Origin: Escherichia coli
Lineage (GTDB): Bacteria > Pseudomonadota > Gammaproteobacteria > Enterobacterales > Enterobacteriaceae
Strand: one strand, 5' to 3'
Assembly (NCBI RefSeq): GCF_024223415.1
Contig: NZ_CP100501.1
Length of the DNA: 64,000 nucleotides
Positions 1 to 64,000 of the stretch are shown here, piece by piece (positions within the stretch are counted from its first letter, which is position 1; every line of letters begins with the position of its first letter). The position numbers were made by a program, and so were the translations under genes. Below the pieces are notes generated by a model. It saw only the letters and a list, made by a program, of their open reading frames with translations. It was not told where the DNA came from and made no database searches.

Positions 1-2
1 CG

Positions 3-233
3 ACAAAAGCAAACTTCTTCGGACACCTGAAAAAGCCACAAATTATCGCAGCCCTGAATGAGGCCGGACTGTCCGGTGCCGCACGGGACGCGGAGAAGAT
101 GAAGAAAGGTGATGCGGCTGAACATGCAGAGCACCATATGAAAGACAACCGCTGGGTTCCAGGCTGGATGTGTGCACCACATCCACAGACAGATGCCACT
201 GAACGCACCGATAACCTGGCTGATGCCGCCTGA
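3..233 (+). CDS. 3' end of an upstream leading-region gene (5' part outside window); product not recognised
   Basis: Open frame runs from the window edge to TGA at 231-233 (about 76 codons, no stop), same strand as psiB; absent from ORF track because there is no in-window start. Confidence 0.3.
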   Translation, partial: TKANFFGHLKKPQIIAALNEAGLSGAARDAEKMKKGDAAEHAEHHMKDNRWVPGWMCAPHPQTDATERTDNLADAA

Positions 234-287
234 TGAACAACCACACCGCCCCGCCGGAGACGGGGCGGCAGCAAGGGAGATACCGTG

Positions 288-722
288 ATGAAAACTGAAC
301 TGACCCTGAATGCCCTGCAGTCCATGAACGCACAGGAATATGAAGATATCCGTGCTGCGGGAAGCGATATGCGCCGTAATCTCACTCACGAGGTGATGCG
401 TGAAGTGGACGCACCGGCTAACTGGATGATGAATGGCGAGTATGGCAGTGAGTTCGGGGGCTTTTTCCCCGTCCAGGTTCGTTTCACGCCAGCCCACGAA
501 CGTTTCCACCTGGCATTATGTTCGCCGGGAGACGTCTCTCAGCTCTGGATGCTGGTTCTGGTGAGTGGTGGTGGACAGCCTTTCGCCGTCGTTCAGGTGC
601 AACATATCTTCACGCCTGTCGCGATCAGTCACACGCTGGCGCTCGCCGCGACACTTGATGCGCAGGGATACAGTGTTAACGACATCATTCATATTTTGAT
701 GGCAGAAGGAGGTCAGGCATGA
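288..722 (+). CDS. psiB: PsiB, plasmid SOS-inhibition protein (RecA inhibitor)
   Basis: About 144 aa starting [25 protein letters not shown], which matches PsiB of F/IncI leading regions from memory; SD AAGGGAGA upstream; 4-bp overlap with the following psiA-like gene. Confidence 0.85.
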
Positions 723-1438
723 GCGCACGTTCACGGGCACTGATCCCCCTCAGCGCAGAACAACAGGCCGCTATGCAGGCTGTGGCTGTCACCGAACAAC
801 GTCGTCGTCAGGGACGCACACTTTCAGCATGGCCTTATGCCACCGCTTTCTTTCGCTGCCTGAATGGCAGTCGCCGGATTTCGCTGACCGATCTCCGCTT
901 TTTTGCCCCTGCGCTGACGAAGGAGGAATTTCATGGCAACCGTCTCCTGTGGCTGGCTGCAGTGGACAAACTGATTGAAAGTTTTGGTGAAGTCTGTGTT
1001 CTTCCCCTGCCATCCGATGCGGGGCATCGTTTGTTCCCGTCCGTTCCTTTTCGTGAAGGTGAGCGGCGTCGTCAGAAAACCACGCTGACAGAGCAGAAAT
1101 ACAGCCGCCAGCGGGAACGTGAGGCAGAACGACGGGAACGGGAATACCAGACATGTTTTGCTCAGGCGCAGATTGACCTTGCGTTTCATACTCCCGCCAC
1201 GGTCGGAAGCTGGTTGTCCCGCTGGTCTGGTGTTGTTGAGGAGCATGATCTGGAAACGATTTTCTGGGGGTGGTGCGGGCGTTTTCCATCACTGTCATCA
1301 TTTGACCGGTTTTTCTGGCAGGAGGAACCACTCTGGCGGTTGATTTTTGAAGCCGGTGAGGCCGGTCGTGGTGCACCGGTACAGGTACGTGCACTTGAGC
1401 AGTGGATGATCCCGAACAAGCTGGAGAACGTAATATGA
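719..1438 (+). CDS. psiA: PsiA, plasmid SOS-inhibition protein A
   Basis: 239 aa, the canonical PsiA length; N-terminus [18 protein letters not shown]; translationally coupled to psiB. Confidence 0.8.
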
Positions 1439-2031
1439 TGAAATCAGACGAAAAATACCAGGTTCCCGCGTGGATGCGACCTCTGTTGCCGTTGCTCTGC
1501 AACACCGGGGAGAACGATCCGGAAGAACTGCTGAATGATACAGAAACCACTGCCAGTGCGAATGTTGTCCGTTATGTGCTGATAGTTGCTGTGCGGTCGC
1601 AGGTTGATCTGCTGCAGCTTCTGTACAGGAAAGGGCTGTTGCGCACAGAGATACCAGGTGGCTTTTCACCGGAAGAAGCGCAGGAACTCCTGGATAATCT
1701 GGTGCGCAGCCATATCAGCAGGGCGCTGTCGGGTGAGCGAATGGCAGCCCGTGACAGGAATGCCGATCTGGCCTGGATTCGACAGCAACTGGTCGATGCC
1801 GCCTGGTTTGTCCGTGCCACACTGGAAGCGCATGGGATGAGCGTCGGAAATGAGAGTCCCCCTGCTCAGCCGGAGACAATGCCGGACATACAGACACGGG
1901 AACTGGTGATGTTGATCAAGCGACTGGCATCATCGCTGAAAGCGGTGAAACCGGACAGTTGTGTGGTGCGTGAAGCGCAGGACTGGCTGCGCGACAGAAA
2001 ACTTGTGAGCATCACGGATGTTCTTCGGTGA
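1435..2031 (+). CDS. hypothetical leading-region protein (198 aa)
   Basis: ATGATG overlap with psiA stop; same strand as leading-region operon; no recognisable domain. Confidence 0.5.
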   Translation: MMKSDEKYQVPAWMRPLLPLLCNTGENDPEELLNDTETTASANVVRYVLIVAVRSQVDLLQLLYRKGLLRTEIPGGFSPEEAQELLDNLVRSHISRALSGERMAARDRNADLAWIRQQLVDAAWFVRATLEAHGMSVGNESPPAQPETMPDIQTRELVMLIKRLASSLKAVKPDSCVVREAQDWLRDRKLVSITDVLR

Positions 2032-2495
2032 ACCAGTGGAGGTATGCTTGAGGAGCAGGGACATGCCGGTCATGATCGTTTCGTTCCAGGGGTGGTCTGG
2101 AGATCATGCGGCGTGTCCTCTGCACTCGCCGGAATAAGGACGTCGCCGCCGGCTCCGCTTTTACCCGGCCATGCGGGGCATGGCCTTGTGGGTTTTCAGC
2201 TCTGTGGCCTCAGCGTCGTGTGCGGGCTGTGCCGTGCCTCCATCGTAGCCGGGCTTCTGCGGGCGGGATGCAAGGTAAGATGAACCGCTGCGGTCACCCG
2301 GTCCCTCCTTCCCGTCTGCCGTGATTTTCCGGTCGTTCACCCGCTCAGATTTCGCGGTCTCACCCTCCAACTCCCGTCAGCCGTGCGCGTCGGGCTGCGG
2401 CTTTCCTTGCGCCCTTGCATCCCTGCAGGCCCGGCAAAGATGGAGGCACGGCACCGCCCGGTGTCGCAGAACATGTGACTATGGAGGATTCGGGA

Positions 2496-2996
2496 ATGTC
2501 TGTTGTTGCACCTGCTGTATACGTTGGAACCTGGCACAAATATAACTGCGGAAGCATCGCCGGCCGCTGGTTTGACCTGACCACGTTTGATGATGAACGC
2601 GATTTTTTCGCCGCCTGCCGTGCCCTTCACCAGGATGAAACCGATCCGGAACTGATGTTTCAGGATTATGAGGGTTTCCCGGGGAATATGGCCTCTGAAT
2701 GTCATATCAACTGGGCCTGGGTTGAAGGCTTCCGCCGGGCACGGGATGAAGGCTGCGAAGAGGCTTATCGTCTCTGGGTGGATGATACCGGTGAGACGGA
2801 TTTTGACAGCTTCCGCGATGCCTGGTGGGGCGAGGCTGACAGTGAGGAGGCTTTTGCGGTTGAGTTCGTCAGTGATACCGGCCTGCTGGCTGACGTGCCG
2901 GAGACGGTGGCGCTCTATTTTGACTATGAGGCGTATGCGCGGGATTTATTCCTGGACTCCTTCACCTTTATTGACGGTCATGTGTTCCGTCGGTGA
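2496..2996 (+). CDS. ardA: ArdA antirestriction protein (DNA mimic, anti type I R-M)
   Basis: 166 aa, MSVVAPAVYVGTWHKYNCGSIAGRWFDLTTFDDERDFFAACRALHQDE; acidic C-terminal half typical of ArdA; preceded by ~460 bp of GC-rich untranslated leader. Confidence 0.9.
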   Translation: MSVVAPAVYVGTWHKYNCGSIAGRWFDLTTFDDERDFFAACRALHQDETDPELMFQDYEGFPGNMASECHINWAWVEGFRRARDEGCEEAYRLWVDDTGETDFDSFRDAWWGEADSEEAFAVEFVSDTGLLADVPETVALYFDYEAYARDLFLDSFTFIDGHVFRR

Positions 2997-3348
2997 TTTA
3001 CTCCCCCGCTCCGGCGGGGGTATGGCCTGCCGGGCCGCCGGAAAACCCTGGCAGGCTTACGCCTGCCTGAAATACAGGAGGGCCGCGCCTGCGGCGCTGC
3101 CCTTCCTGCCCGTCATGGTGTGAGGCATTTTTCTGTTTTGTCGTTTCTGTTGTTCTGATGCCCGGAGGCGGGGACACCCTTCGGCTCCCGGCTGCCTGGC
3201 GGCATCCGGTCGTCGGCCCGACTCCGACAGGCAGCTGCTGGCGCACCCGCCAGTCTCCGCCGAACCCGCTGGCGCGGTTTCGGGCTGCCGCTACGGTCCG
3301 ATGTCTGAAAAACCAGGCCTGCAGCGACCGTTCCGGTCGCGCCGCCCC

Positions 3349-3675
3349 TGTCGCGCCGGAAACGGCGCTCCCTGCACACCTGACGGTGTGTAAGGCCACT
3401 GCGCCTGATGGCGCAGTCAACCCTTCCGCCGCCACCCCTGCGGCCTGTTTCCCGCTGTGGACTTTCCGGGGGCTGAAGCGGCCACAACACGGGGCAGCCG
3501 TCCAGGGGAGAGATGTACCAGCCACAAAACTTTTTGCCGCAGGCGTCAAAAACTTTTGCGTCTGCCCCCGGACAACTGCCCCGTGCCGTGGCAGTCGCTG
3601 CCCCATCGGAAAGGTCCACTGCGGGGAGAAACCCCGAAGAAGTGGACGGCAGAAGGGGCTTTCGCCCCTCCGGGG
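3349..3675 (+). promoter_or_regulatory. Frpo/ssi-like single-strand promoter repeat, copy A
   Basis: About 330 bp GC-rich non-coding segment, near-identical to 6214-6543 (more than 80 bp identical around ccaggggagagatgtaccagccacaaaactttttgccgcaggcgtcaaaaacttttgcgtctgcccccggacaactgccccgtg); ends about 50 bp before the start codon at 3725. Confidence 0.55.
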
Positions 3676-3724
3676 GAGCAACCGGTCGGCCCGGCGACCT
3701 GATTCAGCAGAAGGAGACGTTTTC

Positions 3725-4159
3725 ATGACAGTCAGCAGCACGATTTCCGTTTTTTGCCGAGACGGGGTGTTCCGTACCGTTTACTGCCACCTGCACGGTG
3801 AGCCGACCTGGAACGGTCGCATCCTGCATACCCACTATGCCACCGGTCAGCTGGCCGAAGCCCTGGTTGAACACGGAGATATCCGTTGCCTCGGTCCCCG
3901 TTGCGACAAACCCGCCGGGCATACGCTTCAGAACCCGGTGGACGGTGTGACGGCTTATTACGGACGTGACAGTGGTTTCCGGATGGACAGTGAGGCGCGT
4001 GAGTACCGTTCTTTCAGGGAGGCTATTGCCACTGAAAGCACTGAAGAGGTGCGCTTCCATTATGTGTTCATCGACGGCTACTGGAAGGTGATGTACCGCA
4101 CGCCGGAAGGCTGGAAGATGAAAGCGCTCGCGCTGGCACTGCGTCGCTGTCCGGAATGA
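3725..4159 (+). CDS. hypothetical protein (144 aa), first gene downstream of promoter repeat A
   Basis: ATG at 3725 with GGAGACG SD-like sequence; MTVSSTISVFCRDGVFRTVYCHLHGEPTWNG; no recognised domain. Confidence 0.6.
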   Translation: MTVSSTISVFCRDGVFRTVYCHLHGEPTWNGRILHTHYATGQLAEALVEHGDIRCLGPRCDKPAGHTLQNPVDGVTAYYGRDSGFRMDSEAREYRSFREAIATESTEEVRFHYVFIDGYWKVMYRTPEGWKMKALALALRRCPE

Positions 4160-4250
4160 AAAAAAGCAGGGCGATAAACCCTGCCTCTCTCCGCCGCTGC
4201 TTCCCGGCCAGGAAGAGCGGCAGTCATCAACAACATAAGGAGAAATATTT

Positions 4251-4517
4251 GTGAGACCATCAATTATCTTCGCAACCGCCGAGTATGTAAAGCGTCTGCG
4301 TGAAGAGTGCCTGCGGGAGAATAAACCCCTGCACCGCCATACCCGCTTCAGACGTCAGGAGCTGGCACAGGATGAGATTAACCCGGACGTCCTGGCGATG
4401 AGCGGTCATATCGCCAGACGCTGCAGTGAGCAGAAGCGGGTGCGTATCCCCGCCATGAAAGTCAGCGAATGGGGCCACCTGCTCCGCGCGCTTGAAATTG
4501 AACGGGTCTGTCACTGA
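4251..4517 (+). CDS. hypothetical protein (88 aa, GTG start)
   Basis: AAGGAG SD 8 nt before GTG; lies between the 144-aa gene and rpn. Confidence 0.45.
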   Translation: MRPSIIFATAEYVKRLREECLRENKPLHRHTRFRRQELAQDEINPDVLAMSGHIARRCSEQKRVRIPAMKVSEWGHLLRALEIERVCH

Positions 4518-4581
4518 TTAACCCTTGCCGTCTGCCTGTGCAGGCGGCAGGATACGTTCAGACATCTCACCAGGAGGAACC

Positions 4582-5460
4582 GTGAGTAAGAAGAAAAACA
4601 CCACAACGCCCACGCCGCATGATGCCGCGTTCCGGTCGTTCCTGGCGAATCCCGACGTTGCCAGGGATTTTCTGGAGTTGCATCTTCCTGCGGAGTACCG
4701 GCAGTTGTGCGACCTGTCCACCCTGAAGCTGGAACCCGCCACCTTTGTTGAGCCGGACCTGCATCAGTACGCCAGCGATATCCTCTGGAGTGTGAAAACC
4801 ACCGGGGGTGAAGACGGCTATGTTTATACGCTCATCGAGCACCAGAGCACCGAAAATCTGTACATGCCTTTTCGCATGTTACGTTACAGTGTGGCGGCGA
4901 TGCAGAGACATCTGGAGCAGCACAAAACGTTGCCACTGGTCATTCCGGTGCTGTTCTATCACGGTGAGCGCAGCCCGTACCCGTACAGCATGAACTGGCT
5001 GGACTGTTTTGAGAATCCGGCACTTGCGGCTAAAATATACACAAAGCCGTTTCCGCTGGTTGATATCACTGTCGTTGATGACAATGAAATCATGAACCAT
5101 CGCCGGATGGCCGCACTGACGCTGCTGATGAAGCATATCCGCCATCGTGACATGATGGAGCTGCTGGACAAACTCCCGCAGGTCATGGTGGAAATTTCAG
5201 ACGAGCAGGTGCGTGTTCTGATTCATTACATCGTTAACGCAGGGGACACTGTATCACCGGAATTTATGCGGGCGCTGGCCGAGCGCCTGCCGCAGCATGA
5301 GGATAAACTGATGACAATCGCAGAACGTCTTGAGCAGAAAGGTGCGCTTGAAAAAGCCCTGGCCATTGCGCGTCAGCTTCAGAAAATGGGGATGACACCT
5401 GAGCAGATTAAGCAGGCCACCGGACTTTCCGAAGCTGAACTGAAAAAAGTCATTCACTGA
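4582..5460 (+). CDS. rpn: Rpn family recombination-promoting nuclease (YhgA-like PD-(D/E)XK)
   Basis: AGGAGG SD then GTG; HDAAFRSFLANPDVARDFLELHLPAEYRQLCDLSTLKLE and FYHGERSPYPYS motifs as in E. coli RpnA-E; C-terminal tail MTIAERLEQKG...TGLSEAELKK. Confidence 0.8.
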   Translation: MSKKKNTTTPTPHDAAFRSFLANPDVARDFLELHLPAEYRQLCDLSTLKLEPATFVEPDLHQYASDILWSVKTTGGEDGYVYTLIEHQSTENLYMPFRMLRYSVAAMQRHLEQHKTLPLVIPVLFYHGERSPYPYSMNWLDCFENPALAAKIYTKPFPLVDITVVDDNEIMNHRRMAALTLLMKHIRHRDMMELLDKLPQVMVEISDEQVRVLIHYIVNAGDTVSPEFMRALAERLPQHEDKLMTIAERLEQKGALEKALAIARQLQKMGMTPEQIKQATGLSEAELKKVIH

Positions 5461-5474
5461 TGAGAGCATCACAG

Positions 5475-5498
5475 CCCGGCAAAATGCCGGGCTTTTTG
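5475..5498 (+). terminator. rho-independent terminator-like hairpin after rpn
   Basis: cccggcaaaatgccggg followed by cttttt. Confidence 0.45.
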
Positions 5499-5521
5499 CC
5501 AGCAGGAGCAGAGCAAACAGC

Positions 5522-5728
5522 ATGACGATTGCAGAACGTCTTATACAGAAAGGTTTCGACGAGGGTTTTAAAGAAGGTTTTAAAGAAGGTTTTAAACAAG
5601 GAGCTCTTGAAGTGGCGCGGGAAATAGCCTGCCGGCTTCGGGATATAGGCTGGTCGCCGGAACGGATTCAGGAGGTCACGGGACTTTCCGGTGAAGAACT
5701 GAAAAAGCTGTTTCCTGATGAGCAGTAG
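5522..5728 (+). CDS. stand-alone small protein resembling the Rpn C-terminal domain (RpnS-like), 68 aa
   Basis: MTIAERLIQKG...ALEVAREIACRL...TGLSGEELKK aligns with the last ~49 aa of the upstream Rpn protein; contains three 12-bp tandem repeats encoding EGFK (5561-5596). Confidence 0.55.
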   Translation: MTIAERLIQKGFDEGFKEGFKEGFKQGALEVAREIACRLRDIGWSPERIQEVTGLSGEELKKLFPDEQ

Positions 5729-5758
5729 CCTGGCATTCAGCCAGGCTGTGAATCACGC

Positions 5759-6010
5759 TCACACATCCTCTGCCGTTTCCCCCAGTTCATTTTCCAGTCG
5801 CCTGATGATATCTGCCTTACGCATCCCCTGCATGTGAGGCAGCAGGTCACGGACTGAAAGTGCCTGGGTGGTCCTCCAGACGGTGACGTCCACCTGTTCC
5901 GCATTTTCCCAGGCGTGCCATGTTCTCTGCGTCACGCCAAATTCTCTGGCCGCTTTTTCGCGTGACCAGAGCATGCTTTTTCGCCAGATTCGCAGTTCCC
6001 ATCCGGTCAT
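5759..6010 (-). CDS. small helix-turn-helix DNA-binding protein (83 aa)
   Basis: AREFGVTQRTWHAWE HTH-like motif; divergent from promoter repeat B; palindromic sites in its upstream region. Confidence 0.55.
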   Translation of the reverse strand: MTGWELRIWRKSMLWSREKAAREFGVTQRTWHAWENAEQVDVTVWRTTQALSVRDLLPHMQGMRKADIIRRLENELGETAEDV

Positions 6011-6025
6011 AAAACACCTTTGAAA

Positions 6026-6111
6026 AAGTGAAAAAACTTCACTTTATTTTATCATCACAATTGCCAAATCAGCGCGATAAATAAGTGTAAAAAAGTGAAG
6101 AAATTTCACTT
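6026..6111. promoter_or_regulatory. two palindromic operator-like sites, AAGTGAA-N5-TTCACTT
   Basis: aagtgaaaaaacttcactt at 6026-6044 and aagtgaagaaatttcactt at 6093-6111, in the intergenic region between the HTH gene and promoter repeat B. Confidence 0.4.
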
Positions 6112-6213
6112 TTTTTGGTTGTAAATGTCGTGCGGTTTTCTCTGTTTTCACCTGTGCGGGAGTGGTGTGCCAGTGACCACCACATGCCATTGTTGTGCCG
6201 TCGTTTTTCTTCA

Positions 6214-6543
6214 GTCGCGCCGGATGCGGCGCTCCCTGCACACCTTACGGTGTGTAAGGCCACTGCGCCTGATGGCGCAGCTGCCTCTGCCTGTCTGCCG
6301 CCGCACTGCGGCCTGTTCTCCGCAGACGGACTTTCCGGGGGTACATACACGACCACATCCCGTTTCAGTCGTCCAGGGGAGAGATGTACCAGCCACAAAA
6401 CTTTTTGCCGCAGGCGTCAAAAACTTTTGCGTCTGCCCCCGGACAACTGCCCCGTGACGTGGTGAGCGTCCCCCGTCGGAAAGGTCCACTGCGGGGAAAT
6501 CCCCGAAGACCCGGACGGCAGAAGGAGCTTCGCTCCTCCGGGA
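6214..6543 (+). promoter_or_regulatory. Frpo/ssi-like single-strand promoter repeat, copy B
   Basis: Near-identical to 3349-3675; ends about 45 bp before the start codon at 6587. Confidence 0.55.
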
Positions 6544-6586
6544 AATGACCTGGCTGACCCGGCAGTCGTGACGATGAGGAGACAAT

Positions 6587-7438
6587 GTGATGAATCAGAC
6601 TTTACCCACTGCTGACCTGAATACTGCCGGCACGACAGATGTTATTCCGTCTGTGGCTATCGACCGCATCATCGCGCAGCGTAACGAAGGTATTGCACTG
6701 TTCATGCAGGCGATGGAATGCCTGGCGACAGCGCGCAGGATTCTGCTCGATGCTTCCGGTGACATTTTTCTCTACGGGTTTGAAGACTGCGTGACTGACT
6801 CCGTTCGATGCATGGATAAACCGGAAGAAGCGAAAAGGAATATCACCCGTCTTGCCGACCGGAAAATCTGGGACCGCCTGATGACAGATACGGGCATGTA
6901 CACCTTCATGAGTTCATGCCAGCGTGATGAGTGGAACAGCCAGCTGATGAGCGACACCTGTCCTGAAATCACCCTGGACAATGTACTGGCAACATTCCGC
7001 CATCTTAATGCCAGCAAGATGCAGACATTTGAACAGGGACTGATTGATGTCTACCGGAAATTGTCATGGGATTACAGAACCAATAATCCCTGCCGTCTGG
7101 GCAAGAAAATCATTATTGAAAACCTGCTGTACCGCTGGAGTAACGGGCGTGTGACGCTGGACTGCAGCAGACGGGAGGCACTGGATGACCTGGTACGTCC
7201 GTTTTATCTGCTGGAGGGGCGCAACGTTCCTGACTTCAGGAACAGCATCGGGGCGCAGTATGGTGAATTTCTCAGGAACGGCGACAATGTCGGTAAGTTG
7301 TTAGAAGGGGAATATTTTACGGTGCGTGGCTACCAGAAAGGGACCGTACACATTGTCTTTAAGCGTTCTGACCTTGTTGAAAAACTGAATGATATTATTG
7401 CACGGCATTATCCTGGTGCATTGCCGCCACGAGTCTGA
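6587..7438 (+). CDS. hypothetical protein (283 aa), first gene downstream of promoter repeat B
   Basis: GGAGACA SD-like then ATGATG; no catalytic motif recognised; followed by a hairpin terminator. Confidence 0.6.
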   Translation: MMNQTLPTADLNTAGTTDVIPSVAIDRIIAQRNEGIALFMQAMECLATARRILLDASGDIFLYGFEDCVTDSVRCMDKPEEAKRNITRLADRKIWDRLMTDTGMYTFMSSCQRDEWNSQLMSDTCPEITLDNVLATFRHLNASKMQTFEQGLIDVYRKLSWDYRTNNPCRLGKKIIIENLLYRWSNGRVTLDCSRREALDDLVRPFYLLEGRNVPDFRNSIGAQYGEFLRNGDNVGKLLEGEYFTVRGYQKGTVHIVFKRSDLVEKLNDIIARHYPGALPPRV

Positions 7439-7448
7439 TTAAACAGAA

Positions 7449-7481
7449 AAGCCCTGGTATTTATGCCGGGGCTTTTTTTTC
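7449..7481. terminator. hairpin plus T-run, likely bidirectional terminator
   Basis: aagccc...gggctt stem followed by tttttttt between convergent genes. Confidence 0.5.
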
Positions 7482-7523
7482 TGTAATCATCATAATCTCA
7501 GAACACGATGTGACATTGTCACA

Positions 7524-7865
7524 TCAATTGTTGTTCATATCGATGCCATCTTTCCTGCCTGAATCTGTCTTTTTAGGTGCTGTTTTAGAGGAAGAACGGC
7601 GGGATGTTTTTTTCGATTCTGCTTCCCGAATAATGTCACGAAGTGCCTTCTCTCCTACTTCATACCCTGCATTTTTGAGCGTGTCACGAATATCTGCCAG
7701 TGTATAACCCTTTGTCCTTACCAGGACAATAATGTCATCACGAATGGCATCAAGAAAATCACGCAATGTTTTCCGTTGAGCGGTGAGATCTGGCAATTCC
7801 GATAAAGCAGCTTTTGCCAGCTGGATGTCATCATCTGAGTAAAATTTTTTAGAAGCCATTGGCAC
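7524..7865 (-). CDS. hypothetical oriT-proximal protein (about 111 aa) with basic C-terminus
   Basis: MASKKFYSDDDIQLAKAALSELPDL...; lysine/serine-rich C-terminal tail; transcribed away from oriT. Confidence 0.5.
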   Translation of the reverse strand: MPMASKKFYSDDDIQLAKAALSELPDLTAQRKTLRDFLDAIRDDIIVLVRTKGYTLADIRDTLKNAGYEVGEKALRDIIREAESKKTSRRSSSKTAPKKTDSGRKDGIDMNNN

Positions 7866-7989
7866 TTTCTCTCCGTTTAATCTTGAAGCCTGATTTTATC
7901 ATCAAAAACTGACTCCTGGCAGGGCTGCGCCCTGCCTCTGCCGTCTGCATAAGACTATGATGCACAAAAATAACAGGCTATAATGGCAT

Positions 7990-8090
7990 GAAAAACGGGA
8001 CAGGATGTGTAATCGTATAACCGCGCACGCACGGCTATACGATTACCACCTGGTCAGGGCTTAGCCCCGACACCCCGGTAAGGAGCAGAC
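7990..8090. other. origin of transfer (oriT) region
   Basis: Intergenic region immediately upstream of nikA with 11-bp inverted repeat gtaatcgtata (8009-8019) / tatacgattac (8036-8046); nick position not determinable by eye. Confidence 0.55.
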
Positions 8091-8091
8091 C

Positions 8092-8424
8092 ATGAGTGAG
8101 AAGAAAACCCGAAGTGGCAGTGAGAAACGGCAAAAGAATGTCCTCATTGCTGTTCGTTTTTCACCAGAAGAGGCTGAGATTGTTAAAGAAAAGGCAGAAA
8201 AAAACGGACTGACAGTTTCAACTCTGATAAGAAAAACTGTGCTGGGAAAACAGATAAATGCCCGCATTGATGAAGATTTTTTGAAAGAGCTGATGCGTCT
8301 TGGTCGCCTGCAGAAGCATCTGTTTGTGGAAGGAAAACGCACGGGAGATAAAGAGTATGCAGAGGTTCTCGTTGCTATTACAGAACTTGCTAATACTCTG
8401 CGAAGAGATTTAATGGGACGCTGA
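8092..8424 (+). CDS. nikA: NikA relaxosome accessory protein (ribbon-helix-helix)
   Basis: 110 aa; NGLTVSTLIRKTVLGKQIN...FLKELMRLGRLQKHLFVEGKRTGDKEYAEVLVAITE as in IncI1 NikA. Confidence 0.85.
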   Translation: MSEKKTRSGSEKRQKNVLIAVRFSPEEAEIVKEKAEKNGLTVSTLIRKTVLGKQINARIDEDFLKELMRLGRLQKHLFVEGKRTGDKEYAEVLVAITELANTLRRDLMGR

Positions 8425-8435
8425 GATAATCGCTG

Positions 8436-18962: not shown

Positions 18963-21236
18963 TTAATGTCCGGGCCACTCCTGTTGTTCAGTGACGTGAT
19001 GTGATATTTCTTCTTTAGCTGTAGCCTCATTCTGGAGGTTTGAAGTAAATATACGCTCCATTGTTTGTGCAACCGATGGTGGCATTTTTTCTTCCACACG
19101 TTCCTCTTCCGGACAACTCTGTGTGATATAGCATACGTGCCGTTCTTCCCGGGATGTGGTATTGATGATGTGAACTGCCTTGTTCCACAGGCTGTTTCCC
19201 CGGGCAGAGATATCTGTATCATATTGCGGAAGCAGATCCAGCGATGTTTGTGTTTCGTTAAGCTGCTTCTGGAAGGTATCGATGATACGGTAAGGCTCTG
19301 TACGGTTTTTACGACGTTTACGGGATGGTTTTGCTGTCAGTACACCAATAATGCTGCTGACATGCTCCGGTGTGGGAAAACGGCGCTGCACTGTCCTGGG
19401 GACGAGACGGCGGAGACGCTCCAGGCGGGGGGCTTCAACGGAAATATAGCGGTTGATGACCACCGGATCACTGTCGCAACTTTTCTCGCTGTCCGGAATA
19501 TACACAGAGGCTGACGGCACCACATCCCCCTGGAAAACGGTAAAGAACTCACCGGCATTCAGTCTGATCAAATCCTGCACGTCGATTTTGCTTTCCATCT
19601 GGATGGTGATCTGGTTACCGTCCACCCAGGACTCACCCATCACACCATCGTGGCGCTGCAGGCTGCCCATTCTGGCCCGAGCCTCTTCACCGGCGGCATT
19701 TTTCACCGTTCTTGCCGTTTTGTCGTCACTGACAATGCGTCCGGCGAATTTGGTGCCGGCGTTCTGCATCAGTGTGGCGGTGTTGGTGGCGGAGGTCTGC
19801 CCTTCAATTCGCTCCTGATCCTGCGCCATCATTATCAGGGAAAACTCCAGTGAACGTACCTGGGTGGCCTCCACAGCAATGCGGTCTGTGTAGTAGGCAC
19901 CGACTTCGTCAAGGATACAGATATAGGGGAAGCGGCCTTTGTATTTTTTTACTTCCAGGGTCTGTGCGTCTGTGCCTTCCAGGCGGTAGCCCAGGTCACG
20001 GGCGAGGATCATGCTCTGCTGGGTGATGAACATACGACCGAGTGCCGACGTGGTATGGGCTGATGTGTCCAGTGCGGGGATCATCACAATCAGAATTCGG
20101 TCGCTGTGGATACTGTCGCGAATATCGATGTCGCCGGCATCTGCCGCAAAGACGTCCCCGAAGGTTTCGGCAAAGGTTGTGAATGTTTCCGAGAACTGAC
20201 CGGAGAGATAAGCATGCTGTTTACGGGGCTCCTCAGTCCAGGCTGACGGCGTTCTCACCAGTGACATATCGAATCCCGGAACGTCCTGCAGGTAATTTCT
20301 CAGTGGTGCGATGGCTTCTTCCGGCCACTGGTCATCAAGCCCACGGCAATAGAGTTTTGCCATACCTTCCAGCGTCATATGCTCCCGTAACATCTGCAGG
20401 GACATGGTTTTTCTTTCCCGGACGCACCAGAATTTTGTGCCAAAGACCAGGGCTTTGTTCATGGCTATCGCCCGTGACTGCCATTCACCCCCCTGAACGT
20501 TCTGGGGAAGCATGGACTGCATGGTTTCGGCGGTGAAGGCTTCGGTGCTGAATGCGAACGGGTTCCAGGTGTTTGACTGTGGGCGGGATTTTTCGCCGCT
20601 CTGAATGATTTCACTGCGGGATTTTCCGCCGTTCATGAAGTTGATGACCTCGATATCATCCTCCCGGCCAAAACGTCGGGAGAGATACCAGATTGTCCTC
20701 GTGGTATCGTTCTGTGCCTTTCCGTCAACAAAGGTAAAGCCTCTTCCCCAGCAGAGAGGGTTGAGCAGCCAGGCAAAGGTGGTTTCTGTTTTACCGCCAC
20801 CGGTGGTGGAAAAAAATATGATATGCCGGGTGAGGTCATCCATGCTCAGCCAGAGCTCACGACCGATATCGTTGATACGGCGGTAACCGACATAAAAAAT
20901 CCCCCGTGCGGGGGATGTTTCATCTGCTTCATACTGAAACAGGGTGGGCCAGAAGCTGAAGAGGCTTCGCCTGACCTTTCTGTCCTGGGAGGGGTCATCA
21001 AGGCTGAGCGTCATGGGCATACGCAGGGGGCATCGCCAGCGTTGCAGCGTGAATATCACGGAGGTGACCAGGGTGAACAGCAGACAGACAGGAAGGGCCA
21101 GTGGCCATATCAGGGCCGTAATGATACTGCCGGCCAGACACAGACCAATGATGTTCAGGTTGTGCAGTGCATTCCACAGCGGGTTTCCCCAGGCCGTGCG
21201 GTGTATGAGGTCAGGATTAACGTGATGCTGGCTCAT
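18963..21236 (-). CDS. trbC: TrbC, type IV coupling protein (DotL/VirD4-like ATPase)
   Basis: 757 aa; N-terminal TM segments; Walker A STTGGGKTE; size and position as in R64 trbC. Confidence 0.85.
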   Translation of the reverse strand: MSQHHVNPDLIHRTAWGNPLWNALHNLNIIGLCLAGSIITALIWPLALPVCLLFTLVTSVIFTLQRWRCPLRMPMTLSLDDPSQDRKVRRSLFSFWPTLFQYEADETSPARGIFYVGYRRINDIGRELWLSMDDLTRHIIFFSTTGGGKTETTFAWLLNPLCWGRGFTFVDGKAQNDTTRTIWYLSRRFGREDDIEVINFMNGGKSRSEIIQSGEKSRPQSNTWNPFAFSTEAFTAETMQSMLPQNVQGGEWQSRAIAMNKALVFGTKFWCVRERKTMSLQMLREHMTLEGMAKLYCRGLDDQWPEEAIAPLRNYLQDVPGFDMSLVRTPSAWTEEPRKQHAYLSGQFSETFTTFAETFGDVFAADAGDIDIRDSIHSDRILIVMIPALDTSAHTTSALGRMFITQQSMILARDLGYRLEGTDAQTLEVKKYKGRFPYICILDEVGAYYTDRIAVEATQVRSLEFSLIMMAQDQERIEGQTSATNTATLMQNAGTKFAGRIVSDDKTARTVKNAAGEEARARMGSLQRHDGVMGESWVDGNQITIQMESKIDVQDLIRLNAGEFFTVFQGDVVPSASVYIPDSEKSCDSDPVVINRYISVEAPRLERLRRLVPRTVQRRFPTPEHVSSIIGVLTAKPSRKRRKNRTEPYRIIDTFQKQLNETQTSLDLLPQYDTDISARGNSLWNKAVHIINTTSREERHVCYITQSCPEEERVEEKMPPSVAQTMERIFTSNLQNEATAKEEISHHVTEQQEWPGH

Positions 21237-22335
21237 TGTGATTATCCTCGGTATCTGTGGCTTTCAGGAACAGGCTGACGGTAGTGGCGTCTTTCAGGAT
21301 GCCGGACGGCAGGTGCCAGCCGGTATCGGATAACACCCATGGGGTACCGCCAAAACCGAACTGGCGGAAAGCCTGGTTATTGACATCGATGGCAGCACGA
21401 GCAGCGGTCAGACACTTTTCATCCGGTGCAGCCGGTGCATCGCCGGTGGGTGCCATACCACCGTCTGCGGAATACAGCTGATGCCATCCGGTCGCCCGTT
21501 TTTGTGCGTCCGGTTCACACAGCAGTGGCGCAGTCCGGTTTGTGCTGGCCTCTCCGCCGATTACGGAGACCGGATAAATCACCACGCTGAATTCCCGGGC
21601 CAGTTGCTTAAGCGCGGGCTCCAGAAGACGGCAGTTGATGCATGCGGGGTCAAGGAAGGCGTAGAGTGTGCGTTCATGACCAGTGGAGAGATTAATGGTG
21701 AACATACCCCGGTCCGCGTTGCGTTTAAGTACAGTGGCCAGATTACGGCGGGCTTCAGCGACCAGAGTATTTTTGTCTGCTGTTATCGCCGGGGTAGCGG
21801 ATGTCTCCTGCATTTCCTGTGATGCCGGGTGAACGATTTCATTTTTCGTCTCTGACGGGGCTACTGACCGGACAATTTCCTTGTCGATGTGTAATGGTGC
21901 TGTTTCTGTTACGGATTCTGTGACAGGTACCCTGAGAGGGGAATCGCTGTCCGGTTTCAGTAAAATATATCCGGCTGTTACCGCTGTCAGAAGTGCCAGC
22001 ACTAATCCTGCACCGTATATCAGCCCTCTCATGAAGCTGGTTTTCCGGGCAGGAAGTTCTGCATATGCCGCGCTCAGACAGCTGTCAATCGCGGAGAGCA
22101 TTCTGCCGATGTGATGTCCGGGACGTTCAGTATCAACGGTATCAACAAGCAGTGTTTCGGTTATTTCACGAAAAGGGGTGCTGAAGGACAGGTGCATCAG
22201 CCTGTTATTACGGTTAATCAGTGCGCCCAGTTCTGTAACCGGCAGGATGGCAATAACCTCCTGACCACCGTCAGGGTACAGGGCGGTCAGGGACAGGTGT
22301 TTATTGTTCAGTGTTGCAGTGTAGCGGATGGTCAT
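21217..22335 (-). CDS. trbB: TrbB, thioredoxin-fold disulfide isomerase-like transfer protein
   Basis: 372 aa; CINC (CxxC) motif; TM segment; synteny. Confidence 0.75.
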   Translation of the reverse strand: MTIRYTATLNNKHLSLTALYPDGGQEVIAILPVTELGALINRNNRLMHLSFSTPFREITETLLVDTVDTERPGHHIGRMLSAIDSCLSAAYAELPARKTSFMRGLIYGAGLVLALLTAVTAGYILLKPDSDSPLRVPVTESVTETAPLHIDKEIVRSVAPSETKNEIVHPASQEMQETSATPAITADKNTLVAEARRNLATVLKRNADRGMFTINLSTGHERTLYAFLDPACINCRLLEPALKQLAREFSVVIYPVSVIGGEASTNRTAPLLCEPDAQKRATGWHQLYSADGGMAPTGDAPAAPDEKCLTAARAAIDVNNQAFRQFGFGGTPWVLSDTGWHLPSGILKDATTVSLFLKATDTEDNHNEPASR

Positions 22336-23666
22336 TGTGCTTTTTCCTTGTCGGCGGGATGCTGTTTTTCGGTGGTTTCGGTGGTTTCGGTGGTTTCGGT
22401 GGTTTCGGTGGTTTCGGTGGTTTCGGTGGTTTCGGTGGTTTCGGTGGTTTCACCAGTGTCAGTGTCTTCGTCGTTATCATGGCGGCGGGGTATCACGTCA
22501 TCCGTGAGTGACCAGCGGGTCCTGATCTGACGTTTACGATCGCGATCTGGCTGAGGTTCGTCCCATATCAGGCCCAGCCCCAGCATGTCCCGTCGAAGCC
22601 CTTCAATGGCCTCTTCCACACAGGGTTCCGGGCAGGGGAGGCCGAGACGGCTGGCTTCATTTTCTGCCCGGGCAACGGCCACCACGCCGGCCCCTTCGAT
22701 GAAGCCTTTTGTGGTGTTTGCCCGGTGAAGGGCATAGAAGAGCGTCCGGTCAACGCCCTTGAGCCACAGCCAGTTCGGAGGCGTCAGGCGCAAATCATGT
22801 GCGTAAAGCCAGACCAGACCGCTGCGAACGTAACGGTGCTGCCTGAGCCACTTTTGTGCGCCTTCTGTTTTGATGACCCGGATAAAGGCGTTTCTGGCCA
22901 GTGAATACACCGGCGTGCTGAAACGCCCCTGGTCCCGTTTACTTTTGAGCCTGCAGGAGAGATTGAGGTTGTTCATCAGGGCTACCGCTGCTTTCCGGTC
23001 ACCGAGGAAGAACTGCAGGCCAAAGATGGCAAAGAGCGCTTTTTCATGTGGGGCCATGTCTTTCCAGCTGGTCAGTGGTTGCCCCAGTTGCGCCATGAAG
23101 CACTGGCGTGTGGACGCAACATCGAGCTGCATGTTGCGGATAAGGTTGTTCTGCTCCACAAAGGCTTCGGGGGTTAGTGCGACACGGCGCTCGGGACGTT
23201 TTTGTCCGTGGAAGAGTCTGTTGTTGTCTCCGTCAGCCAGAACGGGGGCGATCGCCGGTGACAGAGCTGAAAAAATATGGGGCAGTGTGTGGATATTCAG
23301 TGGCCTGCGGGTAAAACGGGGCTGGGCCGGATGGTGAAACCACATCCACAGAAAGCCGAATGTCATGGGAAGCAGAATCAGCCAGAGGATCCCCACTGTC
23401 CGGGACATAACATCCAGCCACTGGCTGAAAGTGATGGTTGCCGCGTTGTTAGCAGTGATGGCCAGCAGGTTGTAACGGGGGACGGCAAAGTTGTGAAAGG
23501 GCCCCCAGTCAATCATGCCCCACAGTGTGTGCAGGATCAGGCAGGAGGCGAAGACGATTTCAGGTAAAAAGCGCCAGATGATAATCGCAAAGAGCAGGCA
23601 TATGGCACCGACGATATACCATATAGCCATTGGATCTTCGGCGGCAGACGTCTGTTGGTAAGACAC
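22332..23666 (-). CDS. trbA: TrbA (DotM-like inner-membrane transfer protein)
   Basis: 444 aa; N-terminal TM helices; synteny; C-terminal (ETT)9 repeat. Confidence 0.75.
   Translation of the reverse strand: MSYQQTSAAEDPMAIWYIVGAICLLFAIIIWRFLPEIVFASCLILHTLWGMIDWGPFHNFAVPRYNLLAITANNAATITFSQWLDVMSRTVGILWLILLPMTFGFLWMWFHHPAQPRFTRRPLNIHTLPHIFSALSPAIAPVLADGDNNRLFHGQKRPERRVALTPEAFVEQNNLIRNMQLDVASTRQCFMAQLGQPLTSWKDMAPHEKALFAIFGLQFFLGDRKAAVALMNNLNLSCRLKSKRDQGRFSTPVYSLARNAFIRVIKTEGAQKWLRQHRYVRSGLVWLYAHDLRLTPPNWLWLKGVDRTLFYALHRANTTKGFIEGAGVVAVARAENEASRLGLPCPEPCVEEAIEGLRRDMLGLGLIWDEPQPDRDRKRQIRTRWSLTDDVIPRRHDNDEDTDTGETTETTETTETTETTETTETTETTETTEKQHPADKEKAQ
22371..22451 (-). repeat. 9 x 9-bp perfect tandem repeat (ggtggtttc) inside trbA, encoding (ETT)9
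   Basis: Direct reading of sequence; in-frame in trbA C-terminus. Confidence 0.9.
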
Positions 23667-23976
23667 GGGGATTCCTCCATAGATGAATGGATAAATTTCG
23701 GGATTAAGTCGGGTGGCATGAATGCGAATCAGCGCCGGTAATAACCGGACAGGAATGAATTCAACAGGACATTTTTACAGAGAAGAGCGAACGGCAGAAG
23801 GTGGTGGGAGACAGGTACAAAAAAACCGACTGGTGAGGCCGGTTTTTTTGCGATTCCGGGGTGGAGTTGGTGGCTCTGACCGGAGGAAGTCTCTTTTCAG
23901 CTAACAATGAGAGAGCTGTTGTGACAGGCAATGTAAGAGTAAGCAGCAGTGATTTCCTCCATTGACGGAGAAACGG

Positions 23977-24060
23977 ATGATTAACCTGTTAATCATCGTT
24001 CTCAGGGCGGTTGTTGCTGTGGCTAACGCAGTGATAGCTCTCCGGGAACTGGTTGACTGA
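23977..24060 (+). CDS. possible 27-aa hydrophobic peptide (small membrane peptide or type I toxin-like)
   Basis: GGAG SD 7 nt upstream of ATG; MINLLIIVLRAVVAVANAVIALRELVD; below ORF-track size cutoff. Confidence 0.25.
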   Translation: MINLLIIVLRAVVAVANAVIALRELVD

Positions 24061-24122
24061 TAATCCCGGAAACGTACTTAAGGGCAGAGGGTCACCTCCT
24101 TCTGCCCTTTAACAAAATATGC

Positions 24123-24299
24123 TCAGGTTAAAAATCGAAAACCTTCCTGCACTTCCTGTGCCTGTTCCCGTGAGCCAAACATGAGCCGGCTTTTACCCGG
24201 AACTCCCCAGGAAATATATTCTACATCCACCCACCATTTTCCGTATTCTTCATACGGTCCGGATATCACTTTAGTGACAAATGCATCAATCAGGTTCAT
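24123..24299 (-). CDS. possible 58-aa protein
   Basis: AAAGGTG SD-like; MNLIDAFVTKVISGPYEEYGKWWVDVEYISWGVPGK...; below ORF-track cutoff. Confidence 0.3.
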   Translation of the reverse strand: MNLIDAFVTKVISGPYEEYGKWWVDVEYISWGVPGKSRLMFGSREQAQEVQEGFRFLT

Positions 24300-24448
24300 T
24301 TTTACACCTTTCTGTTATTCTGCTTATTACGACCAGCAGACAGCAAATATTAAAAATAACGCGGCGGTAAAAATGGCAATTTTTTTCATGCTGTATTTTT
24401 GCCATTTATTTTCTTTGAAATGGTTTTTTTCTTCATATCAGCAAATAA

Positions 24449-24916
24449 TTATTTCTTATTCTGTTTTCTCCAGGTCCATGGTGGTACCGGATTTTTATCT
24501 GCCCATAATCCCCGCTTCAGGGCGCGGGCATCACGCTGGAGCGGCGGGAGAGTATAGTCATTATTGTAGTCCGGGTACACCCAGGCAGCGCCGTTACGGA
24601 CCTGCCAGCGATTTGCTTCTGTGCCGTCAGCGGTATAGACCCGGCCGAGAATACGGCCATACCTGTCTGTCTGCGCGTATTGCACGGTTACGGGCTTTCC
24701 GGCCACCAGGTCCTTCAGCTGAGTGGCTGACCAGCGTCCAAAGGGCTGTTTCTTTTCCGGTGCATCAATATTAGCCAGACGGACCCTGACAGGCTTTTTG
24801 TCCTGTAATATTTCCAGCGTATCACCATCAAGAACGCGGATGACGTGCCCCTGAATCTGTGCGGCACAGAGAGAAGCGGAAAAAATAATGGTGAGTGAAA
24901 AGATATATTTTATCAT
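24449..24916 (-). CDS. nuc: secreted thermonuclease-family (SNase-like) nuclease
   Basis: 155 aa; signal peptide; GDTLEI...RVRLANIDAPE motif of staphylococcal nuclease homologues. Confidence 0.8.
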   Translation of the reverse strand: MIKYIFSLTIIFSASLCAAQIQGHVIRVLDGDTLEILQDKKPVRVRLANIDAPEKKQPFGRWSATQLKDLVAGKPVTVQYAQTDRYGRILGRVYTADGTEANRWQVRNGAAWVYPDYNNDYTLPPLQRDARALKRGLWADKNPVPPWTWRKQNKK

Positions 24917-25018
24917 TTCATCGTCTCCTTTTTATTTATGAAAACAGGTGCAATTAATATTGCGAAATAATAACGTTCAGGTGTGTTTTTTTTGGCAGTG
25001 TGATACTTCACGCAGGGC

Positions 25019-25699
25019 ATGAATTCCAGTACGCTGATATCCGTGATGATACGGCAACAGATATCCGGTGACGGTATGCAGGAACATATTGATTATCAGA
25101 TTGAGAAATATCAGTTCAGGGCCAGGAATGAGTCACCGCGACTGATGCGCCAGTGGGAAGATGTCATGCGTGAATGCCGTGATACCGGAGCAGGAGCCAG
25201 GGAGCGGCTGCGGATTGCCTTACTTAATGTTGATTATGTGACCAGTTTTGAACTGCCGTTTCGTCTGCTGTTAACCCGGACACCGCAGATGATTGACAGC
25301 GTGCGGCGGGAATGGCAGCTCAGCCAGAAAAAAGTCGTATTCAATGAGCGGCAGCGGGGATGTGTATACAGTCTGCAGAATGACTTATCCGGCGTGCCGG
25401 ATAGCTTCAGTTACAGTCTTGCGACGCGAATACGGCGGGTGGACAGCTATGGCATGACGACGCGTTGTTTCACTGATATAGCCGGGCAGGTTAAAGCCCC
25501 GACAGCACGGCTGAAACTGGCGCTGGAAAGCGGGTTAATTGTCACCGCGCTGGATGGTCTGTTCTGGCTTGGTATTCAGCGTATTGCCGCAGATGTGCAG
25601 CGGCTGCGTCAGTCCGGAATGACAATCATCACCCGGGATGTTGAGGTCTCAGACTCGCTGACCGGAACCACACGGGTTGTTTCCGGGTACAGACTTTGA
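25019..25699 (+). CDS. hypothetical protein (226 aa), possible DNA-binding regulator
   Basis: ORF divergent from nuc; no recognised catalytic motif. Confidence 0.45.
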   Translation: MNSSTLISVMIRQQISGDGMQEHIDYQIEKYQFRARNESPRLMRQWEDVMRECRDTGAGARERLRIALLNVDYVTSFELPFRLLLTRTPQMIDSVRREWQLSQKKVVFNERQRGCVYSLQNDLSGVPDSFSYSLATRIRRVDSYGMTTRCFTDIAGQVKAPTARLKLALESGLIVTALDGLFWLGIQRIAADVQRLRQSGMTIITRDVEVSDSLTGTTRVVSGYRL

Positions 25700-25900
25700 T
25701 TTATGCAACAAAGTATCGCAGCGTCGAATATGAGCTATGGCCAGATTTTTGTTAATCGTGGTTGTTGCAACATGTAAGGCGAATGACCACACTATTCTGG
25801 TACGCTCGTAATCACGCTGAAATTCTGCTTCCTGTCCTGCCGTGATGAGTTCCGACCAGGACATACGGCGAAGTGTATGTCTGTCAGTAATATCCGTCAT
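25649..25900 (-). CDS. hypothetical protein (83 aa)
   Basis: ATGA overlap with upstream gene; 3' end overlaps convergent 226-aa gene. Confidence 0.35.
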   Translation of the reverse strand: MTDITDRHTLRRMSWSELITAGQEAEFQRDYERTRIVWSFALHVATTTINKNLAIAHIRRCDTLLHKSKSVPGNNPCGSGQRV

Positions 25901-26112
25901 GAGCTCTCAGCCTCCTCCTTCGTATTTCCGTCAGAAACACAAACGCCCCGCAGAGAAAATTCGCCAACATTCTCCTTTTTAATGGCGCGCAATGCATCGC
26001 GGCAGGCCCGTTCGGTATGAAAGGCCTGGCTGTGCACCGCCAGTGTGGGCTGACGGGCATCACCGGAAGAGACATTAAAGGGCGATGAAAGCCAGAAAAT
26101 CAGTAGCCACAT
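25897..26112 (-). CDS. hypothetical small protein with N-terminal hydrophobic/signal-like segment (71 aa)
   Basis: MWLLIFWLSSPFNVSS...; part of cluster. Confidence 0.35.
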   Translation of the reverse strand: MWLLIFWLSSPFNVSSGDARQPTLAVHSQAFHTERACRDALRAIKKENVGEFSLRGVCVSDGNTKEEAESS

Positions 26113-26115
26113 GCG

Positions 26116-26499
26116 TCACACCTCGTCCTTTTTATGCGGGTATCTGGACAGAATATTGAGCGCCTGTAATGGCGCTTCATGCATTTCACGGATACAACGG
26201 GCATCGGTGATATTTTCCCGGTAATGTGTGGTTTCCAGCATCATATGATGCATATGGAGCATCCGGGCCAGGGCTGCGCGGAGTTCTTCAATATGTTGTT
26301 CATGGGAATGCTGGCGGGGCTGTATCCGGCAGAGAGGGATAACCTCCACATCATCCGGGTGCGCGCGAAGCCACGCGTCAGTGACTGCAATGTCGTCAGT
26401 GTAAAACCATGTGCCGGATGTCCCGTTGGCCAGAAAACGCATTTTCCAGGCTTCTGGGGTGGCGGTTGTGTTGTTATCTTTCATGGTGCCACCACTCAT
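26116..26499 (-). CDS. hypothetical protein (127 aa)
   Basis: Translationally coupled in cluster; His-rich segment MLHMHHMMLETTHY. Confidence 0.4.
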   Translation of the reverse strand: MSGGTMKDNNTTATPEAWKMRFLANGTSGTWFYTDDIAVTDAWLRAHPDDVEVIPLCRIQPRQHSHEQHIEELRAALARMLHMHHMMLETTHYRENITDARCIREMHEAPLQALNILSRYPHKKDEV

Positions 26500-26687
26500 T
26501 CAACAGGCTTAATGCTGTCCAGGCGCAGTCTGCTCAGACTGTCGTGGCTGCCACAGCGGCGTCCAGTGCTTTTGCTGTAGCACTCCTGCCCCCTGATACA
26601 CCATGCCGTTGGCGTTTCGTAGAGGCTGACACGTCGGGTTTTATCTTTAATGATGAGAAGCCCGGTGTGAGTTTTTGTCTTTTTCAT
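26496..26687 (-). CDS. hypothetical small basic protein (63 aa), first gene of a 4-gene overlapping cluster
   Basis: ATGA stop/start overlap with next gene. Confidence 0.35.
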   Translation of the reverse strand: MKKTKTHTGLLIIKDKTRRVSLYETPTAWCIRGQECYSKSTGRRCGSHDSLSRLRLDSIKPVE

Positions 26688-26941
26688 CGGTGGGGTACAA
26701 ACGCAGAAATTTTGTTGTCATTACATCATCAGTTTTAGCCTGCAGAGACGCTGAAAAATCAGCGTTTTCAGACCCTGTTCAGGTTAGTGAATATTCTTGC
26801 CTGGCCTTTCGGCAATATCAATCCCCTGATGTGTGCACACGTAGTCACTTTCCGGCTTTATTTCTGTCCCTGACACAAAATACGTGGTGGCATGAAAAGG
26901 ATTGTGGCGGACAGGAAAACGATTAGAATAGCGGCGGGCGC

Positions 26942-27235
26942 TTGAGGCTGTATGCCGAAAGCGTTTTGTGGACGGCATGTAGCAGAAAGCCCCAGGCGAT
27001 TTTTTTATCAATCAACCCAGGGCCCACTGTAATGCCTAGACAACATTATAGTAGCCCGATGACGGCCGAAAGGCAATGGAGGGGCTGCGATGCCACAACG
27101 AACGTTTTTAATGATGTTAATCGTCGTCTGTGTGACGATACTGTGTTTTGTCTGGATGGTGAGGGATTCGCTTTGCGGATTTCGTATCGAGCAGGGAAAT
27201 ACGGTGCTTGTGGCAACGTTAGCCTACGAAGTTAA
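26942..27235 (+). CDS. pndC: PndC-like overlapping reading frame (mok analogue) of the pnd locus
   Basis: ORF overlapping pndA in another frame, as in hok/mok architecture. Confidence 0.4.
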   Translation: MRLYAESVLWTACSRKPQAIFLSINPGPTVMPRQHYSSPMTAERQWRGCDATTNVFNDVNRRLCDDTVFCLDGEGFALRISYRAGKYGACGNVSLRS

Positions 27236-27242
27236 ACGTTAA
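27090..27242 (+). CDS. pndA: PndA, Hok/Gef-family type I toxin (50 aa)
   Basis: MPQRTFLMMLIVVCVTILCFVWMVRDSLCGFRIEQGNTVLVATLAYEVKR; hydrophobic TM plus conserved Hok-family C-terminus; below ORF-track cutoff. Confidence 0.8.
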   Translation: MPQRTFLMMLIVVCVTILCFVWMVRDSLCGFRIEQGNTVLVATLAYEVKR

Positions 27243-27868
27243 CGGGCAACACGGCGGTAGAGAATCTGCCGCCGGATTGTTGCGAAGGCTGACCTCAATG
27301 CGCCTTGTTTGTCTTTTTTACCGGACGACTGCTGGTTGCTGCTGTCCGGCAGCTATTATTTTTTCCGTCCTGTGCGTCATCAATTATGACAGTCGCTCTC
27401 ATTTAGTTGTCTCTGGTTAGATGTATTATTATATATTTTCGGGGTAATTCGATAAAAGTTATCCACTTCAGCACCAGACTGAATGATATATGCAATAAGA
27501 TCTAAACGATGAATCTCGTATCGTGTACGTAACTCCATTATTTCACGCCATGGAGTACCATGTCGTGCTGGAAAATTGCTGCGGGATTCAGACATGATTT
27601 TATCTTTATGTTTTCTAGGTACTGCCTTGAGTGTGTGGATATGATAATTATTTATAATGATATTGTTATCTTTTATAGATAACTGATATGCAGAATTGTA
27701 TTGATTTTGTCTACAGTGGGCAAGACAGTGCTAAGAATTTGTGGGGAAAACATAGAGACTCCATGCTGCGTCCTGAGATAGACGGCAGACAGGCATTCTG
27801 CCTGAAAAGAAAAAGCCGGTTCAGAGAAAACCGGCTGACGGATTATCGTCTAACAGTTGATAGCTACC

Positions 27869-28516
27869 TCAAAATACTTCTGCAACAGGAACACCGGCAA
27901 CTTTTTCCCACTCTTTAACCCGATACCGGATCATCTGTGGGAAACGTTCCTTGTACTCATATCCACGTGCAGCCATGGTGTGCATGGTGTTGGCCAGCGT
28001 CCTTGCTGAGATGCCGGAGATCTCAAGAGGAATCATCGGCAGACTCACATAGGTGGTGTGGATTTCCAGCTTGCCGTCCTCAGCAACCGTGCGGGTAAAG
28101 TTGTGAATATCCAGACCAATCACATCCATCACATTGTTTGGATAAATACGCACATACAGCATGGTGCCGTTTTTAATGTCGATCCCGAAATAACAACTCT
28201 TCGAGAATGACAGTTGCTCATAATCGCTGGTCGGCGCAAAGGGACTGCTTTCTTTTATCTGCTGAACAACCTGCTGGACTTTCTTTTTCTTCGCCCTGGT
28301 TCTTAGATATAGCCAGAGTAATGGGAGGATAATCAGCGTTGAACATCCATATGTTATCATATAGATATTAGGGGAGGAGTATCTGGCGTAGCTAATACTT
28401 AATGTACCTAATATTGCATATATTAATAGGAATGGTATTCCAATAATAAAATAAGCATTGCGGATCAGGTAATAATATGCCCACCAGGAAGGATATCTGT
28501 TTTTTGTTGTACTCAT
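27869..28516 (-). CDS. excA: ExcA-like entry-exclusion inner-membrane protein
   Basis: 215 aa AT-rich gene immediately downstream of traY; two N-terminal TM helices; position as in IncI1. Confidence 0.6.
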   Translation of the reverse strand: MSTTKNRYPSWWAYYYLIRNAYFIIGIPFLLIYAILGTLSISYARYSSPNIYMITYGCSTLIILPLLWLYLRTRAKKKKVQQVVQQIKESSPFAPTSDYEQLSFSKSCYFGIDIKNGTMLYVRIYPNNVMDVIGLDIHNFTRTVAEDGKLEIHTTYVSLPMIPLEISGISARTLANTMHTMAARGYEYKERFPQMIRYRVKEWEKVAGVPVAEVF

Positions 28517-28603
28517 AATAAACCTCCATATTCACCTGAATGTATTTTAATCTCTTCAGGTGAATATGGCAATGGTATTTTAGTGGTTTTTCGATATTTT
28601 CAT

Positions 28604-30763
28604 TTATTGTTTTATTCCGTCTTTATCATCTCTATTAATATTTTTCAGTTTTTCTTCACGAACGCCAGGTGTTCTGCGCATATTGGTATTACCTCCGGCA
28701 ATAATATCTTTGACGGATGAAACCATATTCCCCAGCATATTAACACCGTCACGTCCGCCCAGAAAATTAATCACATGGTCAGGCAGATAAGCCTGAAGCG
28801 CAAAAACGGCCGCAACCAGCGTGGTACAGACTCGGGCATAAATCAGCAAAAATCCTGCCATGCTGAATAGCCCCGTCAGGGAGTCTGTCTGTACATTGGC
28901 CAGTGCAGCTCCAAACAACGAATTTAGAATGGTTCCGGCAGCAATGATAGCGACTGACGCAAAGAAGAACCCGAATACCATCAGCAGCGGTCTGATCATG
29001 CTGTCTATCAGGTAGATGTAACCGTAAGCGGCCCGGCTTCCCCGGTCCTGGCTTGTTCCCAGGTGGGTGGCCGCCCAGAGGGGGCCAGCAGCACATCCAA
29101 TCAGCACGCTGACTATCCAGTTACCAATGCCGGTCATCCAGAAGATAAACGGAATAAACGGCAGGTAAATGGATAACGAAAAGCCGGCACAGAACAGCAA
29201 AAACAGCAGGAAGTAGAGCGGTGGAGCGGCTGCTTCCATAAAAGCCTTTGCAGCCTCAGGTAAGCCCGTAACGGTATTAACCAGCCGACCAAAAATGGAG
29301 TTGCTGCCGGCAGTCGAAAGCACCCTGACTGTGGTATAACCCGCCCAGATGCTTTCAGTAATGCCCATAGTGTAATCACCGATATTTTTCATTTTTATCA
29401 GTGGGTTTAGTTGGTCAGTGGTTGTGCCGGTTTTTGTAAAGATTGTTGCTACATTATTTGTAAGTTCTACTCCAGGAATTGAACTTAAAATAGCACTTTG
29501 CGGATCGTTACTGCCTGCGCTGTTATATTCATTTGCTGATTTTAATGTTCCCAGTGCAGGAGTATACGTTGAGTTCTGTAGCTGTGCCTGGTAAGCCCCC
29601 TTGACTTCCTTCAGGAACTCCGTATCCCCGGCTTCGCCCAGTGACGAGACGCCACTCACAGTAGGAGCGCGGTTGGCCAGGTCTTCCAGTCGCTGGTTGG
29701 CGGTGGCAAAGGTCTGGTACCAGGCGCCCAGGGCAACCCAGCCGTAGGTGGTCAGGTAGGATTTCAGCTGCTCCCTGCGCTCAGTTTCTGCGTTATCTGC
29801 CGGCAACGCCTTCTGCACCGTTTCTTCATACCGGTTGGCAGCCTTCTGAATACGGCTTTCAATATCCGGCAGGTTGCCGTTACCCGTGTCGCGTCGGGTC
29901 CGGTACGCTGACACAAATTCCTGCGCCGCGCTGTCCAGGTCACGGAGCATGGTATCCATGGCGGAGCGCTGTGCCGTCAGAACCCCCTGATATTCCGTTT
30001 CAATGAAGGGATTGAAAAAATGGGCCAGCGCGGACTGCTTGTTACTGCCGTTTCCTTTCACGGAGAGACTCACACTCCCGCAGGTGGCGCTGCCATTTGA
30101 GACGGTGACGGTATATCTGCCATTCTCTGTCCGTGAGGATTCGCTCATGGGCGGCGTTGATGAACGTGCGGTACGGTTAAAGTCATCGAGGCCCGTATTC
30201 ATGGCGTGTTTGCACAGTTCCATCTCCAGTATTCCCCGTGCTGCCGTGCGGGTGGAGACATGTACTGGCTGTACGGTCATTGAATAGCCTTCAGCGATGT
30301 TTTCTGCCGCTGTCTGAACCATGATATTGGCGGAACCGATGCCCATGATGGATGCGCCCCACAGCATGACCAGTTGTGCCAGACTCCAGCCGGAAGCGGT
30401 GGGCACAATCATCATAAAACCGCTCACAATACTGAGCATTCCGACGACGTCCCGTCCGTTGTTAAAGACATTGCCCTGGTGTCCCGTGCGGACAGCATGA
30501 CGGATACCAATAAACAGAAACCAGACTATCCCCATCGTGGCGATAATTGCGTTAAACACCATGAACAGGTTGCCAATGATGGTGTTGCTGCTGGCTGTCA
30601 GGGGATTTGTGACCACATCACCAAAAATGGTGACCAGTGCCTGGCGCGACAGGTCATCCGGATTGGTGGCGGCACTCACAATGTCCTGATAGGTGACGAA
30701 AGCCTGTGCAGGTACGGCAGCCAGCGCCAGACCTGCACTCAGTGCTCTGGGTATGATTTTCAC
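28604..30763 (-). CDS. traY: TraY (DotA-like polytopic membrane transfer protein)
   Basis: 719 aa, many TM helices; synteny and size. Confidence 0.8.
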   Translation of the reverse strand: MKIIPRALSAGLALAAVPAQAFVTYQDIVSAATNPDDLSRQALVTIFGDVVTNPLTASSNTIIGNLFMVFNAIIATMGIVWFLFIGIRHAVRTGHQGNVFNNGRDVVGMLSIVSGFMMIVPTASGWSLAQLVMLWGASIMGIGSANIMVQTAAENIAEGYSMTVQPVHVSTRTAARGILEMELCKHAMNTGLDDFNRTARSSTPPMSESSRTENGRYTVTVSNGSATCGSVSLSVKGNGSNKQSALAHFFNPFIETEYQGVLTAQRSAMDTMLRDLDSAAQEFVSAYRTRRDTGNGNLPDIESRIQKAANRYEETVQKALPADNAETERREQLKSYLTTYGWVALGAWYQTFATANQRLEDLANRAPTVSGVSSLGEAGDTEFLKEVKGAYQAQLQNSTYTPALGTLKSANEYNSAGSNDPQSAILSSIPGVELTNNVATIFTKTGTTTDQLNPLIKMKNIGDYTMGITESIWAGYTTVRVLSTAGSNSIFGRLVNTVTGLPEAAKAFMEAAAPPLYFLLFLLFCAGFSLSIYLPFIPFIFWMTGIGNWIVSVLIGCAAGPLWAATHLGTSQDRGSRAAYGYIYLIDSMIRPLLMVFGFFFASVAIIAAGTILNSLFGAALANVQTDSLTGLFSMAGFLLIYARVCTTLVAAVFALQAYLPDHVINFLGGRDGVNMLGNMVSSVKDIIAGGNTNMRRTPGVREEKLKNINRDDKDGIKQ

Positions 30764-30837
30764 GGTAACTCCGGAACCGAAGGGGATGCCCGGGCATCAG
30801 CCCCCGGAATGAGGAAAAGAAATTGCAGACCGGACGG

Positions 30838-31407
30838 TCAGTACTGCCGGTGGGTAATGGCCAGCCATGTGGCCTGTTTCCAGCCGTGCCGGGCCTGCAG
30901 GTAATCGGGGAAGGTGCCCTGTTCGTCCTCGCTGACCCGCCGTTCATTCAGCTGCCAGAGGCGGTATGACGCAATCAGGGCTTTTGAGGCACACAGTGCT
31001 GCAATGGTGCTCATCAGTAACAGGCAGACCAGGATACGTATCAGGGTGATGACCGGCAGTGCGGTGGCCGCAAGGGCCATACCACACAGCAGAAGTACCG
31101 GTATCATCATCAGCCAGAATCCTGTCCGCCAGAACATCCTGCGACGTCGCAGACGCCGGTCCAGTTCGTCGACCGTCAGTCCGCTGGCCCTGACCGCTTC
31201 CTCCCAGGTCATACAGACCGGACTCTCCGGTTGCCGGTCGGGCATGAGGCGCTTCAGGCGCGTTTTATGCTGGTCCAGCATATGGCGGCAGCTGCGCAGC
31301 ATCCAGCGGGTTTCTGCCAGTGGTGCGAACAGATTTATCCCTATATCACCGATGCGGCGGAGACGGGGGGCCGGTTTTTTTTCGTCGATGCTGTTGTCGT
31401 CTTTCAT
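30838..31407 (-). CDS. traX: TraX membrane transfer protein
   Basis: 189 aa; TM helices; synteny. Confidence 0.65.
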   Translation of the reverse strand: MKDDNSIDEKKPAPRLRRIGDIGINLFAPLAETRWMLRSCRHMLDQHKTRLKRLMPDRQPESPVCMTWEEAVRASGLTVDELDRRLRRRRMFWRTGFWLMMIPVLLLCGMALAATALPVITLIRILVCLLLMSTIAALCASKALIASYRLWQLNERRVSEDEQGTFPDYLQARHGWKQATWLAITHRQY

Positions 31408-32609
31408 CTTACGCTCCCCTGGCTCATGGCCTGTGACAGTTCGCCAAGGCGCTGTCCGTAATACTGCCGTGCGGCCAGCGCAAGTTGCTGCCCGGCGATA
31501 ACGTTACCCTGACGAATCTGCTCTTTCAGGTCGTTCATCTGCCAGTTCAGCAGGGCGGTGGTGCGCAGCAGTTCACGGAGAAGGTTATCGCCTTCCATGC
31601 CCTGCAGATCCTGCTGCCAGTCGGTGTTTGCATAGCGTCTGCCGGCTTCAAAGGCCTCAAACTCCCGCTGGCTCATGTGACCACGGGTGCGGGCCTCTGA
31701 TGATGCGGTCCGGTCAAAATATGCCGCAGCGGATGGTGACTGCAGGGCTTCAGTCAGCGCTCCACGGGTGGCCTCATTAGGGGTGCTGTCAGCTATCAGT
31801 GACAGTTGCGGATGAGAGGCGGCATCGATGATGCCGTTGTATTCATTCTGCAGGCCCACATACGTGCGCCCGGTCTGTGTTCCCACTTCACCTTTCCCCG
31901 GGGCACGACCCGCTGACGGTCTGGCGGTGTTTTTCATGTAAGCCGTGGCAGCATCAATCTGTTTCTGATCCCAGGTGAGGGCGGCAGGGGTATCTGCTGT
32001 GCCTGCACCCTGATAGAGCGATCGCACCTGGCTGTCTCCGCCCGGCAGCTCGCCCACGGCAGGGCAGACATCGGTTCCGCCAAAGCGGGCATATTCAGCT
32101 TCCGTGCAGTAACCGGCATGAATGCCTGCACTGTCATATGCCTCGCGGGTTGGTGAGTCTGCTGCCCGGGAGAGACGTTCACGGATGAGTTTACTGCTGA
32201 CGCCTCCTCCCTGACTCAGACGTGCAGCCGCAGACGCTGCTGCACGGCGACTTTCAGCTGCAACTCCGGAGGCGGATTCACTGCAGATGGAGTCCGGCAC
32301 GCTGAAGCTCTTCCGGGCTTCCTCAAGCCGGCGGGTTTCATTACTGAATATCATCTGCTGACGGGTGGCCTGCCCATCCTGTGCGATGACAGAGGCCAGC
32401 TTCTCTGAACTCTGGTTGATGGCTGTGCCGGTGGCTGTCTGCATACGGACCATCTCTGCCATCACGCCCTGAATGGCGGCCAGCTCCGGCATGATTTGTG
32501 TGGTGACAGGCTGGCTGGCCACTACGGTCACAGAATAGGCGTGGGTGGACGGGATAACCGCACAGCCTACCAGGAGTGCAAGCAGTGTGGTTGCTGGTTG
32601 TCTTTGCAT
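31404..32609 (-). CDS. traW: TraW lipoprotein
   Basis: Start at MQRQPATTLLALLVGCAV (lipobox LVGC); synteny. Confidence 0.7.
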   Translation of the reverse strand: MQRQPATTLLALLVGCAVIPSTHAYSVTVVASQPVTTQIMPELAAIQGVMAEMVRMQTATGTAINQSSEKLASVIAQDGQATRQQMIFSNETRRLEEARKSFSVPDSICSESASGVAAESRRAAASAAARLSQGGGVSSKLIRERLSRAADSPTREAYDSAGIHAGYCTEAEYARFGGTDVCPAVGELPGGDSQVRSLYQGAGTADTPAALTWDQKQIDAATAYMKNTARPSAGRAPGKGEVGTQTGRTYVGLQNEYNGIIDAASHPQLSLIADSTPNEATRGALTEALQSPSAAAYFDRTASSEARTRGHMSQREFEAFEAGRRYANTDWQQDLQGMEGDNLLRELLRTTALLNWQMNDLKEQIRQGNVIAGQQLALAARQYYGQRLGELSQAMSQGSVR

Positions 32610-33187
32610 TCTTTTTTCTCCGTTTTCAGGGGATACAGGATGTCTGGTACGCGGTGACTGTGTGATTCCGGCAGCGGAGCCAGCGGGAAACACTGGAAGC
32701 GGCGCGTGATCCATCCCTGACGGTTACGGTTATCGATGAGCGTGAAGGTACGACGCTTCACGCGTTTCAGTGTCGGGGTGTCGCTTTCCATGACCGGCCA
32801 GTCTCCGGCTGTGAGTGCCGGTGTGCCGGGGACATCCGGCCACAGCCAGGTGTTGTCAGACATCAGCGCCGTGAGAGGCGAGGGCAGAAGCCAGTGAATG
32901 ACATGCTGTATATCAAAAGGCGGTCGCTCCGGCACGTTAACCTGCCAGGTGGCCGTTGTTATCAGCGTGCCTGTCTCTCCGGGCAGGGCCAGGCGAATAC
33001 CACTCATCTCCCCGTCAGCCCGTCTGTCACTGGCAAAAATGACCCGGGGATTGGGGGACGGTCGCAGTGTGAAGCAGGCGGACGGCAGGGTGAAGCTGAA
33101 ACTGTCACCGTCCACGCGCAGCGTTTTCAGGAAGACCTGTCCCCGTGCAGGACGCCGGCAGCGGGGAGTGATGTGTATGCTGTACAT
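32567..33187 (-). CDS. traV: TraV
   Basis: 206 aa; start overlaps traU stop; synteny. Confidence 0.55.
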   Translation of the reverse strand: MYSIHITPRCRRPARGQVFLKTLRVDGDSFSFTLPSACFTLRPSPNPRVIFASDRRADGEMSGIRLALPGETGTLITTATWQVNVPERPPFDIQHVIHWLLPSPLTALMSDNTWLWPDVPGTPALTAGDWPVMESDTPTLKRVKRRTFTLIDNRNRQGWITRRFQCFPLAPLPESHSHRVPDILYPLKTEKKECKDNQQPHCLHSW

Positions 33188-36100
33188 CAGAGGTGATATC
33201 CCTGCTTACGGATGAGTTCCGCAGCCAGATCATGGATGACGTTTTCACTGTCATGTGTACGGGCGCGGTGTTCTATCAGTGAGGTGGCTGAACCACGGGG
33301 AAAGTTTTCTGCCAGGATCTGGCGTGCCCGCAGTGACCCGAGCTCCTGCGTCAGCGCACGTCTCAGGGCGCTGTCTTTGGGTGAGGAATTCAGAGCCCAC
33401 AGCTCCAGTGGACCGAGAGTGAATTTCAGGATCCGGGCCAGCGTACCGTTTTTTACACGGAACACAGCCAGTACCGGGACACCGCTGCCATCCGGTGCAG
33501 CCCCTTCCGGCATTTTCAGAAAGCGCCGCAGGGTGACTTCAGGGACACCAAAATTATCCCGCAGAAACGGAATTTCGTCAGGGCGGTAACGCAGCAACCA
33601 GAGGGTGTTGGCGGATTTGAGAACTGCCGGTGGATAGTCCTGCAGTAGCTGGGTGCTCAGCACTGTGCGTATCCCGAACTTACGCTGCTCCAGCTCCTGG
33701 GTGTCCAGGGCTTCCCAGATGAAGTTGATCCCTTTTGCATTGTGCAGTTCGTCATAGACTTTGGTCTTGACCTCCTGATCAAGCTGTTCAATGCGGCGGA
33801 AAATCACCTCATGGTAGCGTGGGTCGAGATTTTTCCGTATTTCCTCCTGATACTGCGGCAGGACAAAATCCCCGCCGGCGATTTGTCCTGCCAGCAGGTA
33901 CATGATGCCGGTGCGCAGACGCCCGGCAGGTGTCTTGTCACCGGCCACATTGTTCAGATCAACGGCCACAACGCGGGTGTCGGGGCTGAGCATAAACCGG
34001 GTACAGCCGGACATCATCGGGTAGTCACTGTGTCCCTGATCGAGGGCACGGCGGATGTAGTCCAGTAACAATTCTGCTGAGTTATCGCGCTGAACTGTGC
34101 CGAACACATCCCGGATGGATGGCTGTCCCAGCAGGGCGGACATTTCAGCCAGCAGGGGCATGGCCTGGTAGTGTGCCCGCTGGGCTGCGGGGATATTGCC
34201 AGCCATATGCAGCATGTCCCTGATTTCAAACCAGGTGGCAGCATTCCACCATCCAGAGTCATGTTGTTCTGCGATGCCACTCTCTTCCAGGGCGAGATCC
34301 ACAAGGGGCTCTGTTCCTGCACGGTACAGTCTGGGGTTGTTTTCGCCATACTCCCTGAAGGCCAGATCCACCAGGTTGCTTATGATTTGCCGGGTGTCAC
34401 CGGGATTACAGGGCTGACCGGTGCCGGTATCCACGCACAGTGCGCAGAGTACAGATACCATGAAGTTCTTTTCCGGGGTGGCGGGTTTTTTAGCACCGTA
34501 CATCACATCAAACAGGTTACGGGTGTGTTCCGGATCATTGCTCAGAATGATCCCCACGGCTTCGTCCTTTCTCTGCTCCGGCAGGCTGTCACGGATAAGC
34601 TGTACCAGTCCCTGTGCACTGAATCCCTTGTCGATATAGGCAATGAAAGGCAGGTTCTTCTGGGCTGAGGCTATCTGGATCTCCGACAGTGCGTTGATGA
34701 GTACCGATTTGCCCAGACCGGGTGCGCCGGGCGTCAGTTCCGTGTGCTTGTTCTGTTGTGACGATGCCAGTGCGACCTCCCATGCAGAGCCGTCCTCGGT
34801 GTGCATCATCAGATTTCCCTGTCCCCGCCAGACAGAGCCTGCCCTGTTCAGGGGAAACAGGGAAAGGGCGTGTGAAAGGGGCGGGTAAAGGGGGATCGGG
34901 CCGGAGCTGTGGGAGGCTGCCAGAACCGTGTTCACCCAGGCACGTCTCGGATCACCGAAGGTGGTGGTGGTGCCGCATACCCCCCAGCCTTCCAGCGCAG
35001 ATTTCAGGAGAGCCTGGTTACGGGTACAGACTTCCCGGCTGTTTCCCCATGTGGTGGCAACAATGGTCATGATACAGACCGGATCATGTTTGTTGATGTC
35101 ATTCAGCATCATCACCGAGTCATACATGGGCCGGAGAGGGGAAATAAAGCTGCTGTAGGTTAGCAGGGTTTTCTTGACCCCAAGCGCCTTCATGCCGCCG
35201 GGTATCAGATCCATCCGGATACGCCAGGGGATTGCGCGGGGCACATCCCTGACCAGCTGGTTGAATGTCCGCAGATTCTGGGGTGGCAGGGTAATGGCGA
35301 CCATACCGTGCCAGAGGTCACCGGCCTTTATCAGGCTGCCGTGTGTTTCAGGCTGTGTGGTGAATAACTGCAGATTCAGCGACGGTGCGTGGAATACAGA
35401 GGTATCCTCGCCCTGTCGCCAGCCGGCAGGACGGGCATCTTCAGGCAGATGAGGCTGCCATACTGCAGGTGTGCTGTTGCGCTCCAGTTGACGGCGGATT
35501 TCCCGTCCCACTTCATGAATATCCATCAGGCGAACCAGCAGACCATCAGAATCATGTGTCAGGGCCTGCTCCAGCGTGTCCAGAAAGGCGTCATGCCGTA
35601 TTTTGAGTGCGGAAAGTGTCCAGCGCCATGGATCCTGCGCAAATCGGGCTGGCGGAGCGTGTTCAGCGAGTTTCCTGATACGGGTCTGGTGGTCCTTGCG
35701 ATCGGTCCGGCTCAGCAGTTCTTCAGAGCTCCAGACGGTCAGCCAGCAGCGTTCCCGGACAAGCCAGGGGGTGAGCGTGGTGACTTTTTCATCCAGAACG
35801 TCCTGAAGCAGGATCCCCGTACGTGCGATGGATTTTCGCTGGGGTAAGAGCATGGCTTCGATTTCATCCCTTCCACGCTCCGGATCGCGTTCGAAAACAA
35901 AACTGATTTTGTGACCGGTGTTTTTATAGGCAGTGTTCATTCGCTCTGCCAGCGCTGTAATCAGTGATTCCAGTGTGCCGGGGGCTGTCAGGTCCGGGTT
36001 TTCATCCATTTCTTTCAGGGCACCGCTGATTTCAAAGACGGAAAGGTAATACCCCTGTTTTGTGGTGGCAATGTAGGGGGCTTTCAGCCAGGGGCGGCGT

Positions 36101-36243
36101 TCGCGGTCCTGTTGGTCCAGACCGATGACGGTGTGCAGATCACAGTAATCGGGGAAGAATGCGGAAACGGAATACCGTGACAGGGTACTGATACAGTCTT
36201 CAATGGCAAAAATAATGCGGTTGATATTCATGGCATGGAGCAC
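33187..36243 (-). CDS. traU: TraU (DotO/IcmB-like, VirB4-type ATPase)
   Basis: 1018 aa; Walker A GAPGLGKS; synteny. Confidence 0.85.
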   Translation of the reverse strand: MLHAMNINRIIFAIEDCISTLSRYSVSAFFPDYCDLHTVIGLDQQDRERRPWLKAPYIATTKQGYYLSVFEISGALKEMDENPDLTAPGTLESLITALAERMNTAYKNTGHKISFVFERDPERGRDEIEAMLLPQRKSIARTGILLQDVLDEKVTTLTPWLVRERCWLTVWSSEELLSRTDRKDHQTRIRKLAEHAPPARFAQDPWRWTLSALKIRHDAFLDTLEQALTHDSDGLLVRLMDIHEVGREIRRQLERNSTPAVWQPHLPEDARPAGWRQGEDTSVFHAPSLNLQLFTTQPETHGSLIKAGDLWHGMVAITLPPQNLRTFNQLVRDVPRAIPWRIRMDLIPGGMKALGVKKTLLTYSSFISPLRPMYDSVMMLNDINKHDPVCIMTIVATTWGNSREVCTRNQALLKSALEGWGVCGTTTTFGDPRRAWVNTVLAASHSSGPIPLYPPLSHALSLFPLNRAGSVWRGQGNLMMHTEDGSAWEVALASSQQNKHTELTPGAPGLGKSVLINALSEIQIASAQKNLPFIAYIDKGFSAQGLVQLIRDSLPEQRKDEAVGIILSNDPEHTRNLFDVMYGAKKPATPEKNFMVSVLCALCVDTGTGQPCNPGDTRQIISNLVDLAFREYGENNPRLYRAGTEPLVDLALEESGIAEQHDSGWWNAATWFEIRDMLHMAGNIPAAQRAHYQAMPLLAEMSALLGQPSIRDVFGTVQRDNSAELLLDYIRRALDQGHSDYPMMSGCTRFMLSPDTRVVAVDLNNVAGDKTPAGRLRTGIMYLLAGQIAGGDFVLPQYQEEIRKNLDPRYHEVIFRRIEQLDQEVKTKVYDELHNAKGINFIWEALDTQELEQRKFGIRTVLSTQLLQDYPPAVLKSANTLWLLRYRPDEIPFLRDNFGVPEVTLRRFLKMPEGAAPDGSGVPVLAVFRVKNGTLARILKFTLGPLELWALNSSPKDSALRRALTQELGSLRARQILAENFPRGSATSLIEHRARTHDSENVIHDLAAELIRKQGYHL

Positions 36244-36534
36244 TCCGGTAAGGATGAATCATCACTGTCTGATATTTTTTGATGCCACAGCAGGGGATGT
36301 GGCATGAAAAAACAGCAGAGGAAATAAATAATCTGTTGAGGGACAGGTGCGTATTTCTGTGTGATTACAGTAAATAATAAAAATGTAATAAGGTGGAAAC
36401 ACGCTGTCAGCTTAGTGAATTTACAGGCGGATAAGTGATTTTATTAATATGTACAACAATAGATTTTCTTCTTTTATTTTGTATAAATACCGGTGGGACA
36501 TAAAAGAAACGGAGACTGCAGAGACAGAGATGAA

Positions 36535-36566
36535 GGGGTTCTACGCCGGAACCGCCGAAATTTCCG
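36535..36566 (+). repeat. Tn3-family terminal inverted repeat (tnpA-proximal)
   Basis: See transposon feature. Confidence 0.75.
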
Positions 36567-38940
<2,374 letters not shown>

Positions 38941-39088
38941 CTTGCCCCCCGAAATTAATGTCCGTAAGAGGATCGTTAAGCGGACAGTAATAACCACTTT
39001 TATAATCCGCCTATTTATTAGGCTGACGTTGTCTCATATAACTGGTACGATATCAATCTCTTTTATCCCCCCTTAAACGTACATTAAT
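38941..39088. promoter_or_regulatory. res site region between divergent tnpA and tnpR
   Basis: AT-rich; TGTCCGTAAGAGGATCGTTAAGCGGACA inverted repeat typical of a resolvase subsite. Confidence 0.5.
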
Positions 39089-39664
39089 ATGACTGGAATC
39101 AAGATTGGCTATGCTCGTTGCTCCACAGACCAACAAGACCTAACTGCCCAGATAGATGCGCTGATAAATCTAGGCATTTCCACTGACAGGATCTATACAG
39201 ACAAAGGACTGACTGGTTCAAACCGACAGAGGCCGGGCCTAGAACAGGCGCTTGCAGCGGTTCGAGAGGGAGATACGCTAGTTGTTCCAAAACTAGATCG
39301 TTTAGCCCGTTCAGTACCTGATGCAAGAGGTATTGCTGATATCCTACAAGCTCGAGGAGCGAAACTCGCTCTAGGGGACAGTATCTATGATCCAACAGAC
39401 CCGATGGGGAAAATGTTCTTCAATATTCTTGCTACTTTTGCAGAGTTTGAAGGAGACCTTATTCGACTACGAACTAAAGAGGGGATGGCTGTTGCCCGTT
39501 CAAAGGGAAAATTGAAAGGAAAACAGCCTAAATTATCTGAAAAACAACAAAAAGAACTATGCCGTATGCGTGATACTGGCCAGTACTCTATCAGCGATCT
39601 AGCGGAACTATTTACCGTCTCGCGTGCAACGGTTTATCGAACACTTTCACGAGGACAAAAATGA
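39089..39664 (+). CDS. tnpR: TnpR serine resolvase
   Basis: IGYARCSTDQQDL catalytic serine motif; C-terminal HTH. Confidence 0.85.
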   Translation: MTGIKIGYARCSTDQQDLTAQIDALINLGISTDRIYTDKGLTGSNRQRPGLEQALAAVREGDTLVVPKLDRLARSVPDARGIADILQARGAKLALGDSIYDPTDPMGKMFFNILATFAEFEGDLIRLRTKEGMAVARSKGKLKGKQPKLSEKQQKELCRMRDTGQYSISDLAELFTVSRATVYRTLSRGQK

Positions 39665-39875
39665 CCGATTTAACTACACAGCAACATCTAGTAAAAATTG
39701 TCCATGATTATGCCTGCCCTCAAAAGGGTCATGGACAGTCCATCAAAGGTTCAAATGGATTACATCTGCATTCAATACCCAGATTACTTCCGCTTTGCTA
39801 AATGGATAGAACGGTTGGCGTAGGGTATTGTTGATGGTGTAATTAAAGTTCCTAAAGATCATTAAAATATCAGAT

Positions 39876-39914
39876 CGGAAATTTAGGCGGTTCCGGCGTA
39901 GAACCCAGAACCCC
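39876..39914 (-). repeat. internal third copy of the Tn3-family IR (1 mismatch, short duplication at tip)
   Basis: cggaaatttaggcggttccggcgtagaaccc agaacccc, same orientation as the IR at 41963-41994. Confidence 0.65.
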
Positions 39915-39923
39915 TTATCCGAA

Positions 39924-40787
39924 TTATTGTTCAGTTAACTTCATTTCGACAAGTAAAGGTAAATGATCTGAGACAGATGCATATGGCTTACTTTCAGGGG
40001 TCGCTCTATCTGACGGTTTAGGAATATATACATCTTTAATGTCCCATTTTTGAGCATTTGATGTAAGTATATAATCAATTTTCCTGTCTGGATTCCATGA
40101 TGGTGCCGTGTACTTCAATTCCTTATCAGTGTCATTGAACCATGCTGTTAAATCCAAGTACTCTGTTGATTGAGGTGGTAAATTAAGATCACCCACTATA
40201 ATTGGAAGTGCATTTTTAAACTGCCAAGAAGAGAATTTTGTTTGAAGAGTTCTTACTTGCTCTGCTCGTAATGGCTGCGTAGTGAAGTCCAAATGAGTAG
40301 TTACTAACATAACAGGCGCAGGATAATTAGGGACATCAACTTCTACAGCACAGGCCGCTCTTTGCTCCGCACCTTTGATGTTAGGTAGTTCCATCCTTTT
40401 ACTCAATTTCAAATCATACTTAGACAGTACTGCTGTACCATATTCCCCACCATCATGATCTATAGCCTTGCAGAAGTAATAATTCATTCCCAACTTATTA
40501 GCTATATACTCTGCTTGATTGACTGGGTTAGAACCCTCTTTACTAAAGTTCTTACCAGAACGCCTAGTCATGTTATCAACTTCTTGCAGTCCAATAATAT
40601 CAACATTCATTTTACGAATTGCTTCTACAATGGCATCAGTACTCCCCATTCTAGAGGCCATTATGTTATATGACCCAACACGAATACTATCGGTATCTGC
40701 TGGACCATCCATGAGGCGATCAGAAGCTAAAGTTGAAGAGGAAAGAACTATAAACCCTATAACCGCAGCAATGCTTGTTAATTTCAT
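39924..40787 (-). CDS. secreted endonuclease/exonuclease/phosphatase (EEP, DNase I-like fold) family protein
   Basis: 287 aa; signal peptide MKLTSIAAVIGFIVLSSSTLA; SYNIM...DIIGLQEV and SDHLP motifs of the EEP fold; AT-rich relative to surroundings. Confidence 0.7.
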   Translation of the reverse strand: MKLTSIAAVIGFIVLSSSTLASDRLMDGPADTDSIRVGSYNIMASRMGSTDAIVEAIRKMNVDIIGLQEVDNMTRRSGKNFSKEGSNPVNQAEYIANKLGMNYYFCKAIDHDGGEYGTAVLSKYDLKLSKRMELPNIKGAEQRAACAVEVDVPNYPAPVMLVTTHLDFTTQPLRAEQVRTLQTKFSSWQFKNALPIIVGDLNLPPQSTEYLDLTAWFNDTDKELKYTAPSWNPDRKIDYILTSNAQKWDIKDVYIPKPSDRATPESKPYASVSDHLPLLVEMKLTEQ

Positions 40788-40799
40788 TTGGATTTGCCC

Positions 40800-41414
40800 C
40801 TATATTTCCAGATACCTGTTATCACTTAACCCATTACTGGCTTGCTGCCGTAGATATTCCCGTGGCGAGCGATAACCCAGTGCACTATGCGGATGCCATT
40901 CGTTATAATGCTCGAACGCCTCTGCAAGGTTCTTTGCTGCCGTTAACCCGTCTGGTTTGGGCATGACACTGATGTAGTCACGCTTTATCGTTTTCACGAA
41001 GCTCTCTGCTATGCCGTTACTCTCCGGACTCCGCACCGCCGTGCTCTTCGGTTCAAGCCCCAACATCCGGGCAAACTGCCGTGTTTCATTAGCCCGGTAG
41101 CATGAACCATTATCCGTCATCCATATCACCACGTCAAAGGGTGACAGCAGGCTCATAAGACGCCCCAGCGTCGCCATAGTGCGTTCACCGAATACGTGCG
41201 CAACAACCGTCTTCCGGAGCCTGTCATACGCGTAAAACAGCCAGCGCTGGCGCGATTTAGCCCCGACATAGCCCCACTGTTCGTCCATTTCCGCGCAGAC
41301 GATGACGTCACTGCCCGGCTGTATGCGCGAGGTTACCGACTGCGGCCTGAGTTTTTTAAGTGACGTAAAATCGTGTTGAGGCCAACGCCCATAATGCGGG
41401 CTGTTGCCCGGCAT
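40800..41414 (-). pseudogene. chimeric in-frame ORF: IS1 InsB N-terminal about 100 aa fused to IS2 InsD C-terminal about 100 aa
   Basis: [16 protein letters not shown]...DVVIWMTD | [19 protein letters not shown]... Confidence 0.7.
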
Positions 41415-41608
41415 CCAACGCCATTCATGGCCATATCAATGATTTTCTGGTGCGTACCGGGTTGAGAAGCGGTGTAAGTGAACTGCAGTTGCCATGTTTT
41501 ACGGCAGTGAGAGCAGAGATAGCGCTGATGTCCGGCGGTGCTTTTGCCGTTACGCACCACCCCGTCAGTAGCTGAACAGGAGGGACAGCTGATAGAAACA
41601 GAAGCCAC
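41333..41608 (-). CDS. insA: IS1 InsA
   Basis: [43 protein letters not shown] (GTG start). Confidence 0.8.
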
Positions 41609-41955
41609 TGGAGCACCTCAAAAACACCATCATACACTAAATCAGTAAGTTGGCAGCATCACCCGCGAATTATTAAATAAATACCATGGGCTCTCTCGTA
41701 TTAGCCAAAAATTAAGGCAAAAAGGCTCGAGACCTTAGTAATAGAACAAGAGCTTGAAGATACCGATGTCAATTGGTTTGAGACGTGCCTTAAAGCAAAA
41801 GAAAAAAAGTTTGGCAGCAGCTTCCCCCAAAATCAGAGTTAGAAAACAAAGATGATTCGTGACCTTCTATATTAAGGTCACTCGTTATCAATGATATTAG
41901 AGTGCATAAGCAAATAGAAAGAACATACCAGTCAATTACTTATACTTTCTTTGAC

Positions 41956-42405
41956 TCAATGTCGGAAATTTCGGCGGTTCCGGCGTAGAACCCCATGAAG
42001 TTGTTTTCTCCGTTTCCTTAATGAAAATTCAGCCAGAGGCGCAGCAGGATGATTATGTAGTGCACTTAATGCCCTGTTGAACTGAAGTATTCCGGCAATA
42101 TCCATCCATGAGAGATATTTATCGACGCTCACTGTGACGGTGATGCAGTCATGGGTACGGGATTTTTCATGAATTTCTGCAGCCAGAAAGAGCAGCCAGC
42201 CGCCGTTAAATGCCGGGTGGCGGAGAATGAACCGGGCAATCTCTTTTTCAACTCCATCAGGCGGAATATCGTCCGTCAGTGTCCGGATAATAAAGTGCCG
42301 GAATGCATCAGCGGTGAACTGATATGCGGCAGAGAGGGTATCCATTTTTGTTCCTCTGTAAGTTGAGAGGGCCGGCAGAACGTCACCGGCACCGGTGTGT
42401 GTCAC
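41956..42405 (-). CDS. tra-operon protein whose last 12 codons and stop are supplied by the transposon IR (C-terminus altered by insertion)
   Basis: ATGA coupling with upstream gene; reading frame crosses the insertion junction at 41994/41995; in the reconstructed empty site the frame would continue about 37 codons. Confidence 0.5.
   Translation of the reverse strand: MTHTGAGDVLPALSTYRGTKMDTLSAAYQFTADAFRHFIIRTLTDDIPPDGVEKEIARFILRHPAFNGGWLLFLAAEIHEKSRTHDCITVTVSVDKYLSWMDIAGILQFNRALSALHNHPAAPLAEFSLRKRRKQLHGVLRRNRRNFRH
41963..41994 (-). repeat. Tn3-family terminal inverted repeat (distal)
   Basis: Exact reverse complement of 36535-36566. Confidence 0.75.
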
Positions 42406-43220
42406 ATGACGTACTTTTTGTCAGGAAACGAATCCGGCAGCAGGATAAGCGCCACACCGTCCATTTTCTCCCGCAACATTTGACGCTGTGCCGGCGGCCA
42501 GCGGCGCAGTGCATCAGCAAAATCCGCCGGACGCCAGGTGCGAAATTTCTCCTCAACGGCCAGGCGGTTCTGTACCAGGGCATTCAGTACGGCCCGTCCC
42601 TGTCTGACTCGCTTACGCTCATCGCTGAAAATTTCCTTCAGTGCCCGTGCATTGAGAGCAACTACCGAGGCCGGATGCAAATCAGGGAGCCAGACCATCA
42701 CCCCCTGTGCGGCAGCGTAGCCGTTCAGGCAGTGCCAGGCGTGGCAGAAGGCACAGAGATGAAAGGGCGGGCCTTCCGGCTGCAGCAGTTCACTTTCATT
42801 TTCGCTGAGTGCATCTGTTGTGACGATTTGTGACTTTTCCACATGACGCAGGGCCAGTCGCCTGGCCGACAGGCGGGCCTGTGCCAGGGACCGCTCCGCA
42901 TCCTGCAGGGTTCGGGTGTGTTTCTTTTTTTCGTCAGCGTTTTCCGGTACCGGATGTTTTTTCAGGCGCATCACCCGGGTGAGGTTTTTTTCCAGCAGGA
43001 CGACCGTATCCCGGCAGGTGTCAGCCATCTGCTGTAATGGCCATGAATCCTCCAGAATGAAGCGGTGAGTGACGGTCCTGCGACAGCAGGGACAGCGTCC
43101 GGGTGTTGAGAGCACGGGTGGTGGCAGCAGGGATTCACCGCTGAATACCGTGTCCGGTTGCGGGAGCGGGAAAAGCCAGCGTTCCCGGGCCGGGGCGATG
43201 AGTGGCGGTGTTTTGTTCAT
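42402..43220 (-). CDS. traT: TraT-like transfer protein (assignment by position and size)
   Basis: 272-aa ORF; synteny only; true start uncertain (overlaps a 94-aa ORF at 43135-43419 that may be traS). Confidence 0.45.
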   Translation of the reverse strand: MNKTPPLIAPARERWLFPLPQPDTVFSGESLLPPPVLSTPGRCPCCRRTVTHRFILEDSWPLQQMADTCRDTVVLLEKNLTRVMRLKKHPVPENADEKKKHTRTLQDAERSLAQARLSARRLALRHVEKSQIVTTDALSENESELLQPEGPPFHLCAFCHAWHCLNGYAAAQGVMVWLPDLHPASVVALNARALKEIFSDERKRVRQGRAVLNALVQNRLAVEEKFRTWRPADFADALRRWPPAQRQMLREKMDGVALILLPDSFPDKKYVM

Positions 43221-43442
43221 ACGTTTTTCTCTCTGTATACAGGGTGACGGCAGCCAGAATCAGTGCTGCGATGGCGGTGGAATAACACTCTGCAAACACA
43301 AACTCCTGATTATCCCGGTTGTCGCGGGCAATCACGTTGCCGTGCTCTGTTCTGAGCAGGGTGAAAGGGGGCAGCTCACAGGACATGGTCTGGTCCTCTT
43401 CATTGTGTGAAGACGGCACCGGGAAACCGGTGCCGTTGTGGA

Positions 43443-43841
43443 TTAACTGATGGAGACCGGAGAAAGACCGAGCGTTTTCTGTCCGCTGCTCATCATTTCC
43501 GGTACGACGGCAAGACAGGCACCGACCACAATGGACAGTATGCAGGCCAGCCCTGCTCCGGGTTTTTTACCGATTTGTTTGAGGCCAAGCAGGCCGGCAA
43601 TAAAGAGCACCAGGCCAATAACCTGAGCGATGGTCACAAATGAACTGCTGGAGCCTTTTGCACCATCGCCAACGGTTTTGATCATATCGAATAGGGTGTT
43701 TGCCATCGCTGTGTGGGGCAGCAGTATCACGGGAAGCAGAAGTAACAGGCGTATCAGCCGGTCACGGCAGGCCACCAGGCATAACTGAACATAAATAAAT
43801 GCAGCGCACAGACGCGCCGCCATGGCACGGAATCGTGACAT
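43443..43841 (-). CDS. traR: TraR-like small membrane protein
   Basis: Hydrophobic; synteny; start uncertain. Confidence 0.45.
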   Translation of the reverse strand: MSRFRAMAARLCAAFIYVQLCLVACRDRLIRLLLLLPVILLPHTAMANTLFDMIKTVGDGAKGSSSSFVTIAQVIGLVLFIAGLLGLKQIGKKPGAGLACILSIVVGACLAVVPEMMSSGQKTLGLSPVSIS

Positions 43842-43887
43842 ATAGTCTCCTTAACTAACAGACTGAATTACTGAAAATGAATGTGGA

Positions 43888-44418
43888 TCAGAAGGCGAGA
43901 CCAAGACTCGCCAGAGAGGCATCGATGACGCGATCGATAAAAACCAGCAGAACGCCGGCAACAAACTTGACGTTTCCTTTGCTGATGGACTCACTGCTGC
44001 TCAGGGCGGTATGCCCGTCCAGCAGGGATTTACGCCAGATGGAAATGCCGTTCATGGCAAATCCCACTCCGGCCAGTTTTACCAGTGAGAGCATGGCATT
44101 GGCGGCACCGGCAGCGGCACCAAAGGTGGTTGGTTGTACATAAGCGATAGGGCCGAAGGAATCTGCCCTGAATCCCATCTGGGTACCCCCGGCATTGATG
44201 AAGGATGGCAGGGCGACCAGCATGCCGCAGATGACGATACCGGCGATAAATTTTCCCGGTCCCATACTGTGACGCCCTTCTGCCCGGGCGCGCATCAGAT
44301 GACCAATCAGGCCGATAATCCCCAGCAGCTCTCCCCAGGTGAAGAGAAACTCCATGCCTGCACTGAATATACCGCTGGCAAAGTTCTCTATGGCTGTCAG
44401 GGCATCAATGCTCATCAT
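43888..44418 (-). CDS. traQ: TraQ-like membrane protein
   Basis: 176 aa, multiple TM; synteny. Confidence 0.55.
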   Translation of the reverse strand: MMSIDALTAIENFASGIFSAGMEFLFTWGELLGIIGLIGHLMRARAEGRHSMGPGKFIAGIVICGMLVALPSFINAGGTQMGFRADSFGPIAYVQPTTFGAAAGAANAMLSLVKLAGVGFAMNGISIWRKSLLDGHTALSSSESISKGNVKFVAGVLLVFIDRVIDASLASLGLAF

Positions 44419-45128
44419 CGTAATGTACCGGCAGAGGTGATGACTGAGCGGCTGGACGGTTCAATCCGGGTGATGGTGATATTCCCCAGCCTGTCACCTT
44501 CCCGTACTGCCCAGGCGCTACCCTGCCAGCGGATCCAGGCCATTCCTTTTTCCACCGACATGATTTGCATGCCCTGCAGGCGGGAAGGCGGGGTTTTCGT
44601 TGACTGGCCGTTATTCCCGGTCGGGATTTGCAGTGGTCCCTGCATCTGCAGGGCATGCACCTGCTTACGGGTTTCATCAAGCAACTGACGGGTTTCCTGT
44701 GCCCAGGCCTCATCTTTCCGTATGGTGTCGCCAAGGGTTGTGATGCTCTCTTTCAGCATGGTCAGGGTACGTCGGATTTCCTCATCCCGCCTGTCCAGCT
44801 CTGCTTTCAGGTCACGGGCAAGCTGCTGCATGTCTGCCTGTGGGGTGACAGGAGGCGCGGACATGGTGTTTCCGCTCCCGGTCTCCGTTATGGGCATGGG
44901 CTCTGCCCAGCTTTCGGCTGCGGGCGGTGTGACAGCGAAGCCTGCATCTGCAGGGGGCTCTGAGGGTGTCCGCAGAAACTTGTACCAGACTGCGGCCAGG
45001 ATGATGAGGACACAGCCGGCCCAGACTGGCAGGCTGTATCCCATATACTGGCGTTTCAGGAAGGATTTGCCGGATGCCGGTGTCGTTGTTTCGCCAAAAC
45101 TGCCGGGATCTTCATGTTCGTTTTTCAT
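44415..45128 (-). CDS. traP: TraP-like protein (DotF/IcmG-like, single TM, coiled coil)
   Basis: 237 aa; synteny. Confidence 0.55.
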   Translation of the reverse strand: MKNEHEDPGSFGETTTPASGKSFLKRQYMGYSLPVWAGCVLIILAAVWYKFLRTPSEPPADAGFAVTPPAAESWAEPMPITETGSGNTMSAPPVTPQADMQQLARDLKAELDRRDEEIRRTLTMLKESITTLGDTIRKDEAWAQETRQLLDETRKQVHALQMQGPLQIPTGNNGQSTKTPPSRLQGMQIMSVEKGMAWIRWQGSAWAVREGDRLGNITITRIEPSSRSVITSAGTLR

Positions 45129-46456
45129 GGATGACTTTCCTGTTGTATTCCGTAACGTTGCCGCATTTCGTTCTGTTTACGCATGACAGCTGCCTGGATC
45201 CTGTCAGACGCCTGACGCTCTGCTTCTTCCTGGGTGAGCGGGCGTCCGGAGGGCGGTGGCACAGAAGGGGCAGTGCCGGAGGAGGGGGGACTGATATCGT
45301 TGCTCATGACCGGCTCAACAAACAGAATGGAGACAACCTCTCCGCGTGACACTGTCACCTGCCGGTAAGGTTCGCTCTCCGCCTGGCGGGTCAGCAACTG
45401 ACTGCCCCGTTCGGCCATGCCGCCTGCAATGACGCCAGCCAGCGCCTCGCCATCAGGCATTCCCACCCTGCCAGTAATGCTGCCGTAGTTTCCCTGAATG
45501 ACCTGTGTGTTGGCGTCTTTGTAAAGACTTCCGACACTGCCCACCCCACCGAGCACAGACGGCAGAACGATATGCTTAAACCAGCGGTGGTTCACGTCGC
45601 TGGCCACGGATGACATGCCGGTATGTTCATTCAGGGCATATGCATTGACTTTCAGAAACATGCCCCGCCACATCATCCGGTCAAAGTGGATATCCATTCC
45701 CTTGCCGGCGAGTCTGGCGTCCTGGCTGTAGAGGACGGCCCCGGCCCATGGGCCGGCAGGTACGGAGGCCACCACGCGGGAGACAGCATTGTCAGAGTCC
45801 ACTTCCGTATCAATGAAGGCAGGTACGCGGGTCAGTGCCGGTATCAGCTGTATCCCTGTACGAGCTGCCGGGGTTGCCAGACTGGCCTCCTGCAGACGTG
45901 GTTGTGGTGATGTGCCGGTACCGGGTGGTGAGGCGTGTGAGCTTATCCCGGGAGCACCAGTGGCACCCCACATTGCAGCCGCCACTACCGGGGGGCGGGC
46001 GTCAGGATGCTGTGTGTTGATGCGGGCAAGCAGTTTTTGTAACGCTTCCCGCTGTTTTTCCCGGGCTGTTTGATCTGCCTGAGGGGGCGTTGATGGTTGA
46101 CCAGAACCCTCGGCCTGGTCAGCAGGCTGAGTATCCCTACTTTGATTCTTTCCGTGATCAGTATCCAGTCCCCTGGGCAGACTGGCGATGAACGTCTGGT
46201 TATTACGTAATGCTTCTGCGGCCCCGCGCTCATTGTCAGCACGCAGTAAATCCCGGTAGTGCTGTGACTCCACCACGGTCCGCCCGCTGCCTGTTGTCGT
46301 GCTGTTGATATTGACTGACGAGAGCGATGCGCTGTTTTCGGGGGAAAGCCAGGTGAGCAGCAGGTATCCGCCCCCGATGATAATCACGCTCCCGAGAACC
46401 AGCAGGGCTGACAGTTTTTTGCCGGACTTTACGGCTGTGTCCTGTTCTGCGCTCAT
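45125..46456 (-). CDS. traO: TraO (DotG/VirB10-like)
   Basis: 443 aa; N-terminal TM, Pro/Gln-rich linker, C-terminal beta domain; synteny. Confidence 0.7.
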   Translation of the reverse strand: MSAEQDTAVKSGKKLSALLVLGSVIIIGGGYLLLTWLSPENSASLSSVNINSTTTGSGRTVVESQHYRDLLRADNERGAAEALRNNQTFIASLPRGLDTDHGKNQSRDTQPADQAEGSGQPSTPPQADQTAREKQREALQKLLARINTQHPDARPPVVAAAMWGATGAPGISSHASPPGTGTSPQPRLQEASLATPAARTGIQLIPALTRVPAFIDTEVDSDNAVSRVVASVPAGPWAGAVLYSQDARLAGKGMDIHFDRMMWRGMFLKVNAYALNEHTGMSSVASDVNHRWFKHIVLPSVLGGVGSVGSLYKDANTQVIQGNYGSITGRVGMPDGEALAGVIAGGMAERGSQLLTRQAESEPYRQVTVSRGEVVSILFVEPVMSNDISPPSSGTAPSVPPPSGRPLTQEEAERQASDRIQAAVMRKQNEMRQRYGIQQESHP

Positions 46457-46459
46457 GAT

Positions 46460-47434
46460 TTACTCCAGTTCAGGGGTGACGTGAATGGACTGACCATTCA
46501 CGGAGAAGGTGAGTAAGGGAGTCACCGGCAGTTTCCACAGACGCGTACCGTCAGCAGATGCCAGCGTCTGTTCAAATTCATCCCGCAGCATGGCCCGCGA
46601 TCGCACGAGCAGATCATCGCCGTGCTGCCAGATGGTGGTGCCCGGAACATTTCCGGAGAATTTCAGCCGACGCACGGTGGGATCATCGGGAGGAACACCG
46701 TCCAGAAAGGCCTGCAGGGTGGCATCATGCAGGGCAATCTTCTCTGATGGTACGGCTACCACAGGACTGGCAGGTCCCTGACGGGGAATGCGCAGATCCA
46801 GACGGCTGTCGATCTCCTGACTCAGGGTATTGGTGTCGGTTTCACCACTGGTGATATTCAGAATGACCGGTACAGACAGTCCTTTGAGGTAGACCGTTAC
46901 ATTCCCTGCAGCCCAGGCGCGCAGGGGGGTGACGGAGACCATATTGCCGTTGAACTGCACATCAAAGTGACCGGGTGCCGCGTTATAAGGCGGATCCGAC
47001 TGAGGCCACGGGGAGCCGTTGATGTCCGTGAACGTTACCACGCTGACGTTATGCAGTGCGGTTCGGACAAGCGGCAGACTGGCCCCGGGTGACAGATTTA
47101 CCGTGAGGGAGCTGATACGGGGCACCACACTGGTGACAGGTGCGCTGATGGCCCGTTCGTTATCGGCCATTCGTCCCCGCAGTTCCCGAATTTCACCTGC
47201 ATTCAGGGGGGAATCCAGTGATGCGGCTTCCTGAACAAGAGGAGAGGCAGGTGGCGGCAGGGGGCCTGTGAGTTGTGTGGCTGGCGGGGGGCCGCCTGCG
47301 GGGGCGCTCCCGGGAGCCTGTCCTGTCTTTCCGCCAGCCTGTGGGGTTCGTGCGTTCTGCCAGCCCGGGTTATCTGCAGCCGTGACAGTGCCGCACACAA
47401 TAAGCAGTGCGCCAAGAAGATGATGTATTTGCAT
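46460..47434 (-). CDS. traN: TraN (DotH/IcmK-like outer-membrane protein)
   Basis: Signal peptide MQIHHLLGALLIVCGTVTA; synteny. Confidence 0.65.
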   Translation of the reverse strand: MQIHHLLGALLIVCGTVTAADNPGWQNARTPQAGGKTGQAPGSAPAGGPPPATQLTGPLPPPASPLVQEAASLDSPLNAGEIRELRGRMADNERAISAPVTSVVPRISSLTVNLSPGASLPLVRTALHNVSVVTFTDINGSPWPQSDPPYNAAPGHFDVQFNGNMVSVTPLRAWAAGNVTVYLKGLSVPVILNITSGETDTNTLSQEIDSRLDLRIPRQGPASPVVAVPSEKIALHDATLQAFLDGVPPDDPTVRRLKFSGNVPGTTIWQHGDDLLVRSRAMLRDEFEQTLASADGTRLWKLPVTPLLTFSVNGQSIHVTPELE

Positions 47435-47444
47435 GATATGAGTC

Positions 47445-48140
47445 TCAGGTTCCTGATGCGGCGTTACGGGAAACCATCTGGCTGATTTCCATGCCGCCGG
47501 GTTTGATTCGTGGGTCAACGCGCCGGACAGTGATTTCAAAGGTGAAGGCCTGCTCGGGGCGGGTGCTGGTCTGACCGACCAGACGCATCCTGACCGGATA
47601 CTGGAATTTCCAGAACCAGATGCCGTTTTCCATCTGGCCCTGATTCACCAGCGTGCCGGCCCCGATGGTGGCTGTGAGGTTAAATTTCTCCTTTTTAATG
47701 GTGTCCAGAATGTTGGAGGCCTGAAGAGCATTCACATAGCCGGCAAAACCGGCTTCGGAAAAGCGTGGAGCCAGTGTCGTGATTTGTTTCCTGTAGTGGA
47801 CAAAATCCAGATTAAAAGCTTCGCTCAGCGTCATGCTGCCAAACGTCATGACGTCGCTCTGACTCCAGGCTGGCTGACTGGTGGGGGCCAGGCGGACCAG
47901 CCGGCCATTGTCGGTGGCAAAGTATTCGCGCGTCACGTCGGTGGCATGCCAGTACTGTATGATATTGCCGGTCAGACTGATGACGAGAGCTGCGCTGCTA
48001 CACAGCAAGGCCCTGACCAGTCCGGGAACCAGTGCGGCCCGTTGTTCTGACTGTGCGATGGTTCTGAGCACGGGGTTATAAATATCTCCGCTGTTATCCG
48101 CTTCCGGTGAGACAGGGGAGGTGGGTTGTGCTTCGCTCAT
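47445..48140 (-). CDS. traM: TraM (DotI/IcmL-like)
   Basis: 231 aa; synteny. Confidence 0.65.
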   Translation of the reverse strand: MSEAQPTSPVSPEADNSGDIYNPVLRTIAQSEQRAALVPGLVRALLCSSAALVISLTGNIIQYWHATDVTREYFATDNGRLVRLAPTSQPAWSQSDVMTFGSMTLSEAFNLDFVHYRKQITTLAPRFSEAGFAGYVNALQASNILDTIKKEKFNLTATIGAGTLVNQGQMENGIWFWKFQYPVRMRLVGQTSTRPEQAFTFEITVRRVDPRIKPGGMEISQMVSRNAASGT

Positions 48141-48151
48141 GGTGCTCCTGT

Positions 48152-48502
48152 TCAGAGGTTATAGTCTTTCCAGGGGTCGATATTCCCCGGCAGATGTTCA
48201 TTCACCCGATCCACGACGGCATCACAGACCTGGTTTTCCAGGTCGCGGAGGAGTTTGTCCAGGCTGGGGAACTGCGGAAGAGTGATGCTGACGTCCTTGA
48301 TGCGGGACAGGCAGGACTGCAGGGAAGAGGCGACGTCATTCTCCCGCTGTGACCATGCCTGGCTGGCTGTGCGCGCCCGCTCCCAGGCGGCTCTGCTGCC
48401 GGCTTCGGCAGCGGCCCCCGCCCGGCAGGTGGCGGCACCTGCCACCGGTGATGCCAGGGTGATGCCGGTCAGTATGACCAGCAGCGTTTTTTTCATGTTC
48501 AT
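48152..48502 (-). CDS. traL: TraL small secreted protein
   Basis: Start MNMKKTLLVILTGITLASPVAGA signal peptide; synteny. Confidence 0.5.
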   Translation of the reverse strand: MNMKKTLLVILTGITLASPVAGAATCRAGAAAEAGSRAAWERARTASQAWSQRENDVASSLQSCLSRIKDVSITLPQFPSLDKLLRDLENQVCDAVVDRVNEHLPGNIDPWKDYNL

Positions 48503-48518
48503 GGTCGTCCTTACCGGC

Positions 48519-51500
48519 TCATCGGCCGGGGCTGTGAGATTGTGCCTGTTGCAGAGTTTTTTCCTGCCTGTCCTCCGCCTTTTGGCTGTCAGACCACTCT
48601 TTCCAGGTCTGCTCAAAACCCAGAGAGCGGAAAAGCTTGTCCGGCTGCTCTTCCGGTTTGTGGATGGCGGCAAACAACGGGGAGTCCTGTTGCTTCAGGT
48701 GAAACTGCATCAACTGTGGGGCAGGACGCTTAGGGCCGTCCGCATCCCGGTTGATGGCCTCACCGTAACCGGAAAACTGAAGGCCCCTGTCGGTCATGGC
48801 GTTGATGACCAGCTGACGGCTGTCCGCTGTCGGGGTGGCCAGTGCCGGGTAAAGGGTGCCGTTCAGGCGGACCACGCCCTGCATGTATTCGTCGGCGCTT
48901 TGTAACAGCAGCAGATCCAGACGCTGGCTTTGTTTGTCGACGGAGAAGATGAGCGGCGTCAGTGTGGCGGGCGGTGTTCCGTTAAGTGGAACCCGCAGTG
49001 CCGGGTCTCGCGGTGCAGCGGCTGGCTGGCGGTCCTCCCCCAGATACAGGGTGTCGGGTACTTTGTCGGGGAGACGTACATCCTGCATGAGCTGTGGCCA
49101 TCCCTGCTGTAACAGGGTCATCATCTGGCGGAATGTGGCCGCCGGATATTCCCGGATGTACTGGCCTTCATGCGGGTTATCATGCGATACGCTGATCCCG
49201 TTACAGACCGGTTTCATGGTCCAGATATTTCGCACCCATTCCGGTTTGCCCTGTGATGAAGGTGATCTCTCCCGGGCCTGCAATGTCAGCGTGACGGGGT
49301 CGCCTTTCTGGTGGTTTTTGACCAGTTCTTCCAGGCCTTTTCCCCAGTATTCCCGTTTGCCACTGCGGTTGGTGAGCTCCACAAAAAAGCAGCGCCCTTT
49401 TCCGGGCGCATACTCTTTTTCTCCGTAGTTTGTCAGGACGGCAGTCACACTTTCACCGGGTCTGAGTTTGCCGGGGGGCTCTTCCTCCGGTGTGTCGGGT
49501 TGCTGTGGCTGTGCACTGACAGCGACGTTTCCTGCTGACGATGACGGGGCGGCTGGTTGTTCCGGTGTGTCGGCCCGGGGGGCTTCAGCTTTTGCCGTGA
49601 CCGGCGCTTCCGGATGCGGTGTTTCAGCCGTACTGCCTGCAGTTTGCTCTGTTTCTGCTTTCGGTGACACAGGGGGGGCCGGTTGTGCCATTGTTGTCTC
49701 TTCCGGTGACAGGCGGTTGAGTTCCGGCGTGGGTCTGTGGGTGACGATGGCATCATGCGCCATCCCTTTCTCCTGGCGGAGTTTTTCCAGCGCAGCCCTC
49801 TGGGTCGGGAGTTTCATGCGAACCTTGATGTCGTATTCGACAATCAGTTGCATGGCTTTTTGTTTAAAGGCATCACTGCCGGTCAGCTCGATAACGCCGC
49901 CATAGAAATTGGTGGCCACAGCAAGGGCAGCCAGAACCTTTTTGTCATCCGCGCTGGCGCCATCCACCATTTCCAGACGGTTGAGTTTATCCAGGAATGC
50001 CGGTTCGCCGTCGACGCGGTAGAGCGCAGTATTGTCGGGTAACTCTTCGTGCTCAAGATTTTTAATAATCTCGTCCAGGTTGTGCCGCTGCGGACTGTCG
50101 GGACGGCGGGGCGCAAAGATAATCGTGTCCGGTTCCGTTGACGATGTGTCTTCCGGGCTGTTTTCCGGTGGTGATGGTGGTGCGACCTCCTCTGTTGCTG
50201 TTTCAGCCTCCGTGGGCTTTTTCTCCTGAATAACGGAAGGTTCTGAGGTGCGTGATTTCCCACCGGTCAGAAAACGGCGCAGACGGCTGAAAAGCGATGG
50301 CGTTTCAGGGTGGGCTGCTTCATTCGCTGTGCTGGTCTCAGTGGCAGACACAGGACGCTCTTCCTGCAGTTTATCTTCAGCCGTCGGTTCAGCGGTGGCC
50401 TGCCGGACTGGCTGAGTTTCTGCAGGTTCAGAAGGTGAGGCTGTTTCTGCTGTGCCGGTGTTGTGAACAGTGGCAGCAACCGTGGCATCGGCATTGAGCT
50501 CCTCAGGCGGTGCGTCACGGTTGTTATCGGGGACGGCAGAGGCACTCTTTTCACTGGTATCCGTTGCAGACAGAACATCCTCTTCCTGCGGTTTATTTTC
50601 TGCCGTTGCTTCAGGGGTTGCCTGCTGAACAGGCTGAGTCCCGGCAGGTTCAGAAGGTGAGGCTGTTTCTGTTGTATCGGTGTGGTGAGCCGTGGTCATC
50701 ACAGTGGCATCAGCGTTGAGGTCTTCCGCAAATGCGCTCCAGTCGTCAGCGCTGGCCATGGAGACCTGCAGTTGTTCTTCAGTCTGCGTTGTGGTGGTGT
50801 GCTGTGTCCCGGTCGCGTCGGAGACGGAGGTTTCCGGTGTGTCGTCACCTGGGGAGAGCTCTTCTGCCTGTACGCTCTGGTTGTCAGCGGTGGTGGCAGA
50901 GGCATTTTTTTCACCGGTATCAGCGGCAGGTATAACGCTCTCCTGAGGTTTGTCTTCTGCTGTTGGTTCAGGGGAGGACTTCTGAACAGGCTGAATCTCT
51001 GCAGGTTCAGGAAGCGTTCCTGTTTCTGCTGTGTTGGTGTTGTGAGCGGTGTCTGTACCTGTGGCGTCTGTATTGAGGTCTTCCTGGTCGCCAGCGGTAG
51101 CCGCAGAGGTATTCTCTGTGCCGGTATCAGCGGCAGACGCAATATTCTCCAGTGGTTTATCCGGGGATAACGTCTCCGTAGTTACTGACTGCAGGGATGC
51201 ATAGGCGGCATAGTCATCTTCATATGCCTGGTTTTCTGTCTCTTCAGTGTGGATGTCATAAGGCGTATCCGGTGTCGCCAGCACCGTTTCCGGGGCTGTG
51301 CTCTGTTTGTTTTCAGGGGACATTTGTGGCTTCTCATCTTTTACCGGTGTGAATATCAGGTTGCCGATCACGACAGCTTCACGGTGGTCGGCAGTGTCAC
51401 TGTTGGGTGTGGGGATACCGATATGTTTTAACTGTGCGTTCATGACATGCTGAAAGTCGTCCCGTCCCCGGCTGGCGTCCAGGTCATTGAAATCGGTCAG

Positions 51501-52550
51501 TCCCTGTGCTTTTTCCTCCTCCGTAAAGGCCGGAATAATGACTTCGCCATTCGTGACTTCTGCGGCTTTTGTTGCACTAAAAACCCCCTTGTTAATTTCC
51601 CGTTGATGATCGTTGTCGGCACAGAAGACAAAGGGGCTGTCAGTCCAGATTTGGCGGGCATTTTCTGCCACGGCAATCATATTGCCGGCATCAACTGTCA
51701 TCAGAACCGGAAGGCCGGTGGCTTCGTGCAGGGAGGCGGCAGTAGCGTAACCTTCCGCAAATAACAGGGGACGGCCATTTTCCGGGGTTCCGAAGGTGAA
51801 CCAGTTGCCGGTTTTCTCGGAGTCTTTCAGAATGCGGGCATCCTTCCCGCCGGTGACCGGAATACGCTGGTACGAACGTATTTCCCCCCGGCCGTTGCTG
51901 AAGGGAATAACCAGCTCATTTTTATTGTTCAGCCGCACGCCAGGCGCGGCCCGGATGCCCTTGCGCGTCAGGTATTCATGTGCTGTTGCCTGTGGCAACC
52001 CGTTAATATAGGAGCGGGCATACCGGGCCTGTTTGTTGTACTGTTGCTGCAGTTTACGTGCGTTATCATCGCGCTGTTGCTGAGCGAATGCCCGCAGATG
52101 CAGTCTGGCCAGAGGATCGTGTTGTTCTCCGCCGGAAAATACCCAGTTTGTGGGACTGTCATCGGCGCTCCGGTAGTCGCGGTACCAGCCAGCGGGGCGC
52201 CCATCAAGATAGGCTTTGTATGCGCCACTTTTGGCCCCTTTTTTGTCATCCCGGGTGGCGACTCTGTGTATGGCGCCATCCATCTGTGGCAATCCCTGAA
52301 TAACCAGCCCGGCGTTTTCCAGGACCTGAGCAAATTCGGTGACCGGATCGCCGGCATCCATCGACAGTTCCTGCGGCCGGGGTAACCAGCGCTCCAGCAG
52401 AGAAAGTTCGGTACCTGCCCGGGCATACCAGAGTTTTTTTTCTGGATCCCATGCGACAGCTTTGCGGCCATTTAACGGGGGTACTGCATTTTTTACGGCT
52501 TCTGTCTCCTCAGGCGGGACAGCAAGCCAGGTACGATATCTGGACTTCAT
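48519..52550 (-). CDS. sog: Sog DNA primase (TOPRIM primase N-terminal domain, repeat-rich linker, C-terminal domain)
   Basis: 1343 aa; LLFAEGYATAASL TOPRIM-type motif; position between traL and traK as in IncI1. Confidence 0.85.
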   Translation of the reverse strand: MKSRYRTWLAVPPEETEAVKNAVPPLNGRKAVAWDPEKKLWYARAGTELSLLERWLPRPQELSMDAGDPVTEFAQVLENAGLVIQGLPQMDGAIHRVATRDDKKGAKSGAYKAYLDGRPAGWYRDYRSADDSPTNWVFSGGEQHDPLARLHLRAFAQQQRDDNARKLQQQYNKQARYARSYINGLPQATAHEYLTRKGIRAAPGVRLNNKNELVIPFSNGRGEIRSYQRIPVTGGKDARILKDSEKTGNWFTFGTPENGRPLLFAEGYATAASLHEATGLPVLMTVDAGNMIAVAENARQIWTDSPFVFCADNDHQREINKGVFSATKAAEVTNGEVIIPAFTEEEKAQGLTDFNDLDASRGRDDFQHVMNAQLKHIGIPTPNSDTADHREAVVIGNLIFTPVKDEKPQMSPENKQSTAPETVLATPDTPYDIHTEETENQAYEDDYAAYASLQSVTTETLSPDKPLENIASAADTGTENTSAATAGDQEDLNTDATGTDTAHNTNTAETGTLPEPAEIQPVQKSSPEPTAEDKPQESVIPAADTGEKNASATTADNQSVQAEELSPGDDTPETSVSDATGTQHTTTTQTEEQLQVSMASADDWSAFAEDLNADATVMTTAHHTDTTETASPSEPAGTQPVQQATPEATAENKPQEEDVLSATDTSEKSASAVPDNNRDAPPEELNADATVAATVHNTGTAETASPSEPAETQPVRQATAEPTAEDKLQEERPVSATETSTANEAAHPETPSLFSRLRRFLTGGKSRTSEPSVIQEKKPTEAETATEEVAPPSPPENSPEDTSSTEPDTIIFAPRRPDSPQRHNLDEIIKNLEHEELPDNTALYRVDGEPAFLDKLNRLEMVDGASADDKKVLAALAVATNFYGGVIELTGSDAFKQKAMQLIVEYDIKVRMKLPTQRAALEKLRQEKGMAHDAIVTHRPTPELNRLSPEETTMAQPAPPVSPKAETEQTAGSTAETPHPEAPVTAKAEAPRADTPEQPAAPSSSAGNVAVSAQPQQPDTPEEEPPGKLRPGESVTAVLTNYGEKEYAPGKGRCFFVELTNRSGKREYWGKGLEELVKNHQKGDPVTLTLQARERSPSSQGKPEWVRNIWTMKPVCNGISVSHDNPHEGQYIREYPAATFRQMMTLLQQGWPQLMQDVRLPDKVPDTLYLGEDRQPAAAPRDPALRVPLNGTPPATLTPLIFSVDKQSQRLDLLLLQSADEYMQGVVRLNGTLYPALATPTADSRQLVINAMTDRGLQFSGYGEAINRDADGPKRPAPQLMQFHLKQQDSPLFAAIHKPEEQPDKLFRSLGFEQTWKEWSDSQKAEDRQEKTLQQAQSHSPGR

Positions 52551-52613
52551 GTCGTTCTCCGGGGATTAAAGATGAGGGCGTTGTGATACGCCGGGATGAT
52601 GGACAAAAGAGGG

Positions 52614-52904
52614 CTATTCTGGTCCGTGCCATTCACGGGGTAATTCTGTGCGGTGTCGGTACCACCAGGGACGTCCTGATGCCTGCTTACCCTGAAGCAG
52701 GCTGTACAGACGTATACAGAGGGTGCGGACTGTCCAGCCGGAATATCCCAGGAGCATAAAAAACAGCAGAATGCCGCTGCACACCCAGAATGTCGTTTTT
52801 GACGGATACGGAAACAACAGCAGGTAAATCATGGTAAACGGCAGGGGGACACCATAAATGTTGAGCGGTGGAGTTACATCCCGCCAGAAGCCTTCGCGTT
52901 TCAT
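52614..52904 (-). CDS. traK: TraK (IcmT-like small membrane protein)
   Basis: 96 aa, hydrophobic; synteny. Confidence 0.5.
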   Translation of the reverse strand: MKREGFWRDVTPPLNIYGVPLPFTMIYLLLFPYPSKTTFWVCSGILLFFMLLGYSGWTVRTLCIRLYSLLQGKQASGRPWWYRHRTELPREWHGPE

Positions 52905-54049
52905 CGGGGGAACTCTCCGGCCGGGATGAAGAGCGCTGCTTCTGATTTCTCAATGCGGTCGTTCTGATACATGGTCAGAACCTGATCCCTTATCCGCCGT
53001 TTTTCCTGACGAATGATTTCGTCAATGTAATGTCCCCATGTTGCATGGGATTGTCCGGAGAGCGTATTGCGCAGTTCGTCAGTCATGACGATGTATTCCC
53101 GGACAGCCTGCCTGCCGCCGTCATTTGTTCTGACCAGTACCTGCACCAGAATGAACTGTACGAGGGAAAGCGTGGCTGCAGCCATCGAATCCCTGATTTC
53201 AGGAGGAAACAATCCCAGCAGGCGGGCAAAGGTTTCTCCGGGTGATTTTGTGTGCATGGTGCCGATACAAAAGTGTCCGGTATTACCCGCCTGGACTGCG
53301 GCATCTGCTGTTTCATAATCCCTGATTTCACCGATACCAATGATGTCCGGATTACGGCGAACGGCAGAGCGAAGTCCTGCAGCAAAACTTTCCACATCGC
53401 GCCCGATTTCGGCCTGATGGGGAGGCAGAAGGTCATTCTCTCCGCCCAGAATGTATTCCACCGGATCTTCATAGGTCACTATTTTGCGATCGGGGAAATT
53501 TTTCAGAATGTGGCGATACAGTGCCGCCGCCAGTGTGGATTTCCCGGAGCCGGTTTCTCCGCAGATGAAGCCCAGGCCGGTTTTTCTGAGCATGGCATCC
53601 AGCAGATCCGGTTCAATATTCATAGTGAGGATGTCCGGAATATCTGACGGGATCACCCGCATGGTGACGGAAATGGCTTTTTCTTCTGTTGCCGATGTTC
53701 CCTGTATCAGGTGGCAGCGCAGGCGAACACGCTGACCTCGTTGCAGGCCATAGCGACCGGAGGCATCTCCGCTGACCTGAATGGTACGATCCACGGGATG
53801 ACCTGACAGAACCCGGGGAAGAACCTCCCGCCCAAACAGCTCATCACTCAGTGCCATCATGATGGAGGACGGAAGGGGATTTACGGATGAGCGAACCCGC
53901 CGTCCAAAGCGACTGACGGATACCGGTGAACCGCCGGTCAGATCAATATCACTGACGCGGTGGCGGGCACACCAGGCAAAAAAATGGCGAAACTCTTCTG
54001 CCGTAAAACGGGAGAAGGGGAAGGTACCGAAGTCATCTGGTGATATCAT
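52901..54049 (-). CDS. traJ: TraJ (DotB/VirB11-like secretion ATPase)
   Basis: Walker A CGETGSGKST; synteny. Confidence 0.8.
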   Translation of the reverse strand: MISPDDFGTFPFSRFTAEEFRHFFAWCARHRVSDIDLTGGSPVSVSRFGRRVRSSVNPLPSSIMMALSDELFGREVLPRVLSGHPVDRTIQVSGDASGRYGLQRGQRVRLRCHLIQGTSATEEKAISVTMRVIPSDIPDILTMNIEPDLLDAMLRKTGLGFICGETGSGKSTLAAALYRHILKNFPDRKIVTYEDPVEYILGGENDLLPPHQAEIGRDVESFAAGLRSAVRRNPDIIGIGEIRDYETADAAVQAGNTGHFCIGTMHTKSPGETFARLLGLFPPEIRDSMAAATLSLVQFILVQVLVRTNDGGRQAVREYIVMTDELRNTLSGQSHATWGHYIDEIIRQEKRRIRDQVLTMYQNDRIEKSEAALFIPAGEFPR

Positions 54050-54869
54050 TTTTCTCTCCTTCGGTGCTGACAAGAGGGCGCCAGCGCGATTTCTGCAGCG
54101 TAAATTCAGCATGTGTTTTCAGGCGGCGGACGCGATCGCCAGTGATGAGTTTTTGCCCGTTGCCGGTAACCGTCTGCATCTGCTCTGTGACATCTGGACG
54201 TGTGATCATGCCCTGACGCCACAGAAGGGCGTAAAGCATCATGCCCCGGTAATCACGGGTCAGGCGCTTCTGATTAGCTTCCAGTGTGAGATCTGCGTTG
54301 AGGCGCCCTTCCTGCCATCCCTGACGTAAGGCGTTTTCCCATAGTCTGCGTTGTGCCCGGTCTTCCGGCACAACCCGGCCTTCAGTGCCTGGTGTGGCGG
54401 TGGTTGAGAGTCCTTTCAGCAGCCAGTCACGCCATCCAGGAGGATTACTGACAAAGCGTTCCGGGCGGAGGATAGTCCAGACACGGGAGGCTGTTCTTAT
54501 CTGGTCCGGTCTGATGTGTGCAACATCCTGCGCTTCATCGATAACAGGAGGCAGCCAGCCTTCCTTGCTGATGAGAGGCCGGAAATCATACAGGGCATTC
54601 AGGGTACTTTCCCGGGCATTCAGTGCCTGAATCAGTTCCCATGAGCGCTGTGCTTTTCCACCACGGAATCCCAGCGTTCTGCCGGCATCCGTGAGCATCT
54701 GACGACGGGTATCTGAAATACCATCATCCTGGTTGCCGGAGGGCGTCAGCCATGCACGGATATCCGGGGGCGGTGCGTTTTCTGTCATGACGGCAGAAGA
54801 ACGGTGATGCTGTCCGGCACAGCCTGTAAGCAGGAGAGCAGACAGCAGGAGACACAGGTGTGTTTTCAT
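54033..54869 (-). CDS. traI: TraI (DotC-like lipoprotein)
   Basis: Signal peptide with lipobox LLTGC; synteny. Confidence 0.7.
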   Translation of the reverse strand: MKTHLCLLLSALLLTGCAGQHHRSSAVMTENAPPPDIRAWLTPSGNQDDGISDTRRQMLTDAGRTLGFRGGKAQRSWELIQALNARESTLNALYDFRPLISKEGWLPPVIDEAQDVAHIRPDQIRTASRVWTILRPERFVSNPPGWRDWLLKGLSTTATPGTEGRVVPEDRAQRRLWENALRQGWQEGRLNADLTLEANQKRLTRDYRGMMLYALLWRQGMITRPDVTEQMQTVTGNGQKLITGDRVRRLKTHAEFTLQKSRWRPLVSTEGEKNDITR

Positions 54870-55318
54870 TTTTTCTCCGGCGTCATAAAAGACAGATGTA
54901 AACGCCCGGCTGACTGCGAGAGTGTTGCCCGCCAGGCAGTCTGGGCTTCAGTGAGACGAAGGACATCAGCAAAGGTCATGTCGCGGACGTGCAGTGAGAC
55001 GGGTAAGGGGAGACGGACGCCGCTGTAGCTGAACTGCTGGCCGCGCAGACGGGCCAGTTCGTTGAGCAATTCCAGGGCATCGCCTTCCCAGTCAAAGGAA
55101 ACACGGTCGCTGTGAGCCTTCAGACTGCCGCCGGACTGACGCTCCGGAAGGGCTGCAGAGTAAATTCCCTGCCCCCATAGCTGATACTGCGCATGCCGGG
55201 CGACGGCGACATCAGAGGCAGCACCATACTTTCTGGTCGGAGCTGTATTATCCGGGGGGAGATGGCAGCCGTTCAGGCAGAGTACGGCGAGACATCCCGC
55301 AGGTATCATACGGTTCAT
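54866..55318 (-). CDS. traH: TraH (DotD-like lipoprotein)
   Basis: Lipobox LNGC; 150 aa; synteny. Confidence 0.7.
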   Translation of the reverse strand: MNRMIPAGCLAVLCLNGCHLPPDNTAPTRKYGAASDVAVARHAQYQLWGQGIYSAALPERQSGGSLKAHSDRVSFDWEGDALELLNELARLRGQQFSYSGVRLPLPVSLHVRDMTFADVLRLTEAQTAWRATLSQSAGRLHLSFMTPEKK

Positions 55319-55676
55319 GGTGTATTTTTCCTGAGCAGTGAAAGAAGAAAGCGTTGTGGGGAGGATTTACTGGTTCGTGTTTTTGCTGAATGGCTGGAAC
55401 ACCTCAGAGGGTGACAGTGCTACCCGGATACAAATATCGTTTGCTATCACGATATTACATTCGTTAGCTGTCGGATCCCGGAACGGTTCCACCATAAAGG
55501 CTTTGTTTTCGATATGCGTTTTATTTTTGTTAAACATGCATTTCCTCATGCGAAAATGATATGTCAGATAACAGCCAGATCAGAGGCAGCACTACAGGTC
55601 TGGCTGTGTCGTTTGATGGTCGGAAAACGCGAGGATGCAGGTCTGGATACCCCGGTCAGTACCGGGGCAGAGATGA

Positions 55677-56879
55677 TCAGAATGTGAACTGCAGTTGTGC
55701 AACGGCACCGTAGTTGTTGTCTGTGCCTGCTATACCCGCCACATCAATATGGACGACATCAAATGGTGAGATACCCAGCCCGGCGGTGAACGCACTGCCA
55801 TCATTGCTGGCCAGATTCTGGCGGTAGCCTGCACGTAACTGTGCCCATTTCCAGGCATTAAATTCAGCACCAATGGCAGCAAACTGACGTTTACTGTCTG
55901 ATGTGAAGCCACTGGCCGGGGTCAGGTCAACATCCAGTGCTGTAGTGAACATGTCGTTGTGCCAGGAGACACCGGCAGTCACCTGCGGGCGGATCCTGAA
56001 AGTTTCAGTGACACCGTTCACTTCTTTTGTCTCAATACTGCGGGGGAGCAGGTTCTGTGCGACCAGACCCAGTGTCCAGTTGTCATCCAGGTCCATGCTG
56101 GCCCCGATATCAGCGTTAATGCCGTTTCTGGTGTTGTGGTAACGGTCGCCTTTGAAAGCGCTGCTGTCGTAATTTTTAACCAGCACGTTGTAGCTAAACA
56201 GGTCAACACGCTGGAATTTTGGTGTGAAGCCCAGAGACCACTTTTGTCCGGCCGTTTCCAGTTCAGTAGCCAGAGCAATACCCACATCGGTGACCAGTGC
56301 GGCACGGGCAAAAGCCTGAGAGGTCAGTCTGTCTTTATCCACATCCTGACCGTTACTGTTTGCAATGCTTTCCAGATAGTTCAGGTCGGCATCACTGACT
56401 TTACCGTCGACACTGACCGTACCGTAGCTTTTCAGCATCAGAGCGGCAGCGAGGGTGTCACCGGGAAGAGTCGCCACAGCAGATGTTCCCACCTGTGCGT
56501 CAGCATGCGTGTGACGGAAGTCCTGAAGTCGCGTCTTCAGACGTGCAGCAGTCTGCGACACGTTGCTCTGACTGTCGATGGCACGATCAAAGGCTTTCCA
56601 GTCATCACTGATTTTGTCTGCGTTGTCACTGATATTACCCGGATCGGACAATTGCCCACCAACGGACGGAATCAGAAGACTGAAGTCATCTTCCGGACCG
56701 GCTTTTGTCAGCAGGGCCGGGTTTGCCAGAGGTGCCACACCGTAGTGAGAGGAGGCTACCCCGGTTCCCCCCATTGCATCATTGCGGGCTTCAAAATATG
56801 AAGTTGCGGCTGTTGAATTAAAGGAAAATAAAACAGCAGATGCGATGAGAGTTCGGGTAATGTGCATATTCATCATCAT
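55677..56879 (-). CDS. traF: TraF-like outer-membrane beta-barrel protein
   Basis: Signal peptide; C-terminal ...QLQFTF (aromatic terminal residue typical of OMPs); synteny. Confidence 0.6.
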   Translation of the reverse strand: MMMNMHITRTLIASAVLFSFNSTAATSYFEARNDAMGGTGVASSHYGVAPLANPALLTKAGPEDDFSLLIPSVGGQLSDPGNISDNADKISDDWKAFDRAIDSQSNVSQTAARLKTRLQDFRHTHADAQVGTSAVATLPGDTLAAALMLKSYGTVSVDGKVSDADLNYLESIANSNGQDVDKDRLTSQAFARAALVTDVGIALATELETAGQKWSLGFTPKFQRVDLFSYNVLVKNYDSSAFKGDRYHNTRNGINADIGASMDLDDNWTLGLVAQNLLPRSIETKEVNGVTETFRIRPQVTAGVSWHNDMFTTALDVDLTPASGFTSDSKRQFAAIGAEFNAWKWAQLRAGYRQNLASNDGSAFTAGLGISPFDVVHIDVAGIAGTDNNYGAVAQLQFTF

Positions 56880-56968
56880 TTCAGTTTCCTGGTTTGAGGT
56901 GTTTTGGGTACAGCAACGGTATGACACGACTGTGCCATTAAAAATTTACTGGTTTTTTCTCTGCGTTA

Positions 56969-57790
56969 TTACCAGGGTAATAACGGTATACTGAATAACT
57001 CAGCAGGTAATATTTTTCCTGTCATCAGATATTCTGCCTGTGCCGGACGAAGCGTTACGGTCCGGACGGATGTCTTTGCATATAAATTGCGGGCAGTGTG
57101 AAACCAGTTTTCTTTTTCCTTATTCATTCTTACAGGTGATAAAGAAAGTACAGGATAAATGATGGCTTTATTAATTTCTTTTTTCTTGCGGAACAGTACA
57201 CCGCAATATTCCTGTGAATGAACACCGGCAAAAGGAAAACTGTGCCAGATAATAATATCCACATTATCGCTGGCTGAAATAAGCTGGCAGAACGCATCCT
57301 GTGTTGCTGGCCACTCACCGGCACGGCTTAAAGGATAACGTACCCTGCCGTTCAGCCATTCCGGGTTGAGATAAAACCAGTCAGCCAGAGCAGTCAGAAT
57401 CTCTCCTGTCAGATAATCTGCGAGTTTGTCCGGGTCACGGAAAACGGCAGGACGGATATTCCAGGGAGCCAGTAACGTTGTCATCGTTGTTACGCAGACA
57501 TCATGTGCCTGCATGATGTGTTCTGTCCGGCAGATAAGACGGTGAACGATGTTTTCAGCCGGGAGAAACATTTCAGTTAATGCATCTTCGACCAGGATAC
57601 GCGTCAGGTCGGATACAGAAAGGGAGAGTTGCTCGCTCATTATTCCGAGTGCTTCTCTGACGCCCTGCGGATAACGGATCTGCAGGGGAGTGGACTGCAA
57701 CTGGCGGTTATTGAGCAGAGCTTCACTAATCCGGGCCCTGTCAATGGAGAGCATCATGCGGGCAGCAATGCCTGTGCTGTTGGGTTTCAT
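56969..57790 (-). CDS. traE: TraE-like protein
   Basis: 273 aa; synteny only. Confidence 0.5.
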   Translation of the reverse strand: MKPNSTGIAARMMLSIDRARISEALLNNRQLQSTPLQIRYPQGVREALGIMSEQLSLSVSDLTRILVEDALTEMFLPAENIVHRLICRTEHIMQAHDVCVTTMTTLLAPWNIRPAVFRDPDKLADYLTGEILTALADWFYLNPEWLNGRVRYPLSRAGEWPATQDAFCQLISASDNVDIIIWHSFPFAGVHSQEYCGVLFRKKKEINKAIIYPVLSLSPVRMNKEKENWFHTARNLYAKTSVRTVTLRPAQAEYLMTGKILPAELFSIPLLPW

Positions 57791-58049
57791 TTCACCTCCG
57801 TGCGGTTCATATGTTAAGTCTAAAGAGCGTGTTTACTGAACGGAAACGAGTTATTTCGATCGTTATGATCGAGTGTGTTTCAAGAGTGCTTTTAACTCTG
57901 TTTTAAGCGTGAATGAAAAGGATTCGGACAGGACGTGATTTAGTATGCCGCTGGTCTGGCATTATGCTGCAGAGCAGACGGAGTCAGGAGATTGAAAGTA
58001 TTTCGTTATATAATCTTTTCCTTTTCGGGATGAAATCAACGAGGTTCGT

Positions 58050-58370
58050 ATGAAAATTAAACAGCATAAAGAAAAACTGGAGATTATAAGGGATATTATT
58101 CGAGAGACGCTGTTGGGTAATGCTGCTCTTATTGTTCTGGCAGCCATGGTTCCGGTTGTACTGGTGAAACCATGGGATTCGATGACATTTATTTTTATGG
58201 GGGCCGTGTGTGTTTCTTTTGCAGTCATTCTGTTTTGGCTGGTTTATATAGTTTGTTTGTATATAGGAACGCTTGTAAAGAATATTTTTATAAGGATTTT
58301 TGCTTTTTCTATTTGGGCCCTTTCTGCTGAGGGGGCAATTATTTATAACATGATAAAGATATTATCATAG
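58050..58370 (+). CDS. hypothetical AT-rich small membrane protein (106 aa)
   Basis: ORF with 2 predicted TM helices; no RBS check possible. Confidence 0.3.
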   Translation: MKIKQHKEKLEIIRDIIRETLLGNAALIVLAAMVPVVLVKPWDSMTFIFMGAVCVSFAVILFWLVYIVCLYIGTLVKNIFIRIFAFSIWALSAEGAIIYNMIKILS

Positions 58371-58461
58371 AAAAGTTGTTTATATATTGGCTCTATGTAA
58401 AAAGAATGGTACCTCTGCCAGAGTTCCCGGCGTTATTTTTATGTGTTGGGGCCATGAATGT

Positions 58462-58782
58462 TTATTTGGCATCCCTTATCTCGCCCATTAGCAGGCGGAT
58501 ACGCAGCCAGGTGTCATGATCCAGAACAGGTGATGGTGTTACCATGCAAGCACAGTGCCCGATGGCGAGCGTATCAAGGAAGCGTTTTGCATCGCTGGCA
58601 CTTTCATATTCACCAGTATGGATCAACATCCACCTTTGCCCCAACGCTGATTCGGTGTGAATTGGTTGCGAGAATGCGATTGTGTAAACGTCTTCAATTG
58701 TAACGATACGATTATTATCCGCAGTGGCTGCACGGGAGGATAAGTGTTTCATAAAGGGTCTCATAGCGTTAATTTTGAACAA
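58462..58782 (-). CDS. hypothetical protein (106 aa)
   Basis: ORF directly downstream of rci. Confidence 0.35.
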   Translation of the reverse strand: MFKINAMRPFMKHLSSRAATADNNRIVTIEDVYTIAFSQPIHTESALGQRWMLIHTGEYESASDAKRFLDTLAIGHCACMVTPSPVLDHDTWLRIRLLMGEIRDAK

Positions 58783-58793
58783 AAATTATTTGT

Positions 58794-59963
58794 TCAGGAG
58801 GAGGATATGAAAATACTGTTCGCTTTTGTCATGAACTGGCTGTTTGTTAACGGACAAATCATGACCCGTTCATCAATGTTTGCGGGTAGCTCGCCTGGTG
58901 TGGGGACGCGTTCACCCCGCTGAGCAGCCTGGGCCAGTGCGCGCAGCAACAATACGCTGGCGTGAGATATTGCCAGTTCCCGGGTTTCAGCACGGCTTTC
59001 AAGGTCGAAATCGTGCAGTGTCACAATGAACACTCCGTTTCTGTTTCTGACAGTTGCAGGGTAGGGAACAAAATAAGGGGAAATTTTGCTGGTCTGTTTA
59101 CGCCTTGCATCGAGTTTACTGACCAGGTGATATGCCCGGAGATGTGTGTACCGTTTCAACATGTTCAGGGAGCGGTGACCGGAAATGGCTGCAATCTCCA
59201 TAACGTTCAGTGTGCCGAGCTCGAACAGACGGCTGATGGCCTCATGGCGGAGATCGTGAAAATGCAGATTTTCTATTTTCAGATCCAGAAGAGCGGTACG
59301 CCAGGCGCTTTTGAAACCGGACGAGGTGTAATTGAACACATTGCCGTTTATCTGTTGTGGCAGAATTTGCAGGTAGTTACGTGCTTTCCGGGAGAGTGGT
59401 ACGTCGCGTGGTGAGCCATTTTTCGTTTCAGGAAGATGCGCCACGCCGTGCTGCAAATCGAGGTGTTCCCAGCGTAATGAGAGAATTTCTCCCTGGCGCA
59501 TTGCTGTTTCCAGAGCCAGATGGAAGATAACGTAGAGCTGCGGATTTTTGTCCCTGAAATAGCGGGAAAGGCGGCGTTCTTCACCAGAAGTCAGTCGGCG
59601 GTCGCGGCCATTACTGATTTTCGGTTTTCGGACCAGTTCAACAGGATTCATACGGCATGTTCCCCATTCCACACGGGCGATATTGAATAATGATGATAAA
59701 AGGGCAAGTTCAAGACGGACGGTATTTCCGGTGATTTGACGCCCTGTTCGTGGGTTAATTTGAGCTAAACGCTGATCCCGGTAACCGGCGATATCAATGG
59801 TAGTGATTTCATCCATATAGCGCTCGGCCATAGGGTGACGTTTAATCACATTGACGCGATAAAACTCCTGCAGATGACCTTTTTTATGGACGGAAACGGT
59901 TTTCAGGTATTTGTCCAGCGCCCGGTTGAGAGTCATTTTGCGAATTTTGATTTTTCGAAACAT
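58794..59963 (-). CDS. rci: Rci shufflon-specific tyrosine recombinase
   Basis: [30 protein letters not shown]...; tyrosine recombinase motifs (HDLRH, ...Y); adjacent to shufflon. Confidence 0.85.
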
Positions 59964-60025
59964 ATCTGCCTTCCACGATAAAAACGGGGAAGGTAGGAAT
60001 AGTGAAACGGAAATGCAATATCGCC

Positions 60026-60512
60026 GTGCCAATCCGGTTTGTGGCTTGGAGGCAATAAAGTGAACTATTCTGCCTGTAAATGGTATGAAGCGACCTCCGC
60101 ACATTTTATCGGTGGCAGAAGTGGAGGTTCTATTTATTACAAGCCGATTCAGTGCCCTGCCGGGTACGTCATGACAGGTACAAGAATGTACGGCATCGGA
60201 GATGGTGTTGATGAAGAGCACGTCGATGCTTACTGTTGCCCTTTTGGTTAGATTCCGGCACCAGGAAGGTTGAGGCATGTGACTGATATGGTCCCACCAG
60301 ACTCATAATTTCCCCAAGCATAATTACTCACATACCAAACGTTGTTTTGGTCGGAATATACCTGTTGAAAACCACCAAAGGGTGAGCCATTCAGGTAAGT
60401 CCATGAGCAATATGCATGGACCCCGAGCCTTAAATTACGAGTGTTTTTAGCTATGTTGTAGGTCTGCGTTGTGAATTGAATTTTAGGAGCGCCCCAGGTA
60501 CCGGATTGGCAC
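60026..60512. other. shufflon: invertible segment bounded by inverted 19-bp sfx repeats
   Basis: gtgccaatccggtttgtgg at 60026-60044 and its inverted copy gtgccaatccggtacctgg (revcomp) at 60494-60512; both placed in-frame at the CQSG codons of pilV. Confidence 0.7.
60027..60251 (+). CDS. alternative PilV C-terminal segment (silent orientation)
   Basis: Frame through repeat reads [19 protein letters not shown]...CCPFG; would fuse to pilV after inversion. Confidence 0.55.
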
Positions 60513-61495
60513 GAAAGTATTGCCCCTTTACTGTCGCGGCCTACAAGTCCGTCCGGTGAGCAGGAAGTACCTGCGGTGGCTGTTTTTTCCAGCTGTAAAT
60601 ACTCACCTGTGGAAAGACGACCGTCAGACCGGATCGTTCCACCGCTGACTTTGCCCCCTTTGATTTCACCACCGGTGGTGATCCCTTTGTTATTGACGGC
60701 GCGTATCCACTGGCTGTCCGTCATGGTGAAACCGCCTCCGTGCGTCGTGTTCATCCACCCCTTGTTGTTTCTGGTGATAAGCCAGCCGTCTTCGCTGGTT
60801 ATATAGCCTTTCACCGTGGCTTTCTGACCATTGAGGTTACCGGCGTTATTGATGTCATTTCCGCCCATGTTGATAGCTGTGTGCATCTGGTTCAGCTCTG
60901 ATCTCCCCGGGACCTGGAAACGATACAACCTGTCGCTTTCCTGCAGATCATCACCCGTCATGACGACGGCAATGTGACCTGCCGAACAGGTGAGTCCGTA
61001 ATCCCCCGGTTTGTCTGTCCAGGCGCCGAATGCGCCGGTTGCTGTTCCGTTTTTACCAATATAACCACCCAGCCCGGGAAGCAGTCCTGCCACACTGCGC
61101 AGACCATCTTCTTTGATATTCTGCCCCCCTGTTGAGCAGGTCAGGGCTTCAAGACGTCCTGTAGTCTGGTTACGGCGGATACCCGTGATATAACTCTGCC
61201 CAAACGGAGAATGATTAAATCCCTGTTTCAGGTATCCCTTGCGAATCAAATCATCGGCTGTAAAGTTTGCCGGAAGGCTGCCGTTGTGCAGAGTGGCATT
61301 GTTATCGGCAATGTAATTTCTGGCTGCGGTATTGTAGGCATCTGCATGAGAAGCAGCACTCTGGTAAAGCTGTTCATTCAGCCAGTTTTCTATTTCGGAA
61401 TAAATCAGCGGCGTGGCGATACCAATCACTATCAGTCCCGCCAGTATTTCAAGCAGAATAAAACCTTTGTCGTCATCGTGTCTGAACTTTTTCAC
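60248..61495 (-). CDS. pilV: PilV, type IV pilus minor pilin/adhesin with shufflon-encoded C-terminus
   Basis: Type IV pilin N-terminus [18 protein letters not shown]; C-terminal 80 aa lie inside the invertible segment. Confidence 0.85.

Positions 61496-64000: not shown

Follow-up and report, generated by a model that had tools for sequence, protein, structure and literature searches.

The leader of the anti-restriction gene ardA in the analysed window, a stretch of 64,000 nucleotides of Escherichia coli DNA (contig NZ_CP100501.1), very probably carries at 2136-2488 a copy of the published class 2 single-stranded DNA (ssDNA) promoter (ssp2/Frpo3), which would serve ardA by analogy with the copies in pESBL and F. 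Homology, position, strand and structure place the leader in the class 2 family. It is an already known element, and the preliminary description of this DNA, which proposed a further ssDNA promoter here with a sequence divergent from Frpo and ssi, had rediscovered it correctly. This proposal is supported by the homology to pESBL, the fold, the asymmetry between strands, covariation and the lack of similarity to class 1 promoters.

The hairpins located 5' of klcA and ardA in pESBL are alike, have no homology to ssi1-3 or Frpo and were named class 2 ssDNA promoters (Wen et al., NAR December 2025, PMC12672017). In that study, the transcription starts mapped by 5' RACE agreed with the predictions, and the genes concerned were strongly induced 15 min after mating, the induction lasting longer in a uvrD recipient. 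Independent work arrived at this element under the name Frpo3 (bioRxiv 10.1101/2025.04.03.647016); in F it is called ssp2 and is reported, in addition, to hold up synthesis of the complementary strand until UvrD resolves it (bioRxiv 10.64898/2026.01.09.698686). A relative was listed as candidate 'Frpo' 4' by Samuel et al. 2024.

The ardA leader and its plasmid context

The leader comprises 464 bp between the stop codon of the preceding open reading frame (ORF), which ends at 2031, and the start codon of ardA (Table 1). Its G+C content is 63.8%, compared with 52.1% in the window and 54.9% in ardA. ORFs of 69-122 amino acids overlap it on both strands. Scanning all of these ORFs and all open frame pieces of the leader against Pfam gave no family match, and the 4- and 5-nt indels that distinguish two common alleles of the element fall within the leader ORFs. 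The leader was unannotated in 28 of the 30 plasmid records sampled. The initial view of about 460 bp lacking a credible ORF is therefore retained, and a hidden gene, including the 'DUF1472' label of some records, was ruled out, since no Pfam family was matched. The label 'DUF1472 domain-containing protein' is attached to the class 2 element in some records; it lacks Pfam support and is probably spurious, arising on G+C-rich non-coding DNA.

Table 1. Features of the ardA region and related sites (window coordinates, unless a record label is given)
Feature	Position	Strand	Basis and remarks
ardA	2496-2996	plus	166 aa; Pfam ArdA, E=5e-30; anti-restriction protein gene
ardA leader	2032-2495		464 bp
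First part of the leader	2032-2135	plus	context-specific, outside the promoter core; common only to ardA-context copies
Conserved core, class 2 (ssp2/Frpo3) ssDNA promoter	2136-2488	minus	homology
Terminator-like hairpin	2167-2199	plus	sequence; GGCCATGC-GGG-GCATGGCC, then TTGTGGGTTTTC; just upstream of the promoter hairpin, inside the class 2 core
Non-template arm	2223-2273	minus	folds, motif scan; -35 TTGCAT is the reverse complement of 2268-2273 and -10 TACGAT that of 2242-2247, 20 nt apart
Apical part	2274-2412	minus	alignments, fold; branched, very highly conserved among class 2 copies
Template arm	2413-2460	minus	inverted repeat, fold; nearer ardA
Predicted transcription start	2448	plus	7 nt past the -10 box, from the geometry of the hairpin
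Shine-Dalgarno GGAGGA	2483-2488	plus	sequence; 7 nt ahead of the ardA ATG
Hairpin after ardA, cccccgctccggcggggg	3003-3020	plus	perfect 7-bp stem CCCCCGC/GCGGGGG, loop TCCG; 6 nt after the ardA TGA
Small perfect G+C hairpins	247-267, 3003-3020, 3050-3067, 5473-5493, 5728-5746, 7918-7936
Class 1 (Frpo/ssi2-type) promoter	3350-3675	minus	homology to ColIb-P9 and F Frpo regions, published ssi2 sequence; drives the next gene, 3725-4159
Second class 1 copy, ssi1-type	6214-6542	minus	homology to ColIb-P9 ssi1 and F Frpo1/2
20-nt-spacer allele	2223-2273 with 2413-2460; L016 1095-1137
Distant relatives of class 2	L007 1203-1240; L012 1203-1240; L011 1209-1246 and 1969-2006; L008 1201-1238; L013 1034-1283
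Hairpin of the DUF1281-methylase operon	L006 3279-3316; L004 2664-2701; L002 22376-22413		pESBL, F, ColIb-P9

No plus-strand sigma-70 site was revealed by the consensus scan in the leader upstream of ardA. The first part of the leader forms an imperfect hairpin at about 2050-2127 in the fold, and the alignments to the window leader begin at 2055 for pESBL and at 2087 for ColIb-P9. The terminator-like hairpin at 2167-2199 folds as RNA at -18.5 kcal/mol and possesses a T-rich tail, falling just short of the T-run rule of the terminator scan. It is kept in all class 2 copies; a metagenomic relative has a different stem at this place, which is still self-complementary. This hairpin may serve to keep transcription of the psiB-psiA operon from running on into ardA.

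The 464-bp leader is 100% identical to that of NZ_CP016548.1, a conjugative plasmid of the IncK2/Z type (I-complex), in which psiB, psiA, an unknown ORF, ardA, several small genes, mobA (a nikA homologue) and the relaxase gene follow one another, the last two located about 5-5.5 kb rightwards of ardA. The window represents the leading region of a plasmid of this type. A comparison of the leader with the window by blastn gave no second copy; the copy of class 2 found upstream of klcA in this plasmid type lies outside the window. The Rfam scan of the whole window at gathering thresholds yielded no match within 2032-3724. Elsewhere, matches at 26936-27092, 12391-12477, 18042-18158 and 23817-23904 correspond to a sok antitoxin RNA (hok/sok-type), two ALIL frameshift pseudoknots of IS3-family insertion sequences, and AgrB.

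The motif CACATCCTGTCCCG, which we take to be that of the R64 oriT (IncI1-type) nick region, has a single exact match in the window, on the minus strand at 7996-8009. Judged by its sequence, this match would mark oriT, just upstream of the mobA gene. A perfect inverted repeat (7918-7936) adjoins the motif. From the strand on which the motif lies it follows that the minus strand of the window is the one transferred; it serves as template for ardA and passes into the recipient beginning at about 8000 and proceeding towards 1. The distance from ardA to the motif is about 5 kb, with the mobA and relaxase genes beyond it. The leader is thus situated in the leading region and co-oriented with an anti-restriction gene templated by the transferred strand.

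Homology, fold and promoter boxes of the class 2 element

Matches to the core at 2136-2488 occur in more than 5,000 plasmid records. Over 447 aligned positions, the leader shares 90.4% identity with its pESBL counterpart upstream of ardA; with that of ColIb-P9, the comparison that the preliminary description had called for, the identity is 91.6%. The identity of the core to the klcA copies of pESBL, ColIb-P9 and F reaches 87-88% (87.2% for the klcA leader of pESBL), and that of the leader to candidate 'Frpo' 4' is 79-83%. The class 2 profile recognises the window leader at E=9e-77.

Local comparison of such leading regions separates two unrelated repeat families. Family A is the ardA leader, which recurs in ColIb-P9 and pESBL ahead of both ardA and a klcA/ardB-type anti-restriction gene; the F copy precedes klcA. 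Family B is represented by the 728-bp spacer after ardA (2997-3724, core at about 3350-3675, ssDNA fold z=-14.2) and by 6214-6542; it corresponds to Frpo1/Frpo2 of F and ssi1-3 of ColIb-P9. Comparing the leader with the class 1 copies of the window gave no match, either by blastn at E values up to 10 or by nhmmer with the class 2 profile. By sequence the leader is consequently not a class 1 member, whereas the copies at 3350-3675 and 6214-6542 do match the published ssi and Frpo elements. The source record carries a minus-strand 'hypothetical protein' across the ssi2-type element (2998-3606; L001 9967-10575); it has no Pfam support and is probably spurious. It had been stated that ardA of ColIb-P9 is reported to be expressed from a single-strand promoter. 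The ardA leader of that plasmid belongs to family A; the three published ssi repeats are not the drivers of ardA, and ssi2 is located downstream of it, pointing away.

Folding of the strand complementary to ardA, also proposed at the outset, revealed a stable structure: the minus-strand leader folds with z=-5.15 against dinucleotide shuffles and the plus strand with z=-4.46, and none of 100 shuffles was as good. A 32-nt inverted repeat with 91% complementarity connects 2223-2254 with 2429-2460. On the transferred strand, a hairpin of about 240 nt is formed, the main stem of which pairs 2223-2273 with 2413-2460 by 44 pairs and contains TTGCAT and TACGAT in the fold, so that promoter boxes are rebuilt within a stem-loop. 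The non-template arm reads on the minus strand, 5' to 3', CCTTGCAT...GCCCGGCTACGATGGAGGCACGGC, and two bases of its -10 box are opposite mismatches. In the plus-strand reading, the template arm gives TTGCAT-15 nt-AAAGAT, which appears to be a poor promoter as a duplex and is consistent with weak activity. Such a poor duplex reading, together with the absence of a conventional sigma-70 site, fits a promoter that is active only while the DNA is single-stranded. The 5' untranslated region (UTR) counted from the predicted start near 2448 would be 48 nt long; in the pESBL homologue the start site was mapped by 5' RACE (PMC12672017).

The stem was compared in 14 aligned relatives, comprising ardA and klcA copies, a metagenomic candidate and copies from Erwinia, Enterobacter, Yersinia pestis pMT and Serratia. 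In the consensus stem of 39 pairs, 95.3% of the cells are paired and 19 pairs show compensatory changes; none of 500 shuffles reached the observed values, and slid partner columns were paired at 34-44%. The stem is supported by covariation. The transferred strand folds better than its complement by 1-13 kcal/mol in 11 of 12 relatives. In 10 of the 14, G stands opposite the first T of the -35 box, a G:T pair that only the transferred strand allows. Nearly all members leave the central -10 bases unpaired. Thus, the architecture common to class 1, a hairpin promoter on the transferred single strand, is found in the leader by fold and covariation.

The relatives are always located directly upstream of a gene and co-oriented with it (ardA, klcA or a methylase gene). 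Distant relatives were observed upstream of DNA methylase genes (an Erwinia amylovora plasmid, Yersinia pestis pMT), klcA-type genes (Enterobacter, Klebsiella) and a hypothetical gene (Serratia pADAP). The Klebsiella copy is recognised by the class 2 profile at E=4e-17; simple minimum-free-energy folds of the Phytobacter and Klebsiella regions did not reveal a long stem. The class 2 family therefore extends well beyond the IncF and IncI plasmids of E. coli. In pUMNK88_Hly (L014 270-320), unrelated sequence takes the place of about 45 nt in the apical region of class 2, both promoter arms being intact. A remnant of an insertion sequence or MITE was rejected as an origin of the element, given the fixed position and orientation of the relatives upstream of genes and the compensatory changes in their stem.

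The motif TTGnnn-N-TAnnnT-5 nt-(C/T)ACGGC has 19 matches in 11 plasmid records. Its spacer N is exactly 15 nt in 16 of these matches, which come from 9 other plasmid records, and 20 nt in the window, in its identical source record and in a klcA copy of IncFIA. On the template arm, the spacer is 15 nt in the window versus 19 nt in pESBL. In the window allele, the stack between the boxes still has about 15 rungs, and the bulged bases are on the arm opposite to that of the tested allele. At least 1,387 plasmid records contain the 20-nt allele, which is found ahead of ardA as well as of klcA; for the 15-nt allele the number is at least 4,515. The 20-nt allele is therefore a common natural form, other than the one tested experimentally, and the promoter strength of the window allele could differ from that of the tested alleles.

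The hairpin after ardA

The hairpin previously noted right after the ardA stop codon is indeed present (3003-3020), with a perfect stem of 7 bp, all pairs being G-C, and a 4-nt loop. It resembles intrinsic terminators as a G+C-rich stem-loop immediately 3' of a stop codon and differs from them in having no U-tract. On either strand, the stem lacks a U-tract after it (the next sequence is TATGGCCTGCC), and the terminator scan did not call this hairpin. For these two reasons, it is not a canonical terminator. With flanks, it folds at -23.5 kcal/mol; its RNA z-score on local composition is only -1.6 and hence not exceptional, because runs of G and C fold readily.

Within 1-8000 of the window, perfect stems rich in G+C and 7 bp or longer are about 18-fold enriched (9 observed versus 0.5 +/- 0.7 in shuffles). 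Four of these small hairpins are located within about 15 nt after stop codons, and a T-run follows only the one at 5473-5493. The 3003-3020 stem is kept with different flanks in pUMNK88_Hly, a plasmid with a divergent ardA, where a single C to T change gives a U.G pair on the plus strand versus a C.A mismatch on the minus strand. The enrichment and this conservation suggest that the hairpin is not noise.

Factor-independent termination of ardA transcription at 3003-3020 seems rather doubtful. The stability of a G+C stem beginning 6 nt past the stop codon and its retention in pUMNK88_Hly, where the altered base still allows RNA pairing, speak for such a terminator; however, apart from the missing U-tract, the failure of the scan to call it and the modest local z-score, a similar hairpin (247-267) immediately precedes psiB within its operon, at a point where terminating transcription would be disadvantageous. 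Most likely, though with low confidence, the hairpin marks, stabilises or weakly terminates the 3' end of the ardA message, a reading based on its position and on one divergent homologue.

Proposed mechanism, rival readings and known systems

According to the proposed mechanism, the minus strand enters the recipient 5' end first from the nick near 8000, with ardA about 5 kb behind, the incoming strand itself being the template. Before its complement is synthesized, the leader folds back on itself, forming the hairpin of about 240 nt, as the fold and the covariation show. The stem mimics a duplex promoter, as seen from the sequence, with the 3' arm as the non-template strand carrying -35 TTGCAT and -10 TACGAT and the 5' arm as the template, and the two mismatched positions leave the -10 box partly pre-opened. 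Host sigma-70 RNA polymerase would then start near 2448, exit at the base of the stem and transcribe ardA off the single strand, in line with the experiments on the homologues. ArdA would be made before the DNA becomes a double-stranded target of type I restriction. Once the complement is made, the hairpin would disappear, leaving the duplex TTGCAT-15 nt-AAAGAT as a poor promoter, and expression would drop. By analogy with F, synthesis of the complementary strand may in addition be held up at the stem pending its opening by UvrD, and the single-stranded phase would be prolonged. It counts against the promoter reading that the -35/-10 stack of about 15 rungs, found in every allele, is short for sigma-70.

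Two other explanations of the leader were considered. One, highly improbable, is that ardA has a long 5' UTR of the ordinary kind, its transcription beginning at a conventional double-stranded promoter or continuing from psiB-psiA by read-through, with the hairpin acting as a regulator at the RNA level. The plus strand does fold well (z=-4.46), and the co-oriented upstream genes make read-through possible; however, the leader has no plus-strand sigma-70-like site, the stem is separated from the upstream operon by the terminator-like hairpin (2167-2199), in 11 of 12 relatives the better fold is that of the minus strand, the conserved G:T pair being confined to that strand, and the 5' RACE starts of pESBL fit the predictions for the hairpin promoter (PMC12672017). 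The chance is equally slight that the element is mainly a DNA-processing signal, i.e., a priming site or a roadblock for complementary-strand synthesis, in which the promoter boxes would be secondary. In its favour, the apical region is conserved beyond the needs of a promoter alone; Frpo-type elements can prime DNA synthesis, and in F synthesis of the complementary strand halts at the foot of the ssp2 stem, a stall that UvrD resolves (bioRxiv 10.64898/2026.01.09.698686). Yet both the ssp2 preprint and Wen et al. treat the element as a promoter too, deletion of ssp2 is stated to abolish the downstream anti-restriction protein (bioRxiv 10.64898/2026.01.09.698686), and the relatives are invariably found directly upstream of a co-oriented gene. 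The promoter and processing roles are compatible and do not exclude each other. The class 2 ssDNA promoter is the preferred reading of the leader.

Promoters active on ssDNA supply anti-restriction and anti-SOS proteins within minutes of entry, ahead of the host defences acting on duplex DNA, and so play a central part in how resistance plasmids spread. The window copy introduces no new principle; it extends the published class 2 element to the service of ardA in IncK2/Z plasmids, and the element is seen to have two common structural alleles. Its relatives well beyond the plasmids of E. coli could aid in the annotation of leading regions. The bulge-swapped allele and a possible kinship of class 2 with class 3 are minor leads.

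Class 1 ssDNA promoters are represented by Frpo1/Frpo2 of F (Masai & Arai 1997; Couturier et al. 2023, PMC9849209) and ssi1-3 of ColIb-P9 (Bates et al. 1999). They share their principle with the ardA leader, which would by analogy work like Frpo while not being a class 1 member by sequence. Unlike the leader, they drive ssb/psiB-type and other operons, not ardA, and have no detectable sequence similarity to it.

Class 3 (ssp3, M.EcoGIX methylase operon) has been published as unlike the other classes (PMC12672017). The hairpin upstream of the DUF1281-methylase operon, which is presumably the class 3 promoter, has TTGCAT-15 nt-TAACGT-5 nt-CACGGC and several short blocks in common with class 2. 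It differs in lacking the apical segment of about 55 nt, and the class 2 profile scores it at E of about 0.05-0.08 only. These sequence resemblances hint at a common ancestry of the two classes. We put forward only tentatively, and with more doubt than belief, that the 20-nt allele is a naturally selected tuning variant of promoter or roadblock strength and that classes 2 and 3 are diverged members of one family, with an invariant core TTGnnn-15 nt-TAnnnT-5 nt-CACGGC across Erwinia, Yersinia, Serratia, Klebsiella and Enterobacter plasmids.

The closest similarity is to class 2 of pESBL and F. Like them, the window element lies in the leading region directly 5' of ardA (other copies precede klcA), the transferred strand being the template; nucleotide identity is 87-92%, and the long hairpin, its TTGCAT and TA..AT boxes and the mismatch in the -10 are likewise shared. 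It differs from the tested copies in its spacers, 20 nt on the non-template and 15 nt on the template arm versus 15 and 19 nt, and in its host plasmid, which is of the IncK2/Z type.

What the first reader, a model, noticed from the sequence alone, without database searches (positions are those of the whole stretch)
3349..6543. Two ~330-bp near-identical GC-rich repeats resembling Frpo/ssi single-strand promoters, each immediately upstream of an unknown gene
3349-3675 and 6214-6543 share long identical stretches and contain no credible coding frame. Leading-region genes here are all on the + strand and point toward oriT, the orientation required for transcription from the transferred single strand. 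F and ColIb-P9 leading regions are known to carry such repeated ssDNA promoters in front of ssb, psiB and ardA; here they sit in front of two uncharacterised genes instead.
Basis: partly seen in the sequence, partly recalled or inferred. Interest (0 to 1): 0.65.

Follow-up and report, generated by a model that had tools for sequence, protein, structure and literature searches.

The report
Known ssi1/ssi2 single-strand promoters
The two repeats are the already-described ssi1 and ssi2 single-stranded-DNA promoters of ColIb-P9-type (I-complex) conjugative plasmids, sitting exactly where they sit in the reference plasmid, so the finding is correct but ordinary.

Summary
The repeats are real: window 3348-3672 and 6212-6540, 84-86% identical, with exact shared runs of 87, 34, 22 and 19 nt. 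They are not new. Repeat 2 is 99.4% identical to ColIb-P9 ssi1. It lies 1460-1788 nt from the oriT nick, against 1459-1787 in ColIb-P9. Repeat 1 is the ssi2 orthologue (89.6%). Both are "class 1" Frpo/ssi single-stranded-DNA promoters. The transferred (minus) strand folds into a long imperfect hairpin (z = -7.9 and -11.2). Covariation across 15 IncI, IncF, Serratia, Salmonella and metagenomic relatives supports the fold: 93.5% of cells paired against 43-52% in slid controls, and 13 compensatory pairs. A strand test favours the transferred strand: G.T versus A.C mispairs are 46 to 4, and its folds are 16-18 kcal/mol more stable than those of the + strand. Published 5' RACE and RNA-seq on the IncI1 plasmid pESBL show ssi1-3 firing early in recipients. 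ssi3 precedes ssb and lies outside the window; ardA has its own class-2 hairpin. I could not assign the -35/-10 boxes to specific bases. One minor extra: this ssi2 copy is a mosaic carrying the ssi1 promoter core.

The parts
6212..6540 (-). ssi1: class-1 Frpo/ssi single-stranded-DNA promoter; the functional form is the transferred minus strand
   Evidence: 99.4% identical over 329 nt to ColIb-P9 ssi1, AJ238399.1:1459-1787. It lies 1460-1788 nt from nic. The T-strand DNA fold is -109.8 kcal/mol, z = -7.87.
6339..6476 (-). Conserved core hairpin of ssi1: GTCCGGGGG/CCCCTGGAC box with a G.T mismatch, a 10-nt bulge on the 3' arm, an A/T-rich upper stem and a 4-nt loop
   Evidence: Covariance-model hit of 122.4 bits on the minus strand against 33.6 bits for the mirror image on the + strand. 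Hairpin layout. Covariation.
3348..3672 (-). ssi2: class-1 Frpo/ssi single-stranded-DNA promoter, in a mosaic variant
   Evidence: 89.3-89.6% identical to ColIb-P9 ssi2, AJ238399.1:4353-4678, and 100% identical to the copy in IncK2/Z plasmid NZ_CP016548.1. The T-strand DNA fold is -132.6 kcal/mol, z = -11.18.
3468..3605 (-). Conserved core hairpin of ssi2
   Evidence: Covariance-model hit of 127.6 bits on the minus strand against 52.8 bits on the + strand.
3499..3585 (.). 87-nt tract inside ssi2 that is identical to ssi1 (6370-6456): a promoter core overwritten by the ssi1 type
   Evidence: Longest identical run. In a 5-way alignment, all informative sites in the core are ssi1-type, while the flanks are ssi2-type.
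3725..4159 (+). First gene of the ssi2 transcription unit: a 144-aa protein of unknown function, labelled 'PndC' in databases
   Evidence: The ATG lies 52 nt after the repeat and has a GGAG ribosome-binding site. No Pfam or NCBIfam family matches. It matches phrog_1987, function unknown, at 1e-20. Database names are listed.
4251..5728 (+). Rest of the ssi2 unit: an 88-aa ORF, an Rpn-family nuclease (4525-5460), and a 68-aa ORF resembling the Rpn C-terminus (5522-5728)
   Evidence: NCBIfam TIGR01784 at 2.7e-49 for the nuclease and 9.4e-6 for the small ORF. Same-strand synteny in the related plasmids L001 and L002. That these genes form one operon with the first gene is inferred.
6587..7438 (+). 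Gene of the ssi1 transcription unit: a 283-aa DUF4942 protein of unknown function
   Evidence: Pfam PF13708 at 2.4e-52. PHROG 38825 at 5.7e-27. It also matches the N-terminal half of the phage family phrog_6263, 'DNA methyltransferase'. No solved relative by sequence.
8000..8046 (-). oriT nick region: an 18-nt inverted repeat followed by CATCCTG|T on the minus strand; it defines the minus strand as the transferred strand
   Evidence: Reading this motif as the MOBP/R64-type nic site rests on my own knowledge. It is corroborated by the AJ238399 numbering, which puts that record's base 1 at about window 7998, and by nikA-nikB lying immediately beyond it.
2135..2487 (-). Context only: a separate class-2 ssDNA-promoter hairpin upstream of ardA; it is not a copy of the two repeats
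   Evidence: Inverted repeat with arms 2223-2254 and 2429-2460. T-strand fold z = -5.5. 79% identical to the published candidate 'Frpo' 4' and 89% to the klcA-upstream copy in L001. The class-1 covariance model does not hit it.

Best explanation
The two repeats are the ssi1 (6212-6540) and ssi2 (3348-3672) elements of an I-complex (ColIb-P9/R64/IncK-like) conjugative plasmid. They are class-1 Frpo-type single-stranded-DNA promoters. During conjugation the minus strand is nicked at about 8000/8001 and enters the recipient 5' end first, so ssi1 arrives after about 1.5 kb and ssi2 after about 4.3 kb. While still single-stranded, each element snaps back into a long imperfect hairpin of roughly 330 nt. 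Its conserved core has a GTCCGGGGG/CCCCTGGAC box containing a conserved G.T mismatch, an 8-10-nt bulge on the 3' arm only, an A/T-rich upper stem and a small loop. This core presents a duplex-like promoter to host sigma-70 RNA polymerase. Transcription uses the transferred strand as template and runs toward oriT into the downstream genes. For ssi1 that is the DUF4942 gene. For ssi2 it is the 144-aa ORF, an 88-aa ORF, the Rpn-family nuclease and a small Rpn-C-terminus-like ORF. Complementary-strand synthesis then abolishes the hairpin and switches the promoter off, giving a brief burst of expression. The transcripts may also prime complementary-strand synthesis. Shown here: identity to the reference elements, position, strand, hairpin, covariation and strand bias. 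Taken from the literature: promoter activity, single-strand specificity and in-vivo start sites. Inferred: operon extents and which bases contact the polymerase.
For: Identity: 99.4% to ColIb-P9 ssi1 and 89.6% to ssi2, using the reference sequences in Samuel et al. 2024, Supplementary file 4. The core matches F ssiD/Frpo at 72-74%. Synteny: related IncI-gamma/K1 and IncK2/Z plasmids have ssi3 before ssb, ssi2 before the 144-aa ORF and ssi1 before the DUF4942 gene. The distance from nic equals that of ColIb-P9 ssi1 to within 1 nt. Polarity: the inverted repeat plus CATCCTG|T lie on the minus strand, next to nikAB. Structure: T-strand DNA folds give z = -7.9 and -11.2, and none of 100 shuffles folds as well. 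The same architecture appears in 10 family members. Covariation on 15 sequences: 93.5% of cells paired against 43-52% with slid partners; 13 pairs with changes on both sides against 3-5; covariation score 0.289 against 0.03-0.07; 0 of 500 shuffles reach the observed values. Strand discrimination: G.T versus A.C mispairs are 46 to 4, and the T-strand MFE is 16-18 kcal/mol lower than the + strand MFE. The covariance model scores 122-128 bits on the minus strand against 34-53 bits on the + strand. No conventional duplex sigma-70 site lies within either repeat. Literature: ssi1-3 head three early operons (PMC10104558). In pESBL all six leading-region operons are induced up to about 500-fold at 15 min. 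The 5' RACE start sites were mapped for ssi1-3, and class-1 promoters were the strongest (PMC12672017). [quoted passage not shown]
Against: No canonical -35/-10 pair could be placed. The consensus scan finds none in either repeat on either strand. In a family-wide positional scan the best placement scores only 4.5 of 8.3. Promoter activity was not measured for this plasmid. The ssi2 copy is a mosaic whose stem is more fully paired than that of the reference element, and its activity has not been tested by anyone I could find.
Confidence: 0.93

Rival explanations
1. The elements are primarily priming signals (single-strand initiation sites) for complementary-strand DNA synthesis in the recipient, and expression of the downstream genes is incidental.
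For: The 'ssi' name and the in-vitro finding that Frpo transcripts stay hybridised and prime DNA polymerase are cited in PMC7690428, PMC7736820 and PMC12672017. The hairpin and strand bias fit priming as well as they fit transcription.
Against: Each copy sits 46-52 nt upstream of a gene with a ribosome-binding site on the correct strand. In pESBL and F the downstream genes are strongly and transiently induced, and in F that induction depends on the Frpo elements. Three dispersed copies that each head an operon fit promoters better than origins. The two roles are not exclusive, so this rival is more likely an added function than a replacement.
Confidence: 0.1
2. The conserved structure acts in the mRNA, as a 5'-UTR stem-loop that controls stability or translation, rather than in the transferred DNA strand.
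For: Any DNA hairpin is mirrored in the sense transcript. If the start site lies upstream of or within the hairpin, the mRNA would carry part of it. The covariance model also gives weak hits on the + strand.
Against: The strand test goes the wrong way for an RNA of + sense. The 46 G.T pairs on the T strand become A.C clashes in the mRNA, and only 4 cells go the other way. The + strand folds are 16-18 kcal/mol weaker, and covariance-model scores drop from 122-128 to 34-53 bits.
Confidence: 0.03
3. The repeats are recombination substrates, or ends of a mobile leading-region module, rather than expression signals.
For: PMC3817090 documents a hybrid R1/R3 repeat left where a 9.7-kb leading-region block is missing, and speculates that the block is mobile. 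The ssi2 copy here is itself a recombinant.
Against: Recombination between 330-bp direct repeats is an expected side effect and does not explain the conserved hairpin, the covariation or the strand bias. No transposase-end or IS similarity was found. BLAST hits are all to leading regions.
Confidence: 0.03
4. The repeats encode small proteins, as the hypothetical ORFs called across them in several database records would suggest.
For: ORFs of 54-124 aa span the repeats on both strands. Some records annotate them, for example L001 14458-14703 and L002 15650-16258.
Against: All 7 indels between the two copies shift the reading frame. The ORFs differ between copies. They match no PHROG family. High GC content (0.63-0.66) produces long open frames by chance. 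Substitutions follow base pairing.
Confidence: 0.01

Closest known systems
ColIb-P9 ssi1 and ssi2 (AJ238399.1:1459-1787 and 4353-4678; Bates et al. 1999, as listed in Samuel et al. 2024 Supplementary file 4)
   Same: Same elements. Identity is 99.4% (ssi1) and 89.6% (ssi2). Length is about 328 nt, the strand is the same, the distance from nic agrees to within 1 nt for ssi1, and the downstream genes are the same.
   Different: The central 87 nt of this ssi2 copy are of the ssi1 type. Private changes on both arms close internal loops, so the stem is more fully paired than in the reference (MFE -132.6 against -109.8 kcal/mol for the window's ssi1 copy).
pESBL (IncI1) class-1 ssDNA promoters ssi1-3 (PMC12672017)
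   Same: Described there as the ColIb-P9 ssi1-3 hairpins heading early-induced operons, with 5' RACE start sites and the highest transcription rates among three promoter classes.
   Different: I did not align the pESBL sequence itself. The link runs through ColIb-P9. The start-site coordinates are in a supplementary figure that I could not read.
F plasmid Frpo1 (ssiD) and Frpo2
   Same: Homologous core of about 115-135 nt (72-78% identity) with the same box, bulge, A/T-rich stem and loop architecture. [quoted passage not shown]
   Different: The outer arms are not alignable with the IncI type. The downstream genes differ (ygeA/B and ssb-psiB in F). In F there are two copies about 5 kb apart that are 92% identical.
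Class-2 ssDNA promoters upstream of ardA and klcA (PMC12672017; 'Frpo' 4' of Samuel et al. 2024)
   Same: They have the same leading-region context, the same T-strand hairpin logic, and the same burst of expression. One copy lies in this window at 2135-2487.
   Different: There is no sequence homology to the two repeats. This element, not ssi1 or ssi2, is the one in front of ardA.
Single-strand origins of rolling-circle plasmids (sso) and the minus-strand origin of filamentous phages (own knowledge; the sso comparison is also made in PMC7690428)
   Same: Folded single-stranded DNA recognised by host RNA polymerase as a promoter-like duplex.
   Different: Those elements make a primer only and do not drive protein-coding operons. 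There is no sequence relationship, and I did not test one here.

Membership tests
Class-1 Frpo/ssi single-stranded-DNA promoters (ColIb-P9 ssi1-3, F Frpo1/2) | Sequence homology to a reference ssi/Frpo element | tested here: met
   99.4% to ssi1, 89.6% to ssi2 and 80-82% to ssi3. The core is 72-74% identical to F ssiD. Covariance model: 122-128 bits.
Class-1 Frpo/ssi single-stranded-DNA promoters (ColIb-P9 ssi1-3, F Frpo1/2) | Located in the leading region, with the transferred strand as template for the downstream genes | tested here: met
   The nic motif and inverted repeat lie on the minus strand at 8000-8046, and the repeats lie 1.5 and 4.3 kb 3' of nic on that strand. The downstream genes are on the + strand. 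Reading the nic motif rests on my own knowledge, corroborated by the AJ238399 numbering.
Class-1 Frpo/ssi single-stranded-DNA promoters (ColIb-P9 ssi1-3, F Frpo1/2) | The transferred strand folds into a long, stable, imperfect stem-loop | tested here: met
   z = -7.9 and -11.2. A common architecture appears in 10 relatives. The T strand is 16-18 kcal/mol more stable than the + strand.
Class-1 Frpo/ssi single-stranded-DNA promoters (ColIb-P9 ssi1-3, F Frpo1/2) | The stem is maintained by selection (compensatory changes across relatives) | tested here: met
   13 of 29 pairs have changes on both sides. 93.5% of cells are paired against 43-52% with slid partners. 0 of 500 shuffles reach the observed values. 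G.T versus A.C mispairs are 46 to 4.
Class-1 Frpo/ssi single-stranded-DNA promoters (ColIb-P9 ssi1-3, F Frpo1/2) | -35 and -10 hexamers reconstituted in the stem | tested here: inconclusive
   No site meets the 9-of-12 criterion in either repeat on either strand. The best conserved placements are weak. They are TGGACN as a -35-like box; an apical nnGGCA followed after 17 nt by T(A/G/T)CAT(C/T) in the bulge; and TTGNGG followed after 17 nt by TGGACN.
Class-1 Frpo/ssi single-stranded-DNA promoters (ColIb-P9 ssi1-3, F Frpo1/2) | Promoter active in single-stranded form only, recognised by sigma-70 RNA polymerase, with a defined start site | not testable with these tools
   Reported for F Frpo and ColIb ssi3 in vitro and for pESBL ssi1-3 by 5' RACE, as cited. 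It has not been measured for this plasmid.
Class-1 Frpo/ssi single-stranded-DNA promoters (ColIb-P9 ssi1-3, F Frpo1/2) | Early, transient induction of the downstream genes in transconjugants | not testable with these tools
   Shown for pESBL (up to about 500-fold at 15 min, decaying by 60 min) and for F. It is inferred here from orthology.
Class-2 ssDNA promoters (ardA/klcA type) | Sequence similarity to the ardA- or klcA-upstream hairpin | tested here: not met
   The two repeats do not align with window 2040-2500 beyond chance. The class-1 model does not hit that region. The region itself matches class 2.
Insertion sequence, transposon end or protein-coding repeat | Similarity to an IS or a conserved reading frame | tested here: not met
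   All plasmid hits are leading-region intergenic DNA. The internal ORFs match no family. All indels shift the frame. No Rfam family lies at these positions.

The most novel reading that the evidence does not exclude
In this plasmid lineage the ssi2 promoter is a recombinant. Its core of at least 87 nt has been overwritten by the ssi1 sequence, by gene conversion between paralogous single-strand promoters. Clustered changes on both arms have closed internal loops and produced a much more perfect stem. If stem imperfections tune promoter strength or lifetime, as the title of Nasim et al. 2004 implies, this variant would fire differently from canonical ssi2 and would change the dose or timing of the Rpn-nuclease operon in new hosts. 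It would then be an example of concerted evolution and tuning among ssDNA promoters.
Probability: 0.3. Interest if true: 0.3.

Novelty: already known. Interest (0 to 1): 0.12.

Why it matters
Single-strand promoters let a conjugative plasmid express anti-defence and establishment genes within seconds of entry, before its complementary strand exists. They are central to current work on how resistance plasmids overcome host defences. This finding adds no new element, since both repeats are textbook ssi1 and ssi2. Its value is confirmatory. It independently shows covariation and a strand-specific pairing bias for the class-1 hairpin. It also points to two still-uncharacterised early genes, the DUF4942 protein and the 144-aa protein mislabelled 'PndC', which sit under the strongest class of early promoters and are reasonable candidates for anti-defence functions.

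Tried and rejected
(1) A third class-1 copy upstream of ardA. Rejected: the 2040-2500 segment does not align with the repeats and is missed by BLAST and by the covariance model. It is a class-2 element.

(2) Rfam. No family lies at either repeat.

(3) Coding potential of the ORFs inside the repeats. Rejected.

(4) Conventional duplex promoters inside the repeats. None were found.

(5) Base-level assignment of the -35/-10 boxes. I tried manual reading of both arms and a family-wide positional scan. No placement is convincing, so it stays unresolved. A promoter on the 5' arm of F Frpo1 (TTGAGA, 17 nt, CATACT, seen by eye) is not conserved in Frpo2 or the IncI elements and was dropped.

(6) Primary papers and supplements for box and start-site coordinates. 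Not held.

(7) ColIb-P9 record AB021078. Not in the collections.

(8) The idea that Pfam 'DUF1472' is a translation of the class-2 hairpin. The annotated CDS has no match in current Pfam-A, so nothing can be concluded.

(9) Function of the two downstream proteins. NCBIfam, Pfam, PADLOC, PHROGs and PDB sequence searches give only DUF4942 and unknown-function phage families. I ran no further search on this, because the answer would not change the verdict on the repeats.


Full report
OBSERVATION. Two direct repeats of about 327 nt are present at window 3348-3672 and 6212-6540. They are 83.7-86% identical overall and share exact runs of 87 nt (3499-3585 = 6370-6456), 34, 22 and 19 nt. "Near-identical" therefore describes the core rather than the whole element. 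A 50-nt core pattern occurs exactly twice in 64 kb, against none in 100 shuffles. GC content is 0.63-0.66. Open frames cross both repeats on both strands, and some database records annotate them. However, all seven indels between the copies shift the frame, and none of the ORFs matches a protein family. Each repeat ends 46-52 nt before a start codon with a GGAG-type ribosome-binding site.

CONTEXT AND POLARITY. The region matches thousands of enterobacterial conjugative plasmids. In the annotated relatives L001 (IncI-gamma/K1) and L002 (IncK2/Z) the gene order is ssb, parB-like, psiB, psiA, ardA, 144-aa ORF, Rpn-family gene, XRE gene, DUF4942 gene, then oriT and nikA-nikB. The window begins inside this leading region, at psiB. 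On the minus strand an 18-nt inverted repeat (8009-8046) is followed by CATCCTG|T at 8007-8000. From my own knowledge this is the MOBP/R64-type nick region. The minus strand is therefore the transferred strand, and lower coordinates enter the recipient first. This is corroborated independently: ssi1 lies 1460-1788 nt from that nick, and the ColIb-P9 reference places ssi1 at 1459-1787 of AJ238399.1.

IDENTITY. Supplementary file 4 of Samuel et al. 2024 (PMC11541004) lists the ColIb-P9 ssi1, ssi2 and ssi3 sequences and F ssiD. Read on the minus strand, repeat 2 is 99.4% identical to ssi1 over 329 nt. Repeat 1 is 89.6% identical to ssi2. Both match F ssiD/Frpo at 72-74% over the central 115-135 nt. 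L001 and L002 carry three copies at syntenic positions: ssi3 before ssb, ssi2, and ssi1. A covariance model built from 15 relatives finds exactly two sites in the 64-kb window, at 127.6 and 122.4 bits on the minus strand. It also recovers two sequences that were not used to build it, at 120.8 and 93.4 bits. ssi3 would lie just beyond the window's left edge.

STRUCTURE. Folded as DNA, the transferred strand forms a long imperfect hairpin: -109.8 kcal/mol with z = -7.87 for ssi1, and -132.6 kcal/mol with z = -11.18 for ssi2. Ten family members share one core architecture. It consists of a lower stem, a GTCCGGGGG/CCCCTGGAC box with a conserved G.T (or T.T) mismatch, an 8-10-nt bulge on the 3' arm only that contains a conserved CAT, an A/T-rich upper stem, and a small loop. 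I aligned 15 sequences from IncI, IncK, IncF, Serratia, Salmonella and metagenomic elements. On that alignment, 13 of 29 consensus pairs show compensatory double changes. Of all cells, 93.5% form pairs, against 43-52% when partners are slid by 1-3 columns. The covariation score is 0.289 against 0.03-0.07, and no shuffle out of 500 reaches the observed values. A DNA hairpin is mirrored on the complementary strand, so I added a test that discriminates between strands. In transferred-strand orientation there are 46 G.T cells against 4 A.C cells. The transferred-strand folds are 16-18 kcal/mol more stable than the plus-strand folds. The covariance model scores the plus strand at only 34-53 bits. 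The selected fold is therefore that of the transferred strand, not that of the mRNA.

MECHANISM. This section combines the literature with inference. Frpo-type elements fold in the incoming single strand so that host RNA polymerase recognises a duplex-like promoter. They are inactive once the complementary strand has been made. In the IncI1 plasmid pESBL, six leading-region operons are induced up to about 500-fold at 15 min. Three of the six upstream hairpins are ssi1-3 ("class 1"). The 5' RACE start sites were mapped for all six, and class 1 gave the highest transcription (PMC12672017). [quoted passage not shown] By orthology, ssi1 here should drive the DUF4942 gene (6587-7438). ssi2 should drive the 144-aa ORF (3725-4159) and probably 4251-5728, which includes an Rpn-family nuclease. 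No conventional duplex sigma-70 site lies in either repeat. The minus-strand genes 5759-6010 and 7524-7865 cannot be read from the transferred strand. I could not place the -35 and -10 boxes. The stringent scan finds none, and a family-wide positional scan yields only weak candidates, the best scoring 4.5 of 8.3.

ColIb-P9 has ssi1 and ssi2 in exactly these places. ssi3 is the copy that serves ssb-psiB-psiA. ardA is preceded by a different, class-2 hairpin, present here at 2135-2487. The statement that all leading-region genes are on the + strand is also incorrect for two genes.

EXTRA OBSERVATION. The ssi2 copy in this window is a mosaic. Its flanks carry only ssi2-diagnostic bases, whereas the central core carries only ssi1-diagnostic bases and is identical to the window's ssi1 for 87 nt. 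Clustered private changes on both arms close internal loops, which explains the lower folding energy. The same variant is 100% identical in an IncK2/Z plasmid, and about 100 plasmid records match it at 99% or better. Recombination between these repeats has been reported before (PMC3817090), so this is a minor variation and not a new phenomenon.

VERDICT. The feature is real and correctly recognised in kind, but it is already known. Interest is low.

Noticed in passing
window 3499-3585 (and the flanks 3586-3610 and 3468-3498): The ssi2 copy is a mosaic. Its promoter core is of the ssi1 type and identical to 6370-6456 over 87 nt, while its flanks are of the ssi2 type. Clustered private substitutions on both hairpin arms make the stem much more perfect than in ColIb-P9 ssi2. 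I did not resolve whether these arose by hairpin-templated correction or by recombination with another family member; the lower stem resembles the F type 'ACTGCCACGGC...GTTGTGGC'.
   Followed up: partly
window 2135-2487 (inverted repeat arms 2223-2254 and 2429-2460): A separate long T-strand hairpin lies upstream of ardA (z = -5.5). It is 79% identical to the candidate 'Frpo' 4' of Samuel et al. and 89% to the klcA-upstream copy in L001. This makes it the class-2 ssDNA promoter described in 2025, unrelated in sequence to ssi1 and ssi2.
   Followed up: partly
window 3725-4159: The 144-aa protein belongs to a cluster of more than 1,500 members that databases widely name 'post-segregation killing protein PndC'. 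It matches no Pfam or NCBIfam family, and the only hok/sok-type RNA in the window is about 23 kb away (26936-27092). The name looks like a propagated misannotation. The protein has phage homologues of unknown function (phrog_1987).
   Followed up: partly
window 4525-5460 and 5522-5728 (direct repeat 5311-5343 / 5522-5554): The ssi2 transcription unit carries an Rpn-family recombination-promoting nuclease gene. A free-standing 68-aa ORF follows it and resembles the Rpn C-terminus. A stand-alone Rpn C-terminal piece expressed early in recipients is curious; it might act as an antitoxin or decoy, but I did not test this.
   Followed up: no
window 5759-6010 (-) and 7524-7865 (-): Two leading-region genes lie on the minus strand: an XRE-type HTH protein and a 113-aa protein that some records annotate as 'MobC'. 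They cannot be transcribed from the transferred strand, so they should be expressed only after complementary-strand synthesis.
   Followed up: no
whole window (18 sites, including 8000-8007): The 8-mer YATCCTGY, the nic-core motif, occurs 18 times against 8.3 expected, and none of 100 shuffles reaches 18. The cause is unknown. It may be a codon or composition effect.
   Followed up: no
L001 13106-13576 and 6002-6574; L001 14458-14703; L002 15650-16258: Database records call protein-coding genes across the ssDNA-promoter hairpins. They are labelled 'DUF1472 domain-containing protein' on the class-2 elements and 'hypothetical protein' on ssi2. The DUF1472-labelled CDS has no match in the current Pfam-A, which suggests these are spurious gene calls on structured non-coding DNA.
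   Followed up: partly
window 12391-12477 (+), 18042-18158 (-), 23817-23904 (-), 26936-27092 (+): Rfam hits lie elsewhere in the window. Two are ALIL pseudoknots, the frameshift signals of IS3-family insertion sequences. One is an AgrB antisense RNA. One is a sok antitoxin RNA, which marks the real pnd/hok-type post-segregational killing locus.
   Followed up: no

What the first reader, a model, noticed from the sequence alone, without database searches (positions are those of the whole stretch)
3725..4517. Uncharacterised gene pair (144 aa and 88 aa) directly downstream of promoter repeat A
Both have good ribosome-binding sites and no recognisable domain. They sit between ardA and rpn, where early-expressed anti-restriction, anti-SOS and other anti-defence functions cluster in conjugative plasmids. 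The 144-aa protein is rich in His/Cys (CHLHGEPTWNGRILHTHY, CLGPRCDKPAGH), which hints at metal binding.
Basis: inference. Interest (0 to 1): 0.7.

Follow-up and report, generated by a model that had tools for sequence, protein, structure and literature searches.

The report
Uncharacterised early plasmid genes ygcA and ygdA
These are two real, conserved genes at the front end of a conjugative resistance plasmid whose near-identical copies lie behind a promoter that fires as soon as the DNA enters a new cell; their functions are unknown, and the larger one carries a wrong database name and belongs to a very large phage protein family with no known fold.

Summary
ORF1 (3725-4159, 144 aa) and ORF2 (4251-4517, 88 aa) are real genes, ygcA and ygdA, in the leading region of an IncK2/Z (I-complex) plasmid. 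They follow an ssi/Frpo-type single-strand promoter hairpin.

Neither protein matches Pfam, NCBIfam, PADLOC or any solved structure.

**ygdA.** It belongs to the plasmid-only YdaB/YdfB/YgdA family, published as the largest leading-region gene family.

**The two are not an obligate pair.**

**Published data on near-identical pESBL.**
- The ssi promoters drive strongly induced operons in transconjugants.
- Both genes are dispensable for transfer into K-12.

**Most likely role (inferred, not shown).** They are independent, transiently expressed establishment or counter-defence factors. YgcA is probably a metal- or ligand-binding protein.

The parts
3280..3724 (-). ssi/Frpo class-1-type single-strand DNA promoter hairpin ('promoter repeat A'). 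It acts on the transferred (-) strand and directs + sense transcription into ygcA.
   Evidence: The ssDNA fold is -144.9 kcal/mol with z = -10.3 on the - strand and z = -7.7 on the + strand. A direct repeat copy lies at 6214-6542. It is 92% identical to the pESBL copy immediately upstream of ygcA, and 83-85% identical to the pESBL copies upstream of ssb and ygfB. pESBL ssi1-3 are published ssDNA promoters with mapped transcription starts (PMC12672017). I did not identify the promoter hexamers.
3712..3716 (+). Ribosome-binding site AGGAG of ygcA, 8 nt before the ATG
   Evidence: Read directly from the sequence.
3725..4159 (+). ygcA (ORF1, 144 aa). It is a divergent member of a large unannotated phage/MGE protein family (PHROG 1987/23089) and is misnamed PndC in databases.
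4166..4184 (.). Short G+C hairpin GCAGGG-CGATAAA-CCCTGC in the ygcA-ygdA spacer. A7 precedes it on the + strand, so it reads as stem plus T7 on the - strand. It probably terminates leftward transcription and is not a strong terminator for the ygcA-ygdA transcript.
   Evidence: Read directly from the sequence. The consensus scan did not flag it. Its function is inferred.
4237..4242 (+). Ribosome-binding site AAGGAG of ygdA, 8 nt before the GTG
   Evidence: Read directly from the sequence.
4251..4517 (+). ygdA (ORF2, 88 aa, pI 9.9). It is a small basic helical protein of the plasmid-restricted YdaB/YdfB/YgdA family.
   Evidence: family listing in PMC11541004 supplementary table.

Best explanation
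ygcA and ygdA are two independent accessory genes of the I-complex plasmid leading region.

How they are expressed. During conjugation the - strand of this window enters the recipient 5' first from oriT (near 8000). Once the ssi/Frpo-type hairpin at 3280-3724 has entered, it folds and recruits host RNA polymerase. It is then transcribed rightwards through ygcA and ygdA, probably on into rpn, giving a burst of expression that stops when the complementary strand is made. This is shown by sequence homology to the ssi promoters of pESBL. The induction itself is published for pESBL and was not measured here.

YgcA (inferred). It is a compact alpha/beta protein from a very large, mainly phage-borne family. 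Its conserved polar residues (His22, Asp/His24, His66, Arg81, Asp82, and Tyr20/38/79/113) suggest a metal- or small-ligand-binding pocket. I infer that it acts as an enzyme or binder that neutralises or pre-empts a host response to incoming DNA, that is, a counter-defence or host-takeover factor. Replacement of ygcA alone by a 54%-identical allele in otherwise near-identical plasmids fits a gene under conflict-driven turnover.

YgdA (inferred). It is a small, very basic three-helix protein of the YdaB/YdfB/YgdA family, which is the first gene behind Frpo-like repeats in IncF plasmids. Its likeliest role is binding a nucleic acid or a host protein during establishment.

Neither protein has anything to do with the pnd post-segregational killing system.
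For: Plasmid context. The window is 99.6% identical to IncK2/Z plasmids, and the gene order is psiB-psiA-ygaA-ardA-[ssi]-ygcA-ygdA-rpn-...-ygfB-nikA-nikB.

Promoter. The hairpin fold has z = -10.3 on the T-strand. In pESBL the three homologous copies sit upstream of ssb, ygcA and ygfB. Wen et al. 2025 report six ssDNA-promoter operons induced up to about 500-fold in pESBL transconjugants, three of them driven by ssi1-3, with 5' RACE starts.

Selection.
- ygcA occurs in 2014 plasmid records, nearly all at 95% identity or more.
- It is part of the IncK2 core genome (PMC12987596).
- pN/pS is 0.1-0.3.

Allele swap. The backbone is 92-100% identical, but 3751-4200 is only 57-67% identical, while ygdA stays 97% identical.

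YgcA family.
- PHROG 1987/23089 match at E about 1e-20.
- 1836 representative clusters match.
- At least 584 IMG/VR loci match.
- Homologs occur in jumbo phages, cyanophages and Vibrio phages.
- They always sit in arrays of small co-directional unannotated ORFs.
- One Salmonella homolog lies beside two ArdC-like genes.

Conserved residues.

Published family sizes. The YdaB/YdfB/YgdA family is the largest leading-region-enriched family, and the ygcA family is number 23. Both are on the T-strand-expressed orientation at median positions 6 and 7 from oriT.

Dispensability. Like ardA, psiB and klcA, both genes are dispensable for pESBL transfer into E. coli K-12 (TnSeq, PMC4288162 Table 2). That is the pattern expected for recipient-specific counter-defence genes.
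Against: - No functional assay exists for either protein or for any family member.
- There is no sequence or structural similarity to any known anti-defence protein.
- The neighbourhood analysis of 80 viral loci found no conserved partner that would point to a pathway.
- YgcA departs from its family at several of the most conserved positions: T3V, D24H, Y26E, S54R, R83S. If the family is enzymatic, this copy may be inactive or retargeted.
- The promoter hexamers in the hairpin were not identified (and inspection).
- I could not read the per-gene RNA-seq values for pESBL because no supplement is held. Induction of these two genes specifically is therefore inferred from their position as the first genes behind an ssi promoter.
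- The YgdA model is only moderately confident (pLDDT 76.7), and its fold matches are non-specific.
Confidence: 0.5

Rival explanations
1. ORF1 is PndC, the mok-like leader reading frame of the pnd (hok/sok-type) post-segregational killing system, as named in NCBI and UniProt records and adopted by Samuel et al. 2024 ('Hok/Sok TA related') and Benz & Hall 2023.
For: Database names only. Literature use of the name appears.
Against: - Rfam finds the only sok RNA at 26936-27092.
- The Hok-family toxin PndA (50 aa, 27090-27242) and its overlapping leader frame (26942-27235) are there.
- ORF1 shows no similarity to that frame; the best BLASTP match is 7 residues at E 0.12.
- No Hok-like hydrophobic ORF overlaps or adjoins ORF1.
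- ORF1 homologs are standalone 130-150 aa globular proteins in phages of many phyla.
- RefSeq now calls it 'hypothetical protein'.
Confidence: 0.02
2. ygcA and ygdA form a two-gene functional unit, either an enzyme plus regulator or inhibitor, or a toxin-antitoxin-like pair.
For: They are adjacent, co-directional, 91 nt apart and probably co-transcribed. The pairing is conserved across I-complex plasmids, including those with the alternative ygcA allele.
Against: - The two families have disjoint distributions.
- ygdA homologs occur in more than 3000 IncF and other plasmid records directly behind Frpo-like repeats without any ygcA homolog, and none occur in phages.
- ygcA homologs occur in 93 distant loci with no ygdA homolog within 4-6 kb.
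- The allele swap replaces ygcA and the spacer but leaves ygdA 97% identical.
- Both genes tolerate transposon insertions in pESBL, which argues against an antitoxin.
Confidence: 0.07
3. The products serve plasmid DNA processing during establishment (priming, single- to double-strand conversion, recircularisation, or protection of the T-strand) rather than countering host immunity.
For: The genes lie in the leading region next to ssb and psiAB, behind an element that also primes complementary-strand synthesis (ssi). YgdA is very basic, with pI 9.9 and an Arg-rich linker, which is compatible with nucleic-acid binding.
Against: - TnSeq classed both genes as not required for pESBL transfer.
- YgcA relatives sit in variable accessory regions of very different phages rather than in replication modules.
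- Wholesale allele replacement is unusual for a core DNA-processing factor.
Confidence: 0.2
4. They are neutral passengers or mis-called ORFs with no function for the plasmid.
For: No phenotype was found in the pESBL TnSeq into K-12.
Against: - The genes are conserved with intact frames, good RBSs and mostly synonymous changes across thousands of plasmids.
- ygcA is part of the IncK2 core genome.
- YgcA gives a very confident fold prediction from a deep family.
- Both families are significantly enriched in leading regions.
Confidence: 0.03

Closest known systems
PHROG 1987 / PHROG 23089 (phage proteins of unknown function), including 'T4-like gene cluster 66' of cyanophage S-PM2 and hypothetical proteins of jumbo phages GAP32, BF and CBB
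   Same: There is clear sequence homology to YgcA over residues 1-126 (E 1e-20). Length and predicted fold are the same. The motifs YCH.DG, GH and YGRD are shared.
   Different: YgcA is on a conjugative plasmid behind an ssDNA promoter. It deviates at T3, D24, Y26, S54 and R83. No member of the family has a known function.
YdaB / YdfB of IncF and other enterobacterial plasmids (family 1 in Samuel et al. 2024)
   Same: They are homologous to YgdA, at 38-46% identity over the C-terminal 60 residues, with the conserved motif GRHIA...V.IP.M..EWG.VLR.LE..R. They also lie in the leading region behind Frpo-like repeats.
   Different: YgdA has a longer N-terminal helix and sits second in its operon, after ygcA. 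The IncF copies are first. The function of the whole family is unknown.
ArdA, KlcA/ArdB and PsiB: zygotically induced leading-region anti-restriction and anti-SOS proteins
   Same: They occupy the same island and the same orientation (the T-strand is the template). They share the same kind of ssDNA-promoter control. They are equally dispensable for transfer into a permissive K-12 recipient.
   Different: There is no sequence or fold similarity. No inhibitory activity has been demonstrated. The resemblance is contextual only.
PndC / Mok leader peptide of hok/sok-type type I toxin-antitoxin systems
   Same: Only the database name is shared.
   Different: ORF1 has no overlapping Hok toxin, no Sok RNA and no sequence similarity. 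The true locus is at 26936-27242.
Small phage anti-defence enzymes and sponges (for example Acb1, Apyc1, Tad1) - a functional analogy from general knowledge, not tested
   Same: They are similar in size and are encoded among small early or accessory genes. They have conserved His, Asp, Arg and Tyr residues suggestive of a nucleotide or metal pocket.
   Different: No homology was detected. One family member gave a non-significant Acb3 hit (E 0.05). The 2H (HxT/S) and MBL motifs are absent by inspection.

Membership tests
pnd / hok-sok system (PndC = Mok-like leader) | The reading frame overlaps and is translationally coupled to a Hok-family toxin gene of about 50 aa. | tested here: not met
   No Hok-like ORF lies in or next to 3725-4159. 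The Hok-family PndA is at 27090-27242 with its own overlapping frame at 26942-27235.
pnd / hok-sok system (PndC = Mok-like leader) | A Sok-type antisense RNA is present at the locus. | tested here: not met
   An Rfam scan of the whole window finds sok only at 26936-27092.
pnd / hok-sok system (PndC = Mok-like leader) | Sequence similarity to the authentic PndC frame. | tested here: not met
   BLASTP of ORF1 against the 26942-27232 frame matches only 7 residues, E 0.12.
ssi / Frpo class-1 ssDNA-promoter operon | A long imperfect hairpin forms on the transferred strand upstream of the genes. | tested here: met
   The - strand fold is -144.9 kcal/mol, z = -10.3, with 0 of 100 shuffles as stable.
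ssi / Frpo class-1 ssDNA-promoter operon | Sequence homology to characterised ssi/Frpo elements. | tested here: met
   It is 92%, 83% and 85% identical to the three pESBL copies upstream of ygcA, ssb and ygfB. These match the description of ssi1-3 in PMC12672017. Partial matches occur at two sites in the IncF locus L010, one of them upstream of ydaB.
ssi / Frpo class-1 ssDNA-promoter operon | Genes are oriented so that the T-strand is the template. | tested here: met
   The genes are on the + strand pointing towards nikA/nikB and oriT. The family tables list strand = 1. The direction of transfer is taken from established IncI1 biology.
ssi / Frpo class-1 ssDNA-promoter operon | Reconstituted -35/-10 elements in the stem and a mapped transcription start. 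| tested here: inconclusive
   No convincing hexamers were found by scan or by eye. 5' RACE is published for pESBL, but the figure is not readable here.
ssi / Frpo class-1 ssDNA-promoter operon | Transient, transconjugant-specific induction. | not testable with these tools
   This is published at operon level for pESBL. The per-gene table is not held.
YdaB/YdfB/YgdA family (ORF2) | Significant sequence homology across the conserved C-terminal region. | tested here: met
   tblastn and profile searches give 347 clusters at E <= 0.01, some named YdfB or YdaB by their sources. Invariant residues are R32, R35, I54, V64, P67, G75, L78, R79, L81 and R85.
PHROG 1987 family (ORF1) | Significant full-length match to the profile. 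| tested here: met
   E 1.2e-20 over residues 1-126 against profile positions 1-118 of 128. Canonical members reach 6e-33.
Known anti-restriction and anti-defence families (ArdA PF07275, ArdB/KlcA, ArdC, Acb3 and others in Pfam) | Profile match to the family. | tested here: not met
   Pfam scans of both proteins and of all 94 aligned homologs give no significant hit. No dedicated anti-defence HMM library was available.
   H22 is 99% conserved, D24 91% (His here), H66 100% and D82 97%. Cys21 is 83% and Cys60 37%. No metal assay was possible.

The most novel reading that the evidence does not exclude
YgcA and its roughly 1800-cluster family are a previously unrecognised class of small, new-fold enzymes or ligand binders. 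Phages and conjugative plasmids alike would deploy them in the first minutes after DNA entry to disarm a widespread host immune or stress pathway. The two deeply divergent IncI alleles would then reflect specificity switching against different host variants.
Probability: 0.25. Interest if true: 0.8.

Novelty: new member of a known kind. Interest (0 to 1): 0.55.

Why it matters
I-complex plasmids (IncI1, IncK, IncB/O) are major carriers of ESBL and AmpC genes in E. coli and Salmonella from people and poultry. Their success depends on what is expressed in the first minutes after entry.

Three points matter here.
- ygcA and ygdA lie in the same leading-region island as ardA and psiB, behind their own copy of an ssi-type ssDNA promoter, in about 2000 sequenced plasmids. 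Neither has any known function.
- Correcting the 'PndC' label matters in practice. The label has led a large comparative study to count this family as toxin-antitoxin-related rather than as uncharacterised.
- The YgcA family is very large and shared between phages and plasmids. It has no Pfam entry and no solved structure, yet it gives a very confident model. That makes it a tractable target for anti-defence screens and structural work. The natural two-allele polymorphism offers a ready-made specificity experiment.

Tried and rejected
- **Family libraries.** Pfam, NCBIfam and PADLOC gave nothing for either protein, for canonical relatives, or for all 94 aligned homologs. PDB searches by sequence and by profile gave nothing.
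- **YgcA against AFDB50.** Foldseek returned only uncharacterised proteins and 'PndC'-named copies.
- **Domain fusions.** Longer relatives carry only low-complexity or unrelated tails.
- **Guilt by association.**
  - I used a crude greedy longest-ORF gene call on 80 IMG/VR loci and clustered all neighbours.
  - No neighbour family was present in more than 15 loci, and those came from syntenic relatives.
  - Eight further context look-ups showed phage arrays of small unannotated ORFs, apart from one ArdC-flanked Salmonella contig.
- **Promoter scan.** The scan did not find ssDNA promoter hexamers.
- **Literature.** Searches for ygcA, ygdA, ydaB, ydfB and the PHROG ids found no functional study. 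The supplement of Wen et al. with per-gene induction values is not held.
- **First viral scan.** The scan with the 94-sequence alignment failed for lack of a conserved peptide stretch. It was repeated with a 16-sequence subset.
- **Obligate-pair idea.** I considered that the two genes form an obligate pair and rejected it.

Full report
**1. What is in the sequence**

The window matches IncK2/Z (I-complex) E. coli plasmids such as pTMSA1088 at 99.6% identity. ORF1 runs from ATG 3725 to its stop at 4159 (144 aa), with AGGAG 8 nt upstream. ORF2 runs from GTG 4251 to its stop at 4517 (88 aa), with AAGGAG 8 nt upstream.

RefSeq annotates exactly these CDSs as hypothetical proteins. In R64-style nomenclature they are ygcA and ygdA.

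The local gene order is as follows:
- psiB (285-722)
- psiA (719-1438)
- ygaA
- ardA (ends 2996)
- a structured repeat
- ygcA
- ygdA
- rpn (4582-5460)
- a 68-aa ORF
- an HTH gene on the minus strand
- a second copy of the repeat
- the DUF4942 gene ygfB (6587-7438)
- nikA (8092) and the relaxase nikB (8436)

This is the leading region. The transferred strand is the minus strand of the window, entering from oriT near 8000. The + strand genes therefore use it as template. The direction of transfer rests on established IncI1 biology. It agrees with 'strand 1' and median positions 6-7 from oriT in Samuel et al.'s tables.

**2. The upstream repeat is an ssi/Frpo-type ssDNA promoter**

The segment 3280-3724 has a second copy at 6214-6542. 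It folds as a long single-strand hairpin. The free energy is -127.9 kcal/mol (z = -7.7) on the + strand and -144.9 kcal/mol (z = -10.3) on the transferred strand.

In pESBL-EA11 (IncI1) the homologous copies lie immediately upstream of ssb, ygcA and ygfB. Wen et al. 2025 (PMC12672017) describe six ssDNA-promoter operons in pESBL that are induced up to about 500-fold in transconjugants. Three are driven by hairpins equal to ColIb-P9 ssi1-3, and the transcription starts were mapped by 5' RACE.

By position and 92% identity, ygcA is the first gene of one of these operons. Two gaps remain. I could not read the per-gene values because no supplement is held. I also could not pick out the promoter hexamers.

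**3. ORF1 (YgcA)**

*Family searches.* Pfam, NCBIfam, PADLOC and PDB sequence searches find nothing. PHROGs gives two families of unknown function at E about 1e-20. An exhaustive HMMER search finds 1836 representative clusters at E <= 1e-3 and 241 at E <= 1e-10.

*Conserved residues.* An alignment of 94 members gives this consensus:

M.TRS.I.V...DG....VYCH.DGY...NG..L..HYN..E.A..LV..GD.S.L......P.GH.F..P..G.TV.YGRDRGE...EY.Y.F..G.W

His22, Gly51, His66, Arg81, Asp82, Tyr20/38/79/113 and Trp120 are near-invariant.

*Coverage by known libraries.* None of the 94 members hits a Pfam family significantly, and a profile search of the PDB is empty.

*Distribution.*
- The family is abundant in phages. 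At least 584 IMG/VR stretches encode relatives.
- GenBank hits include jumbo phages (GAP32, BF, CBB), T4-like cyanophages and Vibrio phages.
- Wherever I looked, the gene sits in arrays of small co-directional unannotated ORFs.
- One Salmonella homolog (43% identity) lies beside two ArdC-like genes.
- Clustering all neighbours in 80 viral loci revealed no conserved partner.

*How this copy deviates.* YgcA departs from the consensus at T3V, D24H, Y26E, S54R, R83S and E85F. Both IncI alleles share the S54R plus R83S swap, which may be a compensated contact.

**4. The 'PndC' name is a misannotation**

Many GenBank and UniProt records call ORF1 'post-segregation killing protein PndC'. Samuel et al. 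2024 therefore list the family (number 23, 2203 members) as 'Hok/Sok TA related'. Benz & Hall 2023 also draw PndC in the leading region.

Four observations contradict the name:
- The only sok RNA in the window is at 26936-27092.
- The Hok-family toxin (27090-27242) and its overlapping leader frame are there.
- ORF1 has no similarity to that frame.
- ORF1 has no overlapping Hok-like ORF.

The over-long database versions of 184-251 aa arise from the open frame 3158-4159, which runs through the G+C-rich hairpin.

**5. Allele replacement**

I compared the window with IncI contigs that carry a 54%-identical YgcA (P0113). The backbone is 92-100% identical in 150-nt windows. The stretch 3751-4200 drops to 57-67%.

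ygdA remains 97% identical at protein level. Each allele is internally conserved, and the few differences are mostly synonymous.

In PLSDB, 2014 records carry ygcA, nearly all at 95% identity or more to this allele. ygcA is reported as part of the IncK2 core genome.

**6. ORF2 (YgdA)**

Close homologs are confined to enterobacterial plasmids. tblastn and a profile search link it to the 76-aa YdaB/YdfB proteins of IncF and other plasmids. Identity is 38-46% over residues 29-88. There are 347 clusters, some named YdfB or YdaB by their sources.

In an IncF plasmid, the homolog is the first gene behind a Frpo-like repeat. It is followed by DUF3560 and a SAM methyltransferase.

Samuel et al. list this family (YdaB, YdfB, YgdA) as the largest leading-region-enriched family, with 4739 members, labelled 'Uncharacterized; Phage protein'. 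I found no phage homolog.

**7. Are they a pair?**

No ygdA homolog lies within 4-6 kb of 93 distant ygcA-homolog loci. No ygcA homolog lies near the IncF or Serratia ygdA homologs. The allele swap affects ygcA only. They are therefore co-transcribed neighbours, not an obligate two-component system.

**8. Published genetics**

In the pESBL TnSeq (PMC4288162, Table 2), Hp16 (= ygcA) scored 0.76 non-essential, 0.24 essential for maintenance and 0.00 required for transfer. Hp17 (= ygdA) scored 1.00 non-essential. These values resemble those of ArdA, PsiB and KlcA. Dispensability in a permissive K-12 recipient is what one expects of conditional establishment or counter-defence genes, but it proves nothing positive.

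**9. Interpretation**

*Shown here:*
- The genes are real and conserved.
- They sit behind an ssi-type hairpin.
- They have no known domain.
- They are not PndC.
- The two families are independent.
- The YgcA family is very large, is absent from Pfam, and has a confident model with no PDB neighbour.
- There is an allele swap at ygcA.

*Taken from the literature:* ssi operon induction in transconjugants, leading-region enrichment, and dispensability for transfer.

*Inferred:* a counter-defence or host-manipulation role, and for YgcA a metal or ligand pocket built from His22, Asp/His24, His66, Arg81 and Asp82.

The genes themselves are already catalogued, so the novelty lies in the reclassification and in the nature of the YgcA family. 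I rate it a new, uncharacterised member of a known kind (leading-region early genes), of moderate interest.

Noticed in passing
window 5522-5728 (+), just after rpn (4582-5460): A 68-aa ORF repeats the C-terminal tail of the adjacent Rpn protein. BLASTP gives 46% identity to Rpn residues 244-290, E 1.7e-12. Related IncI loci show a faint HTH_Rpn_C hit on the equivalent small ORF. It looks like a free-standing Rpn C-terminal mini-gene, and it contains a GFKEGFKEGFK repeat.
   Followed up: partly
window 26936-27242: This is the authentic pnd (hok/sok-type) locus. The Rfam sok match is at 26936-27092 (125.6 bits). The Hok-family toxin ORF is at 27090-27242, and the overlapping leader frame starts at 26942. 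This is the locus the 'PndC' name properly belongs to.
   Followed up: yes
window 4166-4184: The hairpin GCAGGG-CGATAAA-CCCTGC lies between ygcA and ygdA. A7 precedes it on the + strand, so on the - strand it reads as a stem followed by T7, like an intrinsic terminator for leftward transcription. The consensus scan did not report it.
   Followed up: no
window 3158-4159: An open frame of 333 codons runs through the G+C-rich ssi hairpin into ygcA. This explains the over-long 184-251-aa 'PndC' entries in UniProt and NCBI.
   Followed up: yes
window 3751-4250 versus L004-L007: ygcA and the downstream spacer are replaced by a 57-67%-identical segment in otherwise 92-100%-identical IncI backbones. 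The two YgcA alleles are 54% identical, and both carry S54R plus R83S relative to the family consensus.
   Followed up: yes
window 4251 versus L003, L004-L007 and L009: The ygdA start codon is GTG in this window and in pTMSA1088, but ATG in pESBL, pS261 and the IncI contigs.
   Followed up: yes
window 12391-12477 (+), 18042-18158 (-), 23817-23904 (-): Two ALIL pseudoknot matches are present (IS3-family frameshift elements), plus an AgrB-like antisense RNA. In pESBL a DinQ-like type I toxin gene, dqlB, is annotated in the corresponding region between the Hok-family gene and excA.
   Followed up: no
pESBL-EA11 (L003) 16517-16906: pESBL and pS261 carry an extra 129-aa gene, ccgAII, between ygdA and rpn. 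It is absent from this window and from pTMSA1088. This is a second point of variation in the operon.
   Followed up: no
pESBL Hp16 (= ygcA), PMC4288162 Table 2: TnSeq gave ygcA a 0.24 probability of being 'essential for maintenance', while nearly all of its leading-region neighbours scored 0.00 and Ssb and Hp14 scored 0.02-0.03. The cause is unknown. It may reflect few insertion sites, or a mild effect.
   Followed up: no

Follow-up and report, generated by a model that had tools for sequence, protein, structure and literature searches.

A free-standing RpnS-family tail gene follows the rpnP2 nuclease gene in the leading region of an IncI-type Escherichia coli plasmid

The closest described systems are the rpn loci of Escherichia coli, in which a small protein (RpnS) is made from an internal start and acts as the antitoxin of the full-length Rpn (RpnL) (Zhong et al. 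2023, PNAS 120:e2307382120; PMC10400941). Internal transcription start sites were reported there in all E. coli rpn genes. Inhibition by RpnS is highly specific, needing both the cognate tail and the cognate repeat number: hypervariable 4-aa repeats set the RpnS/RpnL specificity, and a difference of one repeat abolishes inhibition. For RpnP2, the full-length protein (RpnP2L) is a toxic PD-(D/E)XK nuclease, RpnP2S was shown to be translated and, by experiment, to neutralise it, and the pair lowers plaquing by T-even phages. The same study described separate rpnSs genes lying 3' of rpn, both chromosomal and plasmid-borne (for example, ypaA after rpnE), whose repeat number also varies. Its main text has no word on leading regions or conjugation (PMC10400941).

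Here, we describe an rpn locus with such a downstream gene in a 64,000-nucleotide stretch of E. coli DNA (contig NZ_CP100501.1; hereafter, the window). A sequence-only reading of the window had noted an rpn nuclease gene, then a hairpin with a T-run, then a separate 68-aa open reading frame (ORF), and all three are present (Table 1). It had also known of no earlier description of the arrangement. One exists: Zhong et al. 2023 reported both separate downstream rpnSs genes and variable 4-aa repeats. The stand-alone tail gene is thus a real observation but an already known one, which as first worded goes little beyond that study. New here are the recombination of three or four tail cassette types at a conserved 5' box, a tail type (F-type) that was never found fused to a nuclease, its dN/dS of 0.37, a possible coupling of its translation to that of rpn, and a hairpin resembling a single-stranded DNA (ssDNA) promoter before the operon. 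With moderate confidence, we read the locus as the RpnP2 toxin-antitoxin and anti-phage module of IncI-type plasmids to which a duplicated, stand-alone accessory tail gene has been added. Within that same module, RpnSs would most likely have an accessory RpnS-type role, in dimerisation or as an antitoxin, buffering or tuning RpnP2L/RpnP2S rather than serving as the primary antitoxin.

Table 1. Features of the rpn-rpnSs locus and its surroundings, in window coordinates
Feature	Coordinates	Strand	Remarks
ssi/Frpo-like single-strand promoter element (putative), upstream of operon	3350..3661	-	Second copy at 6214-6530
First operon gene, 144-aa hypothetical protein	3725..4159	+	dN/dS 0.12; hypothetical in related plasmids
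Second operon gene, 88-aa hypothetical protein	4251..4517	+	dN/dS 0.12; hypothetical in related plasmids
rpn (= rpnP2, RpnP2L), PD-(D/E)XK nuclease toxin and defence protein, 292 aa	4582..5460	+	
Candidate internal sigma-70 promoter for RpnS transcript	5009..5036	+	TTGAGA-16-TAAAAT, 10/12; consensus match only
Internal-start ORF RpnP2S, 49 aa (MTIAERLEQKG...), cognate antitoxin	5311..5460	+	
Conserved 33-nt 5' box of tail cassette, copies 1 and 2	5311..5343 and 5522-5554	+	Direct repeat, 85% identity
21-codon relay ORF	5460..5525	+	ATG overlaps rpn stop (TGATG); TGA overlaps rpnSs start (ATGA)
Hairpin (9-bp stem, 3-nt loop) and T-run between rpn and rpnSs	5473..5497	+	Stem-loop at 5473-5493
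rpnSs, free-standing 68-aa RpnS-family protein, F-type tail	5522..5728	+	
Four 4-aa units (FDEG FKEG FKEG FKQG), 12-bp repeats, in helix 1	5555..5602	+	

The rpn gene of the window is RpnP2 of Zhong et al., as their cloning sequences show: gBlock AO591 ("RpnP2") is 98.5% identical in nucleotides to positions 4282 to 4676, and their reverse primer for RpnP2 anneals at 5540 to 5561. The gene has a GTG start and a TGA stop, and the catalytic residues D14, D66, E86, and Q88 (RpnP2 numbering; mutated by Zhong et al.) are intact; the published active-site mutant gBlock differs from the window protein at those four catalytic positions only. Residues 11 to 207 match Pfam Transposase_31 (PF04754; E = 1.9e-78), and among NCBIfam models, RpnA scores 331 bits and TIGR01784 scores 168.7 bits (cut-off, 52.1). 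PADLOC (PADLOC-DB 2.0.0), which holds no matching model, returned nothing for Rpn. In a profile search, RpnP2S matches the C termini of Rpn models; it carries no 4-aa repeats in the window plasmid. GAGGA lies 7 nt 5' of its ATG, and both are kept across all aligned loci. That Rpn C-terminal antitoxins come from an internal start, as the sequence-only reading had stated, is borne out by PMC10400941.

RpnP2LS of the ECOR13 plasmid is the same gene, alike in catalytic residues, internal start, and 61-nt spacer, and its published toxicity and phage assays were done without the 68-aa gene. The fragment used as the native rpnP2 promoter starts at 4282, inside the 88-aa gene, and the RpnP2LS construct stops 40 nt (codon 13) into the 68-aa ORF; RpnP2 was therefore non-toxic and protective against T-even phages (PMC10400941) without rpnSs, which under the conditions used was accordingly dispensable as an antitoxin. 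These are the sole experiments on rpnP2.

The 68-aa ORF encodes a protein paralogous to the Rpn tail, of the kind named RpnSs by Zhong et al.; BLASTP, a profile search, and the predicted fold all bear out the homology first proposed from the letters alone. The Rpn tail and the ORF are 46% identical (BLASTP, E = 2e-12), with a single 16-residue gap that is exactly FDEGFKEGFKEGFKQG, and they are the only tail copies that tblastn found in the window. Both ORFs match Rpn models, the 68-aa protein through NCBIfam NF007418 (positions 244 to 303; E = 1.9e-6) and TIGR01784 (positions 223 to 273; E = 9.4e-6). The family profile of rpnSs matches RpnA-S (PDB 7TH0; E = 4.9e-9). An AF2 model of the protein (mean pLDDT 76, about 60 over the repeats) has helices at residues 3 to 41, 46 to 53, and 57 to 63, a predicted three-helix fold with the repeat array within the long first helix. 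Its top Foldseek match is again 7TH0 (probability 0.89, 35% identity), the E value of 1 reflecting the small size of the protein. RpnA-S itself consists of three helices, the first of them long; in K-12, it is without inserted repeats, and helix 1 of the 68-aa protein is modelled as about 16 residues longer. When the single sequence was searched against the PDB, mostly repeat proteins came up (IcmE/DotG, designed CAP repeats), RpnA-S being reached by the family profile only. Many database homologues of the 68-aa protein bear a precomputed PF27070 match. PF14261 (DUF4351), used for some separate RpnS genes though not strictly defining for them, is absent from the protein and from 51 family members, and PADLOC (PADLOC-DB 2.0.0) gave marginal matches only.

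For the 68-aa protein, Pfam matches were limited to Yae1_N, of low complexity (GxxxG-like repeats), and to marginal helix-turn-helix (HTH) families, and are uninformative. Family members likewise match HTH_23, HTH_7, HTH_28, and Sigma70_r4 weakly, Foldseek neighbours of the model include the Hin and resolvase DNA-binding domains, and Zhong et al. noted an HHpred relatedness to HTH motifs (PMC10400941), all of which would suit a DNA-binding regulator, of the operon or of further genes in the leading region, and not a protein that binds Rpn. The matches are all marginal, however (Foldseek E ≥ 1), the last modelled helix spans only about 7 residues, no operator-like repeat was noted adjoining the gene, and RpnA-S, whose structure is solved, is a module for dimerisation and for binding to RpnL (PMC10400941). 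We consider a regulatory role of this kind highly improbable.

The rpn-rpnSs arrangement did not come about by chance: some 2,000 PLSDB plasmids have it, and among 5,426 complete E. coli genomes, rpnSs is found in 1,340 and rpn in 1,378, the two co-occurring at about 1:1; on IncI-type plasmids, the module is thus present in roughly one in four complete genomes of E. coli. At the DNA level, 1,538 of the 1,553 rpnSs matches in these genomes lie on plasmids and 15 are chromosomal. At every locus with enough sequence to check, rpn is upstream of rpnSs. The small gene is intact in 84 of 91 evaluable loci, occurs as 50 distinct yet intact protein alleles, and is under purifying selection (dN/dS 0.37, against 0.05 for the Rpn N-domain and 0.12 to 0.14 for neighbouring genes).

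rpnSs starts 61 nt after the rpn stop. The 71-nt stretch that contains the hairpin folds at -26.5 kcal/mol (z = -3.4), and the hairpin is conserved across loci, with a T5/T6 length polymorphism in its T-run. Folding shows it at 5473 to 5493; a consensus terminator scan missed it, probably because an extension of the stem takes up the first T. The hairpin and T-run may end most transcripts ahead of rpnSs. The sequence-only reading had put the 68-aa ORF 20 bp after the hairpin; the order is right, and the distance is 24 to 28 nt after the hairpin and T-run. The Shine-Dalgarno sequence AGGAG is 13 nt from the rpnSs ATG, which is long. Across this spacer runs the relay ORF, which 84 of 92 loci keep in one of two frame states: 35 are as in the window, and in 49 a single additional T brings the relay ATG into frame with rpnSs. 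No locus showed the third frame. Judged from the sequence, the overlapping stop and start codons may couple rpnSs translation to rpn; ribosomes would pass from the rpn stop through TGATG, a short ORF across the hairpin, and ATGA, and this relay would tie RpnSs synthesis to rpn translation. The annotated 85- and 89-aa versions of rpnSs were rejected as the conserved product because their 21-aa N-terminal extension hangs on the T5/T6 polymorphism.

A terminator-like hairpin before rpnSs, its dispensability in the published RpnP2LS construct, and the annotation of ypaA as a pseudogene in K-12 might together suggest an untranslated, non-functional remnant of a tail duplication. That is scarcely credible. 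The 50 distinct alleles are intact at that dN/dS of 0.37, the rpnSs start, relay, and C-terminal motif are conserved across loci, and the YpaA protein has been seen by tagging (PMC10400941).

Three or four tail cassette types recombine at the conserved 5' box, and rpnSs arose as one such cassette, consisting of 5' box, hairpin spacer, and tail. Related plasmids have one or two free cassettes, in the arrays I+R+F, I+F, and R+F, and the tail fused to the nuclease domain gets swapped: the R-type tail is nuclease-fused in most plasmids, whereas others have it as a free gene 3' of an I-type rpn. Both the tail swaps and the cassette insertions have their breakpoints at about 5336 to 5343, within the 5' box, and the hairpin-bearing spacer was duplicated together with the cassette. 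At one locus (L005), rpn has a divergent allele at its 3' end, with spacer and rpnSs conserved. Since the internal start travels with the cassette, a swap would change the specificity of RpnL and RpnS together. The two- and three-cassette arrays illustrate in concrete terms the diversification of Rpn tails through 5'-box recombination.

These swaps, breakpoints, and duplicated spacers, together with the loss of rpnSs by deletion or by fusion of an N-domain to it that Zhong et al. mention (PMC10400941), are also what would be seen if rpnSs were a reservoir or by-product, raw material or relic of tail-swap recombination whose protein has little function of its own. No F-type tail fused to a nuclease domain was found, however, the best 120 matches among 5.8 billion protein clusters all being at most 111 aa long; dN/dS and the 84 intact ORFs among 91 indicate selection on the free protein, and a silent cassette would not need a conserved translational relay. 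We regard a mere reservoir as unlikely, and prefer the accessory component of the RpnP2 module.

The locus sits, as had been proposed, in a conjugative leading region, that of an IncI plasmid: the gene order is psiB-psiA-ardA-...-rpn-rpnSs-DUF4942-(oriT)-nikA-nikB, the named leading-region genes all point towards oriT, and the transferred strand is the template. The ssi-like copies (312 nt for the upstream one) form a direct repeat with 85% identity, and the minus (transferred, template) strand of 3340 to 3680 is predicted to form a single long hairpin (-121 kcal/mol, z = -13.9). PMC12672017 describes ssi1-3 as ssDNA promoters driving strongly induced leading-region operons of the IncI1 plasmid pESBL; on the basis of that paper, we infer that the upstream copy may act as a class-1 ssDNA promoter. 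The whole operon would then probably be induced in a burst from it when the plasmid enters a new cell. Rfam gave no family over 2500 to 8500, and NCBIfam no match for four neighbouring genes, those of the 144- and 88-aa proteins included. A literature search for Rpn together with the leading region or IncI1 found nothing relevant, and the presence of a toxic defence nuclease within an apparently burst-expressed leading-region operon is a context not addressed in the Rpn literature examined.

Orphan antitoxins are enriched in leading regions and were proposed to act against toxin-antitoxin-type host defences (Samuel et al. 2024, Nature 635:186; PMC11541004). Like them, rpnSs is an antitoxin-family gene near ardA, psiB, and psiA, oriented so as to be read from the transferred strand, and it lies downstream of an ssi-like element; unlike them, it is no orphan, because a member of the toxin family, rpn, is immediately upstream. 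The sequence-only reading had suggested a decoy against Rpn-type defence of the recipient. In a fuller form of that idea, RpnSs would be made early after transfer, form heterodimers with the tails of Rpn nucleases from the recipient or from competing plasmids, and so block them. Repeats that are hypervariable would fit such an arms race. No positive evidence for a decoy emerged, and its expected host target, a full-length Rpn with an F-type tail, was not found in searches of protein clusters and E. coli genomes; the closest tails of full-length Rpn proteins are 37 to 44% identical, and YpaA of K-12 is 38% identical. Nearly all E. coli matches are on plasmids, rpnSs is found with its own rpn on every contig long enough to tell, and the high specificity of RpnS for cognate tail and repeat number (PMC10400941) also speaks against blocking of foreign nucleases, which we judge very unlikely.

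Among described pairs, the chromosomal rpnE-ypaA (RpnESs) and rpnC-rpnCSs loci likewise have a small gene directly 3' of rpn that is a paralogue of the rpn tail. The likeness to rpnE-ypaA extends to a small gene that starts with MTIAERL and bears 4-aa repeats in a number unlike that of the neighbouring tail (the RpnE tail and YpaA differ by one extra KLEG unit). The tails of the present locus are far more diverged (46% identity, other repeat units), and its genes are separated by a hairpin and an overlapping-codon relay, against a 12-nt gap in rpnE-ypaA. It differs from both chromosomal loci in being on a plasmid, in a leading region, and in having some relatives with two free cassettes.

Repeat units of RpnS-type proteins combine one hydrophobic residue with charged residues or Gly, and the arrays begin 8 to 20 residues after the Met. 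The repeats of the 68-aa protein start at residue 12 and have units of the form F[DK][EQ]G. Tandem Repeats Finder reports 5564 to 5601 with a period of 12, 3.2 copies, and 96% matches. Three perfect 12-bp repeats had been claimed; EGFK is indeed perfect three times in the protein, but the DNA is perfectly periodic over 33 nt only (2.75 units). A survey of related plasmids, as the sequence-only reading had proposed, gave 1 to 6 copies in rpnSs, with proteins of 56 to 76 aa in steps of 4 (82 intact loci), and copy number among them always changes in 12-bp steps; the array is probably slippage-prone. Nuclease tails of related loci have 0 to 7 repeats, with units R[QM]EG or IQQG in place of F[DK][EQ]G, and this mismatch across 82 loci is new here. 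Repeat numbers of nuclease tail and rpnSs are equal in 5 of 58 distinct pairs (permutation P = 0.10), scored against the nuclease's own tail and not the nearest upstream free cassette, which permits the claim of no matching but not one of avoidance. Unequal numbers, differing units, and the published one-repeat rule make pairing of RpnSs with its neighbour's tail doubtful. A role as an extra antitoxin, as first suggested from the sequence, is possible but weakened, because RpnP2LS without rpnSs is non-toxic and the repeat numbers are unmatched.

The same data could be read to mean that the F-type RpnSs is no antitoxin of its neighbour at all but a free factor acting in trans during the first minutes after entry, coupled to rpn translation; its repeat number would then follow another partner and so evolve independently of the nuclease tail. 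It might form heterodimers, in anti-defence or competition, with the RpnS/RpnL tails encoded by the recipient or by competing IncI plasmids, or might instead titrate RpnP2S and so time the activation of the plasmid's own nuclease. We hold this quite unlikely, and retain the accessory component of the RpnP2 module as the preferred reading. The repeats have a parallel in the TAEL repeats of the EcoR124I/EcoR124II HsdS specificity subunits, cited by Zhong et al. (PMC10400941): there too, 12-bp/4-aa units lie in a helical spacer and a change in copy number changes specificity, with the difference that TAEL repeats set the spacing of DNA recognition and Rpn repeats set protein-protein pairing.

The locus is, securely, an RpnP2 toxin-antitoxin defense module followed by a free-standing RpnS paralogue whose repeats are of the slippage type. 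The 292-aa Rpn protein carries a Transposase_31 domain (E=1.9e-78), and its gene, judged by nucleotide agreement with published reagents, is RpnP2 of Zhong et al. 2023. The "RpnP2" gBlock AO591 (preprint Dataset S2) matched window 4282-4676 at 98.5% over the 395 nt compared; the 3' part of reverse primer AO619 was identical to 5540-5561, exactly 101 nt past the rpn stop, in agreement with the description by Zhong et al.; and the published active-site mutant differed from the window protein at D14, D66, E86, and Q88 only. The small gene's neighbor has therefore already been characterized experimentally: full-length RpnP2L is toxic without RpnP2S (the 49-aa internal-start product), RpnP2LS protects against T2, T4, and BASEL T-even phages, and ECOR13 with the gene deleted showed weaker protection (PMC10400941). 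The published RpnP2LS construct runs only as far as codon 13 of the 68-aa ORF; the small gene is therefore dispensable there for RpnP2L neutralization and defense. A candidate sigma-70-like site within rpn (TTGAGA-16-TAAAAT, 5009-5036, ~275 nt before the internal start) would fit the published internal promoters of E. coli rpn genes.

The 68-aa ORF aligned with the last 49 Rpn residues (46% identity, E=2e-12) with a sole gap of 16 residues, exactly FDEGFKEGFKEGFKQG; Tandem Repeats Finder placed 3.2 copies of a 12-nt period at 5564-5601. No further tail copies were present in the 64-kb window. Profile homology was detected: two NCBIfam Rpn models matched the ORF at their C-termini (E=1.9e-6 and 9.4e-6), an exhaustive HMMER search with the protein returned 404 relatives (E<=0.001), of which the 150 listed were mostly small free-standing proteins, with a few full-length Rpn C-termini, and a profile of 51 relatives matched the solved RpnA-S chain 7TH0 (E=4.9e-9). 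AlphaFold predicted a long helix (residues 3-41) and short helices (46-53 and 57-63) with a mean pLDDT of 76, lower in the repeat region; the nearest solved structure was 7TH0 (probability 0.89 but E=1). The newer RefSeq label is "RpnC/YadD family protein," and precomputed Pfam PF27070 is found on many homologues (best 120 listed).

A sequence-only reading had described rpn, a hairpin, and a tail-like ORF with repeats, all accurately, and had been aware of no description of the arrangement; the arrangement, the repeats, and the neighboring gene are all published (PMC10400941), and its interpretation stands in part. Every E. coli rpn gene makes a small RpnS from an internal start, which is the antitoxin against toxic full-length RpnL, and stand-alone RpnSs examples include ypaA (RpnESs), downstream of rpnE, and rpnCSs (PMC10400941). 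In our comparison of K-12 rpnE and ypaA, both tails begin MTIAERL and are one KLEG unit apart. The Rpn paper makes no mention of conjugation or leading regions (PMC10400941), and a search of leading-region literature for Rpn returned no result. The small gene, which lies in a leading-region operon, encodes a tail designated F-type.

Related loci were surveyed by an exact-pattern scan of metagenome contigs with a 26-nt query from the small gene's 5' end (87 loci), to which five plasmid loci and the window were added. The small gene held 1 to 6 F[DK][EQ]G units and the nuclease tail 0 to 7 units of another kind, R[QM]EG or IQQG (window, 4 and 0, respectively). Repeat numbers were equal in 5 of 58 distinct protein pairs (permutation mean, 8.75; P=0.10), with a Spearman rho of -0.39, uncorrected for shared ancestry. 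Variation of 4-aa repeats in the first helix is published for all RpnS, "including RpnSs proteins," and RpnL is blocked only by RpnS with an equal repeat number (PMC10400941). Since the copy numbers, which the earlier reading had proposed surveying, were variable in both genes and unmatched, this rule implies that the small protein would usually not be cognate to its neighbor.

The tails behave as cassettes. A nuclease fused to an R tail with a free F tail was the majority arrangement (64 complete and 5 partial loci), followed by an I-tailed nuclease with free F (7 loci, plus 1 partial) and by an I-tailed (IQQG) nuclease, free R, and free F, in that order (4 loci, plus 1 partial: L020, L043, L065, L075, and L089), R being the nuclease-fused type in the window; three loci had a chimeric I' tail. 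Breakpoints fall in the conserved 33-nt box opening each cassette (5311-5343 and 5522-5554), and the hairpin spacer was copied together with the cassette. A gene kept purely as a cassette reservoir would fit this recombination pattern but is less likely, given selection on the free protein and an F tail never seen fused to a nuclease domain (best 120 matches of a 5.8-billion-cluster search, all <=111 aa). In eight loci (L005, L012, L017-L019, L029, L045, and L059), rpn carries a divergent allele over its 3' third (from ~residue 195), whereas identity to the window stays at ~95% in the spacer and small gene, with a sharp mosaic boundary close to the rpn stop. Occasional read-through or frameshift variants that join the Rpn tail end, spacer, and F-type tail, or lengthen the F-type protein beyond its stop (P0069, 106 aa; P0031/P0096), could reflect either misassembly or rare fusions that occur in nature.

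Between rpn and the ORF lie a hairpin and T-run (5473-5497), and the rpn stop shares bases with an ATG (TGATG). Where the hairpin is followed by five T's, the state of the window, that ATG opens a 21-codon ORF (5460-5525) whose stop overlaps the small-gene start (ATGA); with six, it is in frame with the small gene, giving annotated 85/89-aa versions. Five T's occurred in 35 loci and six in 49, with the third frame not seen among loci carrying the TGATGA motif; by script, the exact motif was absent in eight loci, some of which keep an ATG overlapping the stop. This points to possible translational coupling of the small gene to rpn through the hairpin, although the supporting loci share descent.

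The rpn-small gene arrangement is recurrent and conserved. The 1.5-kb region was found in 2,035 PLSDB plasmids, chiefly conjugative, from Escherichia and Salmonella. Among 5,426 complete E. coli genomes, 1,340 had the small gene (1,538 places on plasmids) and 1,378 the nuclease domain; the two thus co-occur about one to one. The proposal that the small protein is a decoy against recipient Rpn defense is less likely, no target having emerged: the nearest full-length Rpn tails were 37-44% identical (150 matches listed of 404), and E. coli chromosomes were almost without matches (15 places). Pooled Nei-Gojobori dN/dS rose from 0.05 (nuclease domain) through 0.12-0.14 (neighboring genes) to 0.31 (nuclease tail) and 0.37 (small gene, outside repeats). 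Of the 91 small-gene copies that could be evaluated, 84 were intact, and several of the defective ones lay on very low-coverage contigs. By these measures, the small gene is a maintained, fast-evolving, protein-coding gene, with selection acting on the free protein; a DNA-binding regulator and a dead remnant are each even less likely than a decoy or reservoir. Strict co-occurrence, adjacency, coupling signals, and purifying selection make an accessory part of the RpnP2 module the most likely reading; two points count against it, the gene being dispensable in the published construct and its repeats mismatched. As such, the small protein would buffer or tune the RpnP2 module, its synthesis coupled to rpn translation.

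The leading region that lies in the window belongs to a conjugative transfer system of IncI type; its features are tabulated here.

Features of the leading region and adjoining transfer genes
Feature	Position	Strand	Remark
psiB	285-722		
psiA	719-1438		
ardA	about 2494-2996		
Repeated ~312-nt element, copy 1	3350-3661		Upstream of rpn operon
Small hypothetical gene 1	3725-4159		Between 312-nt element and rpn
Small hypothetical gene 2	4251-4517		88-aa product; between gene 3725-4159 and rpn
rpn	4582-5460		292 aa, Transposase_31
68-aa ORF	5522-5728		Next after rpn
XRE/HTH gene	5759-6010	minus	83 aa; convergent with 68-aa ORF
Repeated element, copy 2	6214-6530		Upstream of DUF4942 gene; 85% identity to copy 1
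DUF4942 gene	6587-7438		After copy 2
mobC-like gene	7524-7865	minus	
nikA	8092-8424		
nikB	8436-11138		

The minus strand of the repeated element, being the template for these genes and hence the transferred strand, forms one long hairpin (-121 kcal/mol, z=-13.9), and each copy directly precedes a plus-strand operon aimed at oriT; both copies are therefore probably single-strand promoters, candidates for the ssi/Frpo class 1. In IncI1 plasmid pESBL, three elements of the ssi/Frpo type are reported to drive the operons that show the strongest induction within 15 minutes of transfer (PMC12672017).

The XRE/HTH gene is on the wrong strand for transcription off the transferred strand; a hairpin (5728-5746) separates it from the small gene, and upstream, 26-nt inverted and 38-nt direct repeats rich in AAAGTGAA (6012-6116) look like operators. 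Some relatives have an extra 154-aa ORF between the 88-aa gene and rpn (L011, 171-635; L062, 6152-6616; L093), inserted at window 4573-4608, with a cysteine-rich, acidic C-terminus (CCHGFERNCCPLGCGDLGDDCC). The plasmids closest to the region were 78-83 kb (99.5-98.9% identity), mostly from human stool. The best, L001 (NZ_CP025914.1; E. coli, Mali), typed as IncFIA/IncFIC with a MOBP relaxase and carried heat-stable enterotoxin gene sta2; the IncI-type leading region/oriT segment thus also occurs in an IncF-typed, enterotoxin-gene-carrying plasmid.

Follow-up and report, generated by a model that had tools for sequence, protein, structure and literature searches.

A Small Xre-Type Regulator Gene with Palindromic Putative Operators in the Leading Region of IncI-Complex Plasmids, and Its Relationship to Aca2

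The kind of system proposed here, an autoregulated Xre-type repressor with palindromic operators, is thoroughly familiar. The Cro/C1 (Xre) autorepressors, which include lambda cI and Cro, the repressors of 434 and P22 (C2) and the C-proteins, are small helix-turn-helix (HTH) dimers that bind palindromes of 17-20 bp overlapping their own promoter and have at least two related operators. Plasmids encode repressors as well. ArdK and KorA repress the CUP-promoter genes in the leading regions of IncN and IncW plasmids, and their many operators lie ahead of several establishment genes. Aca2 (anti-CRISPR-associated protein 2) is a small dimeric autorepressor; of the two related inverted repeats to which it binds, one lies over the core promoter (PMC6765145), and Arg30 of the protein is a base-contacting residue (PMC8633003). 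Orf20 of the plasmid pOXA-48 is essential for maintenance, and the gene could be deleted only when it was supplied in trans (PMC12365149). In the IncI1 plasmid pESBL, ssi1-3 are class 1 single-stranded DNA (ssDNA) promoters with mapped starts, which are active when single-stranded and silent when double-stranded (PMC12672017). The same plasmid carries Hp21, a 252-bp minus-strand gene situated between genes of 207 and 849 bp, two genes before oriT. For maintenance and for transfer alike, Tn-seq scored Hp21 as non-essential (1.00; PMC4288162, Table 2).

Plasmids of the IncI complex are among the main carriers of resistance genes, ESBL genes included, and their leading regions are now regarded as anti-defence hotspots expressed from single-stranded promoters. 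How the burst of leading-region expression is limited and brought to an end is understood only in part. Here, a 64-kb stretch of DNA from Escherichia coli (the window) was analysed together with loci homologous to one of its small regulator genes. What is new is the definition of a small, widespread regulator family and of its putative operator consensus, AAGTGnn-N5-nnCACTT, the relationship of the family to Aca2, and its recurrent, typical placement against hairpins resembling ssDNA promoters, on the strand that would become readable only after conversion. The operator can be used as a marker for leading-region modules, and a simple, testable hypothesis becomes available. If the HTH protein regulates only itself, the result would be a routine improvement of annotation.

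The regulator gene, its family and its plasmid setting

About 1,940 plasmid records, chiefly of conjugative plasmids from E. coli, Salmonella and Shigella, matched positions 5700-6600 of the window at 95-100% identity. The best-matching record was an IncK2/Z plasmid of the MOBP and MPF-I types, in which the gene order is ssb, ParB-like, psiA, ardA, Rpn nuclease, the HTH gene (minus strand), DUF4942, a small minus-strand gene, nikA/mobA and relaxase. Based on this gene order, the window covers the oriT-adjacent leading region of an I-complex plasmid. Since the plus strand carries the leading genes, which are directed toward oriT, the minus strand should be the transferred one according to the leading-region rule (PMC9849209, PMC12672017). 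The gene of interest and its upstream surroundings are as follows.

5759-6010, minus strand: gene for an 83-aa Xre/Aca2-like helix-turn-helix regulator (ORF with an ATG start; Pfam HTH_31, E 1.2e-4)
6120-6586, minus strand: GC-rich hairpin-forming region upstream of the DUF4942 gene, a candidate ssDNA promoter of the ssi/Frpo type (ssDNA fold)
6587-7438, plus strand: divergent neighbour, a DUF4942 protein gene of the leading operon nearest oriT (Pfam DUF4942, E 2.4e-52; RefSeq start ATG at 6590)

The HTH gene is real and under purifying selection: compared with an 85%-identical Salmonella homologue (L007), dN/dS was 0.065 at a dS of 1.27. Some database records call the protein 'YgeA', after the nomenclature of R64. 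According to the literature, ygeA of the F plasmid is a different gene, located downstream of Frpo1, and AcrIE9/10a is a different HTH protein; both identifications were rejected. Searched exhaustively, 1.8 billion representative proteins gave only 79 matches at E<=0.001, including about 40 small proteins (61-115 aa, roughly 31-58% identity). At 50% identity the family forms about 80 clusters, mostly from Enterobacterales plasmids, and a tblastn search of the plasmid collection with the HTH protein gave 3,697 matching records, chiefly Enterobacterales conjugative plasmids.

In an alignment of 33 family members (A1), the N-terminus MTGxELRLWRKGMxWxQExAAEELGVSLRTYxxYE was conserved; HTH_31 was matched by 24 members and HTH_3 by 21 (Pfam, E<=0.001). 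The AF2 model of the 83-aa protein (pLDDT 90) consists of five helices (residues 3-12, 17-24, 28-35, 42-60 and 65-76) and has no strands, and its fold matches in Foldseek include HipB, SinR and HigA. With both a profile match and a compact helical fold, the protein belongs to the Xre or Cro/C1-type HTH group (Pfam HTH_3, HTH_31). NCBIfam has no family for the HTH protein, the DUF4942 protein or the 113-aa protein, and PHROGs gave only an unnamed family. Literature searches found no paper describing this protein or its palindromes, and the I-complex TraDIS paper does not mention the gene.

Among solved structures, Aca2 stood out. When the family profile from A1 was run against all PDB sequences (hmmsearch), Aca2 ranked first (7ezy with E 1.2e-6, 8w35 and 7vjo with about 2e-4). 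Comparison with the N-terminus of ZF40 Aca2 by hhalign gave 93% probability and an E value of 3.4e-7 over 45 columns; only residues 1-54 of the ZF40 sequence used were taken from the PDB-search alignment, and the remainder lay outside the aligned part. Aca2 chains were also the top Foldseek matches (probability 1.0, TM 0.61 on the query, E 0.11), and Arg30 of Aca2 aligns with the conserved Arg29 of the HTH family. This similarity ends at about residue 50. The Pfam model Aca2_YdiL (PF08965) matched none of the 33 members at E<=0.001 and 2 of them at E<=0.1. The 83-aa protein thus shares the HTH homology with Aca2, and the Pfam match, the C-terminal alpha/beta domain and the position in an acr operon are all absent. 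The nearest solved relatives are therefore Aca2 proteins in the N-terminal HTH only, and the protein is not a member of the Aca2 family.

Gene-cluster maps showed a recurring order of relaxase, NikA, small oriT-proximal gene and leading genes. The HTH gene was always opposite in orientation to the leading genes, with variable genes downstream of it (Rpn, hok and others), and in the window it is monocistronic, between a divergent neighbour upstream and a convergent one downstream. This arrangement bears on the idea that the HTH protein serves as antidote to a toxic neighbour or controls it, whether as a type II antitoxin, as a restriction-modification C-protein or in the situation of pOXA-48 Orf20, the palindromes then controlling the toxic gene. 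The family profile also matches the antitoxins HipB, MqsA and HigA weakly, and the IncL/M relative, which is essential, heads an operon with a gene annotated as 'restriction endonuclease'. However, the gene is monocistronic in most relatives too, and its downstream neighbours are convergent, unrelated and variable. For a type II HTH antitoxin (HigA, HipB, MqsA), an adjacent co-transcribed toxin gene was looked for, and the window holds no co-directional neighbour. For a C-protein, neither an adjacent pair of C-boxes nor a following endonuclease gene was found, the sites being 67 bp apart with no co-directional gene downstream. Moreover, Hp21, which is the pESBL homologue of the window gene by its size and exactly matching synteny, tolerates insertions. 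Since Hp21 was scored as non-essential, the IncI protein does not restrain a lethal function, and it is dispensable for laboratory conjugation. Control of a toxic neighbour appears very improbable for this gene.

Palindromes in the promoter region and across homologous loci

The initial annotation had described two palindromes 67 bp apart, lying between the start of the HTH gene and a promoter repeat (B), and both statements held. The palindromes are exact matches to AAGTGAA-N5-TTCACTT and the only two in the window: allowing up to two mismatches, the pattern search still found just these two in 64 kb, while shuffles gave a chance expectation of 0.14 and two matches in 0 of 100 cases. The distance of 67 bp, from start to start, was obtained by reading the sequence and by pattern search. 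The GC-rich repeat from about 6120 is also real, with an 85%-identical copy at 3350-3674. The elements between the HTH gene and this repeat are listed here.

6015-6020, minus strand: Shine-Dalgarno AAGGTG, 4 nt 5' of the ATG (read from the sequence; invariant between the window and L007)
6026-6044, no strand: predicted proximal operator AAGTGAA-N5-TTCACTT, AAGTGAAAAAACTTCACTT (exact pattern match; centre 25 bp 5' of the start codon; predicted to cover the transcription start)
6046-6054, minus strand: predicted extended -10 element TGaTAAAAT of the HTH promoter, immediately upstream of the proximal operator (sequence reading and conservation)
6093-6111, no strand: predicted distal operator AAGTGAA-N5-TTCACTT, AAGTGAAGAAATTTCACTT (exact pattern match; 67 bp from the proximal one)

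The arms of the proximal palindrome are 8 nt long, and those of the distal palindrome are perfect over 11 nt (6089-6099 and 6105-6115). A regulon search for further copies found none in the 64-kb window, either with three mismatches or with the generic pattern AAGTG-N9-CACTT, and none in the remaining 47 kb of the closely matching IncK2/Z plasmid.

To place these sites in a wider frame, about 35-37 homologous loci with 30-57% protein identity were compared. The set consisted of 30 genome loci, several plasmid loci and two metagenomic contigs, and the DNA upstream of each homologue was scanned. A proximal AAGTGnn-N5-nnCACTT palindrome was centred 22-26 bp 5' of the start codon in 22 of 37 loci. 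In 29 of the 37 loci, sites scoring at least 11 of 12 preceded the HTH start, and the number expected by chance (shuffles) was about 0.6 for all 292 kb of the loci. Elsewhere, sites of this score were located 0.8-1.1 kb upstream in five loci (L011, L014, L032, L033 and L026) and downstream in four others (L015, L024, L028 and L029). The type and position of the operator were kept across homologues down to about 35% identity.

Positions 6-7 of the half-site vary among the loci (GAA, GTA, GCA, GAC and GTC), and the variants are mirrored on both arms. The GAA form is limited to the IncI subgroup, L007 has a mixture of GAA and GTA, and GCA is the commonest form; GAC was found in L031, L034 and L036, and GTC in L006 and in the distal site of L034. 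Gln28 is a candidate determinant of the GAA half-site. His32 of the recognition helix was rejected as its cause, because two proteins with the same 'WH' (P0111 and P0112) use GCA.

An alignment of 26 loci anchored on the proximal palindrome showed that a -10-like hexamer (TAAAAT, TAGAAT, CATAAT or TAAATT) ends immediately 5' of it. When the window was aligned with L007, two conserved islands remained, one being the distal palindrome and the other the block of -10 element, proximal palindrome, Shine-Dalgarno and ATG, with an essentially randomised spacer of 34 nt between them. At the level of sequence comparison, these data speak strongly for the palindromes being functional elements that are sequence-specific and belong with the HTH family, and the sites are almost certainly those which the HTH protein would bind.

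A terminator role was named in the initial annotation as what would refute this. The palindromes, each with A runs on one flank and T runs on the other, might work in both directions as intrinsic terminators or insulators (A-tract, hairpin, T-tract), keeping the HTH gene apart from the ssDNA-promoter region; they can form RNA hairpins of -6.3 to -9.5 kcal/mol. These stems, however, are weak and AT-rich and absorb the U tract, and the terminator scan made no call there. The palindromes lie between two divergent gene starts, in a promoter region where nothing needs termination. Moreover, the AAGTG/CACTT sequence is conserved throughout the family beyond the ability to pair, and the palindrome keeps a constant position with respect to both the -10 element and start codon. 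We consider a terminator function highly unlikely.

Independence from the HTH protein was also considered, with the palindromes binding a host factor, such as a CRP-like protein at GTGA...TCAC, or working as hairpins in the single strand that is transferred. On the surface, the core GTGA-N7-TCAC looks like a CRP site, and the palindromes are on the transferred strand beside a hairpin-rich element. Nevertheless, the consensus spacing of CRP sites is N6, against N7 in the palindromes, and most relatives have GTGCA/TGCAC instead; the CRP idea was rejected on this spacing and this variation within the family. Sites of this type are found almost only beside genes of the HTH family, and any DNA hairpins would be short and AT-rich. 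An HTH-independent role is scarcely credible.

Predicted autoregulation and the adjoining hairpin region

Our main reading is that the 83-aa protein is a self-repressor, that the two palindromes are its operators, and that it would be expressed only once the DNA is double-stranded; from the sequence comparison we put the probability of this reading at about three in four. The initial annotation had combined an autoregulated repressor with gating of the downstream gene. The first part was strongly supported by the comparison: the position of the site is conserved, both arms covary, the footprint survives saturated synonymous divergence, and the Aca2 relatives are proven autorepressors. The second part was not borne out, as discussed below.

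In the proposed mechanism, a dimeric Xre-type repressor, with a DNA-binding domain homologous to that of Aca2, would bind the two 19-bp palindromes in its own promoter region. Because the -10 element is immediately 5' of the proximal palindrome, the predicted transcription start, near 6039, falls inside the left half-site, which is the classical place for steric repression. With the TAAAAT directly before it and the predicted start beneath it, an occupied proximal site would exclude RNA polymerase, and the level of the protein would be kept low and self-limited. The distal palindrome may be an auxiliary operator, either giving cooperative aid to the proximal site or representing a weaker upstream copy of the promoter-operator. 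Since the sense strand of the HTH gene is the predicted transferred strand, transcription would have to await synthesis of the complementary strand in the recipient. The -35 element of the HTH promoter is poor, and it is conservation that points to the promoter as assigned. Binding, promoter, start site, repression, cooperativity and timing of expression are all predictions of this model.

The second site is present in many, but not all, loci. The centre-to-centre spacing was 55-57 bp in 11 loci (L003, L005, L010, L013, L017-L020, L022, L025 and L038) and 64-67 bp in the window, L007, L008 and L034, while three Buttiauxella loci had three sites each in steps of 55-56 bp. The two spacing classes are about one helical turn apart, which is suggestive of phase-dependent cooperation, although many of the loci are related. 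A spacing of 55-67 bp is very short for a DNA loop. Eight loci had one site (L009, L012, L015, L016, L021, L031, L037 and L039). In the five loci with sites 0.8-1.1 kb upstream, a two-gene cassette separates the HTH promoter from a kept distal-type site; there are three different cassettes, and one of them includes an antitoxin-like HTH gene of the NadS family. The kept site adjoins a terminator-like hairpin facing the leading operon. Since the distal site persists despite such cassettes, short-range cooperativity cannot be its sole role.

The purpose of a monocistronic regulator that acts only on itself is not obvious, and therefore some target is probably missing. The region upstream of the module is of interest in this respect. 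The nucleotides between the distal site and the DUF4942 gene (about 460 nt) gave an ssDNA fold of -118 kcal/mol, with a z score of -6.4 against shuffled controls, and for the corresponding region of the Salmonella locus L003 (47% identical) the z score was -6.0. A cruder fold scan found z<=-5 in the window and in L003, L005, L009, L013, L020 and L034. By blastn, the ssi region of the window matched IncI relatives only. Within this region no pair of -35 and -10 elements reached 8 of 12 on either strand, and the idea of a hairpin arm serving as a double-strand promoter toward the HTH gene was dropped on this ground. Usually, then, the HTH module adjoins an ssDNA-promoter-like hairpin region and lies on the strand that would be transcribable only after complementary-strand synthesis.

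Such an arrangement suggests that, besides autoregulation, the distal operator could shut off or block transcription that, in the double-stranded form, comes from the HTH side and enters the ssDNA-promoter region and the DUF4942 leading operon; this would be an Aca-like 'off switch' that appears only once the plasmid is double-stranded. This is essentially the gating of the gene at 6587 proposed earlier. Consistent with it, the module borders a region of strong hairpin formation, both in the window and in at least six further lineages, and is always opposite in orientation to the leading genes. After the insertion of three different cassettes, the distal site stays on the hairpin side, by the terminator-like hairpin facing the leading operon, and Aca2 relatives do exactly this for anti-CRISPR operons. 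Scanning 5600-6700 for sigma-70 promoters and terminators gave a single weak promoter match on the plus strand and, within the HTH gene, a single terminator-like site, neither above chance. The proximal site overlaps the promoter match (6028-6055), and the distal site comes after it; however, the match agrees with the consensus at 9 of 12 positions, which is not above chance (1 found versus 0.5 expected), and it is not conserved outside the IncI subgroup, so that a conserved outward promoter is absent beside the distal site. Further against gating, five loci have one operator only (L009, L012, L015, L016 and L039), yet the upstream region is clearly structured in L009 and more weakly so in L012, L015 and L016. 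In pESBL this intergenic region already contains an ssDNA promoter with a mapped start of its own, and such promoters are reported to shut down by themselves once the DNA becomes double-stranded (PMC12672017). Insertions in pESBL Hp21 were neutral for maintenance and transfer (PMC4288162). We thus regard gating through the distal operator as doubtful.

A broader form of the same idea would make the module a conserved boundary element of Frpo/ssi-type promoters in MOBP/MPF-I leading regions, in which an Aca2-derived repressor, producible only when the complementary strand is present, silences or insulates the double-stranded anti-defence or establishment operon through the distal operator. This is likewise a tentative proposal with the odds well against it. 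If it were true, the module would mark, at the molecular level, the passage from single to double strand with which the zygotic burst ends.

Comparison with described regulators

Like the Cro/C1 autorepressors, the protein is a small HTH with palindromes at its own promoter and several related operators. In contrast to the sites found here, which are 55-67 bp apart and have no evident partner gene, the operators of the phage repressors and C-proteins lie side by side, with centres about 20-35 bp apart, and together with a partner gene make up a genetic switch. ArdK and KorA are similar in being plasmid repressors of the leading or establishment region, a likeness by description; their operators are spread over several genes, whereas those described here are confined to the regulator's own promoter.

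The XRE-like protein of IncL/M plasmids belongs to the same family. WP_004187394.1 of pCTX-M3 had 31.6% identity over 92% of the query (tblastn E 7e-7) and was aligned in A1. In pCTX-M3 and pOXA-48-type plasmids its gene lies between a hypothetical gene and a gene annotated as 'restriction endonuclease', upstream of resD-parAB, and by this gene order and annotation we infer that it is Orf20 of pOXA-48. A long palindrome is present in its upstream divergent promoter region as well. It differs from the sites in the window in being single and in having another sequence and spacing, AAAATGTTCA-N4-TGAACATTTT. Orf20 is encoded in the operon orf19-orf20-orf21...resD-parAB, outside the leading region. 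Plasmid maintenance requires Orf20 (PMC12365149) but not the IncI1 homologue Hp21 (PMC4288162).

The closest comparison is with Aca2 (PDB 7VJO/7VJQ/7B5J/7EZY), for example that of Pectobacterium phage ZF40. The N-terminal HTH domains are homologous, with about 28% identity and a shared M-T-x-x-E-L...R-(S/T)-W-x-x-W-E motif, and both genes are found on mobile elements beside burst-expressed anti-defence genes. The 83-aa protein differs in being all-helical, without the alpha/beta dimerisation domain of Aca2 (about 115-125 aa). Its gene is monocistronic and divergent, whereas aca2 is the last gene of the acr operon. Its operators read AAGTGAA-N5-TTCACTT and are 67 bp apart, whereas those of Aca2 have a GTTC/TTCG core and are adjacent. 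By analogy across these differences, the 83-aa protein may work like an autorepressor of the Aca2 type.

Genes and annotations around oriT

The genes and annotated reading frames neighbouring the gene for the 83-aa helix-turn-helix (HTH) regulator were as follows.

4525-5460, plus strand: Rpn-family recombination-promoting nuclease gene (NCBIfam RpnA, E 1.7e-98)
5522-5728, plus strand: separate 68-aa ORF after the Rpn gene, matching Rpn models through their C-terminal tail only (E 2e-6 to 9e-6)
6044-6241, minus strand: 65-aa hypothetical protein of RefSeq, spanning both predicted HTH operators and extending into the hairpin region
6587-7438, plus strand: DUF4942 protein gene (Pfam E 2.4e-52), in the leading operon nearest oriT
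7524-7865, minus strand: 113-aa gene adjoining oriT, YggA in the pESBL/R64-derived annotation

The pair of Rpn gene and 68-aa ORF likewise adjoins the HTH gene in the Salmonella locus L007. The 65-aa ORF is most likely a spurious call. We found that the DUF4942 protein aligned with a phage PHROG of 548 positions labelled 'DNA methyltransferase', covering the N-terminal half of that PHROG (E 2.7e-18). In the DUF4942 protein itself we detected no methyltransferase domain. Homologues of the 113-aa gene occupied the equivalent place in 12 related loci, and its protein matched no NCBIfam family. The RefSeq label of this gene, 'molybdopterin-guanine dinucleotide biosynthesis protein MobC', is apparently a confusion of names.

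GC-rich repeats

A GC-rich region is present in two copies (6120-6586 and 3350-3674; 85% identity), each of which sits before a leading gene on the plus strand. The 6120-6586 copy folded far better than its shuffles when treated as single-stranded DNA (z -6.4), in keeping with the ssDNA promoters of ssi/Frpo type that have been described for IncI1 (PMC12672017).

Predicted operators and inserted cassettes in related loci

Three operator copies, not two, were found in the Buttiauxella loci L017, L018, and L019, in regular steps of 55-56 bp (-135, -79, and -24, counted from the start of the HTH gene). In locus L015, a further perfect AAGTGCA-N5-TGCACTT site lies at about 10043, downstream of the HTH gene by 5 kb. 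This site, at the border of the retrieved sequence, may be part of a second copy of the module. Two-gene cassettes of three different kinds, resembling toxin-antitoxin modules, sit between the distal and proximal operators in five loci (L011, at 4184-4849, L014, and L032; L033 and L026), at distances of 0.2-1.1 kb upstream from where the HTH gene starts. Each cassette carries long palindromes of its own, and one kind includes a NadS-family HTH antitoxin-like gene. The distal operator is kept in these loci, adjoining a terminator-like hairpin.

Comparison with IncL/M plasmids

The IncL/M relatives considered here, pCTX-M3 and the pOXA-48-type Orf20, have a single, different palindrome, AAAATGTTCA-N4-TGAACATTTT, in the divergent promoter region (L002, 3453-3476; L004, 3912-3935; L042). 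In L002 and L042 it lies upstream of an inserted orf19. The pOXA-48-type Orf20 has been reported to be essential (PMC12365149).

Follow-up and report, generated by a model that had tools for sequence, protein, structure and literature searches.

A DUF4942-family gene facing oriT in an I-complex conjugative plasmid is a candidate early-expressed accessory of plasmid establishment

The window analyzed here, the whole stretch of 64,000 nucleotides (64 kb), is part of an I-complex conjugative plasmid in which one of the genes facing oriT encodes a member of the DUF4942 family. This protein is an accessory and not a core transfer function, and our preferred interpretation, which we hold with middling confidence, is that it is an early-expressed, DNA-directed accessory for establishment or anti-restriction. 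The gene is already known, both as a sequence (R64, pESBL) and as a catalogued family. In the survey of Samuel et al. (2024) DUF4942 is family #24 of those enriched in leading regions, with 2171 members described as “Uncharacterized; DUF4942,” a median position of 1 from oriT and a T-strand-compatible strand value of +1; similarity to known anti-restriction or anti-CRISPR proteins is given there as “NA” for all 2171. The locus is present in about 1900–2000 PLSDB/sequenced plasmids. It ranks among the most widespread of the uncharacterized plasmid-entry genes, and knowledge of its function would inform how IncI and IncF resistance plasmids become established in new hosts. A full-text literature search returned incidental mentions only and no functional test of any DUF4942 protein.

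The plus strand from position 6587 to 7438 is one unbroken ORF, listed at 283 aa when read from GTG 6587. In the RefSeq annotations of near-identical plasmids (pOV-CH82 and R64) the CDS starts at the ATG corresponding to position 6590 and has 849 nt and 282 codons for amino acids, and this ATG is preceded by a Shine-Dalgarno sequence (Table 1). The ORF is a real gene. We judge it to be real and constrained because its product matches Pfam DUF4942 (PF13708; E 2.4e-52, residues 91–276 against model positions 5–189 of 190), because relatives of the product number 3149 at the level of 50%-identity clusters across plasmids, islands and phages, and because the codon differences between it and its R64 homolog (97.5% amino acid identity) are mostly synonymous (20 synonymous and seven non-synonymous). 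Twelve bases past the stop codon, between the convergent DUF4942 and yggA genes, begins the hairpin of an intrinsic terminator with an RNA fold of -25.7 kcal/mol (z = -7.28). A simple terminator scan made no call at this site, and it was direct folding that revealed it.

A sequence-only reading had described the gene as encoding a 283-aa unknown protein with a good start context and a terminator immediately downstream, and had placed it as the first gene after promoter repeat B and the last leading-region gene before oriT. The start context, the terminator and the repeat were all borne out, as was the ORF itself, at 282 aa from the ATG. The word “unknown” did not survive the Pfam match and the catalogued homologs (YgfB/YdiA/Hp22), and “last” is correct only for genes readable from the transferred strand, as the gene that is literally last is yggA, which sits between DUF4942 and oriT and is not transcribable from that strand.

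Table 1. Features of the DUF4942 locus and its surroundings, in window coordinates.
Feature	Position	Strand	Details
DUF4942-family CDS (YgfB/YdiA/pESBL Hp22 homolog)	6590..7438	+	282 aa from ATG; alternative start GTG 6587 gives 283 aa
Shine-Dalgarno GAGGAG	6576..6581	+	8 nt 5' of ATG 6590; read from the sequence
Intrinsic terminator	7451..7480		GC-rich hairpin 7451–7472 and T8 tract 7473–7480; A-run on the opposite side
Repeat copy B, Frpo/ssi class-1-like	6190..6560	-	core hairpin 6327–6488, 162 nt, 62 pairs, on the transferred (-) strand
Repeat copy A	3350..3674	-	upstream of the 144-aa gene/88-aa gene/Rpn operon
Two palindromes AGTGAA-N5-TTCACT	6027–6043 and 6094–6110		perfect, 17 bp, 67 bp apart
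yggA/Hp23 homolog	7524..7862	-	112 aa; from the ORF list; same arrangement in pESBL and R64
oriT core	~8003..8076		inverted repeats and conserved CTGGTCAGGGCTT.GCCCCGACACCC block; directly 5' of nikA (8092–8424), then nikB

The confident AlphaFold model of the protein matches only DUF4942 members in the PDB and AFDB, with the top AFDB50 matches all belonging to this family; no relative of the predicted fold was detected beyond DUF4942, and the fold provides no mechanistic clue. In agreement with the sequence-only reading, no catalytic motif was recognized: the protein has no methyltransferase motifs and no match to an enzyme fold or motif. NCBIfam holds no family for it, a PDB sequence profile search gave only noise (E ~0.2), and PADLOC gave no defense-system match, with only a partial hit to a 2TM effector model (16 bits, E 0.0012, 37 residues). 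Comparison with ArdA, ArdB/KlcA, ArdC, Ocr and Acr showed neither sequence nor structural similarity. The pI of the protein is near neutral (6.3), unlike that of a typical DNA binder.

Alignment of 58 diverse members, including fused forms, identified a set of invariant or near-invariant polar residues: D90, W94, S159, Y162, N165, D200, R203, D215, H254, and N267. The standalone protein of the window keeps all of the family-invariant residues (W94, D200, L201, H254, and N267). Polar residues this strongly conserved speak against a target-recognition domain of the variable kind, and leave room for a conserved binding site or a catalytic activity.

The leading genes point toward oriT, and because of this the minus strand is the transferred strand. 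The DUF4942 gene also points toward oriT, with the transferred strand as its template, and directly upstream of it is repeat copy B, whose long hairpin is formed on that strand. As single-stranded DNA, copy B has a predicted fold of -104.5 kcal/mol on the transferred strand, compared to -69.9 kcal/mol for shuffled sequences (z = -7.45); -35 and -10 boxes in the stem of this hairpin were not identified with confidence. Copies A and B of the ~330-nt repeat are 85% identical, and copy B is 79–82% identical to two copies in R64, one of which is directly upstream of ssb. For the IncI1 plasmid pESBL, a published study (PMC12672017) describes six leading-region operons whose induction reaches ~500-fold in the first 15 minutes after transfer. 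Each of them sits behind a hairpin, and three of the hairpins are ssi1-3/Frpo-like (class 1). The copy B hairpin agrees with that study's description of these class 1 Frpo-like single-strand promoters, IncI1 ssi1-3, and based on its position behind an ssi copy we infer that DUF4942 would be induced on entry.

At a threshold of E <= 1e-5, the leading region of the F plasmid has a single stretch similar to copy B (74% over 118 nt; L007 19756–19866, record ~63755–63865). Downstream of this stretch is the oriT-proximal operon whose last gene is DUF932 (orf273), an arrangement consistent with a Frpo copy near oriT that drives the gene in DUF4942's place. We also considered whether F carries DUF4942 and rejected this, as the gene is not in the stretch of the F leading region that was examined and DUF932 occupies that place.

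The 6000–8100 stretch of the window matches 2248 PLSDB records, the best match being an IncK2/Z plasmid with 98.8% identity, while R64 matches at 92%. In R64 and IncI plasmids the same gene has the same neighbors, in the order HTH gene, ssi repeat, DUF4942, yggA, oriT, and nikAB. We placed oriT by eye through comparison of the window with the R64 stretch upstream of nikA, and the oriT of pESBL is annotated at the same place. The inverted repeats of oriT are GTAATCGTATA...TATACGATTAC in the window versus GCAATTGTAATA...TATTACAATTGC in R64, with the adjoining CTGGTCAGGGCTT.GCCCCGACACCC block kept. The window plasmid is an IncK2/Z-like I-complex variant whose oriT repeat has diverged from that of R64, and the diverged repeats suggest that its NikA may have a binding specificity other than that of IncI1. 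The product of yggA has no Pfam or NCBIfam match, and its RefSeq name ([quoted passage not shown]) looks mislabeled; yggA/Hp23 was non-essential for transfer in the pESBL Tn-seq.

Between the minus-strand Xre-type HTH gene (5759–6010, HTH_31 match) and the ssi repeat and DUF4942 are two palindromes of the form AGTGAA-N5-TTCACT, the only two matches to this pattern in 64 kb (0.18 expected), and a sigma70-like site at 6028–6055 overlaps the first of them. They are candidate operators for the divergent HTH regulator, and, judging from the sequence, suggest that a repressor-controlled double-strand promoter may exist alongside the single-strand one, which would add a second level of control.

Several other genes of the leading region deserve mention. 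Behind ssi copy A are two small genes at 3725–4159 (144 aa) and 4251–4517 (+, 88 aa), neither of which has a family match. They correspond by size and order to pMS7163B_00810 and 00820, and overexpression of gene 810 of pMS7163B was reported to impair host growth (PMC10286972). The same region contains a gene for an Rpn-family (Transposase_31, PD-(D/E)XK) recombination-promoting nuclease at 4525/4542–5460 (+), and Rpn is also leading-region-enriched in the survey of Samuel et al. (2024; families 18 and 20). By synteny with pOV-CH82 and R64, positions 1–~200 (+) of the window appear to lie inside a gene for a 652-aa ParB-like leading-region protein, the F homolog of which, YfjB, has been renamed HerB and reprograms host transcription (PMC13370423). 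Identity of the DUF4942 protein with YfjB/HerB was considered and rejected, as HerB is the 652-aa ParB-like protein whose homolog is at the start of the window. A search of positions 1–12000 against Rfam gave no match.

Published functional data come from two saturating transposon screens, and in both the DUF4942 gene could be lost without impairing conjugation from one E. coli K-12 strain to another. In the pESBL screen, Hp22 (68947–69795) was scored 1.00 as non-essential and 0.00 as required for transfer. In the other, pMS7163B_00760, an 849-bp gene of an I-complex plasmid located beside yggA and nikA, had a log2FC of +1.02 after conjugation, with insertions not depleted. In these two screens nikA, nikB and oriT were scored as required, and a core transfer or relaxosome role for DUF4942 is ruled out by the data. 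The pESBL assay is, however, insensitive to establishment functions, because ardA, klcA, psiB, and ssb were likewise non-essential in it, and for the same reason the dispensability of DUF4942 weakens but does not refute an establishment role. The sequence-only reading had proposed the gene as a candidate establishment or anti-defense factor, and this remains plausible for a family already flagged as a leading-region one by Samuel et al. (2024). Its orientation, ssi repeat, ranking in that survey, neighborhoods and phage fusions are in favor, and its dispensability in K-12 matings is against. Based on the transposon data, a phenotype must be sought in recipients that are natural or defense-proficient, and redundant anti-restriction genes would probably have to be deleted as well.

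The neighborhoods of other standalone copies have a recurrent theme. In the leading region of another MOBP plasmid (L003), about 8 kb from the relaxase, DUF4942 is accompanied by SSB and PsiA, by an antirestriction gene and by an orphan N6_N4 methylase. In an F-like Pantoea plasmid, DUF4942 is just 5' of the SLT gene and traM; in F-type plasmids, oriT lies before these genes. Across 80 genome loci, mainly enterobacterial chromosomes, DUF4942 closes a module encoded on a single strand, with the order GTPase, DUF932, Antirestrict, RadC, DUF987, CbeA, CbtA, sometimes DUF5983, and then DUF4942. The recurrent gene clusters in the 20-kb neighborhoods of the chromosomal islands include no conserved relaxase. 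More distant copies are beside a Toprim primase and RadC, overlap RadC, or adjoin a prophage integrase.

DUF4942 is a domain confined to mobile elements, and is mostly standalone among the relatives surveyed. Residues 20–280 of the window protein also align whole with longer, fused proteins that have the same invariant residues. In such relatives (P0166, P0227, P0236, P0247, and P0249) DUF4942 is followed by a compact domain with EPSAG (motif I) and NPPF (motif IV), which together are a signature of N6-adenine methylases. Among 118 classified relatives of P0247, 84 have the order DUF4942 then methyltransferase and one has the reverse. The DUF4942 domain is found in 64 phage records, and PHROG profile searches matched the window protein to phage families that include PHROG 6263, “DNA methyltransferase” (548 residues), the N-terminal half of which is the part matched. 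The fused methylase module in turn matches PHROG giant-protein families, one of which is labeled DarB-like antirestriction, and relatives of this module also carry a ParB domain (PF02195).

Three contexts of fused genes were examined, and none of them contained a restriction enzyme as partner: a prophage early region after dnaB, a site directly downstream of a Mom-family DNA-modification gene whose stop is overlapped by the fusion, and a site near DpdA and a C5 methylase. In Marinomonas phage P12026 the fusion (gp32) is the first gene of an early operon, and in Pseudomonas phage MR15 it is within a methylase cluster. In a Brevundimonas contig (RHWX01000014.1; L094 7168–9383) a Mom-family gene overlaps the start of a DUF4942-methyltransferase fusion by one base, and from this arrangement the pair looks like a two-enzyme DNA-modification operon. 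The pair adjoins a QatB/QueC/TatD (Qat-like) defense cluster and a mercury-resistance transposon. We also considered a nearby methylase as a partner for standalone copies and rejected it: an HMM of the fused methylase domain gave a strong match in one of 91 standalone loci and none within the window. With a methylase of the fused type almost never nearby, partnership in trans cannot be a general rule.

That DUF4942 is repeatedly fused to orphan adenine methylases, where related enzymes have ParB or LPD36, suggests that it has a DNA-directed role, and these fusions together with the RadC and antirestriction neighborhoods point to DNA protection. Under our preferred interpretation, the plasmid would enter the recipient single-stranded, the host RNA polymerase would fire from the hairpin, and the DUF4942 protein would be among the first made, before a complementary strand exists. 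The domain would then act on or with the incoming DNA, as the theme of protective DNA modification and anti-restriction in its fusions and neighborhoods leads us to expect. The standalone form probably retains the domain's own activity without a covalently attached methylase, because all of the family-invariant residues are kept; this activity could be the binding of DNA, of a conserved ligand or of a partner, or some form of catalysis.

A bolder proposal, which we consider unlikely but worth stating, is that DUF4942 is a new restriction-evasion module with its own biochemistry, one that marks or alters the incoming DNA or redirects a methylase onto the unmodified invader. The redirected methylase might be the fused partner, or the host type I modification complex or Dam, with an outcome analogous to that of lambda Ral. 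If this is true, the standalone copies in leading regions would be the first plasmid protein made to disarm restriction, and the invariant D, H, N, and W residues, the fold without relatives, position 1 in thousands of leading regions and the phage fusions would all be accounted for.

Of the other explanations, the one that survives best is that the protein has no DNA role and is an inhibitor that binds a specific host defense protein, as a decoy or blocker like ArdA, Ocr and the anti-CRISPRs. Position 1 of the leading region, the early-promoter context, the co-location with antirestriction genes and the presence in plasmids, islands and phages are all as expected for such an inhibitor, and the strongly conserved polar residues, which are of a surface type, could form its protein-binding site. 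We nevertheless consider it improbable, since the protein resembled none of the known anti-restriction or anti-CRISPR proteins in sequence or structure in the comparisons above, the gene is dispensable for entry into EcoKI-type K-12 recipients, and a DNA-directed role is the easier explanation for the recurrent fusion to DNA methyltransferases.

Ranked below the inhibitor, and doubtful, is an enzyme of a new kind that would act on DNA, nucleotides or a host factor and would constitute a second catalytic domain in the fusions. Invariant polar residues in this pattern are what active sites typically show and target-recognition domains typically do not, and fused genes occur beside those of other DNA-modifying enzymes, Mom and DpdA. 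However, the protein matched no enzyme family by fold or by motif, and the conserved residues could equally be structural or part of an interface.

We regard as very improbable an accessory role in the relaxosome or in oriT processing, such as nicking, T-strand recircularization or priming. The location beside oriT in IncI and F-like plasmids, along with the family's median position, would be consistent with such a role, but the gene was not required for transfer in either transposon screen, it is far from the relaxase in L003, and it is fused to methyltransferases, not to relaxase or primase domains. Its presence in phages, and in islands that have no conserved relaxase nearby, also argues against any function specific to oriT or a relaxase. 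Least credible of all is that the protein is itself a DNA methyltransferase, as it is called in UniProt and depositor names (“Methyltransferase,” “Restriction methylase”), since these names stem from the fused relatives, whose EPSAG and NPPF motifs are in a separate C-terminal domain, whereas the 282-aa protein matches PF13708 alone and no methyltransferase domain in Pfam even at E <= 10, has no (D/N/S)PP(Y/F/W) or glycine-rich SAM motif in a motif search (motifs I and IV of the N6-adenine enzymes are both absent), is predicted to be mainly helical with few short strands and without the alternating strand-helix pattern of a Rossmann fold, and has no methyltransferase among the fold matches listed.

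DUF4942 can be compared with several known systems. ArdA, KlcA/ArdB, PsiB, and M.EcoGIX are encoded in the same region and the same orientation as DUF4942, all of them behind single-strand promoters of the hairpin type; Frpo/ssi class 1 corresponds to the promoter at DUF4942 and classes 2 and 3 to those at ardA, klcA, and M.EcoGIX. These characterized anti-defense genes differ from the DUF4942 candidate in that they have demonstrated activity, and they share no sequence or fold similarity with it. A closer counterpart by position is DUF932 (the F orf273/YubP family), which is also uncharacterized, has a median position of 1 from oriT and holds the equivalent slot in F; the two families are unrelated in sequence, although they co-occur in CP4-like islands.

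The phage and integrative fusions (PHROG 6263, P12026 gp32, P0247, and P0166) are similar to the window protein in being carried by invaders and in their early or entry-proximal position, and differ from it in that the window protein ends where the fusions run on into the EPSAG...NPPF catalytic domain. Adenine methylases of mobile elements are known to carry interchangeable N-terminal accessory modules (Iyer et al., 2017; PMC5512222). DUF4942 differs from the LPDs described in that work in not being among them and in being usually standalone, but where it is fused it takes the same N-terminal slot on a minimal adenine methylase as LPD36 does in the DarB-like polyvalent proteins and as ParB does in the ParB-methylases (Iyer et al., 2017).
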